Positions 1 to 32,894 of a DNA stretch of 32,894 nt are shown here, in pieces; positions within the stretch are counted from its first letter, which is position 1, and each line of letters starts with the position of its first letter. The notes beneath the pieces were generated by a model. The model was not told where the DNA came from, did no database searches, and worked only from the letters and a program-made list of their open reading frames with translations. Position numbers and translations under genes: made by a program. Source of the DNA: a virus (lineage: Duplodnaviria > Caudoviricetes); IMG/VR virus record IMGVR_UViG_3300031159_000040, positions 1-32,894 of that record; one strand, written 5' to 3'.

Positions 1-34
1 AACGGCTCAGAACGTAAACCCGGTAATCGGTCAT
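1..34 (-). CDS. 5' start of probable TadB-like (T2SS F family) pilus assembly protein, runs off window
   Basis: GGAGG RBS then ATG at 34 (MTDYRVYVLSR...) immediately after the cpaF stop; identity inferred only from usual tad gene order. Confidence 0.45.
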   Translation of the reverse strand, partial: MTDYRVYVLSR

Positions 35-37
35 CCG

Positions 38-388
38 TCAACCTCCTTCCACGAATCCGGCAAACCGCAGCTTGCGCACGTTCTGCAGCGAAGAAACCCG
101 CTCCAGCCGTCCTCCCGCGGCGCCGCTACCCTCCTTTCTTTCCTCGTGCCGAAACAGCGTGCGCAGCCGCACCTCCCCATCCTCCATTCCCGCCACCTCG
201 CAGATTTCCGCTACCCGGCGGGAACGGTCGCGAAAACGGCTTAAATGAATCATGATATCGATCGCGGACGCAATCTGGCGGCGAACGACCGGAACCGGAA
301 GATCCGCGCCGCCCAGCACCATCGTTTCCAACCGCGACAGCATGTCGCGCGCGCCGTTACTGTGGCCGGTGGACAAGCTTCCTTTATG
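38..388 (-). pseudogene. cpaF: 3' half of CpaF/TadA pilus assembly ATPase, split by prophage insertion
   Basis: HKGSLSTGHSNGARDMLSRLETMVL...QIASAIDIMIHLSRFRDRSRRV matches the CpaF His-box region and C-terminus; Walker A/B half absent, AT-rich phage DNA begins right upstream. Confidence 0.85.
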
Positions 389-410
389 CATGATATGCAT
401 ATCATTTTCA
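375..410. other. Prophage attachment junction (att half-site)
   Basis: cpaF similarity ends at ~388; GC-to-AT transition; 16-bp perfect palindrome ATGATATGCATATCAT at 390-405. Confidence 0.6.
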
Positions 411-447
411 AATAAAATTGAGGCCCTGGTTTTGTACCAGGGCCTCA
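410..447 (-). terminator. Intrinsic terminator after yolD-like gene
   Basis: GAGGCCCTGGT/ACCAGGGCCTC stem (420-446) followed by ATTTTATTT on minus. Confidence 0.75.
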
Positions 448-466
448 TCTCAAATAAAACAAATTA

Positions 467-727
467 TTACGAACGCTCCACCTTCAAAATATCCATAAAT
501 GGCACCTTGACCAACTCTCCAAACCTTTGCACGTGGACAAGTTTTGTATGCGGGTCCATTTTGACGATCTGTCCTCGCACAGGCTCTTCCCGTCCCCATA
601 CCGTCAACACAATCTCTTCGCCTTCTTCGTACGCATCGAACAGGCGTTGAGCGAGTTCTTCAAGTTCATATTCGTCTCTCGTTGGCCGTTGCTCGCTGAT
701 CTTGATCGGTTTTGGTACTGCTATCAT
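467..727 (-). CDS. YolD-like family protein
   Basis: 86 aa, RPTRDEYELEEL...GQIVKMD...KVPFMDILKV pattern; RBS GGGGAG; under SOS boxes. Confidence 0.8.
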   Translation of the reverse strand: MIAVPKPIKISEQRPTRDEYELEELAQRLFDAYEEGEEIVLTVWGREEPVRGQIVKMDPHTKLVHVQRFGELVKVPFMDILKVERS

Positions 728-1121
728 AGTAGTCACTCCCCCGTATGATCGATCTGTAAACATCTCTGATGTATTGCGTCAGCCGCAACTGTATTTGGGC
801 TTTTATGACCTCTCGTGTAAATCCGATCCGCCCTTCGTATCCGCGGCAAATAAAATTGACATACAGTATAAAGTCGTTTTGCTCGTCGTCTATTATTTTG
901 ATTTTCCGCCGCCGCAGTTCCCGGCGCGAGTCCGCCAAGTCCCGATTGACGGCCACGATCAGCGCCTCCGTTACCTGGAGATATAGCGGCTTTAACACGT
1001 GTAGCGAGTATTGCATGTCGGAGTATTGCTTTTCGAGCATAATAACCATGTTGTTCAGCACCAACACGCTCCGAATGATCTCCAGCTCATCCGGCGTCGC
1101 TTTGCCTTTTAACTCGCTCAC
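666..1121 (-). CDS. Hypothetical protein of SOS operon
   Basis: GTG start overlapping the upstream TGA (GTGA); 3' end overlaps yolD by ~60 nt. Confidence 0.65.
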   Translation of the reverse strand: MSELKGKATPDELEIIRSVLVLNNMVIMLEKQYSDMQYSLHVLKPLYLQVTEALIVAVNRDLADSRRELRRRKIKIIDDEQNDFILYVNFICRGYEGRIGFTREVIKAQIQLRLTQYIRDVYRSIIRGSDYYDSSTKTDQDQRATANERRI

Positions 1122-1321
1122 GATGCCCGCCCGCCGATCACCGGCACCGCAGCCAAAATGCGATTGACGCTGAGCGTCCGGTACGATCTTTTGCCCCAAT
1201 CCAGCACGCGGGCCCGTCCATCTCTTATCGAGTAAACCGTAATCACCCGTTTTGTAATCCGCCCTTTGCTGTCCTCGTAGATAACCTCGACGCGACGACC
1301 AATGTACTTCTCGATGGACAT
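1118..1321 (-). CDS. Small WYL/SH3-like fold protein
   Basis: 67 aa, VEVIYEDSKGRITKRVI...RTLSVNRI resembles WYL core; RBS GGAGG. Confidence 0.6.
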   Translation of the reverse strand: MSIEKYIGRRVEVIYEDSKGRITKRVITVYSIRDGRARVLDWGKRSYRTLSVNRILAAVPVIGGRAS

Positions 1322-1338
1322 TGCATTCGCCTCCGATA

Positions 1339-1384
1339 AGAACGTTTGTTCTCTAATTATATTGGGAACAATTGTTCTCATCAA
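1339..1384 (-). promoter_or_regulatory. SigA promoter with two LexA (Cheo) boxes
   Basis: TTGATG(1384-1379)-17-TATAAT(1361-1356); GAAC-N4-GTTC at 1340-1351 and 1366-1377. Confidence 0.85.
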
Positions 1385-1407
1385 GATAGGATTTAGAATT
1401 GCAATTC

Positions 1408-1436
1408 TTGACAATATACTTGCGCTAGTATATAAT
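1408..1436 (+). promoter_or_regulatory. Consensus SigA promoter with palindromic operator (copy 1)
   Basis: TTGACA-17-TATAAT; ATATACTTGCGCTAGTATAT near-palindrome; identical to 2090-2118. Confidence 0.9.
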
Positions 1437-1462
1437 TAAATCAGAAAGGGGGGATACAAGCC

Positions 1463-1669
1463 ATGAGCAAAGAGGCATTTCGAGCTTTTGAAAAGCTCCA
1501 AAAACGGGAACACCTCTTGCAGACAATGCGTCATCGCCTGGAAACGGGACGCATCTCCGAAGAGGTGTTCAGGCAGTCGGTAGCCGATATTGAGAAGACG
1601 TACCGACTGACAGCCGCCGAAGAGGCTGCTTATGAACAGTATATCAAACGTATGGCTCGGAGCAAGTAA
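1463..1669 (+). CDS. Hypothetical 68-aa helical protein
   Basis: RBS AAAGGGGGG, own promoter and terminator. Confidence 0.8.
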   Translation: MSKEAFRAFEKLQKREHLLQTMRHRLETGRISEEVFRQSVADIEKTYRLTAAEEAAYEQYIKRMARSK

Positions 1670-1677
1670 GGCAAGGG

Positions 1678-1705
1678 AGAGGGGCGATTAGGCCCCTCTT
1701 TTTTT
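1678..1705 (+). terminator. Intrinsic terminator
   Basis: AGAGGGGC/GCCCCTCT stem plus T run. Confidence 0.85.
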
Positions 1706-1840
1706 GCGTCGGAACGGAATAAACTTAATCTCTATCCGTCCTGCTGCGTCCTCTTGGACAAAGTAGTCGAACAACTCTTGATCGATCAGGAGCATGGGAT
1801 AAACGACGTTGCCGACAACAACATAGTCAAGGTGTCTCAT
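1688..1840 (-). CDS. 50-aa hypothetical protein (not in ORF track)
   Basis: MRHLDYVVVGNVVYPMLLIDQELFDYFVQEDAAGRIEIKFIPFRRKKRGA; ATGA overlap with RHH stop; RBS GGGAGGGG. Confidence 0.6.
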   Translation of the reverse strand: MRHLDYVVVGNVVYPMLLIDQELFDYFVQEDAAGRIEIKFIPFRRKKRGA

Positions 1841-2022
1841 TGCCGCCCCTCCCTCTCCAATCTTTGCTCAATCGCCTTGACGATATATTCGTTAAGGCTC
1901 TCGCCTGCGGCCTCAGCCGCCGCTTCATAAACCGCCTTGCGCCCTTTTGGCACGATGGGATATAGGCGATCATAATTTGCGGCGTTATACTTTTGTTTTG
2001 CCCTTGTCGCTGACGTGCCCAT
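1837..2022 (-). CDS. Arc/MetJ-like ribbon-helix-helix DNA-binding protein
   Basis: 61 aa, KYNAANYDRLYPIVPKGRKAVYEAAA...GESLNEYIVKAI pattern. Confidence 0.8.
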   Translation of the reverse strand: MGTSATRAKQKYNAANYDRLYPIVPKGRKAVYEAAAEAAGESLNEYIVKAIEQRLEREGRQ

Positions 2023-2047
2023 GCAGACCACCATCCTTTGTGACTTA

Positions 2048-2118
2048 ACGATAACACAAAAAATATACTTACGCAAGTACAAAAAACCGTTGACAATATA
2101 CTTGCGCTAGTATATAAT
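2048..2118. promoter_or_regulatory. Divergent promoters with two operator copies
   Basis: Plus: TTGACA(2090)-17-TATAAT(2113); minus: TTGCGT-17-TATCGT with TG; operator ATATACTTACGCAAGTAC at 2063-2080. Confidence 0.8.
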
Positions 2119-2148
2119 AAAGACATCAAGAACAGGGGAGCGATTAAA

Positions 2149-2529
2149 ATGTATAACAAAATCCGCAATCTGCCGCTGGTTAACGAAGTGGATGAATCGA
2201 AAGTCCAAACGCTCGTTGAGTCGATGCTCGAAAATGGCTGGCAAGGCGCTCCGATCCTCTACGTAGCCGACACCGGACTTGTGACGGGTAGCCACCGTCT
2301 TGCAGCCCTGCAGCGCCTGGAGGAAATGCAGGCAGAAGCGGATGAGGAACTTTTCGATCGCATCTCCGAAATCCTTTCTTCTCCTGTCGCCCTTGATGTG
2401 AGCGACATCGTAAATGCCTTTTGCGCAGAGTACGACTACAGCTTTGACGAGCTTGACTTCTCGTCGCTCCGCCCCATTTTCGAGGGCACGGAGGTAGAAA
2501 AGTATGCTGACCAAATCGAAGAATGGTAA
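2149..2529 (+). CDS. Stand-alone ParB/sulfiredoxin N-terminal-like domain protein
   Basis: KVQTLVESMLENGWQGAPIL...LVTGSHRLAAL (GxHR motif); acidic tail. Confidence 0.7.
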   Translation: MYNKIRNLPLVNEVDESKVQTLVESMLENGWQGAPILYVADTGLVTGSHRLAALQRLEEMQAEADEELFDRISEILSSPVALDVSDIVNAFCAEYDYSFDELDFSSLRPIFEGTEVEKYADQIEEW

Positions 2530-2986
2530 CAAAAAACGCTGCGTCATCTGTGGGACAGAGTTCCCTGCGCCGCCCAGCTCCAAAAAAGTCACATGCTCCG
2601 ATCCATGTCGGCGCGAAAGAGCGCGGCGTTCTGCAACCGGCAGAAAGCGTTTCTGGAGCGCGGAAAAGAAGGCCAGATATGCCGAGAAAGGACAGAACGC
2701 TAACCTCAAACTCGGCACTGCTGCAGCTTTAAAAAGCCCCATTGCCGGGCCATTTGAAACAAATCAAAACGCTTTGATCTGGACGATTCACTCCCCAGAT
2801 GGAGTTACATATACCGTACGTAACCTCAGCTTATGGCTGCGGGAAAACGCGGACAAGCTGCCCGGTACGCCGGAGCAGGCGCGAGCCGGTTTCGCACAAA
2901 TCAAGCGGAGCCGGGAAGGAAAAACAAAGCGATCAGTAGGGAGCTGGAAAGGCTGGACATTGATTAAATGGGAGCAGCCTAAATAA
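2504..2986 (+). CDS. Zinc-finger plus NUMOD-like DNA-binding protein
   Basis: CxxC...CxxxC N-terminus, C-terminal SPDG...KGWTL NUMOD1-like motif; RBS GGAGG. Confidence 0.65.
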   Translation: MLTKSKNGNKKRCVICGTEFPAPPSSKKVTCSDPCRRERARRSATGRKRFWSAEKKARYAEKGQNANLKLGTAAALKSPIAGPFETNQNALIWTIHSPDGVTYTVRNLSLWLRENADKLPGTPEQARAGFAQIKRSREGKTKRSVGSWKGWTLIKWEQPK

Positions 2987-2990
2987 AAAG

Positions 2991-3021
2991 AGCAGTGAGG
3001 GGATGCCTCCTGCTTTTTTTT
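2991..3021 (+). terminator. Intrinsic terminator
   Basis: AGCAGTGAGG/CCTCCTGCT stem plus T run. Confidence 0.8.
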
Positions 3022-3041
3022 ATAAAAATCTCCGGAATCCC

Positions 3042-3071
3042 ATTTACGTATCATTATTTACATGTTATTAT
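3042..3071 (+). promoter_or_regulatory. SigA promoter, second family (copy 1)
   Basis: TTTACG-17-TATTAT with TG; 27/30 identical to 4370-4399. Confidence 0.75.
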
Positions 3072-3109
3072 ATAGACATAGGAAGAGATAATCAAAGGAG
3101 CGGATCGAG

Positions 3110-3472
3110 ATGAAAAACGTTATGACGCGGGCTTGGGAAATCGCTAAGGCGGCAGCCAGCATTCACGGCGGCAAGGCATCGGAATACATCGCCGACGCGC
3201 TGCGCATGGCATGGGCAGAGTCCCGTCGTCCAAAGAGCGTAACGATTGAGTTACGCCGGCCGAACCGCAAATCCAAAACGTGGGTCGCCGCAATCGTCGG
3301 CACGCATCCGGTTTACAAGTTCGAGCGCAAGTTCATCAATCCGATCGCCTGGGGCGAAACGACGTGGGAACTGGCCGAAGGTGTATACGAGGTTTGCGAA
3401 AACGGCAATCGTTACTTTATCCGGGTCGCTGGTGGCGACTATCGCCGGATCGACGCGAAGGACGTGGCGTAA
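3110..3472 (+). CDS. Phage hypothetical protein (RAWEIAK...ALRMAW N-terminal module)
   Basis: 120 aa, RBS AAAGGAG. Confidence 0.8.
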   Translation: MKNVMTRAWEIAKAAASIHGGKASEYIADALRMAWAESRRPKSVTIELRRPNRKSKTWVAAIVGTHPVYKFERKFINPIAWGETTWELAEGVYEVCENGNRYFIRVAGGDYRRIDAKDVA

Positions 3473-4158
3473 TGGCACGCAAACAAGTCCATCCCGATCA
3501 GAGGTTTGATCGCCTGGTCGTCATCCGTGAGACCGAAACGCGGAAGGGCAAGCGATACGCGCTTTGTCGCTGCGAGTGTGGCACGGTGCGAGAGTTTGAC
3601 ATATACGGCCTCCTCTCTGGACACACCCGATCCTGCGGGTGCCTGGCGCGAGAAAAGCTTGAACTTGGTAGACAGGCAGCTGACTTGACCGATCAGACCT
3701 TTGGCCGGCTGACCGCGAGGCATCAAGACGGCCTGCGAAATGGGATCGTTGTTTGGGTATGTGAGTGTAAGTGCGGCAATGTCGTAGCTGTGCCAGCCCG
3801 CGATCTTGTCAGCGGGAATACGACATCCTGCGGCTGCGCCGTGAAAGACTTTGCGAAGTCTCTTAAACAACACAACGAGCAGCATCACACCATCGATGGC
3901 GTTTTCGCCCCGCTGCTCCGGCAAAAAATCCAAACCAACAACAAGACCGGAGTCAAAGGGGTATCAATTCAGCGGGACAAAAAGGGGCGAGTGAAATACG
4001 TCGCAAACATTACCGTCAACGGCAAGCGTATTTATCTCGGTATATACCCCACGATTGAGCAGGCCGCCGAAGCGCGGAAACGAGCCGAGGAACAATGTTA
4101 CACTCCCTATCTGGAGCGGTATGAGGAGGAGAAAAAACGTGACAAGAGACGAAATTAA
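3472..4158 (+). CDS. AP2-domain protein with two CxCxCG...SCGC zinc repeats
   Basis: FxRLxV...CxCxCG...SCGC twice; NNKTGVKGV...YLGIYPTIEQAAEAR AP2 motif; TAATG coupling. Confidence 0.85.
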   Translation: MARKQVHPDQRFDRLVVIRETETRKGKRYALCRCECGTVREFDIYGLLSGHTRSCGCLAREKLELGRQAADLTDQTFGRLTARHQDGLRNGIVVWVCECKCGNVVAVPARDLVSGNTTSCGCAVKDFAKSLKQHNEQHHTIDGVFAPLLRQKIQTNNKTGVKGVSIQRDKKGRVKYVANITVNGKRIYLGIYPTIEQAAEARKRAEEQCYTPYLERYEEEKKRDKRRN

Positions 4159-4351
4159 AAAATGGATACAAGACAACCTGGTCATGCAAGACGAAGCTCG
4201 GCGGATAACCGGACAATCGGTGTCTGGATTTAACCAGTCCGTTCAGACGGGGCGGATCATCCCGTTTGTGGAATTCGGAGATGCGCGCAAAACGCGCCTT
4301 TATCTCCGATCCGATTTGGAGGAGTACGCGAAAATCAAGAGAATCCGTTAA
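4139..4351 (+). CDS. Small excisionase/MerR-like winged HTH DNA-binding protein
   Basis: 70 aa from GTG with GAGGAG RBS; EARRITGQSVSGFNQSVQTGRI...RLYLRSDL. Confidence 0.7.
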   Translation: MTRDEIKKWIQDNLVMQDEARRITGQSVSGFNQSVQTGRIIPFVEFGDARKTRLYLRSDLEEYAKIKRIR

Positions 4352-4369
4352 CTTTTTTTGTCACACCCT

Positions 4370-4399
4370 ATTTACATATAATTATTTATATGTTATTAT
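4370..4399 (+). promoter_or_regulatory. SigA promoter, second family (copy 2)
   Basis: TTTACA-17-TATTAT with TG; near-palindrome ACATATAATTATTTATATGT. Confidence 0.8.
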
Positions 4400-4451
4400 T
4401 AAATCACAGCAGGGGACGACATACAAAATTAAATCAAAGGAGAGGTTGAAA

Positions 4452-4616
4452 ATGGCAAAAATCTACTACAAGGACATCCTGGTCGGAGAGGTAGTCACAA
4501 ACCGCAGCTTGACGGTGGATGAAGCGTTGGAGGTAATCGGATTTGACGAGCAAGCGTTTAACGCAGAGCACGGATTCGACGACATCGACTACAACGATTT
4601 TAAGCTTGTGTACTGA
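4452..4616 (+). CDS. 54-aa acidic hypothetical protein
   Basis: RBS AAAGGAGAGG; 12 D/E vs 4 K/R. Confidence 0.75.
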   Translation: MAKIYYKDILVGEVVTNRSLTVDEALEVIGFDEQAFNAEHGFDDIDYNDFKLVY

Positions 4617-4644
4617 GAGCGGAGGGGCTCCGGCCCCTCTCTCC

Positions 4645-4707
4645 CCCGCCTGATGATGGCCGGATGGTAACCGGCCGAAACGTCCACCCGAGCGTCGCGG
4701 GATACCC
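4645..4707 (+). ncRNA. Type I hammerhead ribozyme (HHR1), predicted cleavage after C4696
   Basis: Stem I CCCGC/GCGGG; core CUGAUGA; one extra U; stem II GGCCGG/CCGGCC; GAAA; stem III ACG/CGU; GUC cleavage triplet. Confidence 0.85.
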
Positions 4708-4730
4708 GCCACGAGTTGAAAACCGCATAC

Positions 4731-4770
4731 CGCATAAGCCCTCACCTTCGGGGAGGCAGCGGGGAAGGAG
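4731..4770 (+). repeat. UUCG hairpin + RBS leader element, copy 1
   Basis: CGCATAAG(C/T)CCTCACCTTCGGGGAGGC(A/G)GCG also at 5343-5373. Confidence 0.8.
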
Positions 4771-4778
4771 AATGAACC

Positions 4779-5321
4779 ATGAAACTCTCTCAATTGCTTG
4801 CCACTAAAAAGGTTGTCGCTTCTGGCTTTGCCGCTATTGCGGGATTATCCGCGTACTCGCGAGGCACGGAAGAGGTTGTCCTGTCGTCGCTGGCTCCGTC
4901 CATCTTGGCGGAACAAGGAGTAACGGAATACTATGCGCTGGAACTTCCGCGTGGGACAGTCTACAACACGTCGGAGGAGATTATCGCAGCCGATCCGGAC
5001 GTGCGTCGCTACACGATTCAGCCGGTTGCCAACGTGAGTGACCTGGATGTGGTGATTGTCTCCCGCCACGCAGGCACAGTAGCGCTCCTGCAAGACCGCT
5101 ATCCGGGCGCTCAGGTACTCGACTCCGTTACGCCGAACCAAATCGCCGGCAAACACGTCGTCGGCACGCTGCCGCCTCATCTTATCACCGCTGCTGGCGC
5201 GTACACCGCCGTTACGATTCGCGGGTTTGACTACGCCAAGGACGGGGACTTGGCGGGTCAGGAGTTGGCGGCGCGGATTGTCATCGCTGACAAGCCGCTC
5301 CGGGTCGTGGAGATTAACTAA
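4779..5321 (+). CDS. Csx16-like putative cyclic-oligoadenylate ring nuclease (tandem domains)
   Basis: C-terminal VIVSRHAG...IAGKHVVGTLPPHL...GQEL matches Csx16 (VVA1548) motifs; N-terminal half looks like a degenerate copy. Confidence 0.7.
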   Translation: MKLSQLLATKKVVASGFAAIAGLSAYSRGTEEVVLSSLAPSILAEQGVTEYYALELPRGTVYNTSEEIIAADPDVRRYTIQPVANVSDLDVVIVSRHAGTVALLQDRYPGAQVLDSVTPNQIAGKHVVGTLPPHLITAAGAYTAVTIRGFDYAKDGDLAGQELAARIVIADKPLRVVEIN

Positions 5322-5342
5322 CCATAGCGATACATAGCGATG

Positions 5343-5382
5343 CGCATAAGTCCTCACCTTCGGGGAGGCGGCGCGAAAGGAG
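5343..5382 (+). repeat. UUCG hairpin + RBS leader element, copy 2
   Basis: Near-identical to 4731-4770. Confidence 0.8.
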
Positions 5383-5390
5383 AAATGAAA

Positions 5391-6107
5391 ATGTTTAACA
5401 TTGATTTCGTCTATGACTCGACCAATCTGCCGAGTCAAACAGGTAAAGAAGGCATTCGGGCGGCTCTCCACTATTTAGATGCCGCGGACGGGCAAATTAA
5501 ATCGATTAAGGGCAAGATTGGCTATGGTCGGTATACCGCCGGTTACAGTCGGGATGGAGGATTTACTTCCAGATCGTACGGATTTTCTATGGCGCAGGAG
5601 GGTATCCTGCTCAGGTATTTTGACAACAGCAACAACGGGAGCTGGACCTGGTTTATCCCAGACGATCTCTCCGAGATAGAGGGCGTTCTCGTTTTTGCTT
5701 TTACAGCACATGGCAGGTCCATCGACTCATATGTCCAAAGTATTGACTACGGCTTGGTGTTAAAAATCAATACTGCGAACTACGGAGATCGGCATCCTTT
5801 AAATTTGATTTACGATTCTGTTAAATTTGACCAATATCGACCCGAGTTTAATCTCTTTGGAGATTATTTGGCTGTCCTTTTGCTGTCGCTTTTGGCCGAG
5901 TATAAGGACGCATTAGCGTATCCCTTTACTACCGGAGCATTGGAGGGTAAGACTTTGGGGTCTGCGCTGTATGACATTGCATCTCGTAGGCACTCAGCTT
6001 TTTTGGATGCAATGTTGTCCGGGGACATTAAAGTCGATCCCGCCCAACTTTTGAGGGGATCGAAGTACCTCGGGCGGGACCTGTATCCGCAATATTATTC
6101 GGCATAA
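5391..6107 (+). CDS. 238-aa hypothetical protein
   Basis: RBS AAAGGAG 8 nt upstream; no family recognised. Confidence 0.75.
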   Translation: MFNIDFVYDSTNLPSQTGKEGIRAALHYLDAADGQIKSIKGKIGYGRYTAGYSRDGGFTSRSYGFSMAQEGILLRYFDNSNNGSWTWFIPDDLSEIEGVLVFAFTAHGRSIDSYVQSIDYGLVLKINTANYGDRHPLNLIYDSVKFDQYRPEFNLFGDYLAVLLLSLLAEYKDALAYPFTTGALEGKTLGSALYDIASRRHSAFLDAMLSGDIKVDPAQLLRGSKYLGRDLYPQYYSA

Positions 6108-6201
6108 ATGACAAGAGCCCCCTTACGGGGGCCATGTCGTGTAGGAACAAGGTTGTTTTAATCAACGCCTCGCTCGTGGCGGGCGACAAGGCCGAAGCCT
6201 T
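6108..6201 (-). ncRNA. Solitary type I-C-like CRISPR repeat RNA (Racr/crRNA-like candidate)
   Basis: 5' UUCG hairpin, repeat GTCGCCCGCCACGAGCGAGGCGTTGATTAAAAC (6187-6155), ~22-nt spacer-like segment, GCCCCC-GTAA-GGGGGC hairpin. Confidence 0.7.
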
Positions 6202-6236
6202 ATCTGTATAATATACAGATACCCAAAACTTGTCAA
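6201..6236 (-). promoter_or_regulatory. Near-consensus SigA promoter with operator for the repeat RNA
   Basis: TTGACA(6236-6231)-17-TATTAT(6213-6208); inverted repeat TATCTGTAT-AAT-ATACAGATA (6201-6221) over the -10. Confidence 0.8.
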
Positions 6237-6325
6237 CCCACCTGACGAGCGCGCAAGCGCCTTGGGACCGCTGGGTACGGTCCGAAACCGCCGCGTCGAG
6301 ATGACGCCGCGGTCGCGGGATACCA
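6237..6325 (+). ncRNA. Type I hammerhead ribozyme variant (HHR2), predicted cleavage after C6314
   Basis: Core CUGACGA; inserted GCGC-GCAA-GCGC hairpin; stem II GGACCG/CGGUCC; GAAA; stem III ACCGC/GCGGU; GUC; stem I CCCAC/GCGGG with one A-C mismatch. Confidence 0.75.
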
Positions 6326-6455
6326 GCCACGAGCTGGCCCGGCCGGGCTGGCCTTTATATAGATTGTTCTTTGAAAATAAAACAGGACTCGTCAAAATCC
6401 GATATATATTGTAACATGTGGAATAGAATTTATTCCTACAATTGGGGGAATTGGA

Positions 6456-6956
6456 ATGAAAAAATCTTTAATCGCTGGCGCAATTGTTGCCGCGCTCCTT
6501 GCCGGATGCTCGGCAGAGACTGATAGTCTTAAGCCTGCTAGTGTACCGGCATCGGTAAGCCCAGTTCCTGCAATCGAAGCGCCCGAGTCGACGACTGCGC
6601 AGGAAGTGGCTCAAGAAACGGCGAAGCCTACAAATACGGAGAAGAATGTGCCTAGAGAATATACGGCAGCATTAAAAAAAGCGGAAATGTACGCTGAGTC
6701 TATGAGTATGTCAAAGGCTGCTATTTATGATCAACTGACCTCTGAATATGGAGAAAATTTTCCGAAAGAAGCCGCTCAATATGCCATTGATAACATCACT
6801 TTTGATTGGAAAGAAAATGCATTAAAAAAAGCAAAATTGTATGCGGAATCTATGAATATGTCAGATTCTGCTATTTATGATCAACTGACCTCTGAATATG
6901 GAGAAAAATTCACCAAAGAGGAAGCACAATATGCGATAGATCATTTAGAAAAATAG
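6456..6956 (+). CDS. ltp: Ltp-family surface lipoprotein (superinfection exclusion)
   Basis: Lipobox LAGC; two 50-aa repeats A/NALKKA..YAESM.MS..AIYDQLTSEYGE.F.KE.AQYAID. Confidence 0.9.
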   Translation: MKKSLIAGAIVAALLAGCSAETDSLKPASVPASVSPVPAIEAPESTTAQEVAQETAKPTNTEKNVPREYTAALKKAEMYAESMSMSKAAIYDQLTSEYGENFPKEAAQYAIDNITFDWKENALKKAKLYAESMNMSDSAIYDQLTSEYGEKFTKEEAQYAIDHLEK

Positions 6957-6987
6957 TATTTGGTACTGATACGTAAAGCTAAATAGC

Positions 6988-7021
6988 AATCAGCCCGAGA
7001 GCCGAAGCCCTCGGGCTGATT
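6988..7021. terminator. Hairpin between convergent ltp and endolysin genes
   Basis: AATCAGCCCGAG/CTCGGGCTGATT 12-bp stem. Confidence 0.7.
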
Positions 7022-7022
7022 C

Positions 7023-7919
7023 TCATTTGTACAAGAACACCTTTTTAACATCACCGTTCCAGCTCACACGTGCCCCCAGCAACTCAGCAGCCGCCCGTAC
7101 GCCGACGTAAGTCACCCCGTCGATGATCTCGAACACGTCCACGACCTTGCCGTCCACGTATGGCAGCTTGGACTCATTATCCCAGTGGACCACCTTGCCG
7201 AGCGCCTCCCCGAGCTGTCGCAGCGGCAAATAGACGTGGCCGTCAATCGCTCGACCGTAGCCTGCCAGCTTGTCGTTGACGACGACCTTGATGGTATCCT
7301 TTTCGTTGGGTTGCGGTCCGGCCACCGGTGCCGGGTTCGTGTTCCACCAGCCTTCGCCGCCATACGATTCGTTCAGATCGACCGTCGCGCCGGCCAAGCT
7401 GACGCCGTTTTGATGCTGCCAGATGTTTGCGCGCGCCGACTTCCTGCCCCGGCTCCAGGCGTAGGTCTGCCAGAAATGCTTGGCGGCGCCGCGCCGGGCC
7501 ATTTCCTCAATGACGGCATACGAGCCGTAAACGCCGACCCGATAGCCGGGGATCGCGGACGACGCGGCGCGCAGGTATGCCTCAATCGCGTCGTAGTCCT
7601 TGGGCTGCGCGTCGTAGTCCACGGCAAAATAGATGGCCGTACCAAGAGGTTGTCCGATAGCGATAGCCTCTTTGAGGGCTTCGGCGCCGTCTACGATCCC
7701 AGCAGCGCCACCCCCCGCTGGTCGATTGGCGGTCGTCTCGAACACGCTGACAATCTGCATCCCGGCGGCCGTGATGGCCTCCGCCTCGCCCCTCGTCAGC
7801 CGCTTCCAGGCATAGCGCTCCGGCACCAGATACCGCGCCGCGAAGGCGTAGCCGGCTGCGGCAATCGCTTTGGCCGTACTGGCGGTCAGCGGAATCGCGC
7901 AATCGATGCCTTTAGCCAT
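7023..7919 (-). CDS. Endolysin, DUF1906/GH25-like glycoside hydrolase with C-terminal copper-amine-oxidase-N-like binding domain
   Basis: GIDC, ARYL, IYFAVDYD, GVYGS, WQTYAWS motifs; YLPLRQLGEALG..VHWD C-domain. Confidence 0.88.
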   Translation of the reverse strand: MAKGIDCAIPLTASTAKAIAAAGYAFAARYLVPERYAWKRLTRGEAEAITAAGMQIVSVFETTANRPAGGGAAGIVDGAEALKEAIAIGQPLGTAIYFAVDYDAQPKDYDAIEAYLRAASSAIPGYRVGVYGSYAVIEEMARRGAAKHFWQTYAWSRGRKSARANIWQHQNGVSLAGATVDLNESYGGEGWWNTNPAPVAGPQPNEKDTIKVVVNDKLAGYGRAIDGHVYLPLRQLGEALGKVVHWDNESKLPYVDGKVVDVFEIIDGVTYVGVRAAAELLGARVSWNGDVKKVFLYK

Positions 7920-8235
7920 GGTTCTCATCCCCCTTTCCTTTCCCACTCCCCGGCGGGTTCAGCGCCTTGTTCTGCATCTGGCCGGCTGCCGCCGCAACCA
8001 AGAAGCCGTTTGCCAGCGCGAGCGCGTACACCCGCCAGTCGCCCGCGTCGGCGCCAATGGCAAGCTGCGCAGCCGTCAGGATGGCCGTCGCGATCACAAC
8101 CGCATACAGGTCCGTCGGCAGCCATTTGGCAAAGCGGTCAACAAGCCCCTTCGTGTACTGTACGATCAGGTACGTCAACAAAGAAGCTCCCCCCATAGCG
8201 GAGAGAGCTTCCCAAGTGAAGAGTTGGGATTCCAT
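7912..8235 (-). CDS. Holin
   Basis: 107 aa, ~3 hydrophobic helices, directly upstream of endolysin. Confidence 0.8.
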   Translation of the reverse strand: MESQLFTWEALSAMGGASLLTYLIVQYTKGLVDRFAKWLPTDLYAVVIATAILTAAQLAIGADAGDWRVYALALANGFLVAAAAGQMQNKALNPPGSGKGKGDENHG

Positions 8236-8238
8236 GGT

Positions 8239-8532
8239 TTATTCAGCCTCCAATCGATCGATTCGTTTATGAGCCTGCTTTGCCGATTCCTCCACCCGCG
8301 TCACGCGCTCGGCCAGTGCATCAAAGCGCTGACCCTGTGCCCGCTGCTCGAGTCGAACATCGTCGATACCTCGTTTGATGTACTCCATGTCGGCCCGAAG
8401 CCTAGCATCTTGGCTCGCCTCATCCACCGTGTCCTGGCGTACCGTCCGGGATCGGCCAAGCCAGCCCAAAATGATGCCGCTGATCGCCGCGGCAGCTGAA
8501 ATCAGAATTGGCAGATTAGATTTATCCACCAT
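8239..8532 (-). CDS. XhlA-like lysis-associated membrane/coiled-coil protein
   Basis: N-terminal TM then coiled coil ending RVEESAKQAHKRID. Confidence 0.7.
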   Translation of the reverse strand: MVDKSNLPILISAAAAISGIILGWLGRSRTVRQDTVDEASQDARLRADMEYIKRGIDDVRLEQRAQGQRFDALAERVTRVEESAKQAHKRIDRLEAE

Positions 8533-8557
8533 CGCACCCCCAATAAAGGAGGCCCCG

Positions 8558-8788
8558 CTATTCTGCTGAGCCCGCCCCTTCTTGTTTTACTCCCTGTTCT
8601 TTCTTGTTTTCTGCTTTCTGCTTCTCAAAATGTTCCAGCGCCTTGTCAATATCACCCCTAACTGCTGTCAGAATTTCGACCTCGCTTCCCGGCCAGATTC
8701 GGAGAAAGCCGGCAATGATGTTGCTGATCTCCTGGACCGGCTTCGCCGGATTGGCCGTTATTACGACCTGCTGCTGCATGTGCGCCAT
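8558..8788 (-). CDS. Hypothetical phage protein
   Basis: ORF with GGTGGTG RBS between tail and lysis genes. Confidence 0.65.
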   Translation of the reverse strand: MAHMQQQVVITANPAKPVQEISNIIAGFLRIWPGSEVEILTAVRGDIDKALEHFEKQKAENKKEQGVKQEGAGSAE

Positions 8789-8812
8789 GGATTTGGTCAC
8801 CACCTTTCCGGC

Positions 8813-8840
8813 AAAAGAAAAGACGCCTCGTGGGGCGTCA
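8813..8840 (-). terminator. Intrinsic terminator
   Basis: GACGCCCC/GAGGCGTC stem plus TTTTCTTTT. Confidence 0.75.
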
Positions 8841-8851
8841 TGTGATGCGAT

Positions 8852-9358
8852 TTATTGTTGTGATTCGAGTTCCTGGAGCTGTGCTTCAAGTGCCTTGATT
8901 TGGTCTTGGATTGCTTTTCTTTCCTCCTTTATTTCGTTATAACGCAAGGTTTGCTCATTGGTAAATCCATTTGGATTGTTCAATTCCAATTCGAATCGTT
9001 CTTTTAACAATTCTGCTTGTTTTTTGTTTAATTCATCAATTTGACTTTGAATCTCAGAAATTTGTGATGAGATTGAGGTTATATTTGTTTCCACCTTCTG
9101 TTCACCAACTCTCTTTGTAAATACAACTGTTTTGTCTTGGAATGTTACATCATAACCAATCGCTTCACCAATTGCCCTCAACGGTGCGTATGTCGTACCA
9201 TCAATAGCGATTGACTTATTCGCCAGTGGAGATCCATCCACCTTAACAGGATACTCGCCCTGAACATATTTCCCCACCAAAGATGACACGGCGCCATATG
9301 CCGGAGCCGCCACAGCGATCATAAGGCCAACTAGTAAACCAAGAAGAAATTTTCGCAT
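8852..9358 (-). CDS. Secreted copper-amine-oxidase-N-like (stalk) domain protein with coiled-coil tail
   Basis: Signal peptide MRKFLLGLLVG...AYG; DGTTYAPLRAIGEAIGYDVTF motif. Confidence 0.75.
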   Translation of the reverse strand: MRKFLLGLLVGLMIAVAAPAYGAVSSLVGKYVQGEYPVKVDGSPLANKSIAIDGTTYAPLRAIGEAIGYDVTFQDKTVVFTKRVGEQKVETNITSISSQISEIQSQIDELNKKQAELLKERFELELNNPNGFTNEQTLRYNEIKEERKAIQDQIKALEAQLQELESQQ

Positions 9359-9394
9359 CAGGATAACCACCTTCGCCATTTTTCTCCAATTATA

Positions 9395-11080
9395 TCACGA
9401 ACCAGCGCTTTCCAAGGCGGTTACGCGTGCATCCAGACTATATATCTGAAACTGTAGGCTATTCAACGTCGAATTTACATTCACCCCATTAATCATGACC
9501 GAGTCCCCGCCAATGATTACATCTCCCGAAGTAGCACCAATATTTACATTACCTTGAGCAATTACAAAAAGTTCAGGTGTTTCGGAATCATAATAAATAT
9601 AGGCTGTTTTATTTAACTGTTGGTCCCAAAAACGAACACCGGGAACATTTTGAACGGTAAGATTGACTATCGCTAATGAATGGAAGGCATCTTTGTAAAC
9701 GGCAAACAGCCTATCCGTCACACTCATTTCCGAGCGGGGATAACCGTCATTGGTTCGAATCAGTGCGCCTGTAATCGTCCCGCCATTAATCTCTGTGCCT
9801 GCAATATAACTACCGATAATCTGCGAAGCAGTGATCTTACCCGCAAAGTTTGCGTCCCCCGTCTCCGCCTCTTGCCATATCGTCTTTGTGCCACTTTTGT
9901 TGAACATGGCAAGGCCATATTCACCGGGACCTGTTTGTCCGAGCCTCACCATCTCCCGGTCCAAATTATCAGATACCCGCATTCCAAGCCCATCGACTAG
10001 CGTAATGCTGTCGTCGTACTTGATCCCCTTCAGCACGGCATTTCGGCTTGTGTAGCTAATCGCCTTTTTGCTGCTGACGGTGGCCTGAAAGATGTAATCC
10101 GCCGTTTTGAGCGGTCGGAAATTCCCTAGTACCAACCGCGGCCGCTGCGACTTGTTGAACGGATAACGATCGTATTCGAGCAGTCGTCCGTCTACCTTAT
10201 AGCCGAGCGCGTCGTCGATGATTCGAACGGTGTCGCCAACATTGATTTCACCAAGCCGCAGCGTCTCCACTTCATAAGAGACTTTCGGCAGCTCGTACTC
10301 TGCAAGATACTTCTGCATCTCCTGCAGCAATTTGCCCTGATCCTCAATATCGGCCCATTCCTTTTTGGCCATAAACGGTTCGTTCGGGTCGAAGTATTGC
10401 GAATCAATGTACTTCACCGTGTGGCCGGCATAACCCTCGATCGTCAGACCGTTTTTGCCGTAACCGTAGAGTCGAGTCACTCGTTCCGAATCATCGATCG
10501 TACATTTGATACCCTTCATGTTTTTGCGCCGCCGGATTTGCTTCCCGCTGTCCACTCCCTTTCGTTTCGTGAAGGTAATTTCGTAGTTGTTAAACGACAA
10601 CTCCGCTTTCCACAAATCGACCAACTTATGAAGAAGGGCGAGTTTTGAATCCTCGCCCCACTCCCAAATGTCTTGCGGCTCGAAATTACCCTCGACGATG
10701 AAGGTGAAAGGCGTGTCTTCGGCCAGCAGTGAGAGAATCTCGTCCGGATAAACCGCCGCTTGAAAGTCGATGTAACCGTCGTAATAGTACCGGCCAAGTG
10801 TCAGGGCGACATGCATGCTGTCAACGGACTTGTACGTTTTTTCTCCATCCCGGACCTCGTTCACGCTTCGGATGATGAAGCGCTGTCCGTTTTCGACATG
10901 ATTTGGAAAACGAATCTCTCGTCCCCTCGTGATGTTGTCGTATTTATACTCGTCGCCCTTGATCTTGGGATAGGTGAACGAGCAGAAATATTGATCGTTC
11001 AGGGATTCGGTGACTCTGACGGTTTCGGATGCAGCCGGCAGGTAGGCGATTCGTTTTGTTGCGTCCCAGAGTTCGAGCAA
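9395..11080 (-). CDS. Tail-associated protein (Tal/prophage endopeptidase tail family)
   Basis: VTRLYGYGKNGLTI, GDTVRIID motifs; TTG start with GGAGGTGA RBS. Confidence 0.85.
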   Translation of the reverse strand: MLELWDATKRIAYLPAASETVRVTESLNDQYFCSFTYPKIKGDEYKYDNITRGREIRFPNHVENGQRFIIRSVNEVRDGEKTYKSVDSMHVALTLGRYYYDGYIDFQAAVYPDEILSLLAEDTPFTFIVEGNFEPQDIWEWGEDSKLALLHKLVDLWKAELSFNNYEITFTKRKGVDSGKQIRRRKNMKGIKCTIDDSERVTRLYGYGKNGLTIEGYAGHTVKYIDSQYFDPNEPFMAKKEWADIEDQGKLLQEMQKYLAEYELPKVSYEVETLRLGEINVGDTVRIIDDALGYKVDGRLLEYDRYPFNKSQRPRLVLGNFRPLKTADYIFQATVSSKKAISYTSRNAVLKGIKYDDSITLVDGLGMRVSDNLDREMVRLGQTGPGEYGLAMFNKSGTKTIWQEAETGDANFAGKITASQIIGSYIAGTEINGGTITGALIRTNDGYPRSEMSVTDRLFAVYKDAFHSLAIVNLTVQNVPGVRFWDQQLNKTAYIYYDSETPELFVIAQGNVNIGATSGDVIIGGDSVMINGVNVNSTLNSLQFQIYSLDARVTALESAGS

Positions 11081-11098
11081 TGAGTTCTCACCTCCCAC

Positions 11099-11132
11099 AA
11101 AAAATAAGGCCACGCATTATGCGGAGCCCTTT
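11099..11132 (-). terminator. Terminator-like hairpin upstream of Tal
   Basis: AAGGGCTCCGCA/TGCGTGGCCTT plus ATTTTTT. Confidence 0.55.
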
Positions 11133-11279
11133 TACCTGATATTAAATGCTATTTCCATAAATGCGACGAGCTACATGTTTTAATTGTAGACTTTTATTGC
11201 CCCATATACTCACCCCTATTATAAAAAAGATAAGCATAGTATAATAACGAGGTAAAATGTTGTTGGAGAGGTAGATTTT

Positions 11280-12662
11280 ATGAATGAATTAATATTCGAT
11301 TACAGAAAGAAATCGTTTAGAGAACTATTTCTTATTTACTTTCTGGTTCTGATTCCTTTGATTGTTGTTGTACCTTCTTTTTACCGTCCTGAAATAAATA
11401 AAATTAGCCCTTCTTTTGTGTTTACAAACTTGATCATAGGCTTTACTTCGCTAATAATGATCATTTTAGAAGCAAGAAAAACGATGTATTCTCTTCACTT
11501 GATCCATTGGCTATTCCATTTTTCATTTTTCTTTATCGCTCCAATCATCCAGTATTTACATAATAAATTTATGTGGGGGAATTTAACTTCTGATGACTTG
11601 AATGTACTTATAAAAGCAAATATTTTAATCATTTTGTGGCAGTGGGTATGGATAATAATCGCAATAATAACAGAGAAAAAACATATATTTAAAGAAAATA
11701 CTGACGAGTTCGGCACCCAAATAGGAATTAGTTCACTTCGCTTTTTTATTTTGTTTGTTCTATGCGTAATTGACTTATTCTACTTTGTTCAAATCATCGG
11801 ATTTGGAGGTCTATTTGCCAGAGGTTCTGAAAAATTATTCTCTGACAACAGTTCGCTTAATCAAATTATTTATAATGTCGGAAAATCACTTCCTATTGTT
11901 TTATTAGTTGCGTCATATTACCAAAAACAAGTAAAACAGAATAAAAAAACTTGGTCATTTATGATATTAATTTCAGCAGTACTTGTTTTACTTTTAAATT
12001 TTCCAACTGCCGTCTCTCGCTTTTGGATGGCTACCGTGTATATTGGTATCATCTTGACATTTTTTAAGTTTAAGTCCAAGAACCTGTTTACTTATCTGCT
12101 TATATGCGGATTGCTCATTTTGTTTCCGATATTAGGATCTACACGTCATGCCTCCAATCTTAACGATTGGATCAACATTATGTTAACCAATGGATACACT
12201 AACAATATTTTAACAGGTGATTACGACGCATTCTCTATGATAAATCATACCATTCGTTATATTGATATATATGGCGTTACTTATGGCCATCAATTACTGG
12301 GTGCTCTGCTGTTTTTCATTCCCAGAACGTTTTGGGAAAGCAAGCCCATCGGAAGTGGGCCGACTGTTTCCGAGGGACTTGGATTAAGCTTTGACAACAT
12401 ATCAAACCCTTTAATATCCGAAGGACTAATCAATTTCGGACTACCTGGTTTATTTATATTTGCATTTTTGTTTTCCTTCGCAACCAAAAAACTAGATTTG
12501 CACTTCTGGTCAAATGGAAATTCGATTTTTAAGATTTTATACCCCTTCTACATTGGTCTATTCTTCTTTATGATGAGAGGAGATTTGTTATCTACTTTTA
12601 GTCTGACGGTCAGCTTTAGCTTTGCGTTTTTTATTTTCCTCCGACCGTCGAAAAAGAGATAA
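11280..12662 (+). CDS. Wzy-like polysaccharide (O-antigen) polymerase, moron
   Basis: 460 aa, ~11-12 TM; SR motif, FFIPRTFWESKP, EGLINFGLPG, MRGD motifs typical of Wzy/O-antigen polymerases; low GC; opposite strand. Confidence 0.8.
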   Translation: MNELIFDYRKKSFRELFLIYFLVLIPLIVVVPSFYRPEINKISPSFVFTNLIIGFTSLIMIILEARKTMYSLHLIHWLFHFSFFFIAPIIQYLHNKFMWGNLTSDDLNVLIKANILIILWQWVWIIIAIITEKKHIFKENTDEFGTQIGISSLRFFILFVLCVIDLFYFVQIIGFGGLFARGSEKLFSDNSSLNQIIYNVGKSLPIVLLVASYYQKQVKQNKKTWSFMILISAVLVLLLNFPTAVSRFWMATVYIGIILTFFKFKSKNLFTYLLICGLLILFPILGSTRHASNLNDWINIMLTNGYTNNILTGDYDAFSMINHTIRYIDIYGVTYGHQLLGALLFFIPRTFWESKPIGSGPTVSEGLGLSFDNISNPLISEGLINFGLPGLFIFAFLFSFATKKLDLHFWSNGNSIFKILYPFYIGLFFFMMRGDLLSTFSLTVSFSFAFFIFLRPSKKR

Positions 12663-12775
12663 CAAATCTCTTTTTTTTAAACCCCACCGTATTAACTCCA
12701 AGTAACTCCCGCTGCGTGTGAGTCATATACTATTGGGGGGGGATTCTGGGCTAGTAATGATCATTTTGTCACCTT

Positions 12776-13057
12776 TTAATCTTCCAGTATGTCTATGGCG
12801 CCAGCGAATTCTGGTAGTGTTTTAAGATATTCATATCCCTGCTTAATGTTATTCGGTGCGCCTTCAGATACATCAGGGACAAATGAGTACAATTTCTCTT
12901 CGATCCAAGGATAATTCTGATCGCATAATTCCTTGGATACGTAGAAGCGTACACGAATATTTATTGATTCAACTCTCCCGCTTTGTTCGTCAATACGGAT
13001 GTAAGCATTAGGAATTTCAATTCCATGTACAGATATGAATGTTTTTTGTAGCGCCAT
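12776..13057 (-). CDS. Probable tail fibre/spike assembly chaperone
   Basis: 93 aa after tailspike, C-terminal QGYEYLKTLPEFAGAID motif. Confidence 0.6.
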   Translation of the reverse strand: MALQKTFISVHGIEIPNAYIRIDEQSGRVESINIRVRFYVSKELCDQNYPWIEEKLYSFVPDVSEGAPNNIKQGYEYLKTLPEFAGAIDILED

Positions 13058-13068
13058 TATAATCCTCC

Positions 13069-15237
13069 TTATACTGTTGCCCCGGTTGCATCTTTCCAAT
13101 TTGTGCCGTTCCACCAAATCGGCTTCCCAAGTGTAGTGTCGAAATATGGATAACCAATCGTGGACACAGTTGGGCGGGATGCGGTTGTACCAAACGAAAT
13201 GACCGCCATTTCCCGGAAATTGTATTCCAAGGTTCCACCTAGACCAGCTATTACAGTTTTTTGATTCGTATCAATGCACATGATGCGTGTACTGTTGCTG
13301 GCGCTTAGACCTGTAGCCGGAACCCCGGTGAAGTCGTAATCAACAAATTTTGGCTTGATTGTTGATGTGGTGTCAGTTATTGAGCACCAATTTTTTACGG
13401 CCCGCGGTTTCTCTGAACTGAACACAACATCATTACATTTAGCGATCATTACAACTACTGATCCTTGGTACGAACTAGATATTTGATAATTATTCCCTAG
13501 AAATCTAATGTTCGCGTTATCTGACGAGCCTCCTGTGCTGTCGAGATAAATGATATGTCCGGATGGATTGCTTTCTTTTCCTGAACCGTGCGATAGTAAA
13601 TTGGAAGTATAAAGAATGTGCTGACACGTATAAAGTTGCTCAATATACCGGTATACGCAGTCTAAAATTGCATTCCCTGAGATCGTTACATTAGAAGAAC
13701 TTCCAACTGAAATCCCGATTTCGCAATTTCTTACGGTGTTGCCTGTTAGTGACACACCAAAACGAGCAACCGATACCCATAAACCGATGCCCGATGCAGC
13801 GGCATCAGAACCGATTCGGCCATTCTGGATTGTGTTGTTTGATACCGTTATGTTAAATACAGGAAGTCCTGCATCTCCACCGTATATACTCAAACCATGC
13901 GATACAAATGTATCAATGTTGTTTCCAATAATTGATCCGTTATTCGCCGCCGAAATAAAAGGACCGCCGTTCCAGCACCTTTCAAACTTATTAAATCCGA
14001 TTGTAAAATTATCCGATACGTGTTCTGCAATATTAGACTGTCCGATATAACGTTGGTCCCAGTGAAGAACAATCCCGCTTGTTGCATCTCTTTCCGCTAC
14101 CGGTCGGGATGTCGACATAACATACCCAACATCCAAGCATTTATTACTTACAAAATCAAATGATGTATTCCAACCGTAGTATACGACAGGAGTTGAAAAA
14201 GCATCTCGGAAGTTGCATTGTTTGACATTACAGTTCGAGGTCCGGTAAAACATGATCGCTCCGCTGCAAGTCAATTCATATACATTTGGTTTCGTTATGT
14301 CATGACTACCTTTCGACCCGATAAACTCTATCCCTTCGAATGATACGTTTTCAACTCCGCCGACTTTTGGCGTACTGTCAATCTCGTCCGCATCAATTGT
14401 GACCCCTTTTGTAACCCAAAATATTTGCGGTAACGTCATGACGTTAGCACCGGATGCATGGGAGTATTTAAATCCAGTGTAAGTTTCATTAATTCCCCTA
14501 TACATCCTAATTGGAGAAACAGATATTTCATTCCCGGCAACGGCGGTTACATAAACGATATCTGCATTACTGTCGAAAACAGTCAGCACATCACCGATTT
14601 TAATATCGGATGCATCAGATACATTAAAAATCGTATCATTAGCCATGACGTCATTAGTAACTTTAGTATAAAATACGTCTTTTGCTTTGATCTTCGCCCC
14701 ATTCCCGATAATTTTAATATTAGATGGTACAATAACGCTGCGAATCAAGTAGACTCCGGAAGGAAAATATACAATACCACCACCTGCTGCTTTGGCTGCG
14801 TTTATTGCTTCCCGAACTGCCCCTGTATCATCCGTAATACCGTCGCCTCTAGCACCGTACCTCTTAACATTAAAGCCGCGCTGAATGACATCAACTTCAA
14901 GTGCCGCCACCCGATCCCCAGCCACGGGGAATGTCTCGTCAAACGGAGAACTATACCGCATATCGACGATCTCAGTATTGCTGTCACCGGCGCTGGCAGC
15001 GAGGTTATCGATCCGCTGGTCTTGCTTGTCGATAGCGTCCTTTACATTGGTGGCAGCAACCCGACCGCTATACGTAATATGATCGGCACCGTGGGCGGCA
15101 CTTGATGCTTTATGGTTAGTAATCTGTGTTTGAAGACTGGTTAAATCCTCATCCGCTCTTTTCCAGTTGTCATTATGCCTTTTCAGGTCTTCCATGGTTG
15201 TGTACTTTGTGATCTCTTTAAATCTCCCGTTCGCCAC
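13069..15237 (-). CDS. Tailspike with pectate-lyase-3/right-handed beta-helix (putative depolymerase)
   Basis: FNVKRYGARGDGITDDT...GGGIVYFPSGVY motif, N/I-rich PbH1 repeats, C-terminal YFDTTLGKPIWWNG motif. Confidence 0.88.
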   Translation of the reverse strand: MANGRFKEITKYTTMEDLKRHNDNWKRADEDLTSLQTQITNHKASSAAHGADHITYSGRVAATNVKDAIDKQDQRIDNLAASAGDSNTEIVDMRYSSPFDETFPVAGDRVAALEVDVIQRGFNVKRYGARGDGITDDTGAVREAINAAKAAGGGIVYFPSGVYLIRSVIVPSNIKIIGNGAKIKAKDVFYTKVTNDVMANDTIFNVSDASDIKIGDVLTVFDSNADIVYVTAVAGNEISVSPIRMYRGINETYTGFKYSHASGANVMTLPQIFWVTKGVTIDADEIDSTPKVGGVENVSFEGIEFIGSKGSHDITKPNVYELTCSGAIMFYRTSNCNVKQCNFRDAFSTPVVYYGWNTSFDFVSNKCLDVGYVMSTSRPVAERDATSGIVLHWDQRYIGQSNIAEHVSDNFTIGFNKFERCWNGGPFISAANNGSIIGNNIDTFVSHGLSIYGGDAGLPVFNITVSNNTIQNGRIGSDAAASGIGLWVSVARFGVSLTGNTVRNCEIGISVGSSSNVTISGNAILDCVYRYIEQLYTCQHILYTSNLLSHGSGKESNPSGHIIYLDSTGGSSDNANIRFLGNNYQISSSYQGSVVVMIAKCNDVVFSSEKPRAVKNWCSITDTTSTIKPKFVDYDFTGVPATGLSASNSTRIMCIDTNQKTVIAGLGGTLEYNFREMAVISFGTTASRPTVSTIGYPYFDTTLGKPIWWNGTNWKDATGATV

Positions 15238-15252
15238 TTGTCTCACCCTTTC

Positions 15253-16077
15253 TCAGTACAGATATGTGTGCCGAAAAATAAAAGCGACCTCCAAGTTCGG
15301 CAAGGTCGCAGTAATCGTTATGCTGTTGTCGCCTTCTACGAGGCGCGGAAACACTCCATCATGCACATTGGTCACATCTACCCCGTTCAAGGTCACGACC
15401 TGTTCCAACGGAGCGCAGCGCACTTCAACGACGTCTCCCGAACTTATCGACATGCTCAGCGTAAACGATTCTCCCGTCGTGTTGTTCGTGACGGTAATAT
15501 TCGAACCGGTTCCGGTTATGCGAATGACCGGATAGGCAATATGCGTCCCAGCGTGATAAACATCGAACGTGCTTGGCGCCGATTTTACGGAATACGTCTC
15601 TCCGCTGCCATAAACGAGCCCCATGCCATACGTGTAGCCTTGCCCATACTCCCACGGGCTGGATGTATCCGTGACACTTTCGGCAAAGGGATAGAACGCC
15701 TTGAATGGCAGTTTGAAAGTACCGAGCGGCCCGATCTTTTCGATCGGAATCGTTCCGTTATACTTGCACATCCAACGTTTCCCCGGGAAACGATCGAGAA
15801 TCAACGGCTTAACCCCGACCCTTGCATTAAAGACCTTCGCCATTTCCTGCAGGCGGATTTGATACTCGATTTCATCACTCGCCACCATCATAACTTCCAG
15901 ATTGATCGGCCGCGGACCATAACTAGTATCAATATCGATCGTTCCGTCAAGGTCCGGGATCTCTTCTTCGGTCTGCCGCGTTTCCGGCAGAAGGGGAATA
16001 TCAACTTTTGTCACCAGTAGCCCAAGATCCGAAAAGGCCACGCCGCCGAACGTGGCCCCACCGTTATCTTCACTCAT
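15253..16077 (-). CDS. Distal tail protein (Dit)
   Basis: Follows TMP; FGGVAFSDLGL...EIPDLDG...FPRLVEGDNSITI pattern. Confidence 0.85.
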   Translation of the reverse strand: MSEDNGGATFGGVAFSDLGLLVTKVDIPLLPETRQTEEEIPDLDGTIDIDTSYGPRPINLEVMMVASDEIEYQIRLQEMAKVFNARVGVKPLILDRFPGKRWMCKYNGTIPIEKIGPLGTFKLPFKAFYPFAESVTDTSSPWEYGQGYTYGMGLVYGSGETYSVKSAPSTFDVYHAGTHIAYPVIRITGTGSNITVTNNTTGESFTLSMSISSGDVVEVRCAPLEQVVTLNGVDVTNVHDGVFPRLVEGDNSITITATLPNLEVAFIFRHTYLY

Positions 16078-19000
16078 TCCGCCCTGTCCCCCCTTGCCAA
16101 GAGTTTGCGAGCTATGCTTTCCAGCTCATTTGCGTAGGACGTGATGTCGGCTTGATCTTCGAGGATTACGTCCCCGCTATGCTCAATGAGTGGACCTTGA
16201 TAATTATTGTTGACGACTTTCTCTCCTCCAGAAACCGCAGAAATTAGAGTGTTCACCTGCTCCGGAGTAAACACATACTCATTTTTTTTGATGATAGCGT
16301 TTATTTCATCCGGCATGAGCTCGTAAGGCGATCTAAAGTTCAGCCCTGTCACACCGTCTCGGCCCGTATGAAACAGTGGCGTTCCGTCCGCCTTCATCCA
16401 TCTCCCGGTCTGGCTGTTCAGCGTCGCGCCAAGCAAAGCGCCTAATTCCTTACTCTCGGCTTCCAGCGCCTTCTTCTCAGTCGCTGACGCCGTGTGCCAC
16501 GCAATGCTGTTCGCCCGCATCTGTGCAATAATCGCGGCGGTATTGATTGCCGAAGCGCCTGCGCCGATGCCGGCCACAGAACCAGAGGATGAAGAAGGCG
16601 CGGTTACTGGTGGCATGTATGACGCATACGAAGCCAACTCACGCTGCAGGGCAGCCATTTCGGCCTTGATCTTTTCATTCGTGGTCACAAACGAAGCCAG
16701 CCGCTCGTCATCGGCCAGCTTGTACAGCATCGTAAGGTCACCGGTGAGATCGCTCGTCGCCTCCCGGAGGTCGTCGTACCACGTCTCGATGTCATTTTTC
16801 TGCTTGTCCAATTCCTCCAGACGCTGATCGCGTTCCTCCTCAAGCGCATCTTTCTGGTCTTCGATGTCCATTTGTCGGAGCTTTTCTTGAAGCTCGAGGA
16901 AATGCTTTTGACCCTTTTCGCTCGTAGCGTACCGATATTTTTCCATCTCGGCGATCAGATCGTTCCGCTCTTTGAGCCGCTCGGAATCATCGATCGCCTT
17001 AAGCTGGTCGTCGTAAAACTTCTGGATCTCCTTGCGGCGTTCGTCCAGCGCGTCGAGCTCAGCCTTTTTCTGCTTTTCGATGGCCTTAAGAGTTGAGTCG
17101 GTCACATCCTTGATCTGTTTCTCTCTTTCCTTCGCAGCCTCTTCCTCTGCTTTTTGGGCCATCTTGATGAGCGAGACCTTTAGGTTATAAACCTGAGTGT
17201 CAGCTTGCTTGTAAAAGTCCGAGTCTTTCGCATAGCGGTTACGCACCCGGGTCCAAGCATCCAGTTTCATTCGAGCGATCTTTTCTTCCGACTCCCCGGC
17301 CAATGTCATGCGGCGCTCTTCCTGCTCGATCCATTCGGCCGACGCTTCAAAACGAGCTTTTGCCGCTTTTTCTTCCTCTTTGGCTTGTTCTTCGCGGCGC
17401 TTTTTCTCGTCTTCGGCCATTTGCTGCTTAAGCTGATAGATTTTGACCTCGATATCCCTCCGGATTTCACCGTTGTTTTTGTACCTCTGTTCCAGCCGTG
17501 CCAAATAAGCGAGTTCGTCTTTCTCGCTCATCTGGTTGAGGTCCTTTTTGTATTGCATATACTTGAGCGCTTGCTGATATTGCTCCTCTTGGATTTCAGC
17601 CAGCGTCTTCTCCTTCTTTTTGGACTTTTTCTTATCGTCTCCCGCGGCTCCCGTAGACGCAGGAGTATCAAAATACTTATCCAGCGTTCCGGATGTAATG
17701 GCCGCGATTTGTTTATCGATTTCGTTGATCGTCAACTGGTACTGGTTTACATTTTTCTGCGCCTGTGCAGCCAAGCCGCGGGCCGCAATGTCGCCGACAA
17801 AATCAATCGCTTTGCTCAAACCAGCCGGCAATTTGCTCCCAATTTTTGTTTCCGAAAAATCCGCCTCGGCAACGGCCATAAGCGCTTGAACCTGTTGTTT
17901 CGCGAGTTTCAACTTTGCTTCCGTCTCAGCGCGCCAGGCTTCAAGTCTTTGCTTAGATGCGGCTGTCGCTTCGTTTACGGATGCCTTCTCCGCATCGATT
18001 AAGTTGTAAATCAGGTCTGTATTCCTGATATGCCAACGACCTTCCGCGTCAAGCTGGGTCTGCAAGCCTGGATATTCTTGCTGCAGTTGCTTGACGACTT
18101 GGGTCAATTGGTTTTTCTGATCGACCGTCAGTTTGGTTTGCTTGTCCAGCTTTTCGTATTGTTTTACCAGCTGGTTGACCGAATCGATGTGCTTGATTTG
18201 TGCTGCAGCCTCGCGAAGGTTTGCCTCTTCTAGTTTCATCAAAGCCGGAATCGAAGCATTAAGCTGATCGTTCAGCTTCTGCAGCACTCGAGGGGCGTCC
18301 TCTGGCGTGTTAATGCCCAATTGGGACAACTGCTTGTCAACCTCTGCGAGGTTTTCCTTAAGGTCGGATATCTGCCGGTCCAGCTTGAGGATTTCGGCCC
18401 CACTCTCATTGGAGATCAGCTTCGCATTTCGCTCGTCATTCAGCTTGTTCAGTTCTTCTTGGAGTGACTTCCTTTTCTCAAGGAGTTCATTCAGCGTGTC
18501 GATGTCTTCCTGGAGCTTTTTCACGTCTTCGGCGGACCGATTCAGCGGGGATTCGGAAAGCTTTTGGTTCAGCTCGTCCTGGTTCTGCGCGAACTTCCAG
18601 ACGGATTCGGCCGCGGCATCGGCCGCTTGCTGATAGGCCCATATCCCCCCTGCTGCCGCGCCGATCAGCGTAATGATGGTCCCCCAACCGCCCATTGCTG
18701 TTTTAAGTACCGTGAATGCGGTAGCCAGTCCTCCAACCACCGCGATAAATGCCGTGAATGCGGTTGTTGCCGCAACAACACCCGCAACGACTTCCTTGTT
18801 CCCATCCGCAAACAAGGCAAACTGCCGGATCAGCGGCGTCACCGTCTCCATCAAGTCTTCAAGAACGGGAAGGAATGCTTCGCCTAATTCCACGCGGGCC
18901 GTCTGCAACGTCTGGTTAAACGTCGCTTGCGTCCCGGTGTAACCGGTCATGGCCGAATCCGCGTTGCCTGCGAATATGGCCGACTCCTGCATAATGCCGT

Positions 19001-19874
19001 TGTATGCGGCCTGTATTTTCTGCGCATCGGTCAGCTTCGCCGCCGTCGTGCCGATCGACTTGGCATAGCGGTCATACATGACGGAGAGGTTGGTTGTGAT
19101 GCCGGCCGCGTCTGTCAGTTCCGAGTTACCCATTTTGATCCCTTGCGCCACTTGCCGGATCGCTTCGTCCCATTGCAAATGCGCCTCACGGTTGTACACC
19201 GCGGCGTCAGCGGTGGCAATGATGATGTCTCGCGTTTGGTCAAGCGTAAGCCCGGCCGTGAGGTACGTCTTAACCGTATCGGCCATCACCGCCTTATTCA
19301 GGCCCCAGCGATCAGCGAGCTCATCCGCGAGGTCCGCGGATTTTTCAACGTCGATGTTGAGCGCCTTCGACACTTCCGATAGGCCGGAGTAGGACATGGC
19401 AAGCCGCTGAGCTTCGTCGGCAAGGGTTTTGACGGTCGTCGTGAGCTTCGCAAAGGTCGCGCCGGCGCCGATTGTAGCAATAGCGGAGCCAAGCCCTTCC
19501 ATTGAGTTGTGCACGCCCTTGACGGACTCTTCGGTTTTTTGTGCCTCCGTTGCAACTTGCTTCAACTCGACTTCGACCTTCTGAATTTGTTTGCTCTCAA
19601 CACCCATTCGGCGCAGTTCTTCGACGATCGCTTCCAAGCTTTTTTCAAGTCGGGACGGATCGATATTCCTCAGTACCGCCTCAATCTTTTTCAGCTGATC
19701 CGTATTGGCGCCGATCTTTTCCATAACGCCACTGAGATCGACAAAGGCTCTCGATGTCTTTTTCCCCTCGTCCCCGAGGTCAGTCAGTTCCTTCTTGACG
19801 GCCTTGATTTCTTGCTTTATCTGTGTCGCTTCCGCGACAAGCCGCGCACGCAGCTCGCCGATTTCCGTCGCCAT
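16074..19874 (-). CDS. Tail tape measure protein
   Basis: 1266 aa, helical/coiled-coil, central hydrophobic segment, after tail chaperones. Confidence 0.92.
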   Translation of the reverse strand: MATEIGELRARLVAEATQIKQEIKAVKKELTDLGDEGKKTSRAFVDLSGVMEKIGANTDQLKKIEAVLRNIDPSRLEKSLEAIVEELRRMGVESKQIQKVEVELKQVATEAQKTEESVKGVHNSMEGLGSAIATIGAGATFAKLTTTVKTLADEAQRLAMSYSGLSEVSKALNIDVEKSADLADELADRWGLNKAVMADTVKTYLTAGLTLDQTRDIIIATADAAVYNREAHLQWDEAIRQVAQGIKMGNSELTDAAGITTNLSVMYDRYAKSIGTTAAKLTDAQKIQAAYNGIMQESAIFAGNADSAMTGYTGTQATFNQTLQTARVELGEAFLPVLEDLMETVTPLIRQFALFADGNKEVVAGVVAATTAFTAFIAVVGGLATAFTVLKTAMGGWGTIITLIGAAAGGIWAYQQAADAAAESVWKFAQNQDELNQKLSESPLNRSAEDVKKLQEDIDTLNELLEKRKSLQEELNKLNDERNAKLISNESGAEILKLDRQISDLKENLAEVDKQLSQLGINTPEDAPRVLQKLNDQLNASIPALMKLEEANLREAAAQIKHIDSVNQLVKQYEKLDKQTKLTVDQKNQLTQVVKQLQQEYPGLQTQLDAEGRWHIRNTDLIYNLIDAEKASVNEATAASKQRLEAWRAETEAKLKLAKQQVQALMAVAEADFSETKIGSKLPAGLSKAIDFVGDIAARGLAAQAQKNVNQYQLTINEIDKQIAAITSGTLDKYFDTPASTGAAGDDKKKSKKKEKTLAEIQEEQYQQALKYMQYKKDLNQMSEKDELAYLARLEQRYKNNGEIRRDIEVKIYQLKQQMAEDEKKRREEQAKEEEKAAKARFEASAEWIEQEERRMTLAGESEEKIARMKLDAWTRVRNRYAKDSDFYKQADTQVYNLKVSLIKMAQKAEEEAAKEREKQIKDVTDSTLKAIEKQKKAELDALDERRKEIQKFYDDQLKAIDDSERLKERNDLIAEMEKYRYATSEKGQKHFLELQEKLRQMDIEDQKDALEEERDQRLEELDKQKNDIETWYDDLREATSDLTGDLTMLYKLADDERLASFVTTNEKIKAEMAALQRELASYASYMPPVTAPSSSSGSVAGIGAGASAINTAAIIAQMRANSIAWHTASATEKKALEAESKELGALLGATLNSQTGRWMKADGTPLFHTGRDGVTGLNFRSPYELMPDEINAIIKKNEYVFTPEQVNTLISAVSGGEKVVNNNYQGPLIEHSGDVILEDQADITSYANELESIARKLLARGDRAE

Positions 19875-19877
19875 GTG

Positions 19878-20261
19878 TTACCCACCTGCCTTCATGCGCG
19901 CCAGCAGCGCTTGATACTGTTCCTCCGCCGATTTCGGCGGTTCCTTTGGAGGCTTCGGCAGTTTGGATTGCAGCCTCTCCATGATGCCTTCACGCACCTT
20001 CTGATCGGCATAATGCGGGAACGAGGAAACTTCGATATTCTCAATCAATTCCTTCGCCCGGCGCTCGCCGGAAAGCTCGAGCAGCCGCGGCAGATCGATC
20101 CAAGCATATTCGTTTTCGATTTCGTGCTGCGTCTTGCCGAGCGTGATACAACACCGAAGCACAAATTCATCAGCGGTTATTCTTTGGCCTGTTCCATCCG
20201 CCGCAGAATCGATTGGACGAACTGCTGAGCCATCGGTGGAATCAGGCCGCTGACGTTTCCC
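19878..20261 (-). CDS. Tail assembly chaperone, -1 frameshift extension (gpGT-like)
   Basis: Open -1 frame entered at slippery G GGA AAC (20261-20255). Confidence 0.75.
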   Translation of the reverse strand, partial: GKRQRPDSTDGSAVRPIDSAADGTGQRITADEFVLRCCITLGKTQHEIENEYAWIDLPRLLELSGERRAKELIENIEVSSFPHYADQKVREGIMERLQSKLPKPPKEPPKSAEEQYQALLARMKAGG

Positions 20262-20584
20262 AGGGCGGCGTTGATGTCGTTTCGCTCCCATGTGAGCCGC
20301 AAGAATTCGGTGCATTCCGCGATACTGGCGTGCTCGTCCAGGTATTCGATCGGTAGGTCGCTCAAAAGCGACGTCAGTTCGTAGATTTCATCTATCGCAA
20401 TATCGGCGGCAGCCACGATGAACACCGCTCGTTCGTTTTCTGGAGTCAGGAAAAGCTTAACGAGGAAATCCCCGATCGTGCCAATGTGTTCGGTCAGCTT
20501 TTTAAGGCGCGCACGGGTCAGTTTCGGGATTTCGACTTGCTTTTGGCCGAGTTGGACTCGTTCTTTTTTGAAAAGAGTAAACAT
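20177..20584 (-). CDS. Tail assembly chaperone (gpG-like)
   Basis: 135 aa between major tail protein and TMP. Confidence 0.8.
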   Translation of the reverse strand: MFTLFKKERVQLGQKQVEIPKLTRARLKKLTEHIGTIGDFLVKLFLTPENERAVFIVAAADIAIDEIYELTSLLSDLPIEYLDEHASIAECTEFLRLTWERNDINAALGNVSGLIPPMAQQFVQSILRRMEQAKE

Positions 20585-20603
20585 TATGATTCCCCCTCGT
20601 GGG

Positions 20604-20640
20604 AAAATGAGAAAGGGGCTGTCCCAAAATGGCAGCCCCT
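20604..20640 (-). terminator. Terminator after major tail gene
   Basis: AGGGGCTGCC/GACAGCCCCT stem plus TTCTCATTTT. Confidence 0.65.
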
Positions 20641-20659
20641 ACTTTCTTTGTACCGGTCT

Positions 20660-21211
20660 TCAGGCCGTTGCTGTAATATCGCCCCAGGTGTAAAGCAACC
20701 CGTATTTGGTCGGGTCCGTGCTGGGGTATGCGGCCGCCGAAATGGTGAACCGCAAGTTGTTGTCAAGCAGGAAACCGGCATTCATGTCGAACTTTACAGC
20801 GCACGATTCGATGTAAATGAATCGGCTCGGATCCGTCACGCCGACAGGTTTGATGACAGCGCGTTTGCGCGGCAGTTCTTTGCCGGCAAGACCGTACACT
20901 TCGTATTTGATTTTCGTAGGCGTCGTGCCGTCCACGACCTTATCAGCGTTCGGGTTGAACGAAACGACTTTTTCGAAGTCCATATCCGGCGTTTCGAAGT
21001 TGATCGTGCCGGTCGTTCCGGTGGCAATCGACTTGACCGGAGCTGTGCCGAACTGGTCGACCGTCGGCTCAAAATAGGTCGTTTGGGTTTGGAACGTGAT
21101 GCCGCCTTGCGTCAGGTCAATCGTGATGGCATCCGTTTCTTCCTCCCCATCCTCGTCAATCCCCCACACAAAAATGCCGGGACCGGCATAGATTTTTGTC
21201 ACGTCACCCAT
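20660..21211 (-). CDS. Major tail (tube) protein
   Basis: 183 aa, TQGGITF, VDQFG..PVK motifs; position. Confidence 0.8.
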   Translation of the reverse strand: MGDVTKIYAGPGIFVWGIDEDGEEETDAITIDLTQGGITFQTQTTYFEPTVDQFGTAPVKSIATGTTGTINFETPDMDFEKVVSFNPNADKVVDGTTPTKIKYEVYGLAGKELPRKRAVIKPVGVTDPSRFIYIESCAVKFDMNAGFLLDNNLRFTISAAAYPSTDPTKYGLLYTWGDITATA

Positions 21212-21214
21212 TGG

Positions 21215-21619
21215 TCATGCCTCCCTCGTATAAAACACAAAATTGGTAGAGTACATTGGTCTATCCTTGTCGTCGAGGCCGAGGTAAATCGGGCTGGACT
21301 GAAGCGCCAAACACGAAAACACACTCGAGCTACCGACCATAAAATTCGCACGCCGGTGCAGGTGCTTAATAAGCCCCTTCGCCAGTGTCTCTGCAGCTGC
21401 CATATTGGCTGGGTTTGACTTATATGACTTGCCCTTAACGATCACCTGGTATGTCGGGCGCTCGGTAGGAACGTAGCCGTGTGGCGCGTATCCACCGGTC
21501 CCAAAGACGAAGAGGCAGGGCAGTTTCGCTTCCGGCAAATCGGCCGGGATAAAGTTCGGGTCCGGGTAGACGGTATAGCCGGCGGTTGTCAGATATTGAA
21601 TCAGATCGCTCGCAAGCAT
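21215..21619 (-). CDS. Tail terminator / minor capsid family protein
   Basis: YQVIVKG...PIYLGLDDKDRPMYSTNF motif. Confidence 0.75.
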   Translation of the reverse strand: MLASDLIQYLTTAGYTVYPDPNFIPADLPEAKLPCLFVFGTGGYAPHGYVPTERPTYQVIVKGKSYKSNPANMAAAETLAKGLIKHLHRRANFMVGSSSVFSCLALQSSPIYLGLDDKDRPMYSTNFVFYTREA

Positions 21620-21623
21620 CGCG

Positions 21624-22073
21624 TCACCCTCCCAATACCTTAGAAAGTTCTTCAAGGATAAGCTTTTCGTTCATCTTCAGCGCGTTCTCCAAGAACTTCT
21701 TTCCCGGCATGTACCCGTTGTACGAACCCTTGCTGAGCGTTTTTTCGCCCGGTTTCAGTTCGACGATTGCGCCGCTTGCTGTCTTCCGGAATCCTTCATG
21801 CTGGACGACAGCATAGTCATCAACCTCAGGACTTGCGCCGAAGTCAATGTACATACTCGCGATCGTCCGCTTGACCTCGCCAACAACCAACGCCGCCTCC
21901 AGATCACCCTCATCCACCGGCGCCAGCCGCTTGGCGTCATGGATAACCTTCAGCGCAAGCTTGGTCAGCGTCTCTTCAAGACGGCGATCGATATCGGATT
22001 CCAGCTTGTCCAGTGCCCCGATTATCGCCTCGATACCATCCAGGCTGAAACTAAAGATTTTGCGGTCGGCCAT
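21624..22073 (-). CDS. HK97 gp10-like tail completion protein
   Basis: AKRLAPVDEGDL...YAVVQHEG...KFLENA. Confidence 0.85.
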   Translation of the reverse strand: MADRKIFSFSLDGIEAIIGALDKLESDIDRRLEETLTKLALKVIHDAKRLAPVDEGDLEAALVVGEVKRTIASMYIDFGASPEVDDYAVVQHEGFRKTASGAIVELKPGEKTLSKGSYNGYMPGKKFLENALKMNEKLILEELSKVLGG

Positions 22074-22383
22074 AGACGATCACCTTCTTCACGTCGTCGG
22101 TCCCGATAAACTTCCGTACTTCGATATGCGCCACGTCGCAGCGAATGGTCACCCCGAGCGCATTCACATACTCGAAGTAATCATCGAATCCGACTGCGTT
22201 CGGCCCTTCCAGATGGATGGTATAAGCGATCTGGACCTCCTCGCCGCGTGCGTTTCGGATCAGGCGCTGCTCTTCTTCCACCTTGGCCGACTTCTCGGTA
22301 GCAGTCGGCGGCAACGGCCGGCCCCATTCATCCGTCTCAGAATGGTAATGCACGACTTTTGCTGGATAGCCGAACAGGCTCAT
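22051..22383 (-). CDS. Head closure protein
   Basis: 110 aa, DEWGRP motif, position. Confidence 0.65.
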   Translation of the reverse strand: MSLFGYPAKVVHYHSETDEWGRPLPPTATEKSAKVEEEQRLIRNARGEEVQIAYTIHLEGPNAVGFDDYFEYVNALGVTIRCDVAHIEVRKFIGTDDVKKVIVYGRPQNL

Positions 22384-22769
22384 ATCAGCACCCCGCCATA
22401 CTGCCGCTGTGCGGCTTCCTCGGCCTCTTGTTCGGCCAACTCGTCAGCGGTAGGCCCGAGCATATCCCGCACATCAGGAGCGACAGCAGGCCGCTCTCCG
22501 TCTTTGTAAGTGACCGACTCACCATTGTCCGAAATCGTCTTGACGTTGTGCTTCTGATACTTCAAGGCTGGATCGACGCCCTGAAGCTCCCAGACGGCCT
22601 GATAGGCGACGATTTCGACCGGAAACGGCGCTTTGTCCGGGTACCAGCGGGCAAGGTTTCGCTCGGCCTGCACGACGGCGACAGCCTGCTTTTGCTCGCT
22701 CGCCCGGTCCCAGGCATCGGTATCGAGCAGGTTGGCCGCGATCCAGTCCGCTACTTCTTGGCGGTCCAT
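22380..22769 (-). CDS. Head-tail adaptor
   Basis: 129 aa, position after capsid; VKTISDNGESVTY. Confidence 0.65.
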   Translation of the reverse strand: MDRQEVADWIAANLLDTDAWDRASEQKQAVAVVQAERNLARWYPDKAPFPVEIVAYQAVWELQGVDPALKYQKHNVKTISDNGESVTYKDGERPAVAPDVRDMLGPTADELAEQEAEEAAQRQYGGVLI

Positions 22770-22779
22770 GGCCGGTCAC

Positions 22780-22986
22780 CTACTTGTCGCCTTCCGACGA
22801 TTTGGCGCTTTTGGAGGCTGGTTTGGCCTTTGTTTCTTCCTCGGAAACGATCTCGCCCACGTCCTGCTCGACCAATTGCTGAGCGATCTCGTCGCGCACG
22901 TCTTCGAGGACGTCACCCGGATACCGCCATCGGCCGGCATATTTGACAACTCCCGTCACTTTGACCTTTACGCTCATCTTCATCAC
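22780..22986 (-). CDS. Small head-associated protein
   Basis: 68 aa, YPGDVLE..DEIAQQLVEQ pattern common after capsid genes. Confidence 0.6.
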   Translation of the reverse strand: MMKMSVKVKVTGVVKYAGRWRYPGDVLEDVRDEIAQQLVEQDVGEIVSEEETKAKPASKSAKSSEGDK

Positions 22987-22992
22987 CCTTTC

Positions 22993-23020
22993 AAAAAGAA
23001 AGAGCGCCCGAAGGCGCTCC
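22993..23020 (-). terminator. Terminator after major capsid gene
   Basis: GAGCGCC-TTCG-GGCGCTC plus TTTCTTTTT. Confidence 0.85.
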
Positions 23021-23022
23021 GA

Positions 23023-24150
23023 TTAAATGACCGTTGCCGAAATGACGGAATCGGCATACGGGAAGACCGGGAATGCGAGGTTGACGCCGACCGTGCGGAT
23101 CCGCAGCGGATGCTTCGACACGAGATCGCGGAACACGTAGATGCCCATGTCGCCGGTCTGCTCGGCTTCGATGCCGTCGACCAGTTCCTCCGTGGACGTC
23201 GCCCACAGGTAGTTGCCGAGCGGGCCGTCCGGCAGCATCACGAACCGATCCTGCGGCGCCATGCGGACCGTTTGGAATTGGAGTTTGCCATTCGACAGCG
23301 CATCCAGCTCGACGCGGGCCTGCGTGTCGTAGGTGGCGATTCTCGGCAGTCCAAGGGAATCAAACACAGCGTCAAGCTGCGCTTGATTGAGTTGCGGAGG
23401 TTCAGCATTACCGCTCGGATTACCGAAGTAGTGCCGACGCAGCGACAGGTTTTGCAGCAGGTACGAAAGCACCTGACGGCTCGTGAACGCGCGCGTCAGA
23501 CGCACGCCGCGGTCAGCCTGGTAATTCCACCAGTTTTGGATGTCTTGAAGCGGTTTGGAGTTCTCCGTATCGCTCCAGCGGTCCGTCCCGGTCAGAACTG
23601 GTTTTTGTTCCGGCGTGTAACCCCAGTCGACCTGGACACGAACGTCGCCTTCGACGTAATTGACCGCACCAAGTGTAACAGCCTGCATAGCAACCCATTC
23701 CTTGCGGGCGCGGATTGCATCCACGCAGTATTGTGCATCGTTCAATTGTTCCCGAACGATTTGCGCCACTTCCTGCCGGCGCAGGCCCGTATTTTGCGAT
23801 GCGATCAGGAGCAAGCGGATCAGCTTTTCGTCCATCCAGCGGCCACGCTGGATTTTCGGGATTTCCACGCGCTGACCGCTGACGCCTTCACGCGAACCAT
23901 ACCGCGTCTCCGTGCCGAGCTCGGCGATTTGAGCCATAACCGGAAGCCGGCTCATCGACTTGATGACGTCCACCGTCAGTTCTTCCGTCTGCTCCGGCGG
24001 GAAAAAGATTTCATGCCAATAGTCGTTCGGGATCGAGAGATTACGGGCGTAGACAAGCAGTTCTTCGCCCGACAGTGCTTCTTCGAGTTGAGAGATTTCC
24101 GGCGTCTCTGCAAACGTCTGCAGGTTCATTTTAAGCAAGAATTTGCTCAT
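23023..24150 (-). CDS. Major capsid protein (capsid E-like)
   Basis: 375 aa after decoration protein; IRARKEWVAMQAV..G, WSDTENSKPLQDI motifs. Confidence 0.88.
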   Translation of the reverse strand: MSKFLLKMNLQTFAETPEISQLEEALSGEELLVYARNLSIPNDYWHEIFFPPEQTEELTVDVIKSMSRLPVMAQIAELGTETRYGSREGVSGQRVEIPKIQRGRWMDEKLIRLLLIASQNTGLRRQEVAQIVREQLNDAQYCVDAIRARKEWVAMQAVTLGAVNYVEGDVRVQVDWGYTPEQKPVLTGTDRWSDTENSKPLQDIQNWWNYQADRGVRLTRAFTSRQVLSYLLQNLSLRRHYFGNPSGNAEPPQLNQAQLDAVFDSLGLPRIATYDTQARVELDALSNGKLQFQTVRMAPQDRFVMLPDGPLGNYLWATSTEELVDGIEAEQTGDMGIYVFRDLVSKHPLRIRTVGVNLAFPVFPYADSVISATVI

Positions 24151-24179
24151 TCTCGTAATCAGTCCTTTCTTTTTGAGAA

Positions 24180-24557
24180 TCAGGCAAAGACGATATGCGG
24201 CATCTTCTGACGCAGCGTGTCGTCCACGGTGACCGGAATCCGGGCCGCGATCACCTTAGCCACCTCGTAGGCACCGACAACATGGTCGCCGTCCTTGACG
24301 TTGACAGTACGCTTCAAGATGACCGACGGGTTTTCGCTGCCGTCATTGCCGGCCGGGTTGTACGGCACATACTTGCCGCTCGCGGTCAGTTTTGCCATCG
24401 GCATGCCCTTCTTGATGATCTTGTCACCGTTGCTATCGGCCGTAATGGCCGACGAATCGATCGTGATGCCGTTTGTCACTTCGCGGACCACTTCGAGGGA
24501 AGCCAGAATCTCATAGTCGTCTTGGACTTCGAACAGACTTTTCGGTTGCAGTCGCAT
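24180..24557 (-). CDS. Head decoration protein
   Basis: IKKGMPMAK..SGKYVPY...DGSENPSVIL lambda-D-like pattern. Confidence 0.8.
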   Translation of the reverse strand: MRLQPKSLFEVQDDYEILASLEVVREVTNGITIDSSAITADSNGDKIIKKGMPMAKLTASGKYVPYNPAGNDGSENPSVILKRTVNVKDGDHVVGAYEVAKVIAARIPVTVDDTLRQKMPHIVFA

Positions 24558-24573
24558 CCTTCATGCACCTCCG

Positions 24574-25293
24574 CTATTTTCTTGCCCACGGGTCGTTTTC
24601 GACTTTGGCGACGACACCGCGGTTCTTTGCGAGTTCGATCAGCCGTTCGTTTGTCTTCTTCTTCTCGTCCGGAGAGTTGCGGACATCGGCGCCGAATTTT
24701 CCGCCGCCCGGCTTCTGCTTGAGCAAGTGCGGCTTTTTCTTCGCCAAGTCTTCCAGCGCTTCTTTCACGCCCTCAATCTCGCCTTTGTCGTTCTCCTTGC
24801 ACTTCGACAGGTCGGCGAGTTTGAGCGCATCCTCCCAGTCGGCGAACCCGAGTTCATTCGCTAAAACCTTTACCTCGGCGGTGAGCAGGCGCTTGAACGT
24901 CTTTTCGTTCTGCTCCTTCTCACGTTCTTTCAGGCGCTCGTCCAGCAGTTTTTCGATGTCGACCGGCTCGGTCTTTTTGTCATCGCCCTCTTTGCCTTTG
25001 GAGCCGCCATCTTGCTTTTTCAGCGCGGCCGTCATAGCTTCGACCGAGTCGTAGCCCAATTCCTTCGCCAGCGCCTTCTGTGCGGCCTTCTCGGCCCGCG
25101 AGAGCCGCGACTGAATGGCTGCGTCAAGCTCGGCCTGGGTAAACTTCTTCTCGCCGTCTGCGCCTCCGCCGTTGCCCCCTTCTCCGCCTTCGCCGCCGCC
25201 GGAACCACCGGACCCTCCGGAGCCGCCACCGTCACCGGCGAACAGCTGCAGATTCATACGGAGCGTATAGGGTCTCGCAATCGTTTCGAACAT
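24574..25293 (-). CDS. Capsid scaffolding protein
   Basis: NLQLFA + Gly-rich linker, KFTQAELDA, coiled coil, KPHLLK. Confidence 0.85.
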   Translation of the reverse strand: MFETIARPYTLRMNLQLFAGDGGGSGGSGGSGGGEGGEGGNGGGADGEKKFTQAELDAAIQSRLSRAEKAAQKALAKELGYDSVEAMTAALKKQDGGSKGKEGDDKKTEPVDIEKLLDERLKEREKEQNEKTFKRLLTAEVKVLANELGFADWEDALKLADLSKCKENDKGEIEGVKEALEDLAKKKPHLLKQKPGGGKFGADVRNSPDEKKKTNERLIELAKNRGVVAKVENDPWARK

Positions 25294-25365
25294 AATGACC
25301 TCCTGTTTAAAGTCCGGGTGGACTGTCCTCGATCGCAGTTTTACGTCTTACAACGGTTAGGACGG

Positions 25366-25395
25366 AAATAAAAAAGACGCTCATTTGAGCGACCT
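25366..25395 (-). terminator. Terminator upstream of scaffold gene
   Basis: GTCGCTCA/TGAGCGTC plus TTTTTTATTT. Confidence 0.7.
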
Positions 25396-25635
25396 TCATT
25401 CGGACATTTCCCACATCACATGATTCTTCCCGCATTCAAGTAGACCAAGCAGTTCTGTATGAAGCGTATTGCTCCATCCGGTCTTGATCACTCCATCCGG
25501 CTGTCGAGCGACGAATATGACCGTTTCGACATCGCCGCTTTCAATTGCTTGCAAGAGATTTTCGACGCAAGCCTTCGGGGTCACCTTCCCTTCACGCTTG
25601 GCTCGGCGCTCTAAAATCTCATTCACCTGCATCAC
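25396..25635 (-). CDS. Hypothetical protein
   Basis: 79 aa overlapping minor capsid stop. Confidence 0.7.
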   Translation of the reverse strand: MMQVNEILERRAKREGKVTPKACVENLLQAIESGDVETVIFVARQPDGVIKTGWSNTLHTELLGLLECGKNHVMWEMSE

Positions 25636-26677
25636 TCTCCTTCAACTTAGCATTAACCTGCCGGTACGCCTCCTGCAATTCCCGATATGACTCCGTGTTC
25701 CGCGCCTTCATGATGGCAAATTGCTTGAGACTCGGCGTATCGTTCGGCAACACCGCCTTATAGCGGATCCACTGCTTGCGTGTCTCGTTCTTGCGTGACT
25801 TCTCGCGCTGGATGCGCTCGTACCGACGGATGTTCGCCTCCGTCCGGTTGTCGACGAACGGTCGATTGGACTGATCGATCATCCGTTCAACCTCGCCCGC
25901 CGGCGTATATTCCTCAATCCATGCGCTCAGCGAATGCACGCAATGGGAATGGTACGGCGGCCGGACCTCCAGTTTCGGGAACCGCGGGTCGCGCCCGCTT
26001 ATGCTGTACACTCGGCCCTGATACTTGGCGCACAATTCGCAGGTGATGCCGACATAGTTGACGTAGACCAGGTCAATGCCGTTCTGCACGATCATGTTCT
26101 CGGCGCCGGATACATGGGCTTTACGCTGGTGGTAATGGACGACGCCGGCCATGTACTTGTCTGCCGGGATCCGCGCCCCGTTTTTGGCGATCATGCCGGT
26201 AATGCCCTGCTGGTTGAGTTGAGCGACAGCGTCCCGGGTCGCCTGCCGGCGGCTAACGCCTTCCAGGAGTGACCGCTCGTTTGCGATTCGGGACGCATCC
26301 TCAATGCGGCGCTTCGCATCCGCGCTCATATGGTCAGACGCTTCAAGGATAGAGTAAAACGCCTCGTCCATGATCGCCTGCGCAGCGCGCTGGTGAATCA
26401 GCGGCTTAAGCGTATCGTCGATGGATTCGGCCGCGAGCCCCGCGGTAACCATCTGCTCAACGGCCGCCGCGGCCCCGGAGCGGTATTCGTCGCCGATCAA
26501 GGATGCCATCTGCTGGCCGGCCTGACCGGTCAATTCGGCAATGATCGCTTCGATCTGCCGCAGCAGCTCCTCTTTCCGCCGGCGGCTTACGCTGCCTTCT
26601 TCGAGCGATTGCACCAACGCCCGCAGCCGTTCGTCTGCCCGCGCATACAGCGCGATAACTTGTTCAGCCGTCGCCAT
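25619..26677 (-). CDS. Minor capsid / head morphogenesis protein (SPP1 gp7-like)
   Basis: CELCAKYQGRVYS...PPYHSHCVH motif after portal. Confidence 0.85.
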   Translation of the reverse strand: MATAEQVIALYARADERLRALVQSLEEGSVSRRRKEELLRQIEAIIAELTGQAGQQMASLIGDEYRSGAAAAVEQMVTAGLAAESIDDTLKPLIHQRAAQAIMDEAFYSILEASDHMSADAKRRIEDASRIANERSLLEGVSRRQATRDAVAQLNQQGITGMIAKNGARIPADKYMAGVVHYHQRKAHVSGAENMIVQNGIDLVYVNYVGITCELCAKYQGRVYSISGRDPRFPKLEVRPPYHSHCVHSLSAWIEEYTPAGEVERMIDQSNRPFVDNRTEANIRRYERIQREKSRKNETRKQWIRYKAVLPNDTPSLKQFAIMKARNTESYRELQEAYRQVNAKLKESDAGE

Positions 26678-26678
26678 C

Positions 26679-28172
26679 TCACACCATCACCCGCGGCGGT
26701 TGCGTATAGGTCGGGTTGAGCGTATCCGCCGCCTTCTCGTCCTGGATTTTCTGGATTTCCGCCTCGATCGCCTCTTCCGACCAGTCCGGATGCATTCTGC
26801 GCACGGTCGTTTCAAGCGACTGCACGCCGCCCTCGTATTTCGCGATCTCTTCGGTGTCCTTCTCGCTGTCCGCCTTCGGCAGCATGTCGCCCCATTCGAT
26901 GACCGGTGCCTTAACCTCGTACTGCGTGCCGCCGATTGCGTTTTCGAGGATCATGCATTTGCGAATGGCGTCCTTGATCGCGGCGTCAAACTTGTCCTTG
27001 ATCGCCTCTGCCTTGATGACGCTTTGAATCCAGAGGTAGAGGAGCGCGACGCCGGAGTCGCCCCTGCCATCTTCGAGTCCGGCCGCCTGCGGCGAAGTCT
27101 TGCTGATCGCCAGCATGTACTTGATGAGCCGCGTGACATGTTCGAAGCTCTGTTGCGTCTTGGCATCCCAGGTGATGTACTGCGGAATTGCTCCCTTGTT
27201 TTCGTCGTAACTGACTACCTCGAGGTCGGCGTTTCGGACAAAGCGGGAGCCGTAATCACGCAGATTGTTTTGCGCAACAGTTTCCCATAGCATTTTCGGG
27301 ATCGCCAGTTTCGGCTTGCCGTGCTTTTCGAAGACGATCGAATCCCGCGTGATCGTCCAGTTGATTTCCTCCTGGATGCCGTCGATGTTACGTAGAGCCG
27401 ACCGGCCCCGAGGATGAAGCAGTGTTTCGTCGTTGGTAATAGCGCCGCAGAGCAGCTCGGTCACGCCGGGCAGCAGCACGTCGTCGGGAATCTCAACGCT
27501 GAATCGTTCGGCATATGCGGCCTTGTCAACCTCGTCCCCGACCGTGTTATCTTCCATCTTGTAAACGAACTGCTGAACCGACAGGCCGTCGTCAACCAAT
27601 TGCTGCCGCTCGACGCGGAGGTACGATTCGGGCTGCCCGTTTTTATCCGTCCACGTCTCGATCCACGCGATGTCCGCGCCCATGCCGTCCTCATGCGGGA
27701 AGTATCGATCGCCAAGCATCCACTCGAACCATACCTTGCCCTTAGCATCGCGGCGCACCCGGTAAGCGATCAGGCCGTCCACCTGGTGCTGCGTGACGGC
27801 GGCCCATATTTTCTCGTTCGGCTTGCTCGCAGCTACGACGTTGGACACAAATTCGAGCTCCGGGCCTTCCTCGGCGTCGGCTGAAATGTTGCCGAGCGCC
27901 CGGTTGATAAGATCGGCCGGAATCTCGGCGACGAGGCTGCAAAAGTTGACGACGACGTACAAGCGATTGACGTCGACAACCTGCTTTTCCAGTTTCCACG
28001 TCTTAACGCCGACGCGCTTATTGACGAACACAATGTCCTTCGACACCTTGCCCGCGCGCGGGAAAATCTCTGCGTGATCGCCTTCGTACAGGGCTCGGTA
28101 ATATTGCATCAGTGCTACCTCTTGATCGAATGGAGGCGGCGGGAAACGTTGTTTGGTGTAGACGATGGTCAA
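26679..28172 (-). CDS. Portal protein (SPP1 gp6-like)
   Basis: ~497 aa from TTG with AAAGGAG RBS; YYRALYEGDH, GRSALRNI, SGVAL motifs. Confidence 0.9.
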   Translation of the reverse strand: MTIVYTKQRFPPPPFDQEVALMQYYRALYEGDHAEIFPRAGKVSKDIVFVNKRVGVKTWKLEKQVVDVNRLYVVVNFCSLVAEIPADLINRALGNISADAEEGPELEFVSNVVAASKPNEKIWAAVTQHQVDGLIAYRVRRDAKGKVWFEWMLGDRYFPHEDGMGADIAWIETWTDKNGQPESYLRVERQQLVDDGLSVQQFVYKMEDNTVGDEVDKAAYAERFSVEIPDDVLLPGVTELLCGAITNDETLLHPRGRSALRNIDGIQEEINWTITRDSIVFEKHGKPKLAIPKMLWETVAQNNLRDYGSRFVRNADLEVVSYDENKGAIPQYITWDAKTQQSFEHVTRLIKYMLAISKTSPQAAGLEDGRGDSGVALLYLWIQSVIKAEAIKDKFDAAIKDAIRKCMILENAIGGTQYEVKAPVIEWGDMLPKADSEKDTEEIAKYEGGVQSLETTVRRMHPDWSEEAIEAEIQKIQDEKAADTLNPTYTQPPRVMV

Positions 28173-28188
28173 GCGTATCTCTCCTTTC

Positions 28189-29484
28189 TTACCAGCCTGC
28201 AGGACGCTGGTTGGTGTATTGCAACTCACCGCGGAATAAGATCGTGTTCACGAAATAACGGTCCGCGTCTAGTTGGTGATCATTCTGTTTCAAAGGCTTG
28301 TCCTCGCCGCGTTTAGCCGCTTTTTCGTCCCAAATGTAACTGGAGAACTCCCGGAACGTCTCGACACAGCAGTCGTTGTATTTGATCAAGCCTTTGCTGA
28401 GCGCCGTCGCCACGTTTCGAATGCCGTCAAGCACATCGTTTTTTGCGGGCTCAACAAAAAAGCGACCATGCTTTTCGATGGTCGCAATAAACGATGCTGC
28501 CGAAGGGTCGACAATCACGGCTCGGATATATTCTTTTCCAGCGAACGCTTCAAGATCGGCGTAATATTCCTCGTCGGTCTTCTGTTTGCCTTCCTTCCGG
28601 CCGTCGTAATGGTACTCCTTGACCTTGTACCAAACACCGCCGCTCTTGCCCCACAGTCCGAACGTCATCGGGTTCTGCGTGCCATAGTCGCAGCTGATGT
28701 AGTATTCGATGTAGTCGCGATCGATCGTCGGAACCTTATGCCGGGCGTCGTCGAACATGTCGTAAATGACGCCCTCGGCCATTACCCACAGCCCGAGAAT
28801 GTAGCGTTTGAAGAACACCCCGGAGAACATGCGCCGGAACCGTTCCTTCACCTTCTCGGACAGGCTCAGGTTGTCGTCCATCGTGAAGTGAAGGACGAGA
28901 ATCTTCTTTTCCTTCGCCTTGTCGATGAAGTCCAGCTTGAACCAGTGATACGGCCCGCCCGGGTTACAGTTAAAGAACAGCTTCGCGCCGTAGCCATCCG
29001 TTTCAGCTGAGCACCGGCCAATCGCCTGGTCGACAAACGACCTCGGGAACAGCGCAACCTCGTCTAGATATGCGCCGGCCGCCGTCAAACCCTGCAGCAC
29101 GTCTTGGCTGGCTTCGTTGCTGGCGCCGAACAAGTAATAGGTGTTCGTGCCGATGATGATGTGCGGGTTTTCGGATCGATGGTAATGGTAGTCGATGCCC
29201 TTGGCCGTGAGAATCTGAAACATGGGCTCGAGCACGTTGCGCTTGAGCGCACCCATCGACCGGCCGGCAACAATGAAGTTTTGATTGCGGTGCTTTGCCA
29301 GCGACCAGGTGATAAACGAGTCGATGCAGGCGATCGTTTTTCCCGAACGGATCGCTCCCTCGGCGATCACCATATCATAATCCTTGTACGGGCTCGCGTC
29401 CGTCCACCAAGACAGAAGCTGTTTTTGCTTGCGGCTGAACGGCTGGAACTTGAACGAGGTTGTGCGTTTACGCTTCTTCGCCAT
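28189..29484 (-). CDS. Terminase large subunit (PBSX family)
   Basis: GAIRSGKT Walker A, LDEVAL Walker B, CNP, DYGTQNP, NDHQLDADRY. Confidence 0.95.
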   Translation of the reverse strand: MAKKRKRTTSFKFQPFSRKQKQLLSWWTDASPYKDYDMVIAEGAIRSGKTIACIDSFITWSLAKHRNQNFIVAGRSMGALKRNVLEPMFQILTAKGIDYHYHRSENPHIIIGTNTYYLFGASNEASQDVLQGLTAAGAYLDEVALFPRSFVDQAIGRCSAETDGYGAKLFFNCNPGGPYHWFKLDFIDKAKEKKILVLHFTMDDNLSLSEKVKERFRRMFSGVFFKRYILGLWVMAEGVIYDMFDDARHKVPTIDRDYIEYYISCDYGTQNPMTFGLWGKSGGVWYKVKEYHYDGRKEGKQKTDEEYYADLEAFAGKEYIRAVIVDPSAASFIATIEKHGRFFVEPAKNDVLDGIRNVATALSKGLIKYNDCCVETFREFSSYIWDEKAAKRGEDKPLKQNDHQLDADRYFVNTILFRGELQYTNQRPAGW

Positions 29485-30271
29485 CGCCGGTCACCTCGTC
29501 TGCAAACACATCCGCGGCTTGAGCGTTAAGCGCCGCCTCGTAAGACTTGCCTTGTTCGTGGGCGTCGTTGCCGCTCTCACCCGCCGCATCCCTGGCTTCA
29601 ATTTGCGCTTTCTTGGCTTCCGCCTTGACCTTCTCGGCCTGTGCCTGCATAATTTCCAGCTTGGCCCGGCGCTCGTCATTCTCGGGAGCGGCGTTAAGGA
29701 ACTGCTTGATTGCGGACCGAAGTTCGCGGTTGATCGCTGCAAACGCCTTGATGTCGGTTGCCTGCTTGTCCCAAGCGAATTGAAGTTCGTATTCTTCTTC
29801 TGTTCCGTCGCCAAACTTGCCGGGCATGAACTTCTCGCGCTTTAGAACCTTCGTCATGTCGTCCTTAGCCCTAACAAACATGATCCGCTGCGCCCACATC
29901 ATCTTTGCATAGGCGACCGTCACGCCCTGCCAGAGGATGTCGAGCGGGTCAAGCTCCTGCGCCACTTCAAGAAGCTCCTGGAACTCGGGATCGTCTGGCA
30001 TAAGCTTTCGGTAAAGCCCGTGTTTCATGGCGTTCGTGTTGCCCGGTGGAGCGCCCCCGCCCTTATTTCCAACGGCGTTCTTATTGCCCTTCGGCGCCCC
30101 ACGCGGGCGTTTCAATGGGATCTCGTCCCACTTGTCCTGGAACTTCCATTTGCGGACCAAGGCGGGCGAAATGCCGAGTTCTTCGGCGATCTCCGTCAAC
30201 TTCTTCTCGCGGCCGCTTTTAAGCCAAAGCTTGAGCGCCGCCGAGCGGTTTGTGCTGCGCTTTCTCGCCAC
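29468..30271 (-). CDS. Terminase small subunit
   Basis: N-terminal HTH, GAPKGNKNA...GNTNAMKHGLY. Confidence 0.9.
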   Translation of the reverse strand: MARKRSTNRSAALKLWLKSGREKKLTEIAEELGISPALVRKWKFQDKWDEIPLKRPRGAPKGNKNAVGNKGGGAPPGNTNAMKHGLYRKLMPDDPEFQELLEVAQELDPLDILWQGVTVAYAKMMWAQRIMFVRAKDDMTKVLKREKFMPGKFGDGTEEEYELQFAWDKQATDIKAFAAINRELRSAIKQFLNAAPENDERRAKLEIMQAQAEKVKAEAKKAQIEARDAAGESGNDAHEQGKSYEAALNAQAADVFADEVTGDGEEA

Positions 30272-30307
30272 TACATCCACCCCACCTCCGAATAACGATT
30301 ATCTCGA

Positions 30308-30691
30308 TCACAAATAGATAGGCAGATACGACGTTGCGCGAACTCCGTCGGGGTATCTGCCCATGTTTGCCAATTGCTCCGCCAAAACGCGAGACGGATC
30401 GTAATAACGCCCTTCATGCCAAACGGTCCAGTGCGTTTTACTTATCCAATCGAAGTGAAGTTTAACGATGCACGTATCTGAAATGAAGCAGTTACCATCA
30501 ATCCTGATTAACGGCGGATCGCCGCATTCGATCCCTAGCTTTCTAAGGGCTTCAACTACATCCCTTGTCCTGGTGCCTCCTCGCTTTCCACCAAATGCCG
30601 CAATCGATTCATCAAGCGATATGCCGGCAATCATAGCGACGCATGTTTGGCCACATAAACTCGATCCGTCTGGTTGAAGGAGATGGACCAT
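30308..30691 (-). CDS. Peptidase C39-like papain-fold protein
   Basis: Q...CGQTCVAMI...HWTV...YYDP catalytic Q/C/H/D arrangement. Confidence 0.7.
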   Translation of the reverse strand: MVHLLQPDGSSLCGQTCVAMIAGISLDESIAAFGGKRGGTRTRDVVEALRKLGIECGDPPLIRIDGNCFISDTCIVKLHFDWISKTHWTVWHEGRYYDPSRVLAEQLANMGRYPDGVRATSYLPIYL

Positions 30692-30829
30692 GAAATACCA
30701 ACCCCTATTGATTTGAGTTTGTAAGAACGCTCCGGGCCATTTGGTAACGCTGCGTTACCATTCGATTTTCGCGCCCTTCAAATTTGTTCCATGTTTCGAT
30801 TTGTTATTTCTCCCACAAAGTAACTTTTA

Positions 30830-30946
30830 AATTCTTCTTACTCTATATTGTATGGAATTCATTTTTTCGGTCTTTTCATTGTCCGTTCAAAGCTTCCTCC
30901 GATTCACACGAAAATGAATTCCTTGTATGCCCAATTAAAGAGAATT
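30830..30946. repeat. Two inverted 36-bp sites downstream of recombinase
   Basis: 30830-30865 and 30911-30946 share AATTCT...GGAATTCATTTT in inverted orientation. Confidence 0.6.
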
Positions 30947-30948
30947 TA

Positions 30949-31512
30949 TCACAGCGCATGGCGGTCCAAAGCATCGTCCAGGGTGTCCTGTTTGATGCCC
31001 AAATACCGCAAAGTGATCGATTCTTCGCTGTGATTGAACAGTTCCATTAGTAACGAAATGTCCTTTTCTCGCTGGTAAAAATGATATCCGAATGTCTTTC
31101 TCATCGAGTGCGTGCCGATCTCCTTAAGACCAAACCGCCGCGCCACGCTGCTCAGCATTTTGTAAGCCATGCTCGCGGTGATCGGCTCATCAATTCGGCC
31201 GGTTTTGCGTTTCTTATTCCGAGACCGGAATAAATATTCATAGTCGGCCTTTCCTTGGATATAATGATCCAGCGCTTCGCGAAGCGCCCGATTGATTTTG
31301 ACCATTTTGTACTTGCCGGTCTTTTTCTCACGGATGCCGATGTGGGTCCCCTTCACATCAATGACCCGCAGCGGAAGGATATCCGAAATCCGAAGCCCGG
31401 TGTTGATCCCTACCATTAGCAGGACATAGTCACGCTCATTTTTCATCTTGAGGTACTCTTTGATGGCCTGAAGCTTTCGTGTGTCCCTGATCGGCTGGAC
31501 GAAGTTCATCAT
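30949..31512 (-). CDS. Small tyrosine recombinase (catalytic domain only)
   Basis: TGLRISD, HSMRKT, FNH, RYLG catalytic residues; 187 aa. Confidence 0.92.
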   Translation of the reverse strand: MMNFVQPIRDTRKLQAIKEYLKMKNERDYVLLMVGINTGLRISDILPLRVIDVKGTHIGIREKKTGKYKMVKINRALREALDHYIQGKADYEYLFRSRNKKRKTGRIDEPITASMAYKMLSSVARRFGLKEIGTHSMRKTFGYHFYQREKDISLLMELFNHSEESITLRYLGIKQDTLDDALDRHAL

Positions 31513-31522
31513 TCACCACCTC

Positions 31523-31548
31523 AATAGAAAAAGCACCCGAAGGTGCTC
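31523..31548 (-). terminator. Intrinsic terminator
   Basis: GAGCACC-TTCG-GGTGCTT plus TTCTATT. Confidence 0.75.
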
Positions 31549-31560
31549 CGATGTACGTGC

Positions 31561-31803
31561 TTATTCAAACTCTTTCAAACTTTGCAAAATACCAAGCATT
31601 GTTTCAAATGATTCTTTTCGAGATGAGTTTTCACTTGCACGCAAGAATCTTTTTCCAATTTCCTTGTCGCCGTAGGCTTCTTCGATGAAAATAATGCCTT
31701 TTGAAACCCACTTTTCATACTCTACGCCACCGTAATAAGGAACTCCATAATCTTCTCCTGCCGGTTTGATACTTTTAGCTTCTTCTAGCAATTTATCTAA
31801 CAC
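31561..31803 (-). CDS. 80-aa hypothetical moron protein
   Basis: GTG with GGAGGTGA RBS; upstream TTGGCG-17-TATGAT; low GC. Confidence 0.7.
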   Translation of the reverse strand: MLDKLLEEAKSIKPAGEDYGVPYYGGVEYEKWVSKGIIFIEEAYGDKEIGKRFLRASENSSRKESFETMLGILQSLKEFE

Positions 31804-31886
31804 GCTATCACCTCCCACCACCATCATACACCATCTTCCATATTTCGCCAATGTATGATATGATAGGGTCAGTCCGGAAGCACCGG

Positions 31887-32045
31887 TCAAGAGGAGCCGC
31901 GGGAAAGCATCCCCGGCTCTTTTTGTTTTTCTTTGACGCACGTTACGCGGCCACAAAATTGCTTCGTATCCTGCCAGCGTCCCCAGATGCACTTTCGGCA
32001 CTTTTCTGGCTGCAGAACTGGCGGAGGAACTTTGACCTTCTGCAT
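31887..32045 (-). CDS. 52-aa Cys-rich small protein (not in ORF track)
   Basis: MQKVKVPPPVLQPEKCRKCIWGRWQDTKQFCGRVTCVKEK...; GGAG RBS; CxxC...CxxxxC. Confidence 0.55.
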   Translation of the reverse strand: MQKVKVPPPVLQPEKCRKCIWGRWQDTKQFCGRVTCVKEKQKEPGMLSRGSS

Positions 32046-32151
32046 TTATATATCAACTCCATAGTTCGGGGGCCACGCTGCACCGTCCCGATCACGGCGG
32101 AGGGAGGTGAGGCAGACACCTCGCAGCGCGGCCGAAAAATGAGGGTAATTC

Positions 32152-32198
32152 AAAAAGAAAAAAGCCATCATTCCGCGCCCTTAGAGGAACAATGGCCT
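32152..32198 (-). terminator. Intrinsic terminator in late leader
   Basis: GCCATTGTTCC/GGAATGATGGC plus TTTTTTCTTTTT. Confidence 0.8.
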
Positions 32199-32580
32199 GT
32201 AAGACGTCGCACGCAGTCATCAAATGGGGCCCTCCCTGCACCCCGCGGCGACGGTCGGCTCACCATTTGAAAGACGCGGGAGCCTACGCGCCGAACGCAT
32301 CTTTAGCCGGGCGTCCTACGGCATCGCAATATGCTGCGCGCCGGTCCGGTCGGCGCACATAGAGGATTTGCACCCTCTTTACCACGTCGGATCGTTCCAG
32401 TCCGGCGCAGAAAAGAAGGGACAAAGCCCTTCATGGGGTCTCGAACCCCGCCCCATCTCCACACGCTCGGCGACTCGCGCCTAAGGCCCAGCCGATTTCG
32501 GCTCACCCACCGCATGGCCGGGTGCCGCAAACGATAAGGGGTACAGCGGCAATCACCCGAGCATTAAGCTCTATGTGATT
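32152..32580 (-). ncRNA. Long structured late-leader RNA candidate
   Basis: GC-rich non-coding stretch with many hairpins, two T-loop-like hairpins and two terminators. Confidence 0.45.
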
Positions 32581-32640
32581 CCACTGTACCCCTGTTTAAC
32601 TCGCATATTTGACGCGCGTTAGTCGCAATTTACTCGCATT
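32581..32640 (-). promoter_or_regulatory. Putative activator-dependent late promoter
   Basis: TGCGA-type repeats at 11-bp spacing (32601, 32612 degenerate, 32623, 32634) and TACAGT -10 directly after the activator gene. Confidence 0.6.
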
Positions 32641-32642
32641 TT

Positions 32643-32894
32643 TCAGCCTTCAAGAAGTTTGAGTGAGTTCGCGACCGACTCAATGCCTTCATTGAGCTTC
32701 CTGGCGACCGTAGCGGCGTGCATCGTGCTAAAGTAAAGCACCGTTACCTTATGGCGTTCGCCTTTGATGTACCGCATCTCGACGATCCGGCGCACCTCTT
32801 CGTCCAGGATCAGCCGGACGGCTCTTTCAACGCTTTGCGTGGCTTTCAGATAGGCATTGTACGCCACCTTCTGCTTTGGCGCAAGGTTATTTAT
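32643..32894 (-). CDS. ArpU/RinA-family late transcriptional activator, 3' part
   Basis: VERAVRLILDEEVRRIVEMRYIKG...TVARKLNEGIESVANSL sigma-region-4-like C-terminus; position before packaging genes. Confidence 0.75.
   Translation of the reverse strand: MNNLAPKQKVAYNAYLKATQSVERAVRLILDEEVRRIVEMRYIKGERHKVTVLYFSTMHAATVARKLNEGIESVANSLKLLEG

Follow-up and report, generated by a model that had tools for sequence, protein, structure and literature searches.

The window, a stretch of 32,894 nucleotides comprising the IMG/VR virus record IMGVR_UViG_3300031159_000040 (Caudoviricetes), belongs to a temperate phage in which a variable island of accessory genes separates the lysin from the attachment site. 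The following features were located in this island.

1408..1436 (+), promoter P1, a perfect TTGACA-17-TATAAT of the sigma-A type with an operator palindrome (1416-1430) between -35 and -10
1463..1669 (+), ORF68, a rare helical protein encoded by the first gene behind P1; candidate inhibitor, no family
1688..1840 (-), ORF50, a conserved 50-aa gene downstream of the RHH gene; no family
1837..2022 (-), ribbon-helix-helix (RHH)-like gene of 61 aa; Pfam matches sub-threshold, PHROG 13890 at E 2e-16
2090..2118 (+), promoter P2, a perfect TTGACA-17-TATAAT with the same operator as P1 (2098-2112)
2149..2529 (+), acidic 126-aa protein (net charge -19) with a weak ParB-N-like start (PHROG E 3e-4 and 4e-3)
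2504..2986 (+), basic 160-aa protein with a zinc-finger-like start, resembling HNH-associated DNA-binding genes
3043..3071 (+), promoter P3, 9/12 consensus, with the second operator (3046-3065)
3110..3472 (+), Gp111-family protein (PF07410, E 2e-28)
3472..4158 (+), AP2/HNH-family-like DNA-binding protein, swapped among relatives
4139..4351 (+), small HTH regulator of 70 aa, HTH_17-like (E 0.005, below cut-off), last gene of the P3 operon
4371..4399 (+), promoter P4, 10/12 consensus, with the second operator (4374-4393)
4452..4616 (+), ORF54, an acidic small protein; candidate inhibitor, no family
4645..4706 (+), type I hammerhead 1, core at 4650, predicted cut after 4696, loop II-tail pseudoknot
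4731..4772 (+), hairpin before a ribosome-binding site, with a second copy at 5343-5384
4779..5321 (+), one-chain double Csx16 of 180 aa; N-half (1-83) remodelled, C-half (89-180) recognisable
5391..6107 (+), ORF238; no family, other genes in its place in relatives
6110..6236 (-), small RNA gene with promoter (6236-6208), I-C-type repeat (6187-6155), about 22 nt and terminator hairpin (6133-6116)
6237..6324 (+), type I hammerhead 2, core at 6242, predicted cut after 6314, heading the ltp message; its core contains an additional hairpin
6456..6956 (+), Ltp-family lipoprotein (PF07553, E 7e-50; PHROG 4980, E 9e-55)

All parts named in the initial annotation were present, namely the promoters and their palindromic operators, the RHH and HTH regulators, both hammerheads, a Csx16-like gene, a solitary type I-C repeat and Ltp. 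ORF50, the hairpin repeated before two ribosome-binding sites and the tandem duplication in the Csx16 gene lie beyond that list. The promoters had been described as very strong, which applies to P1 and P2 with their perfect consensus, while P3 and P4 are weaker. The island had also been described as transcribed against the late genes; the RHH gene, ORF50 and the repeat RNA lie on the minus strand, and transcription is therefore not wholly in that direction.

A total of 15 promoter-pattern sites were found, compared with 5.2 +/- 2.2 in shuffles. The first operator is an imperfect palindrome in three copies (1416-1430, 2065-2079 and 2098-2112), and the second operator occurs in two copies. A relative of the RHH protein carries the annotation 'Arc-like repressor', and the related prophage L196 displayed a different, perfect palindrome at the place of the P1 operator, adjoining an RHH protein 50% identical to that of the window. 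From this arrangement, the RHH protein is likely the repressor of P1, P2 and its own gene, and the small HTH protein is likely that of P3 and P4. The surroundings of a Listeria-phage relative of the HTH regulator did not form a recognisable acr locus. A small HTH or RHH gene together with inverted repeats inside promoters is the arrangement of Aca-type regulators. In the report on Aca14 (RHH) and HTH Aca regulators (PMC13551039), Aca14 is likewise a small RHH protein; several operons have inverted repeats inside their promoters, and csx20, a viral ring nuclease gene, lies nearby. In contrast, the putative ring nuclease gene of the island is under the HTH-type rather than the RHH-type operator, and the likeness is one of arrangement. 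Upon phage entry, the operators would be unoccupied and P1-P4 would fire; the RHH and HTH proteins may then occupy the promoter palindromes and shut P1-P4, and the hammerheads would split the transcripts into gene-sized messages.

Several small proteins of the island were conserved in relatives. ORF68 had four homologues (87% identity in L196, pN/pS 0.17) and no relative in the viral scan; ORF50 showed 82% identity in L196 (pN/pS 0.18). ORF54 was 75-96% identical in L004, L024 and L081, and ORF238 89% identical in L004 (pN/pS 0.18); an Atlas search gave no family for either. No relative of the acidic 126-aa protein was found in the PDB. The Ltp protein matched PF07553 in two stretches and has a lipobox-like N-terminus, in agreement with the Ltp family, which is common in prophages and whose role is superinfection exclusion by family annotation.

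Rfam matched no RNA of the island, the hammerheads included. A custom type I descriptor detected both hammerheads, whereas two were found in 0/200 shuffles and one in 2/200. Both have the CUGANGA and GAAA core, three stems and an NUH site, with one mismatch in stem I of hammerhead 2. The core insertion of hammerhead 2 occurred in 2/131 sequences, and one of the same kind is present in L148. The pseudoknot between loop II and the stem I region had at least four paired bases in 67/109 family members; when the tails were swapped 500 times, the count averaged 29 and never exceeded 41. Self-cleavage is a prediction: folding predicts a hairpin competing with the hammerhead, and stem I had a pairing probability of 0 within the full context, reaching 0.88 only if the RNA ends at 4704. 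The motif behind each hammerhead was considered as a CRISPR repeat and rejected, as it consists of stem I and the pseudoknot strand. The accessible text of PMC3088659 describes several hammerheads, with a pseudoknot, around single prophage genes and with ardA in the neighbourhood, as in relatives of this island; a core hairpin like that of hammerhead 2 was not met in that text. In a pooled RNA dataset, contigs begin 24-32 nt behind the hammerhead cut, and one stops at the base of the repeat hairpin although DNA contigs continue there; together this is below the bar for even a weak hint, and RNA contigs cannot show strand or ends.

The gene annotated earlier as Csx16-like is a tandem duplication encoding two Csx16 domains in one chain. 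Its match to PF09652 reached 24.1 bits (cut-off 25) and covered residues 93-147 only, while the relatives L008, L010 and L018 scored 25.0-30.6 bits. The C-half carries the SRH and GTLP motifs of the Csx16 family and aligned with 19 single Csx16 proteins (prob 99.9, E 2e-31). The N-half gave E 0.0033 over 48 columns against the same proteins and E 0.0039 against the C-half (score 19.9; maximum 16.9 in 30 column shuffles), and global alignment of the two halves failed; the homology of the N-half is statistically weak. An AlphaFold2 model (pLDDT 94.6, pTM 0.86) displayed the same strand-helix order in both halves. In the N-half, Phe (F17) occupies the putative catalytic His position in 61/61 sequences, a KDGDL loop stands instead of the RG loop, and the loop Arg R58 is kept in 60/61. 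In the C-half, H97 is kept in 60/61, and both this residue and R166 are invariant or almost so. Over eight pairs, pN/pS ranged from 0.18 to 0.26 in the N-half and from 0.03 to 0.34 in the C-half. Decay of the N-half was considered and rejected on the basis of its values. Fourteen further two-domain Csx16 proteins were compared; by our reading of the alignment, 13 of them retain an intact Arg-His pair in one half only.

The double Csx16 family comprised 63 clusters at E 1e-30 or better, and a PF09652 search of 401 genomes of the phylum matched the tandem copy only. A search by shared words gave no short homologues; a later profile search did find them. Foldseek against the PDB gave no match at E 0.001, and a PDB sequence search with the family profile returned nothing relevant. 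The best fold likeness to the AcrIII-1 family, a weak one, was to AFV3-109 (Z 4.3, rmsd 3.8, 90 residues); PF08960 (AcrIII-1, DUF1874) did not match the double Csx16 at E 0.1, although it does find L301 at E 2e-27. According to PMC12409355, Csx16 is a cA4-specific protein of type III loci modelled as a homodimer. The C-half shares the motifs and alignment of that family (PF09652); the island protein differs in having two unequal domains in one chain instead of a single homodimeric domain of about 95 aa, and in lying on mobile elements outside cas loci, with no type III operon among the neighbours. The same source counts phage Csx16 copies in 2/28,114 genomes, and the accessible portions of the literature searched contained no description of a tandem Csx16.

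Genes in the vicinity of tandem-gene relatives include an AcrIII-1-family gene, Crn4/Unk_01, ArdA and viral Cas5d/Cas8c pieces. At 32 loci, the neighbours included a solitary repeat in three cases, a hammerhead in four and a Crn4 motif in one, most neighbours being unannotated. A frameshift interrupts the copy next to the AcrIII-1-family gene, as would also be expected if that copy were redundant with a cA4 enzyme. AcrIII-1/Crn2 and Crn4 (PMC12830947) are likewise small viral ring nucleases. AcrIII-1 is cA4-specific; Crn4, a symmetric dimer of another fold, is broadly specific, and its representative Crn4a cuts cA4 about 12x faster than cA3.

The solitary repeat was identical to the type I-C repeat of the host species in 23/33 columns, with the same hairpin and 11-nt tail; its profile score was reached by 15/1500 shuffles. 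The exact repeat was found in one viral contig, and a metagenome scan for the repeat with its following bases gave 0 matches. Promoter and terminator patterns are present and expression is predicted. The lowest-energy fold of the small RNA of the window lacks the repeat hairpin, which does form in L004 and L024. The initial annotation had proposed that the island acts against both type III and type I-C systems. For type I-C this agrees with typing of the host species, which has two I-C loci, and with a self-targeting spacer in a related lysogen (33/35, TTC PAM); however, the genome available for the host species (G141, a draft of another strain) gave no type III match. Spacers of the I-C type have matches to this phage, and among 1286 spacers, including 12 from the host species, none matches the window itself well.

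Like the Racr RNAs, among them RacrIC1 (PMC10651486), the island RNA carries a solitary prophage repeat resembling that of the host array, of a subtype present in the host species and near candidate inhibitor genes. RacrIC1 is co-transcribed with acrIC5, whereas the island RNA has its own promoter and terminator, lies on the opposite strand and shows two changes in the 11-nt tail. We give even chances to the prediction that it inhibits type I-C as a decoy for Cascade. Alternatively, the about 22 nt after the repeat could steer host Cascade to a promoter and silence it, as in Cracr RNAs. The short segment fits the short guides reported (bioRxiv 10.1101/2024.10.29.618823), and its first five bases are identical in the window, L004 and L024; but no PAM-flanked match with intact seed was found in 11 host cas-locus stretches (from another strain's draft), and the genome-wide pattern in three genomes gave two matches with two mismatches each (controls 0), none convincing; a guide function is unlikely. 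For the island as a whole, a general cargo region for superinfection exclusion, host takeover and mobile endonuclease genes, mostly unrelated to CRISPR, was also considered. Ltp and AP2/HNH-like genes are ordinary prophage cargo, and many prophages have small genes bordered by hammerheads (PMC3088659); about 680 viral stretches with such elements are estimated, and of 82 genes behind hammerheads none matched an Acr family. The proposal that the unknown ORFs are inhibitor candidates also drew no Acr-family match for any island ORF, but the same libraries missed a true AcrIIA6, so this test was weak. Two CRISPR-derived parts lie at most 1.5 kb apart, and their pairing recurs in L004, L008 (with two repeats) and L272, which argues against general cargo and makes it improbable. 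The anti-defence setting proposed earlier was sustained by relatives: acrIIA6 sits immediately downstream of one Gp111-family relative, and with the AcrIII-1-family neighbour of the tandem gene this answers the objection that homologues might never lie beside known acr genes. The small-gene cluster is probably a counter-defence island. Its anatomy, conservation, the selection on both Csx16 halves, the neighbours and the effector census below are direct observations; that it forms a self-repressing kit joining a double Csx16 against cyclic oligoadenylates to a decoy RNA against type I-C Cascade is reasonably probable. ORF68, ORF50, ORF54 and the repeat RNA form a shortlist of candidate type I-C inhibitors, with the self-targeting lysogen as support.

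The double Csx16 is predicted, with good probability, to act on a cyclic oligoadenylate. Its halves would fold into the dimer-shaped pocket typical of the family. His97 of the C-half, perhaps together with Arg58 from the N-half, would make up a single working site, and the other site would be the remodelled one, where Phe17 and the KDGDL loop replace the His and the RG loop; this combination would suit a ring without two-fold symmetry. Csx16 cleaves cA4 only, even at 10 uM (PMC12409355), and cA3 is difficult for two-fold dimers (PMC12830947). NucC, found in 35 loci, is activated by cA3, while cA4 is used by 84% of effectors (PMC11229360). In the host family, RAMP genes occurred in 51/401 genomes and formed 57 loci, 54 of them type III, and the latter carried NucC (51), a CARF-HEPN protein (2) or neither (1). 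Activation by cA3 of these longer NucC proteins (about 250-380 aa) was assumed from the NucC family. The initial reading as a ring nuclease against type III needs amending in that a plain cA4 enzyme would have few targets where type III loci carry NucC. The leading reading, still tentative, is that cA3 is the main substrate. More speculatively, Bacillota phages may have duplicated the cA4-specific homodimeric Csx16 and broken the symmetry of its pocket, and so obtained a ring nuclease dedicated to cA3. Such an anti-NucC enzyme would counter type III and possibly also CBASS, and would be used alongside an I-C decoy RNA in islands punctuated by hammerheads.

An ordinary cA4 ring nuclease, in which the C-halves of two chains pair or one chain holds cA4 and cuts once, would agree with the specificity of the tested single Csx16, the family motifs of the C-half, the CARF-HEPN effectors at two host-family loci and the relatives in hosts outside that family, to which the census was restricted. 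Moreover, the published fused tandem CARF effector Csm6-2 responds to cA6, not cA3, and fusion alone is therefore no sign of cA3. Against it stand the scarcity of CARF-HEPN effectors (2/54), the selection on the N-half with fixed substitutions at the His position, and the copies near Crn4 and near a gene of the AcrIII-1 family, whose products already deal with cA4; we regard it as rather unlikely. A cyclic-nucleotide sponge without cutting, or action on a CBASS-type rather than a CRISPR signal, would fit the loss of half of the catalytic motif in each half and the absence of type III systems from most genomes with the gene. RAMP genes were present in only 2/7 of these genomes, both type III systems having NucC, and within the host family in 1/6 against a background of 51/401, which indicates no enrichment of type III. 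In genome G363, NucC is split and Cas10 lacks the [GA]GDD string, which is absent from 12 Cas10 ORFs among the matches listed; TIGR02577 lacked the sensitivity needed to detect these Cas10 proteins. The near or full invariance of H97 and R166 speaks against this explanation, and the NucC profile, in a search without positive control, matched nothing in five double-Csx16 genomes; we regard it as very unlikely.

Whether ring nucleases exist for signals other than cA4 was left open in PMC12409355, and the handling of cA3 by a two-fold dimer in PMC12830947. The double-Csx16 family bears on both points through its fixed asymmetric residues and hosts with NucC in nearly all type III loci. If the cA3 reading is true, the family would offer a means of switching off the cA3 signal in NucC-based systems and would clearly exemplify how duplication can alter specificity.

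The anatomy of the island described in the initial annotation (about 5.5 kb of small genes, window 1408..6956) was borne out, and there are good grounds for reading it as an anti-defence set, although proof is lacking. Its components belong to known kinds. What is new is the lopsided tandem Csx16 protein (double Csx16) together with its likely change of substrate. The features referred to are as follows.

1408-1436, 2090-2118, 3043-3071 and 4371-4399, forward: promoters P1 to P4
1837-2022, minus strand: RHH gene
4139-4351, plus strand: HTH gene
4779-5321, plus strand: double Csx16 gene (N-half 1-83, C-half 89-180)

The window is a single virus record. Its head, tail and lysis genes were encoded on the minus strand, between about 30,300 and 7,023, and the island was located between YolD-type genes and the lysin. 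Window bases 1-380 were 98% identical to genome G141, one of a family sample built around a Paenibacillus genome, and diverged near base 380. Since this identity ends there and the ATPase gene is uninterrupted in G141, the site is an attachment junction, and G141 is used to represent the host species. The ATPase gene interrupted by the phage (window 1-412; L166) presumably resembles the CpaF/TadA pilus ATPase, and lysogeny may switch the pilus off through this interruption. An AT-rich multi-pass membrane gene without a Pfam match was present among the tail genes on the opposite strand (11280-12662), and an epsC RNA motif (Rfam RF01735) at 32435-32558.

Two palindromic operator types were found between the -35 and -10 boxes of the four forward promoters. 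The RHH gene was placed between P1 and P2, and the HTH gene was the last gene of the P3 operon, immediately upstream of P4. In a related prophage (L196) the RHH was 50% identical and the operator was another, perfect palindrome at the same positions; this joint sequence divergence fits RHH and palindrome behaving as a regulator-operator pair. The arrangement of small regulators and promoter operators is similar to Aca control, a likeness of layout. PMC13551039 describes Aca14 as an RHH repressing neighbouring operons, one with a viral csx20. The pN/pS values of comparable island ORFs were 0.13-0.48 (that of ORF54 based on five changes), indicating that these are real genes.

Both island hammerheads were type I with an intact core. 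A pattern scan of 12 of the 64 parts of the viral collection detected 131 hammerhead loci (about 680 estimated). Among 126 distinct hammerheads, 90 were followed at a median of 38 nt by a gene with a ribosome-binding site, of median 80 aa. Pairing between loop II and the 3' tail occurred in 67 of 109, compared with at most 41 in swapped controls. This agrees with published prophage hammerheads as described in PMC3088659. None of 82 genes downstream of hammerheads matched Acr families. In the predicted fold of the finished transcript, from a program that ignores pseudoknots, the hairpin 4697-4709 displaced stem I; therefore, cleavage would need to be co-transcriptional or pseudoknot-aided. A variant with an extra hairpin between core and stem II occurred at window 6249-6263 and in L148 (2/131), with different stem sequences. 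Up to six hammerheads per ~3.4 kb were seen in phage regions L098/L099, L085 and L106, most followed by a small gene. A repeated hairpin just upstream of ribosome-binding sites (4731-4772 and 5343-5384), kept in the island relatives L004 and L024, may mark a site of RNA processing or act as an RNA operator. In L024 (1766-2443) a different 225-aa gene occupied the post-hammerhead slot and was itself matched by host I-C-type spacers.

The island had been proposed to act on type I-C and type III systems. For type I-C, host typing supported this, with two I-C loci in G141. In DNA contigs of run X12, I-C-type repeats were joined to spacers with matches at window 1056-1088 and at the end of the Csx16 gene. 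The self-targeting that the initial annotation had suggested looking for was found in the related lysogen G363, which encodes an I-C operon with all seven of seven ORFs. One of its spacers matched the G363 prophage at 33/35 positions, the seed being intact and the PAM being TTC; a second spacer matched at 31/35. Its island shared ORF68, ORF50, RHH and double Csx16 with that of the window, and no solitary repeat was seen in it. Further prophage-like regions were present in G363, so an I-C inhibitor could sit outside its island.

The solitary repeat was arranged on the minus strand as promoter (11/12), 33-nt unit, about 22 bases and terminator hairpin. The unit was the same in L004 and differed by two bases in L024, while the DNA upstream changed at the edge of the unit. 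Compared with the G141 array repeat, the unit was identical in 23 of 33 columns and had the hairpin and an 11-nt tail in common, and its repeat score was equalled in 15 of 1500 shuffles. Differing solitary I-C repeats occurred in other double-Csx16 prophages (two in L008, one in L272). Such an RNA might serve as a guide (bioRxiv 10.1101/2024.10.29.618823), but searches of 11 host cas-locus stretches and 3 genomes yielded no convincing target beside a PAM for the bases after the repeat. A decoy, as in PMC10651486, is therefore likelier; Cas5d is predicted to cut the RNA between 6166 and 6165. In the window version the repeat hairpin was absent from the lowest-energy fold, being displaced by a hairpin upstream and a competing pairing.

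The double Csx16 had 69 close homologues, and a profile search gave 63 clusters with E values of 1e-30 or lower; the gene was carried by prophages, phage Shbh1, a Clostridium phage and a megaplasmid, and was present in 5 of 401 family genomes. ArdA was encoded two genes downstream in L002, and Crn4/Unk_01 two genes downstream in Shbh1. In L301 a frameshifted copy had an AcrIII-1-family gene 1 kb away. Phage SW11 encoded Gp111 directly upstream of AcrIIA6 (one such record examined). Within 4 kb of the double Csx16 in L020, a gut-type phage, were a Cas8c fragment comprising the N-terminus and a short form of Cas5d (483-1190 and 5813-6370), candidate viral cas-derived I-C inhibitors. Annotation was absent for most other neighbours.

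An alignment of 61 sequences, made up of the query plus 60 of its 69 homologues after removal of longer and near-duplicate ones, displayed a C-half that is clearly Csx16. The N-half was a weak but in-register match, keeping the RG loop arginine and showing an invariant Phe at the family His position. The predicted model was confident along the entire chain, purifying selection was similar on both halves, and 13 of 14 other tandem Csx16 proteins were lopsided. Conservation and the function that His has in AcrIII-1 and Crn4 suggest that His97 would be catalytic, with Arg58 perhaps completing the predicted active site. Separate tandem Csx16 proteins (L265:5998-6783; P0145-P0212) had both halves recognisable, one Arg-His pair being usually lost. 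Many double Csx16 proteins bore C-terminal extensions of 80-190 aa (L005, L008, L018, L272).

All RAMP loci of the 51 positive genomes among the 401, plus L197, were surveyed. The 57 loci comprised 54 of type III, two type IV-like and one lone RAMP, and the type III effectors were NucC in 51, CARF-HEPN in two and neither in one. Profiling of 16 of the 53 NucC-cluster members gave NucC for 16/16, the remainder being assigned by BLAST clustering; the scan for other effectors covered about 100 of 205 flanking ORFs. The type III-A, III-B and III-D loci of the host family (L206-L261, L197) nearly all had a long NucC (~250-380 aa). In G003, outside the family sample, NucC was paired with III-A and double Csx16 was present.

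NucC is activated by cA3 and rare overall (PMC11229360), and single Csx16 is without cA3 cleavage according to PMC12409355. Thus, an enzyme acting on cA4 only would have little to do in these hosts. The unequal-halved pocket suits a ring without two-fold symmetry (cf. PMC12830947), and the title of PMC13187428 reports that the fused tandem effector Csm6-2 responds to cA5, another odd ring. Against the cA3 reading, type III was found in only 2 of 7 carrier genomes and was not seen in G141; the NucC of G363 is split, and 12 Cas10 ORFs were without the [GA]GDD string. The testable point that the island offers is this lopsided protein, with its likely substrate change.

Follow-up and report, generated by a model that had tools for sequence, protein, structure and literature searches.

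What are two hammerhead ribozymes doing on either side of two phage genes, one of which encodes a Csx16-like protein? An earlier note had proposed that the RNA between them is excised and circularised, or that a circle bearing the cargo had integrated into a hammerhead already in place. The window (the whole 32,894-nt stretch of DNA analysed, along which the cassette coordinates are counted) contains phage structural genes according to Pfam and PHROG searches of its ORFs. With a probability of roughly 0.6, we read the locus as an accessory operon of mosaic make-up in a tailed phage of Paenibacillaceae type, whose hammerheads would cut its transcript into linear pieces and whose convergent repeat RNA would act as an RNA anti-CRISPR. 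The ribozyme motifs, the repeat gene and the module boundaries are read from the sequence itself, and the features are as follows:

4371..4399, plus strand: predicted sigma-A-type promoter of the accessory transcript (10/12 consensus matches, with TG)
4452..4616, plus strand: 54-aa ORF upstream of HHR1, the same ORF being present in the related loci L133, L134, L163 and L171
4645..4709, plus strand: HHR1, a type I hammerhead, predicted to cut after 4696
4731..4772, plus strand: leader repeat, copy 1 (42 nt; hairpin and Shine-Dalgarno sequence; 90% identity to 5343-5384)
4779..5321, plus strand: protein of 180 aa whose C-terminal domain is Csx16-like (PF09652, E 4.2e-5; 24.1 bits, below the 25-bit cut-off)
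5343..5384, plus strand: leader repeat, copy 2
5391..6107, plus strand: 238-aa ORF, function unassigned, 5 homologues
6108..6141, minus strand: intrinsic terminator predicted for the small minus-strand RNA (terminator-like site 6133-6116)
6155..6187, minus strand: solitary degenerate type I-C CRISPR repeat, a candidate RNA anti-CRISPR (predicted fold and host-family I-C model)
6208..6236, minus strand: predicted sigma-A promoter pointing at the repeat, TTGACA-17-TATTAT (11/12 matches; best of 9 sites in 2900-7100)
6237..6327, plus strand: HHR2, a type I hammerhead variant, predicted to cut after 6314
6333..6372, plus strand: terminator-like hairpin with a T-rich tail, typical of 'terminal' members of the hammerhead family
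6456..6956, plus strand: gene for an Ltp-type superinfection-exclusion lipoprotein, belonging to the HHR2 module (PF07553, E 7e-50; phrog_4980, E 9e-55)

The region of the plus-strand promoter is repeated at 3039-3088, and the 54-aa ORF, which found no match in Pfam or PHROG searches, is followed by a predicted hairpin at about 4617-4644. HHR1 consists of stem I (4645-4649/4697-4701), CUGAUGA at 4650, a 6-bp stem II closed by the loop AUGGUAA, GAAA, stem III and GUC, with one extra U after A9 that is common to most family members; its core is identical in L133, L154 and L184. HHR2 has CUGACGA at 6242, a 6-bp stem II and the loop CUGGGUA, together with a 15-nt insert that adds a 4-bp hairpin after A9, ahead of stem II, and recurs in L250, L274 and L279. 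Both thus have the CUGANGA and GAAA core, the NUH site and the three stems of type I, with stem I open in HHR1. The Rfam hammerhead models gave no match at E<=1 in the window or in six related loci, so the library misses this whole hammerhead family, and we identify the ribozymes by their core consensus and their homologues; judged by these, both are real type I hammerheads with predicted cleavage sites. The pattern of the core followed by GUC^GCGGG occurs in an estimated 770 or so IMG/VR stretches, many with tandem copies, and in 31/401 Paenibacillales genomes, counts in which related sequences are included and for which the search pattern itself prescribed the 5′ arm of the hairpin discussed below. 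The basic sequence facts of the earlier note, namely the two hammerheads, their cut positions, the 1618-nt spacing between predicted cuts and the shared 23/25-nt repeat (4694-4718 and 6312-6336), all hold. It had overlooked the A.C mismatch in HHR2 stem I, the 15-nt insert and the position of 6172-6183 inside a minus-strand CRISPR-repeat unit. A further possibility, that HHR2 is a chimera or a decayed insert, was rejected, the insert being conserved and, in L279, accompanied by the terminal tail. Weinberg et al. (Nat Chem Biol, 2015) reportedly described hammerheads that have gained a stem, so the HHR2 variant may already be known.

Comparison of alleles indicates that the two ribozymes of the window belong to separate modules. 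In close relatives HHR1 is present, next to the same cargo or another, and HHR2 is missing: L134 has the same genes as the window, and L133, a complete provirus with one core, has a different cargo gene. The sequence shared with both stops at 6188, not at 6314, and the 6188 boundary also appears as loose contig ends in 4/8 sequencing runs. The Ltp-type gene is absent from the corresponding site in L133, L134 and L163. HHR2-type cores are natively joined to the terminal tail in L279, and the layout downstream of HHR2 at 6333..6372, containing a motif that we take to be boxA-like, is the same in L163, L273, L279 and others. The leader repeat precedes the different cargo gene of L133 as well as genes in L233 and L235. 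A different core sits between identical flanks in L171, so ribozyme parts do recombine. The search for alternative-cargo and empty-site alleles that had been suggested for this locus was only partly rewarded: L133 supplies other cargo and L163 a single-ribozyme allele in which an HHR1-like core is joined to an HHR2-like downstream flank (as also in the Paenibacillales loci L256, L269 and L271-L273), but L163 has an extra 92-aa gene upstream, a different stem III and no ltp downstream, and so is not a clean empty site.

Turning to the cargo, the 180-aa protein is a candidate cA4 ring nuclease directed against type III CRISPR. PF09652 was matched at E<=0.01 by 38/40 of its aligned homologues (best 5.6e-8), the Csx16 match being absent from NCBIfam. 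A Csx16 ring nuclease would be expected to have a CARF-like Rossmann fold resembling Crn1 and Crn2. The predicted model of the 180-aa protein is confident (pLDDT 94) and yielded no Foldseek match at E<=0.001; the best hit of the fold search (Z 5.0, rmsd 3.5, 75 aligned) was among generic Rossmann-like matches over residues 84-174, no ring nuclease was named by the fold searches, and a PDB sequence search was empty. The N-terminal half is possibly a duplicated second copy of the fold (hhalign of the two halves, E 0.0022, probability 13%). No homologue was found by protein search in 136 family genomes. We discarded the idea that this gene is always ribozyme-flanked, given that a hammerhead is absent in 6/6 more distant loci (L127-L129, L131, L198 and L199). 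The 238-aa ORF had no match in Pfam or PHROG, and its Atlas matches are unnamed (best 0.91).

The segment 6172-6183, to which end-pairing had been ascribed, is the opposite strand of the solitary I-C repeat. We built a repeat model from host-family I-C arrays (Cas8c in 5/5 genomes tested), against which the window copy scored 10.5 bits (E 3.6, non-significant alone and tied with a spurious hit), L133 19.4 bits (E 0.021) and L235 28.1 bits (E 1.6e-4). The window copy has a 7-bp stem with one bulged A and an 11-nt handle with two changes. As in Racr genes, a single I-C-like repeat lies outside an array, an assignment that draws on four homologous genes whose aligned sequences contain no two-sided covariation, and a promoter is predicted within 250 bp upstream. 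TTGACA, a 17-nt spacer and a -10-like box are kept in 4/4 loci despite different spacer sequences, and the terminator hairpin has homologues in L133, L134 and L235. The repeat gene, promoter and terminator occur together in 4 loci, one of them without any hammerhead core in a record that is 59% complete. I-C repeats occur in 50/136 genomes of the putative host family. In one run, the last part of the Csx16-like gene is joined within a contig to an I-C repeat; we interpret this as a spacer whose flank is TTA, one probable I-C spacer against this phage group. The predicted anti-CRISPR role once attributed to the region is plausible and has gained evidence.

The minus-strand RNA is likely an anti-CRISPR decoy. 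The most serious competitor, which we nonetheless hold to be rather doubtful, is that it serves as a short guide (one of Cracr type that represses a host cas promoter, or one directed against rival phages) or is a decayed remnant in this phage. A repeat followed by about 20 nt and a terminator is the layout of viral crlRNAs (10.1101/2024.10.29.618823), and processing of the window copy could be lost through its two altered handle positions. The sequence that follows the handle, however, varies between alleles, and the promoter is retained across different upstream modules. No target of the post-handle segment stood above chance in 401 genomes, the window or the related loci: PAM plus seed matched 56 places in the 401 genomes versus about 70 for a reversed-pattern control. 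A Cracr would have at least 9 PAM-proximal matches to a host cas or creT promoter; these matches, counted wherever they fell in the 401 genomes, were at control level.

As to the ribozymes, each loop II can form a pseudoknot in cis with its own tail (in HHR1, loop GGUA with tail +7..+10). The 4-bp length noted earlier for each is correct and nothing unusual, 4 bp being the family median; across 105 distinct loop/tail sets the own-tail mean is 3.70 versus 2.95 with shuffled partners (max 3.24, 2000 shuffles), and a first pass with cruder loop calling pointed in the same direction (3.46 versus 2.90, 91 sets). It is unlikely, in our estimate, that only HHR1 works, HHR2 being slowed or decaying and A6325 representing drift or a local change that spares the HHR2 pseudoknot from the repeat-antisense segment. 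Such a reading would fit the A.C mismatch in stem I, at a position that is paired in L250, L274 and L279, the weakened product hairpin (-3.0 vs -7.8 kcal/mol) and the predicted pairing of 6172-6180 with HHR2's own tail (p 0.87). Yet the catalytic core is intact, the insert is a conserved variant, A6325 gives a second 4-bp cis register with the loop and L149 has the same stem I mismatch.

We instead favour the reading in which cleavage by the ribozymes probably yields a protected RNA that is linear, not circular. HHR1 would cleave co-transcriptionally via its own 4-bp pseudoknot, and its freed tail would refold into a 5-bp hairpin (4697-4709) at the new 5′-OH end of the 3′ product, which may both prevent the ends from being joined again and protect the mRNA of the cargo against RNase J1. 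A hairpin of at least 4 bp starting at nt +1 can be folded in 106/125 family tails (shuffles: mean 26.9, max 39; 500 shuffles), and in L034, L048 and L057 stem I and both hairpin arms change together; formed after cutting, such a hairpin would hinder re-ligation. RNase J1 degrades the 5′-OH glmS product, and hairpins downstream stabilise cleaved RNA (PMC11780869). Counting against the hairpin, equilibrium folding of the excised RNA gave it p 0.02 and preferred the long-range helix 4705-4715:6173-6183 (p 0.95 at 37 C, 0.64 at 55 C). HHR2 would have been acquired independently, together with the ltp module, and may, provided that it is active, trim the 3′ end immediately upstream of the terminator. 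Cas5d processing is a known step of type I-C systems; host Cas5d would cleave the repeat RNA, which would then sequester Cascade subunits.

The same helix speaks for a circle. Two hammerheads do bracket two genes, so an RNA of 4697-6314 with 5′-OH and 2′,3′-cyclic phosphate ends would be releasable if both cut; host RtcB might then seal a natural circular 1618-nt anti-CRISPR mRNA, in which the repeat-antisense, rewritten to pair with the 5′ ribozyme tail, splints the ends. We regard this as improbable. In its favour, the end chemistry is established as compatible, RtcB occurs in 96/151 Paenibacillales genomes, and 6173-6183 is indeed an 11-bp Watson-Crick complement of 4705-4715, as the earlier note had nearly exactly stated, matched in just 19/3000 dinucleotide shuffles of the cassette. 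This lineage's repeat also shares 11 nt with the HHR tail, which the L235 homologue does not. Against this, the helix segment is kept in the HHR2-less L134 and mismatched in L133, and a strong predicted convergent promoter lies inside the would-be circle. The loop-tail duplexes are -3.8 (HHR1) and -5.4 kcal/mol (HHR2) in cis and -7.1 (core 2 with tail 1) and -5.4 kcal/mol (core 1 with tail 2) in the hybrids, making the junction pseudoknot 1.7 kcal/mol stronger than HHR2's own; the proposed 'optimal' junction ribozyme would nevertheless retain the HHR2 stem I mismatch. The tails differ at +11 and +20 only over their first 22 nt, and the supposed swap of pseudoknot partners comes down to one base (C4707/A6325). 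Nor is it a family trait: 0/22 other informative tandem pairs (26 adjacent pairs minus the window's own and 3 with identical tails) pair better in both swapped directions, the circle-junction pseudoknot being better in 3, equal in 12 and worse in 7. Stem I at the junction was worse in 7, equal in 17 and better in 1 of 25 pairs, a comparison biased by a hammerhead finder that demands a ribozyme's own stem I. No 6314-to-4697 or 4696-to-6315 joint was present in contigs of 8/24 listed runs, in which the only RNA run, X24, contained HHR2-less alleles only and contigs cannot show absence.

Integration of a circular cargo into a pre-existing hammerhead, by which the 25-nt repeat would have been duplicated, is very improbable: alleles resembling an empty site (L163, L256, L269 and L271-L273, with HHR1-like core and HHR2-like flank), variable cargo (L133) and recombining ribozyme parts (L171) would suit such a ribozyme-targeted mobile cassette, but the HHR2 core does not travel with the cargo in L133 or L134, breakpoints fall at the leader repeat and 6188, L279 has the HHR2-type core native to the terminal tail, L163 is not clean, and the window ORFs had no reverse transcriptase match in Pfam or PHROG. 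On present comparisons, the circle and mobile-cassette readings are both poorly supported.

What hammerheads do in bacteria and phages has yet to be settled (PMC6765202, PMC6155905). The family suggests a testable design in which the tail would first form the activating pseudoknot and later the product 5′ hairpin, predicting mRNA protection in hosts with RNase J1, with the natural alleles of the locus serving as controls. Three possible counter-defence layers adjoin here: a candidate type III ring nuclease, a candidate I-C RNA decoy and superinfection exclusion. A natural phage circular mRNA would, if true, be far more surprising, one DNA stretch specifying an RNA anti-CRISPR on one strand and, on the other, a splint for circularisation; the comparisons speak against it.

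Among known systems, retrozymes and viroid-like RNAs (PMC6155905, PMC6765202) likewise have two hammerheads in direct repeats and potentially ligatable ends. In contrast to their long terminal repeats with the same hammerhead, moving as a unit, the repeat here measures no more than 25 nt, the two cores differ from each other, what lies between them is phage DNA that codes for proteins, HHR2 is missing in L133 and L134, and no circle or mobility was seen. Csx16 degrades cA4, and two phage genomes are reported to encode it (Hoikkala et al., 2025, PMC12409355); our protein shares its PF09652 match in the C-terminal domain but is 180 aa long with an extra N-terminal half, a score below cut-off and a predicted activity. 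Like RacrIC1 (Camara-Wilpert et al., 2023, PMC10651486), the repeat gene is a single I-C repeat mimic with a predicted promoter and an adjoining candidate anti-CRISPR gene; unlike it, it is a convergent stand-alone gene with its own terminator, not co-transcribed with an acr, its copy in the window is degenerate with predicted activity, and its neighbour would be aimed at type III signalling rather than I-C. We found no description of phage hammerhead circles, hammerheads with anti-defence genes or the extra-hairpin variant beyond PMC3088659, and no motif match in its 11 supplementary text files, whose gapped alignments could hide matches. The claim that no phage system of either kind had been described does not stand: gene-flanking prophage hammerheads and the circle idea were already published in 2011 (Perreault et al., 2011, PMC3088659), section 6 of which raises circular products, none being detected for such arrangements, and describes clusters flanking prophage genes, with mRNA processing proposed and one cluster flanking the anti-restriction gene ardA. 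Like those clusters, this locus has type I hammerheads with a loop II-tail pseudoknot around a short block of variable phage genes, amid phage structural genes. It differs in that HHR2 has an extra hairpin in the core region and the two ribozymes come from separate modules, and the 5′ hairpin that the family's tails would fold after cleavage is absent from the available text of PMC3088659.

The features of the locus are real, and on sequence comparison they are best read as a modular counter-defence operon whose transcript is processed by ribozymes and which includes a type I-C repeat RNA that had been overlooked. Gene content and profile matches mark the window as a tailed phage or prophage fragment, with the following features (the first two from gene calls and profile matches, the third with its fold):

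~30 kb down to 7 kb, minus strand: terminase, portal, capsid, tail and endolysin genes
1.4 to 7 kb, plus strand: small accessory genes
6155-6187, minus strand: solitary type I-C-type repeat, with GU, a 7-bp stem, a 5-nt loop and an 11-nt handle

Matches to proteins of Cohnella (81%) and Paenibacillus (72%) suggest a host of the Paenibacillaceae type, and a 243-kb contig (L166) carries the same two-ribozyme allele at 99.99% identity. Promoter-like repeat pairs (1408-1439/2090-2121 and 3039-3088/4367-4416) head small accessory gene units, and an epsC RNA motif (Rfam RF01735, 67.5 bits, above gathering) lies at 32435-32558 on the minus strand, upstream of the late gene region. Exchangeable accessory genes are preceded by a 42-nt hairpin-plus-Shine-Dalgarno leader repeat (window 4731-4772 and 5343-5384; related loci L133, L233 and L235), which occurs also without a hammerhead nearby and may be a recombination or translation module.

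Two accessory genes are bracketed by the plus-strand hammerheads HHR1 and HHR2. Both cores that the earlier note reported were recovered (cleavage predicted just 3' of 4696 and of 6314), as were the shared 23/25-nt repeat around the cuts (spacing 1618 nt) and the loop-tail complementarities of both ribozymes; an Rfam search of the window detected neither. The swapped complementarity pattern stems from a single base difference, C4707 versus A6325. In cis the loop-tail duplex energy is -3.8 for HHR1 and -5.4 kcal/mol for HHR2; joining core 2 to tail 1 gives -7.1 and joining core 1 to tail 2 gives -5.4 kcal/mol, and any hybrid keeps the A.C mismatch of HHR2 stem I. The family pattern, core plus GUC^GCGGG, matched at least 126 stretches in IMG/VR (estimated total about 770) and 31/401 Paenibacillales genomes, some by chance; a fold finder recovered many true type I folds among the matches, often in tandem. 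Pseudoknots with the own tail, measured across 105 distinct loop/tail sets, have a median of 4 and a mean of 3.70 Watson-Crick pairs (shuffled partners 2.95, maximum 3.24 in 2000), and loop and tail covary (GGC/GCC, GGGA/UCCC, GGU/ACC); since the median is 4, 4 bp in cis is normal. From 26 adjacent tandem pairs we removed the window's own and three whose tails are identical. Of the 22 left, 3 had a better circle junction, 12 an equal one and 7 a worse one, and none was better in both swapped directions (some family sequences are related to each other, and the counts therefore do not represent independent events). The proposal of swapped pseudoknot partners, having a one-base basis, is thus not supported by the family.

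HHR2 contains a 15-nt insert between A9 and stem II, formed of a 4-bp hairpin with a variable loop and a 4-nt linker. Inserts of this type recur in three type I (L250, L274, L279) and two type III-like folds (L278, L280), and Rfam missed the four of these scanned. L279 combines the insert with the tail of 'terminal' members, so a chimeric origin is not required for HHR2. A 2015 study reportedly described hammerheads that carry an additional stem; our literature search, incomplete in coverage, found no description of the extra-hairpin variant. In 'terminal' members (window 6333-6372; L135, L141, L163, L273 and others) the last gene is followed by the ribozyme, a hairpin, a T-rich run and a motif that we take to be boxA-like; the HHR1 tail resembles this layout minus its hairpin. 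A palindrome at 6201-6219 holds overlapping -10 boxes of a minus-strand promoter and a possible plus-strand promoter (6183-6212), and HHR2 may therefore be made as a separate short transcript as well.

A tail hairpin of at least four pairs starting at the first base past the cut can form in 106 of 125 distinct family members, versus a mean of 26.9 and at most 39 in 500 shuffles of bases +7 to +18 (the family pattern fixed the 5' arm and left the 3' arm free). In L034, L048 and L057 stem I and both hairpin arms changed together, probably in one event. The hairpin (-7.8 kcal/mol for tail 1, -3.0 for tail 2) would sequester the strand required for re-ligation. According to PMC11780869, in B. subtilis RNase J1 degrades the 5'-OH RNA that glmS ribozyme cleavage leaves, and cleaved RNAs gain stability from hairpins further downstream; by analogy, the hairpin's purpose is therefore likely protection of the cleaved RNA. 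An incomplete literature survey returned no paper on a hammerhead product hairpin.

The region's best promoter-like site (11/12 consensus matches) is aimed at the solitary repeat, and a terminator-like hairpin lies downstream of it. With a covariance model of 24 type I-C array repeats of the host family, the window copy, possibly a decayed one, scores 10.5 bits (E 3.6, by itself not significant), the L133 copy 19.4 bits (E 0.021) and the homologous L235 gene 28.1 bits (E 1.6e-4). Four repeat genes are alignable over promoter, repeat and terminator: all have TTGACA, a 17-nt spacer and a -10-like box despite differing spacer sequences, and all 28 stem cells are paired, with no two-sided change among them. 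A loose end in sequencing run X8 shows one further such promoter. The L235 record (59% complete) has the gene and no hammerhead core, so the repeat gene is independent of the ribozymes. The predicted RNA matches the Racr concept (RNA anti-CRISPR from a solitary repeat) set out in PMC10651486. Alternatively, it may be a short guide of the Cracr type (10.1101/2024.10.29.618823); its post-handle segment gave no target above control level. Solitary type I-C repeats also lie between or inside genes of five viral contigs (L238, L239, L240, L243, L247; one phage has two per genome) and immediately ahead of apparent chromosomal genes at five loci of Paenibacillales genomes (L203, L211, L212, L221, L224).

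Of the two cargo proteins, the 180-aa one matches PF09652 at its C-terminus with a score slightly below the cut-off, and 38/40 of its homologues match PF09652 at E<=0.01; its structure model (pLDDT 94) drew no named match in structure searches, and evidence for an internal repeat is weak. Csx16 is a cA4 ring nuclease present in two phage genomes (PMC12409355), and the Csx16-like protein likely has an anti-type III role. Six more distant loci have the Csx16-like gene and no hammerhead. In run X14 a contig leaves the window at 5318 and enters a reversed I-C repeat; TTA flanks it on the phage side (30/96 letters seen), and, most simply, the join is probably a host spacer against the end of this gene. 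Homologue searches named no function for the 238-aa protein.

Natural alleles delimit the modules. L134 keeps HHR1, the two genes and the segment 6102-6188 but has no HHR2. In L133, a complete provirus with a single hammerhead core match, HHR1 is identical and the same segment is there, the gene is another one of 225 aa, and HHR2 is again missing; L133 is an allele with alternative cargo. Sequence shared with the window stops at 6188 in both, and 4/8 runs searched have loose ends there, so HHR2 and the lipoprotein gene ltp form a separate module. Past the repeat gene of L133 and L134 other genes replace HHR2-ltp, including ORFs whose translations read as ligase-like and toxin-antitoxin-like and, in L133, a small acid-soluble spore protein gene (PF00269). 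At L171 2780-2840 flanks identical to HHR1's enclose a different core, which suggests exchange of cores by recombination. Contigs of runs X17 and X18 join the HHR2 tail at 6314 to an upstream sequence in which no hammerhead cleavage triplet is apparent.

Circularisation of the 4697-6314 RNA is possible but improbable. In its favour, the 11-nt complement between 6172-6183 and the ribozyme tail is uncommon (19/3000 shuffles), and equilibrium folding of the excised RNA, which disregards ribosomes and pseudoknots, gives this helix p 0.95 at 37 C and 0.64 at 55 C, ousting the 5' hairpin. The end-pairing proposed earlier is thus predicted. Its segment lies in the minus-strand I-C repeat unit; the 11 nt common to repeat and tail occur in the window lineage, not in L235, and are unexplained. 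RtcB is encoded in 96/151 genomes of the order Paenibacillales, and a terminator scan of the window allele called no plus-strand terminator at 6108-6141, which makes read-through to HHR2 plausible. Against it stand the tandem-pair counts. No 6314-4697 back-joint was seen in contigs of eight runs, a weak test limited to contigs, with HHR2-less alleles in the RNA run. Insertion of the cargo as a circle into a resident hammerhead is still less likely; the empty site sought for it appears in part in L163, a single ribozyme whose HHR1-like core, with C at +11, and HHR2-like downstream flank are as predicted, but which differs upstream, in stem III and downstream.

We found no hammerhead-Racr-Csx16 locus in the literature, incompletely covered, and the role of bacterial hammerheads is described as an open question in PMC6765202 and PMC6155905. 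That no such phage system had been described is contradicted by PMC3088659, which shows tandem cleavage in vitro for prophage hammerheads, proposes mRNA processing, and raises spliced or circular products, none detected. In those prophage clusters multiple hammerheads flank genes, as HHR1 and HHR2 do in the window.

Follow-up and report, generated by a model that had tools for sequence, protein, structure and literature searches.

A solitary, diverged type I-C-like CRISPR repeat in a Paenibacillaceae prophage as a candidate RNA anti-CRISPR decoy

What might a single type I-C-like CRISPR repeat do in a prophage? The repeat considered here is intergenic in a mobile element, within a siphophage structural module and distant from core cas genes. 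A sequence-only reading of the locus proposed that it is transcribed on its own and that the RNA either sequesters host Cascade or guides it to silence a target such as the cas promoter. The first of these is favored here: the lone, altered I-C repeat between a promoter-like and a terminator-like site is probably an RNA anti-CRISPR decoy.

The window, meaning the whole stretch of DNA that was analyzed (positions 1–32,894), is the entire record G000 and represents a prophage of siphophage type: its ORF annotation includes genes for terminase, portal, capsid, tail, lysin, and Ltp. Positions 1–382 are host DNA with a 98% match to the Paenibacillaceae genome G141, the next best among 401 genomes searched reaching 79%, and G141 is used below as the likely host genome, a species-level stand-in for the host strain. 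We take positions 1–382 to be the 3′ portion of a cpaF-like gene (for a Tad pilus ATPase), which the prophage boundary (window 1–385) would interrupt. An identical copy of the element was found on a 243.7-kb contig (L030), which is consistent with integration. The repeat unit sits in an accessory region between a plus-strand two-gene unit (4779–5321 and 5391–6107) and an Ltp gene. Elsewhere in the prophage, an Rfam epsC RNA motif (32435–32558, minus strand, 67.5 bits) lies upstream of the integrase and terminase region, and a low-GC 460-aa gene (11280–12662, plus strand) without a Pfam or PHROG family adjoins the tail genes as an insertion. A small gene (1837–2082) is surrounded by repeated promoter-like sites (1408–1448, 2062–2084, and 2090–2130) that have a palindromic 23-nt core and could form an operator set for a small repressor.

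Every minus-strand element named by the sequence-only reading (TTGACA-17-TATTAT, the palindrome, the hairpins, the repeat, and the 22-nt segment) is present where it had been placed. These elements and their neighbors, with L001 and L065 denoting two related phages, are as follows.

6231–6236, minus strand: −35 box TTGACA of a predicted sigma-A type promoter, kept in L001 and L065
6208–6213, minus strand: −10 box TATTAT, 17 nt from the −35 box, with a predicted start near 6203–6200; homologs have TATATT at the same 17-nt spacing
6202–6220, no strand: perfect 9-1-9 palindrome with −10 boxes on both strands, not conserved
6188–6201, minus strand: 5′ AAGGC-UUCG-GCCUU hairpin, an insertion confined to this promoter variant
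6155–6187, minus strand: solitary type I-C-like repeat (33 nt), with a predicted Cas5d cut between 6166 and 6165
6133–6154, minus strand: 22-nt spacer-like segment, no target found, 17/22 identical to L001
6110–6138 (core 6133–6116), minus strand: GC hairpin with a weak U-tract, the likely terminator, common to the convergent plus-strand operon
4779–5321, plus strand: Csx16-like protein of 180 aa, a predicted cA4 ring nuclease and anti-type III candidate, with a weak match to Pfam PF09652
5391–6107, plus strand: 238-aa protein without a known family, convergent on the unit, replaced by an unrelated gene in L065
4645–4701, plus strand: hammerhead-like ribozyme HH1 (CUGAUGA, GAAA, GUC), core at 4650, predicted cut after 4696
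6237–6319, plus strand: hammerhead-like ribozyme HH2 with an extra hairpin, core at 6242, predicted cut after 6314, divergent from the unit

The predicted promoter fits the consensus at 11 of 12 bases and is the top of five promoter-like sites in 5800–7100 (shuffle mean 1.8). The palindrome had been taken for an operator, and comparison speaks against that role: it is missing, as is the 5′ hairpin, from both nearest homologous units (L001 and L065), and no second copy occurs in the window or, at up to two mismatches, in G141 or G364. An assembled contig from RNA run X24 covers 6102–6163; the run is available as contigs only, in which strand, ends, and level are not readable. That contig, from one run, aligns to 6163 with three letters left and so ends about 1 base from the predicted Cas5d cut. 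No Rfam family matched at the repeat unit, and BLAST of 5900–6500 against 50,697 phage records gave one chance match only. The literature searched, which included few subscription papers, yielded no paper on this unit, although the 219 candidates of a preprint on Cracr RNAs may include relatives.

Membership in the I-C repeat family was assessed with a covariance model (R1) built from 10 distinct I-C array repeats of G001, G002, G003, G141, and G364 (Paenibacillaceae and Bacillaceae), with the stem imposed. R1 scores the unit at 26.0 bits (E 1e-4, on a rough calibration), whereas the next best of seven listed window sites reaches 10.0 bits and 33 control loci of the host family, 90,625 bases in all, contain no match at E ≤ 5. 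This is the single R1 match of note in the window, and no second full or partial repeat lies within 100 bp of the unit; the description of a solitary I-C-like repeat is thereby borne out. The 3′ flank of HH1 was considered as a second repeat and rejected for want of an R1 match. Most array repeats of other genomes score 40–52 bits on R1, and the unit at 26 bits is therefore a clear but diverged member of the family.

The divergence is equally apparent in pairwise comparisons. The unit repeat is identical to the G141 repeat at 23/33 positions (70%); among 40 distinct host-side repeats, the closest agrees at 25–26 of 33–35. The comparison with host repeats that had been suggested as a check showed a resemblance to I-C repeats of the host family and a low identity to the repeat of the likely host. 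A solitary repeat of an unrelated phage, classed as I-C in a published table of solitary repeat units (SRUs), is closer at 28/33. All of these values, which cover the host-side repeats and one catalogued SRU, are below the at least 90% identity to an entry of its 17,823-repeat database that SRUFinder requires. At up to three mismatches, the exact repeat was found in none of 401 Paenibacillaceae genomes. A metagenome scan with the 19-nt 3′ half of the repeat returned 13 stretches, of which three are this unit (L030, L036, and L038) and the other 10 were dropped because of unrelated contexts. A viral pattern scan returned 10 stretches: L063, L064, and L065 belong to the family of the unit, unrelated phages with canonical I-C solitary repeats account for L061, L062, L067, L068, and L070, and L066 and L069 look like chance.

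Several features bear on whether Cas5d could process such an RNA. Folded alone, the repeat (6187–6155) forms a 7-bp stem, interrupted by one bulged A and capped by a 5-nt loop, that leaves 2 nt unpaired at the 5′ end and an 11-nt tail at the 3′ end. PMC8524198 describes I-C repeats with 2-nt 5′ and 11-nt 3′ overhangs, a 7-bp stem, and a 5-nt loop, so apart from the one bulged base the unit repeat matches the geometry of a Cas5d substrate. Its handle is changed at 2 of 11 positions relative to the canonical UGGAUUGAAAY tail (UUG for UGG after the stem, and one G>A), whereas TGGATTGAAA[C/T] is the ending of every one of the 211 array repeats counted. Recognition by Cas5d involves the stem base and the 3′ overhang, and an 11-nt handle remains after cutting (PMC5965381); Bacillus halodurans Cas5c reads U22-G23-G24 (PMC8524198). 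The latter source also reports that Streptococcus mutans Cas5c cuts a G23U substrate near the wild-type rate, and G23U is the same change as in the unit repeat. In the full predicted RNA, a competing fold in which the 3′ arm of the repeat pairs with the spacer is more stable by 2.0–4.6 kcal/mol, and the equilibrium probability of the repeat hairpin is 0.02–0.18 at 37 °C and 0.07–0.34 at 55 °C. The corresponding probability is 0.9 in the L001 variant and 0.12 in that of L065. The repeat hairpin, being local, would form first during transcription.

A decoy needs a host system to engage, and the likely host has one. G141 encodes two Cas5d genes above the family cut-off, contains 19 type I-C repeat matches, and has a full-looking operon adjoining an array, a cas3-5-8-7-4-1-2-like run with gene names read from translations. 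Cas5d is present in 18 of the 54 genomes of the G141 genus. In the window itself, the earlier statement that cas genes are absent holds for core cas genes, none being found among 35 ORFs scanned, and is qualified by the weak Csx16 match at ORF 4779–5321. Among collected host spacers, 0 of 48 and 0 of 148 match the phage; the set of 48 gave one 14-nt chance match, to L008. A contig from DNA run X13 agrees with window positions 4972–5318, near the 3′ end of the Csx16-like gene, beyond which it carries a canonical I-C repeat; TTA occupies the PAM side. This single contig, judged on 30 of its 96 loose letters, reads best as a likely host spacer against this phage.

Comparison with related phages indicates which part of the unit is maintained. 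L001, which is the same contig as L008, L019, L038, L040, L064, and L104, has a repeat identical to that of the window at 33/33 positions, whereas its promoter differs except for TTGACA-17-TA..T. Third codon positions of two neighboring genes are identical between L001 and the window at 142/180 and 179/238, or ∼77% neutral identity. At that rate, 33 unchanged bases would have a probability of about 1e-4 to 4e-4 if neutral, although recent recombination may also account for the identity. The spacer, at 17/22, diverges at the rate of the third codon positions. In contigs of runs X13 and X18, agreement with the window extends to 6188, the 5′ edge of the repeat, at which point the contigs change to the other promoter type, itself near consensus; the listed X18 differences within the unit fall at 6123–6148, in the hairpin loop and spacer. 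The third phage, L065, is without the Csx16-like gene and has an unrelated 225-aa gene before the hairpin, yet it retains the unit, with one loop change in the repeat, the canonical UGG after the stem, and an R1 score of 33 bits. The first six spacer bases are kept in all three close variants. Taken together, the L001 and L065 comparisons identify the repeat as the conserved part, whereas promoter details, spacer, and upstream gene are not conserved.

Units of this kind also recur beside other Csx16-like genes. Eighteen loci were fetched around relatives of ORF 4779–5321 (L002–L018 and L060), some representing the same prophage twice and some ending near the gene. R1 matches at E ≤ 0.05 in five of them (L008, L013, L014, L016, and L060), compared with none in the 90,625 control bases. 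Weak matches with the same promoter-repeat-hairpin layout and different stem sequences are present in L002 (13.8 bits) and L007 (11.6 bits), further weak matches occur in L011, L012, and L018, and a convincing unit is absent from 11 of the 18 loci. The common layout in L008, L060, L014, L016, L002, and L007 has a TTG...-17-TA...T promoter immediately 5′ of the repeat, a 7–8-bp stem of varying sequence, a tail starting TGGATT or TTGATT, and a short segment with a hairpin at the end, on the strand opposite the Csx16-like gene. The first repeat of L060 is a close relative of the window repeat with a near-canonical tail. A two-repeat unit is found in the G364 prophage (L060 3313–3393 and L053 about 6582, both minus strand), with an extra repeat-like tail at L060 2784–2814. 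The complete phage L013 carries, together with a Csx16-like gene, a three-repeat I-C mini-array (6923–7093, plus strand) with its own predicted promoter and terminator and full-length spacers.

The neighboring ORF 4779–5321 matches Cas_VVA1548/Csx16 (PF09652) at E 4e-5 and 24.1 bits, below the 25-bit cut-off, and has 69 homologs, some called Csx16 by NCBI. Its structural model (pLDDT 93) has AFV3-109 as a weak top fold match (VIA-align Z 4.5, rmsd 3.3, 84 aligned), with a Z value within the range of common arrangements, and Foldseek returned no match to the model at E ≤ 0.001. In PMC12409355, Csx16 is described as a cA4 ring nuclease, with 2 of 28,114 phage genomes encoding it, and the viral Crn2 homologue AFV3-109 is a weak fold match there as well (Z 4.8). 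ORF 4779–5321 differs from that Csx16 in its extra N-terminal half, its 180-aa length, and its sub-cut-off Pfam match, and its activity is predicted only. The second gene of the pair, ORF 5391–6107, has no Pfam, PHROG, or named Atlas family.

How might the unit act as a decoy? The proposed sequence of events begins with transcription from near 6203–6200 to give a predicted RNA of 85–95 nt. Host Cas5d would bind this RNA and cut at the stem base, leaving an ∼55-nt RNA from 6165 that consists of the 11-nt handle, the 22 nt, and the hairpin. Cas7 would then load, and Cas5d, Cas7, and Cas8c would be tied up in a short complex without a target, reducing host type I-C interference. Given that 22 nt replace a full spacer and that no target was found, the simplest role would be using up these three proteins. 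The adjoining Csx16-like gene may supply the type III component of a small anti-CRISPR island. A Cas10 palm match is present in G364 and there is none in G141, which leaves this component without a partner in the G141 assembly.

The sequestration of host Cascade put forward by the sequence-only reading is supported by the R1 score, the presence of type I-C in the host, the selective retention of the repeat, and the reappearance of the layout in related phages. Weighing against a decoy are the 23/33 identity to the host repeat, the two handle changes, the competing fold, the weak terminator U-tract, and the 11 of 18 loci without a unit.

Known systems provide precedents. Repeat-mimic phage RNAs were described in 2023 (Camara-Wilpert et al., PMC10651486); that paper reports that Racrs compete for Cas proteins and that RacrIC1, itself a solitary I-C repeat, is able to inhibit type I-C. 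The unit resembles Racr/SRU elements, and RacrIC1 especially, in having one repeat in a phage intergenic region without core cas genes and a host of the same subtype, and each of the two adjoins a candidate anti-CRISPR protein. They differ in that RacrIC1 is co-transcribed with acrIC5, whereas the unit has its own predicted promoter and terminator, and in that the neighbor here is Csx16-like and not a known type I Acr. The unit is also 70% identical to the host repeat, compared with the at least 90% rule of the published SRU search, and was not found by contig id or motif in the 2,193-entry SRU table (PMC10651486). Because almost nothing lies 5′ of the unit repeat, a RacrIF1-like Cas7 filament on the 5′ part is impossible, and a decoy complex must build from the handle side. 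The unit is best described as an unusually diverged new example of a phage counter-defence already known; the principle is not new.

A bolder and quite unlikely extension is that phages of Bacillales and Clostridia carry a recurring two-system anti-CRISPR module, in which a Csx16-like ring nuclease directed at type III accompanies a highly diverged I-C repeat RNA missed by published searches. Here the module would be excised by two hammerheads as a 1,618-nt RNA, and the small RNA, through its altered handle and competing fold, would serve as a slow-release or temperature-gated Cas5d trap.

The second half of the sequence-only reading, that the RNA is a crRNA-like guide of the Cracr type, is unlikely. 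Cas3-blind Cascade would repress a host promoter via partial pairing of the 22 nt beside a TTC PAM. In the Cracr preprint (Liu et al., bioRxiv 10.1101/2024.10.29.618823), Cracr RNAs share with the unit a single pseudo-repeat, a short pseudo-spacer, and a terminator in a phage, I-C examples exist, and at least nine PAM-proximal matching bases set a Cracr apart from a decoy. The host CreR/CreA arrangement described there shares the repeat-short spacer-hairpin layout. Host-genus loci have the same layout (repeat, 22–27 nt, GC hairpin) upstream of cas3; their solitary I-C repeats (L145 2266–2297, L152 1103–1134, L151 1166–1197, L146 1166–1197, and L143 2269–2293) are likely CreR-type autoregulators. 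In addition, the first spacer of L060 starts ATA and matches the G141 cas5 promoter at 12/15 positions, and the accompanying TTC PAM lies immediately 5′ of the −35 box; this match was reached by 8 of 200 shuffles, uncorrected for being one of nine spacers tested. The unit family may therefore include guides, and the two-repeat unit of L060 is a Cracr candidate, but the window unit is without a sign of being one. The unchanged first six spacer bases would also suit a guide, although the spacer as a whole diverges at the neutral rate.

The window spacer itself argues against guiding. Across 49 regions upstream of cas3 or cas5 in the host genus (18,106 nt), it matches at no more than 5/15 positions, a value that 178 of 200 shuffles attained, and the proposed targeting of the cas promoter therefore finds no support in these regions. 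Taken with its two variants, the best matches are 5–7/15, reached by 170–182 of 200 shuffles in the same regions, all from genomes other than that of the true host strain. Host solitary-repeat spacers start ATA, whereas the window spacer starts AAC. A search for TTN plus 15 nt at one mismatch found nothing in G141 or G364, and the one 11-nt PAM-anchored site in G141 (C6:85539) compares with three control matches; the ORF downstream of that site is presumably isopentenyl-diphosphate-isomerase-like. Spacer targets in the window and the cas loci were at chance level only, and 16 of the 54 genus genomes had a match, against many control matches, mostly in coding sequence or repeats and again at chance level. 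The search for the 22-nt segment in host and phages beside a PAM, which had been suggested as a check, thus returned chance matches only. Relative to Cracrs and CreR/CreA as described in the accessible preprint text, the unit has no PAM-proximal cas-promoter match of at least 9 bp and no host CreR with a similar spacer in the loci examined; it is phage-borne and distant from cas genes, its spacer is unrelated, and no toxin partner was identified.

It is improbable that the unit is a decaying relic, a former working decoy or mini-array weakened by handle changes, the bulge, and misfolding. The low identity to host repeats and the two handle changes are what a relic would display, and the equilibrium fold hides the hairpin in the window variant. 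Conservation of all 33 bases against ∼77% neutral identity is difficult to reconcile with decay, as are the replacement of the promoter module at the repeat edge by another near-consensus promoter and the retention of the unit in L065 when the upstream gene was swapped.

The hammerheads raise another alternative: the unit might regulate the convergent hammerhead-flanked operon in cis, as an antisense or antitoxin-like RNA, with the CRISPR-repeat likeness secondary. HH1 and HH2 were detected with motif and stem scripts, neither has an Rfam match, and the literature searched, with few subscription papers covered, contained no paper on hammerheads with phage Csx16. The two have a 25-nt 3′ flank in common, and each has a loop able to pair with the 3′ flank. 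Their predicted cuts bracket a 1,618-nt cassette with the Csx16-like and 238-aa genes. A similar hammerhead core is present in L014 (3980–4039), upstream of the Csx16-like region. A 42-nt leader (90% identical) precedes each cassette gene (4731–4772 and 5343–5384, plus strand). A different gene follows this leader in L065 and in an X24 contig, which suggests gene swapping at the leader.

An antisense role is very improbable. The unit does face ORF 5391–6107 across the common hairpin and lies inside the span between the predicted hammerhead cuts. However, the unit overlaps the operon only at the hairpin, and the earlier suggestion that the unit is antisense to the ribozyme cassette RNA stands only if the operon reads through the common hairpin to HH2. 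HH2 is missing beside the unit in L001 and L065, and L065 has another upstream gene, so what is conserved is not an antisense role. The palindrome carries a plus-strand −10 box that could drive HH2, in which case the two promoters would be divergent and their transcripts would not overlap. An 11-nt word is common to the HH1 3′ flank (4705–4715, plus strand) and the repeat loop region (6183–6173, minus strand), but its two occurrences run in the same sense, with no complementarity between them, and the word is interrupted in L065. Furthermore, unrelated stems with the same tail in L014, L016, L060, L002, and L007 are as expected for selection on Cas5d geometry.

Least probable of all is that the unit borrows host Cascade as a single-guide weapon against a competing phage or plasmid: the L013 mini-array with its full-length spacers near a Csx16-like gene offers a parallel, but the segment here is 22 nt whereas host array repeats are about 65–70 nt apart, and a PAM-plus-spacer scan of viral contigs gave one stretch, on an unrelated-looking contig, where pairing stops after ∼17 nt.

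If the RNA decoy is active, type I-C RNA anti-CRISPRs can function with a repeat only about 70% identical to that of the host, and identity-based catalogues undercount them. The three natural variants, with canonical or altered handles and folded or misfolded hairpins, offer a ready series for defining the requirements of Cas5d and I-C Cascade, a mechanism not worked out for RacrIC1 in the accessible part of PMC10651486. The recurrent pairing with a Csx16-like gene may serve as a marker for finding further units.

Follow-up and report, generated by a model that had tools for sequence, protein, structure and literature searches.

Genomic setting of the two hammerheads

The DNA analyzed here is a 32.9-kb viral record (32,894 nt at its full length, hereafter the window), in which portal, terminase, head, tape-measure, Dit, and endolysin genes all lie on the - strand. 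The best match of the terminase is Aeribacillus phage AP45 (68%) and the nearest listed ribozyme relatives in named genomes are from Cohnella and Paenibacillus, from which we infer that the host is likely a member of the Paenibacillaceae. On the + strand, two hammerhead-type RNAs enclose a pair of ORFs and are followed by a lipoprotein gene (Table 1). The original prediction, made from the sequence alone, had described the downstream RNA as a hammerhead with 16 nt between CUGACGA and stem II (6249-6264) at the point where the upstream hammerhead (4645-4710) has one U, and it had also pointed to an A-C mismatch in stem I and to the lack of a directly following ORF. All of these features lie where it had placed them, with A6240 opposite C6316 and the next SD-led start at 6456, 142 nt after the cut site.

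Table 1. Features of the ribozyme cassette and of the insert-type hammerhead within it
Feature	Position	Strand	Basis or remark
Upstream type I hammerhead, one extra U after A9	4645-4710	+	predicted cut after C4696
ORF between the ribozymes, C-terminal half like Csx16/Cas_VVA1548	4779-5321	+	24.1 bits, below Pfam cut-off of 25
Second ORF between the ribozymes	5385-6107 (longest frame from 5340)	+	family searches without match
Hammerhead-type RNA, type I, 16-nt insert	6237-6326	+	all core bases present
Stem I, 5' strand	6237-6241	+	A6240 opposite C6316 is a mismatch; relatives have G there
Conserved core CUGACGA (C3-A9)	6242-6248	+	sequence
Inserted hairpin A, GCGC-GCAA-GCGC, 4 bp, variable loop	6249-6260	+	fold and family comparison
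CUUG, predicted minimal helix B	6261-6264	+	C6261-G6264; plus C6260-G6265 if the register slips
Stem II, 6 bp, 7-nt loop (predicted pseudoknot side)	6265-6270/6278-6283	+	fold, covariation
Conserved GAAA (G12-A14, A15.1)	6284-6287	+	sequence
Stem III, 5 + 5 bp flanking a 1x1 C-C mismatch	6287-6313	+	fold; A15.1-U16.1 at base
C17, predicted cut 3' of this base, GUC site	6314	+	position from hammerhead consensus
Stem I, 3' strand	6315-6319	+	fold, sequence
3' tail, predicted 4-bp pseudoknot partner of loop II	6320-6326	+	A6325 is C in the closest listed relative, L254
Terminator-like hairpin, then UUUAUAUAG	6331-6362 (hairpin 6333-6352)	+	can capture tail 6323-6328
Degenerate sigma-A-like promoter candidate TTTATA, 18 nt, TAAAAC	6354-6383	+	faces lipoprotein gene; inference
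Ltp-type lipoprotein gene, next downstream; annotated superinfection exclusion	6456-6956	+	phrog_4980; PF07553, E 7e-50

The centroid fold reproduces all of the hammerhead helices (z = -1.96). Seven of 200 shuffles fold just as stably, and thus folding energy alone is weak evidence for the element. A type I descriptor tolerating any insert finds two elements in the window, 6237-6326 and 4645-4710, and when the whole window was shuffled 200 times with dinucleotides preserved, a looser insert-type descriptor produced 4 matches on the two strands combined. Searches with Rfam 15 yielded no hammerhead match at E values up to 10 within 4500-6500, and the hammerhead families likewise stayed below threshold over the whole window and 24 loci or regions. 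Ordinary neighboring hammerheads were missed in both cases, including the one at 4645-4710, so the silence of Rfam 15 on the insert-type element is uninformative. A blastn search of 6100-6460 against 50,697 phage records returned short chance matches only.

The upstream hammerhead is present as an identical copy in the related phage L035. Both L035 and a second related phage, L037, share sequence with the window up to about position 6188, and the downstream ribozyme is absent at that site in both. One metatranscriptome contained 7% of words, and its two contigs cover 4729-6163 of a related phage but no part of the 6237-6326 element. The window copy also does not abut a stop codon, unlike most of its relatives: in seven genome regions, the ribozyme starts no more than 2 nt from a stop codon in five, overlaps the stop in one, and begins ~170 nt past it in another. 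In one of the regions, the strand of the insert-type hammerhead also bears two twister ribozymes, and in all 15 type III members an SD-like sequence and start codon were seen by eye just downstream. These stop codons, twisters, SD/start sequences, and the tandem layout form a context typical of working phage ribozymes.

Additional features surround the cassette. On the - strand, a strong promoter-like site (6236-6208; TTGACA, 17 nt, TATTAT; 11/12) has the ribozyme start at the edge of its -35 box and is aimed at a terminator-like hairpin (6133-6116). Together, the promoter and terminator (6236-6105) frame a folded RNA of ~95 nt (z = -3.6, no Rfam match), which is a candidate small antisense RNA; L035 and L037 retain its folded segment together with promoter boxes that resemble those of the window. 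A perfect 9-bp inverted repeat (6200-6220), possibly an operator, overlaps the -10 boxes of both this site and a + strand promoter-like site (6183-6212); it is absent in L035 and L037. Positions 5343-5391 of the window resemble 8242-8290 of L035, such that where the second cassette ORF starts, the window matches a leader that in L035 belongs to a different gene following the upstream hammerhead, which suggests gene exchange through a common leader sequence. Farther away, an epsC RNA motif (RF01735, 67.5 bits) is located upstream of the phage late region (32435-32558, - strand), while a low-GC gene opposite the tail genes (11280-12662, + strand) weakly resembles TIGR04370 oligosaccharide repeat-unit polymerases (38.8 bits, cut-off 40) and is possibly a surface-conversion moron.

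A conserved family of insert-type hammerheads

The motif search proposed with the original prediction was productive, as it recovered at least 42 distinct relatives with compensatory changes. Seven pattern scans, two protein-anchored scans, and a covariance-model search, the last of which took in 136 genomes from a single family and matched in 27, together gave at least 655 loci, mostly chance matches. Applying a single descriptor to these loci and the window extracted 46 distinct insert-type strings and 23 ordinary ones. Three of the 46 were dropped: L425 and L469, in which a plain long stem II had been mis-parsed, and L435, which has a damaged stem II. The insert type thus comprises at least 43 distinct sequences, of which 28 (counting the window) are type I and 15 are type III, and it recurs across dozens of other phages and bacteria; L490, L574, L591, L335, L620, and L622 stand outside this count even where they are discussed. 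Most of the scan patterns fixed part of stem I, the G after the core, or the C before GAAA, and the members are akin to one another, so the conservation counts given here are inflated.

Among the 24 aligned type I sequences, 97.6% of cells are paired and two-sided changes occur at 10 of 19 pairs, among them 2 of the 4 pairs of hairpin A and 5 of the 6 pairs of stem II. The 15 aligned type III sequences behave similarly (98.9% of cells paired, two-sided changes at 11 of 18 pairs). None of 500 shuffles reached the paired fraction of either type, and slid partners give 30-50%. The tertiary stem I/stem II contact also seems to be retained as a predicted pairing, since a loop II-tail helix of at least 4 bp is available in 28/28 listed type I members (shuffled tails: mean 9.7, maximum 17) and a loop-loop helix of at least 3 bp in 14/15 type III members (shuffled: mean 7.9, maximum 13). 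At the insert site, the ordinary siblings among the listed loci have either 0 nt (16 sequences) or a single U (7 sequences). One sibling with the single U (L621) has a stem II and loop identical to those of an insert-type member (L618). These siblings speak for an insert between A9 and G10.1, although homology does not fix the folding register. Other searches were less fruitful: all 13 loci from a pattern with the stem II of the window fixed were chance matches, 21 loci around the lipoprotein gene contained no hammerheads, and 39 loci around the endolysin gene contained one insert-type hammerhead (L049) and two ordinary ones. From these comparisons, we conclude that the insert is a conserved family feature rather than a private accident or a product of decay. 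That it is maintained in two permutations would be expected under selection for cleavage, with cleavage itself being a prediction, and the family is likely active.

The segment between hairpin A and stem II, at first sight a linker, is CUUG in 30 of the 43 listed sequences, CUUUG in 5, CUAUG in 2, CUCG, CAUG, and CAGG in 1 each, CA in 1 (L587), and a full hairpin in 2. It begins with C and ends with G in 42/43 of the listed sequences, and the same holds for 36 of the 37 whose scans imposed no linker sequence, two of the latter coming from a model trained on CUUG members. In both L326 and L455, the segment is a full hairpin of 5 and 6 bp, respectively, again with C first and G last. In CUUG tetraloops, the C and G pair across UU. 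The kept C...G bracket and the full hairpins of L326 and L455 make a second, minimal helix B the simplest reading, and the CUUG segment is therefore likely such a helix, formed by one predicted C-G pair over a loop of 2-3 nt. Hairpin A, helix B, and stem II would then follow each other without an unpaired base, which is the layout of a perfect four-way junction. The loops of hairpin A are of 27 different kinds among the 43 listed sequences, which argues against a binding site or ligand control. Ligand or protein sensing by hairpin A was rejected on this ground, and the suggestion that the ribozyme might be regulated is not supported.

Folding register, activity, and competing explanations

With moderate confidence, we favor a type I hammerhead RNA that likely self-cleaves after C6314 and whose conserved insert is predicted to form two stacked side helices crossing the core between A9 and G10.1. 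The sequence itself, the family, its covariation, and the genomic context are the observed parts of this proposal. The hammerhead fold places stem II in a stack on the sheared A9.G12 pair. Hairpin A (4 bp), mini-helix B, and their neighbors A9 and stem II would abut without gaps, creating a perfect four-way crossover in which stem II and the A9.G12 stack supply the remaining two arms. The stacked A-B pair of helices would replace the single phosphate between A9 and G10.1, whereas G12 would still be linked to C11.1; this arrangement would preserve the usual coaxial stack, the active site, and the pseudoknot of loop II, with the insert pointing away. Because the length of stem II and the pseudoknot are unchanged, the chemistry would be ordinary, and the predicted cut after C17 would leave a 2',3'-cyclic phosphate and a 5'-OH. 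The insert would be a tolerated structural elaboration, exchangeable with a single U or with nothing, rather than a sensor. In this phage, the ribozyme may trim the 3' end of a two-gene cassette opened by the upstream hammerhead, just before the terminator-like hairpin. The pairing of B in its CUUG form, the register, the stacking, cleavage, its rate, and this role are the predicted parts. The original prediction of a four-way-junction hammerhead is upheld in part, as to an insert variant at A9/G10.1. The insert itself is better described as two helices, which gives a five-helix junction or, with a slipped register, a separate four-way junction set one pair deep in stem II.

The two registers are one branch-migration step apart, and both are possible in 42 of the 43 listed sequences, window copy included. 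In the unslipped register, G6249 pairs with C6260 and G6265 with C6283, and both A and B lie between A9 and G10.1. In the slipped register, G6249 pairs with C6283 and C6260 with G6265, so that G6249 becomes G10.1 of a canonical core that would cleave just the same, with A (3 bp) and B (CC-UU-GG) branching one pair into stem II. We consider the slipped fold unlikely, even though it accounts for several observations. It would make the near-invariant G after CUGANGA and the C before GAAA the usual G10.1-C11.1 pair, it gives helix B two pairs, and it fits the statement, in the part of PMC10085705 used here, that known alignments show no insert longer than 1-2 nt beside CUGAnGA. The first pair of hairpin A is G-C in 41/43 listed sequences and its second pair varies, a pattern that is unexplained by the unslipped register. 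Furthermore, the three-hairpin junction of the type III hammerhead L591 (- strand, about 245-335) is fixed at a point two pairs inside stem II, and the hammerheads L118 and L388 have bases bulged after G10.1, which indicates that the junction need not sit at A9. However, the slipped fold requires a lone pair between two junctions, which is weak, and it is impossible in both L455 and L490. In L455, the A that follows CUGAUGA has the terminal U of hairpin A as its partner and is unable to pair with C11.1; the remaining stems are intact, as is a pseudoknot of 6 bp. The single inserted hairpin of L490 likewise begins with A. L455 is one sequence of putative activity, which limits its weight for the unslipped register. 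The CA of L587, which is all that separates hairpin A from stem II, also speaks against slippage, as does the result that no member with a covarying outer B pair (non-C CUUG non-G) was found among the 120 loci listed from 35/64 parts of the viral collection. ViennaRNA placed the unslipped fold 8.6-9.4 kcal/mol lower in 6/6 sequences. Its model is without coaxial stacking, the A9.G12 pair, or a 2-nt loop, and the gap derives from the multiloop penalty, so it was not counted for either register. Overall, the unslipped register is likely and is put first.

Within the favored reading of an active family, the condition of the window copy requires separate consideration. Its A-C mismatch is the only one in the four core-proximal stem I pairs among the 28 listed type I members, and the 10 type I members found without fixing stem I are all perfect in those pairs. 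Its pseudoknot is the fourth weakest among the 28, with A6325 both shortening it and making the tail available to the downstream hairpin; when 6320-6362 is folded in isolation, 99% of the tail pairing is with that hairpin. In the window copy and 16 related hammerheads, with or without insert, a terminator-like hairpin and UUUA(C/U)AUA lie downstream of the cut, 36-38 nt away in all but one, and overlap a possible promoter of the next gene. The promoter-like boxes of these relatives read TTTACA, with a TANNNT/C box at 17-18 nt in 6/17, and those of the window are degenerate relative to L619. The copy may therefore be slow or decaying. Likely it is slower than its relatives due to the mismatch and the weak 4-bp pseudoknot, in agreement with the earlier suggestion of a slowed ribozyme as far as this copy is concerned, but with a cause other than the inserted hairpin that had been suggested. 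That it is a decaying remnant of an otherwise active family, devoid of a useful cleavage rate, is quite unlikely in our estimation. Tail capture, the degenerate boxes, the lack of an abutting stop codon, the empty site in L035 and L037, and the existence of damaged copies elsewhere (L435, L620, and L622) would all fit such a remnant. On the other hand, its core bases, core-adjacent pairs, stems II and III, and insert are all intact, the mismatch affects the second stem I pair and leaves four C-G pairs, and 4-bp pseudoknots are common to several relatives. A different proposal is that the junction is a switch, in which register migration or tail capture sets the rate or favors ligation, for example to circularize the 1.6-kb cassette. 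The four bases needed for migration are kept in 42/43 listed sequences, loop II has a stronger predicted pairing with the upstream ribozyme's tail (6 bp, -7.4) than with the tail next to it (4 bp, -5.4), and circular products have been considered for tandem phage ribozymes (PMC3088659, as far as the part used here goes). Nevertheless, a switch seems highly improbable. PMC3088659, in the part used here, reports that neither spliced nor circular products were detected, no partner hammerhead was present within 11-14 kb around 7 genome members, the upstream ribozyme of L035 is without a downstream partner, the loops of A and B vary freely, and neither L455 nor L591 is able to migrate. The better pairing with the upstream tail is equally explained by common ancestry of the tails, and it is the sole hint of the ligation bias raised in the original prediction. 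Also very unlikely is the boldest model we considered, a subclass with a four-way crossover in its active-site junction in which one-pair branch migration would tune the rate and a 1.6-kb two-gene RNA would be excised, its ends refolding into a hybrid ribozyme with a better pseudoknot to circularize the RNA.

Relation to known hammerheads

The bases that define the hammerhead class are all in place, namely CUGANGA at 6242-6248, GAA plus A15.1 at 6284-6287, the A15.1-U16.1 pair (A6287-U6313), and a NUH triplet (GUC, 6312-6314). The core-adjacent pairs of stems I, II, and III (C6241-G6315, G-C6283, and A6287-U6313) are also present, with covariation in the family. In ordinary members of the class, CUGANGA leads into stem II directly or across at most 1-2 extra nt, within a three-way junction. 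Here, 16 nt lie between them in the unslipped register, and the slipped one restores the direct connection; both are possible in the window copy, and only the unslipped register in L455. A non-circular permutation was rejected, as the strand after CUGACGA pairs with at most one base of the strand before GAAA.

Among described systems, the tandem prophage type I hammerheads of Perreault et al. 2011 (PMC3088659), which cleave, have a loop II-tail pseudoknot, and flank genes, are similar in core, three stems, GUC site, pseudoknot, and tandem position around a short gene block. They differ in that their core variants, in the portion of the paper drawn on, are substitutions and 1-2 nt insertions rather than a 16-nt two-helix insert at A9/G10.1. 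The original prediction had noted that single-nucleotide insertions are known at this site, and indeed A9 and G10.1 of the CChMVd (+) viroid hammerhead are separated by one additional A (De la Pena and Flores 2001, via an excerpt of PMC3705267), and an extra U there is reported to raise the rate of a viroid ribozyme 3-4 fold (PMC3705267, same excerpt). Seven of our relatives carry that single U at the same insertion site, whereas the insert family has 14-32 nt of paired helices in place of one base. The RAGATH-1/PK hammerhead (RF03152) is, according to the sections of PMC12192606 and PMC11300833 used, likewise a bacterial variant with an extra hairpin, but that hairpin is located 5' of stem I and its stem II has one pair, whereas the window RNA has a 6-bp stem II with a loop that is predicted to pair with the 3' tail. 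RF03152 matches no insert-type member, its sole match being an ordinary neighbor in L098 (28.4 bits versus a threshold of 56.3). The non-circularly permuted SGC/CSG hammerheads (Eckert et al. 2023, sections of PMC10085705) share the theme of a rearranged connectivity around an intact core; unlike SGC/CSG/GCS, however, the block order here is ordinary, being CGS in type I and SCG in the 15 type III members. The divergent hammerhead of bioRxiv 10.64898/2026.10.21.760802 is described as three-stemmed in the portion seen, with some overlap with the insert type possible. Other hammerhead variants are described in the available parts of PMC3088659, PMC12192606, and PMC5737381. A full-text literature search, its scope being mainly outside of subscription journals and supplements, found no description of such a two-helix insert hammerhead.

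We conclude that the insert type is a real, conserved structural variant of a known ribozyme class. It adds no new chemistry, and biologically it appears to serve the same role as other phage ribozymes. No small ribozyme has been studied better than the hammerhead, and in a 2023 survey (PMC10085705, portion used) known alignments are without an insert longer than 1-2 nt between CUGAnGA and the stems; the same authors assume that their "Block C" is interrupted by no more than 1-2 nt. A natural family with a 14-32 nt helix at that spot would overturn this working rule, and the assumption about "Block C" would be broken by L455, as well as by the window RNA if it is unslipped. It would also show that descriptor and Rfam searches miss a hammerhead subclass. 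For design purposes, the site would offer a new graft position for aptamers or scaffolds that leaves the stem I/stem II contact untouched, and the family offers a small test system for an RNA four-way crossover coexisting with a catalytic core.

The scans also turned up a few unusual hammerheads. In the type I hammerhead L630 (+, from 1507), the 11-nt unit containing CUGACGA is repeated three times in tandem. In the type I hammerhead L335 (+, from 305), 8 unpaired nt are inserted between the core and stem II, and the pseudoknot partner is intact. Near-identical pairs of ordinary hammerheads occur 250 nt apart in L352 (+, 53 and 305) and about 1.1 kb apart in L621 and L644.
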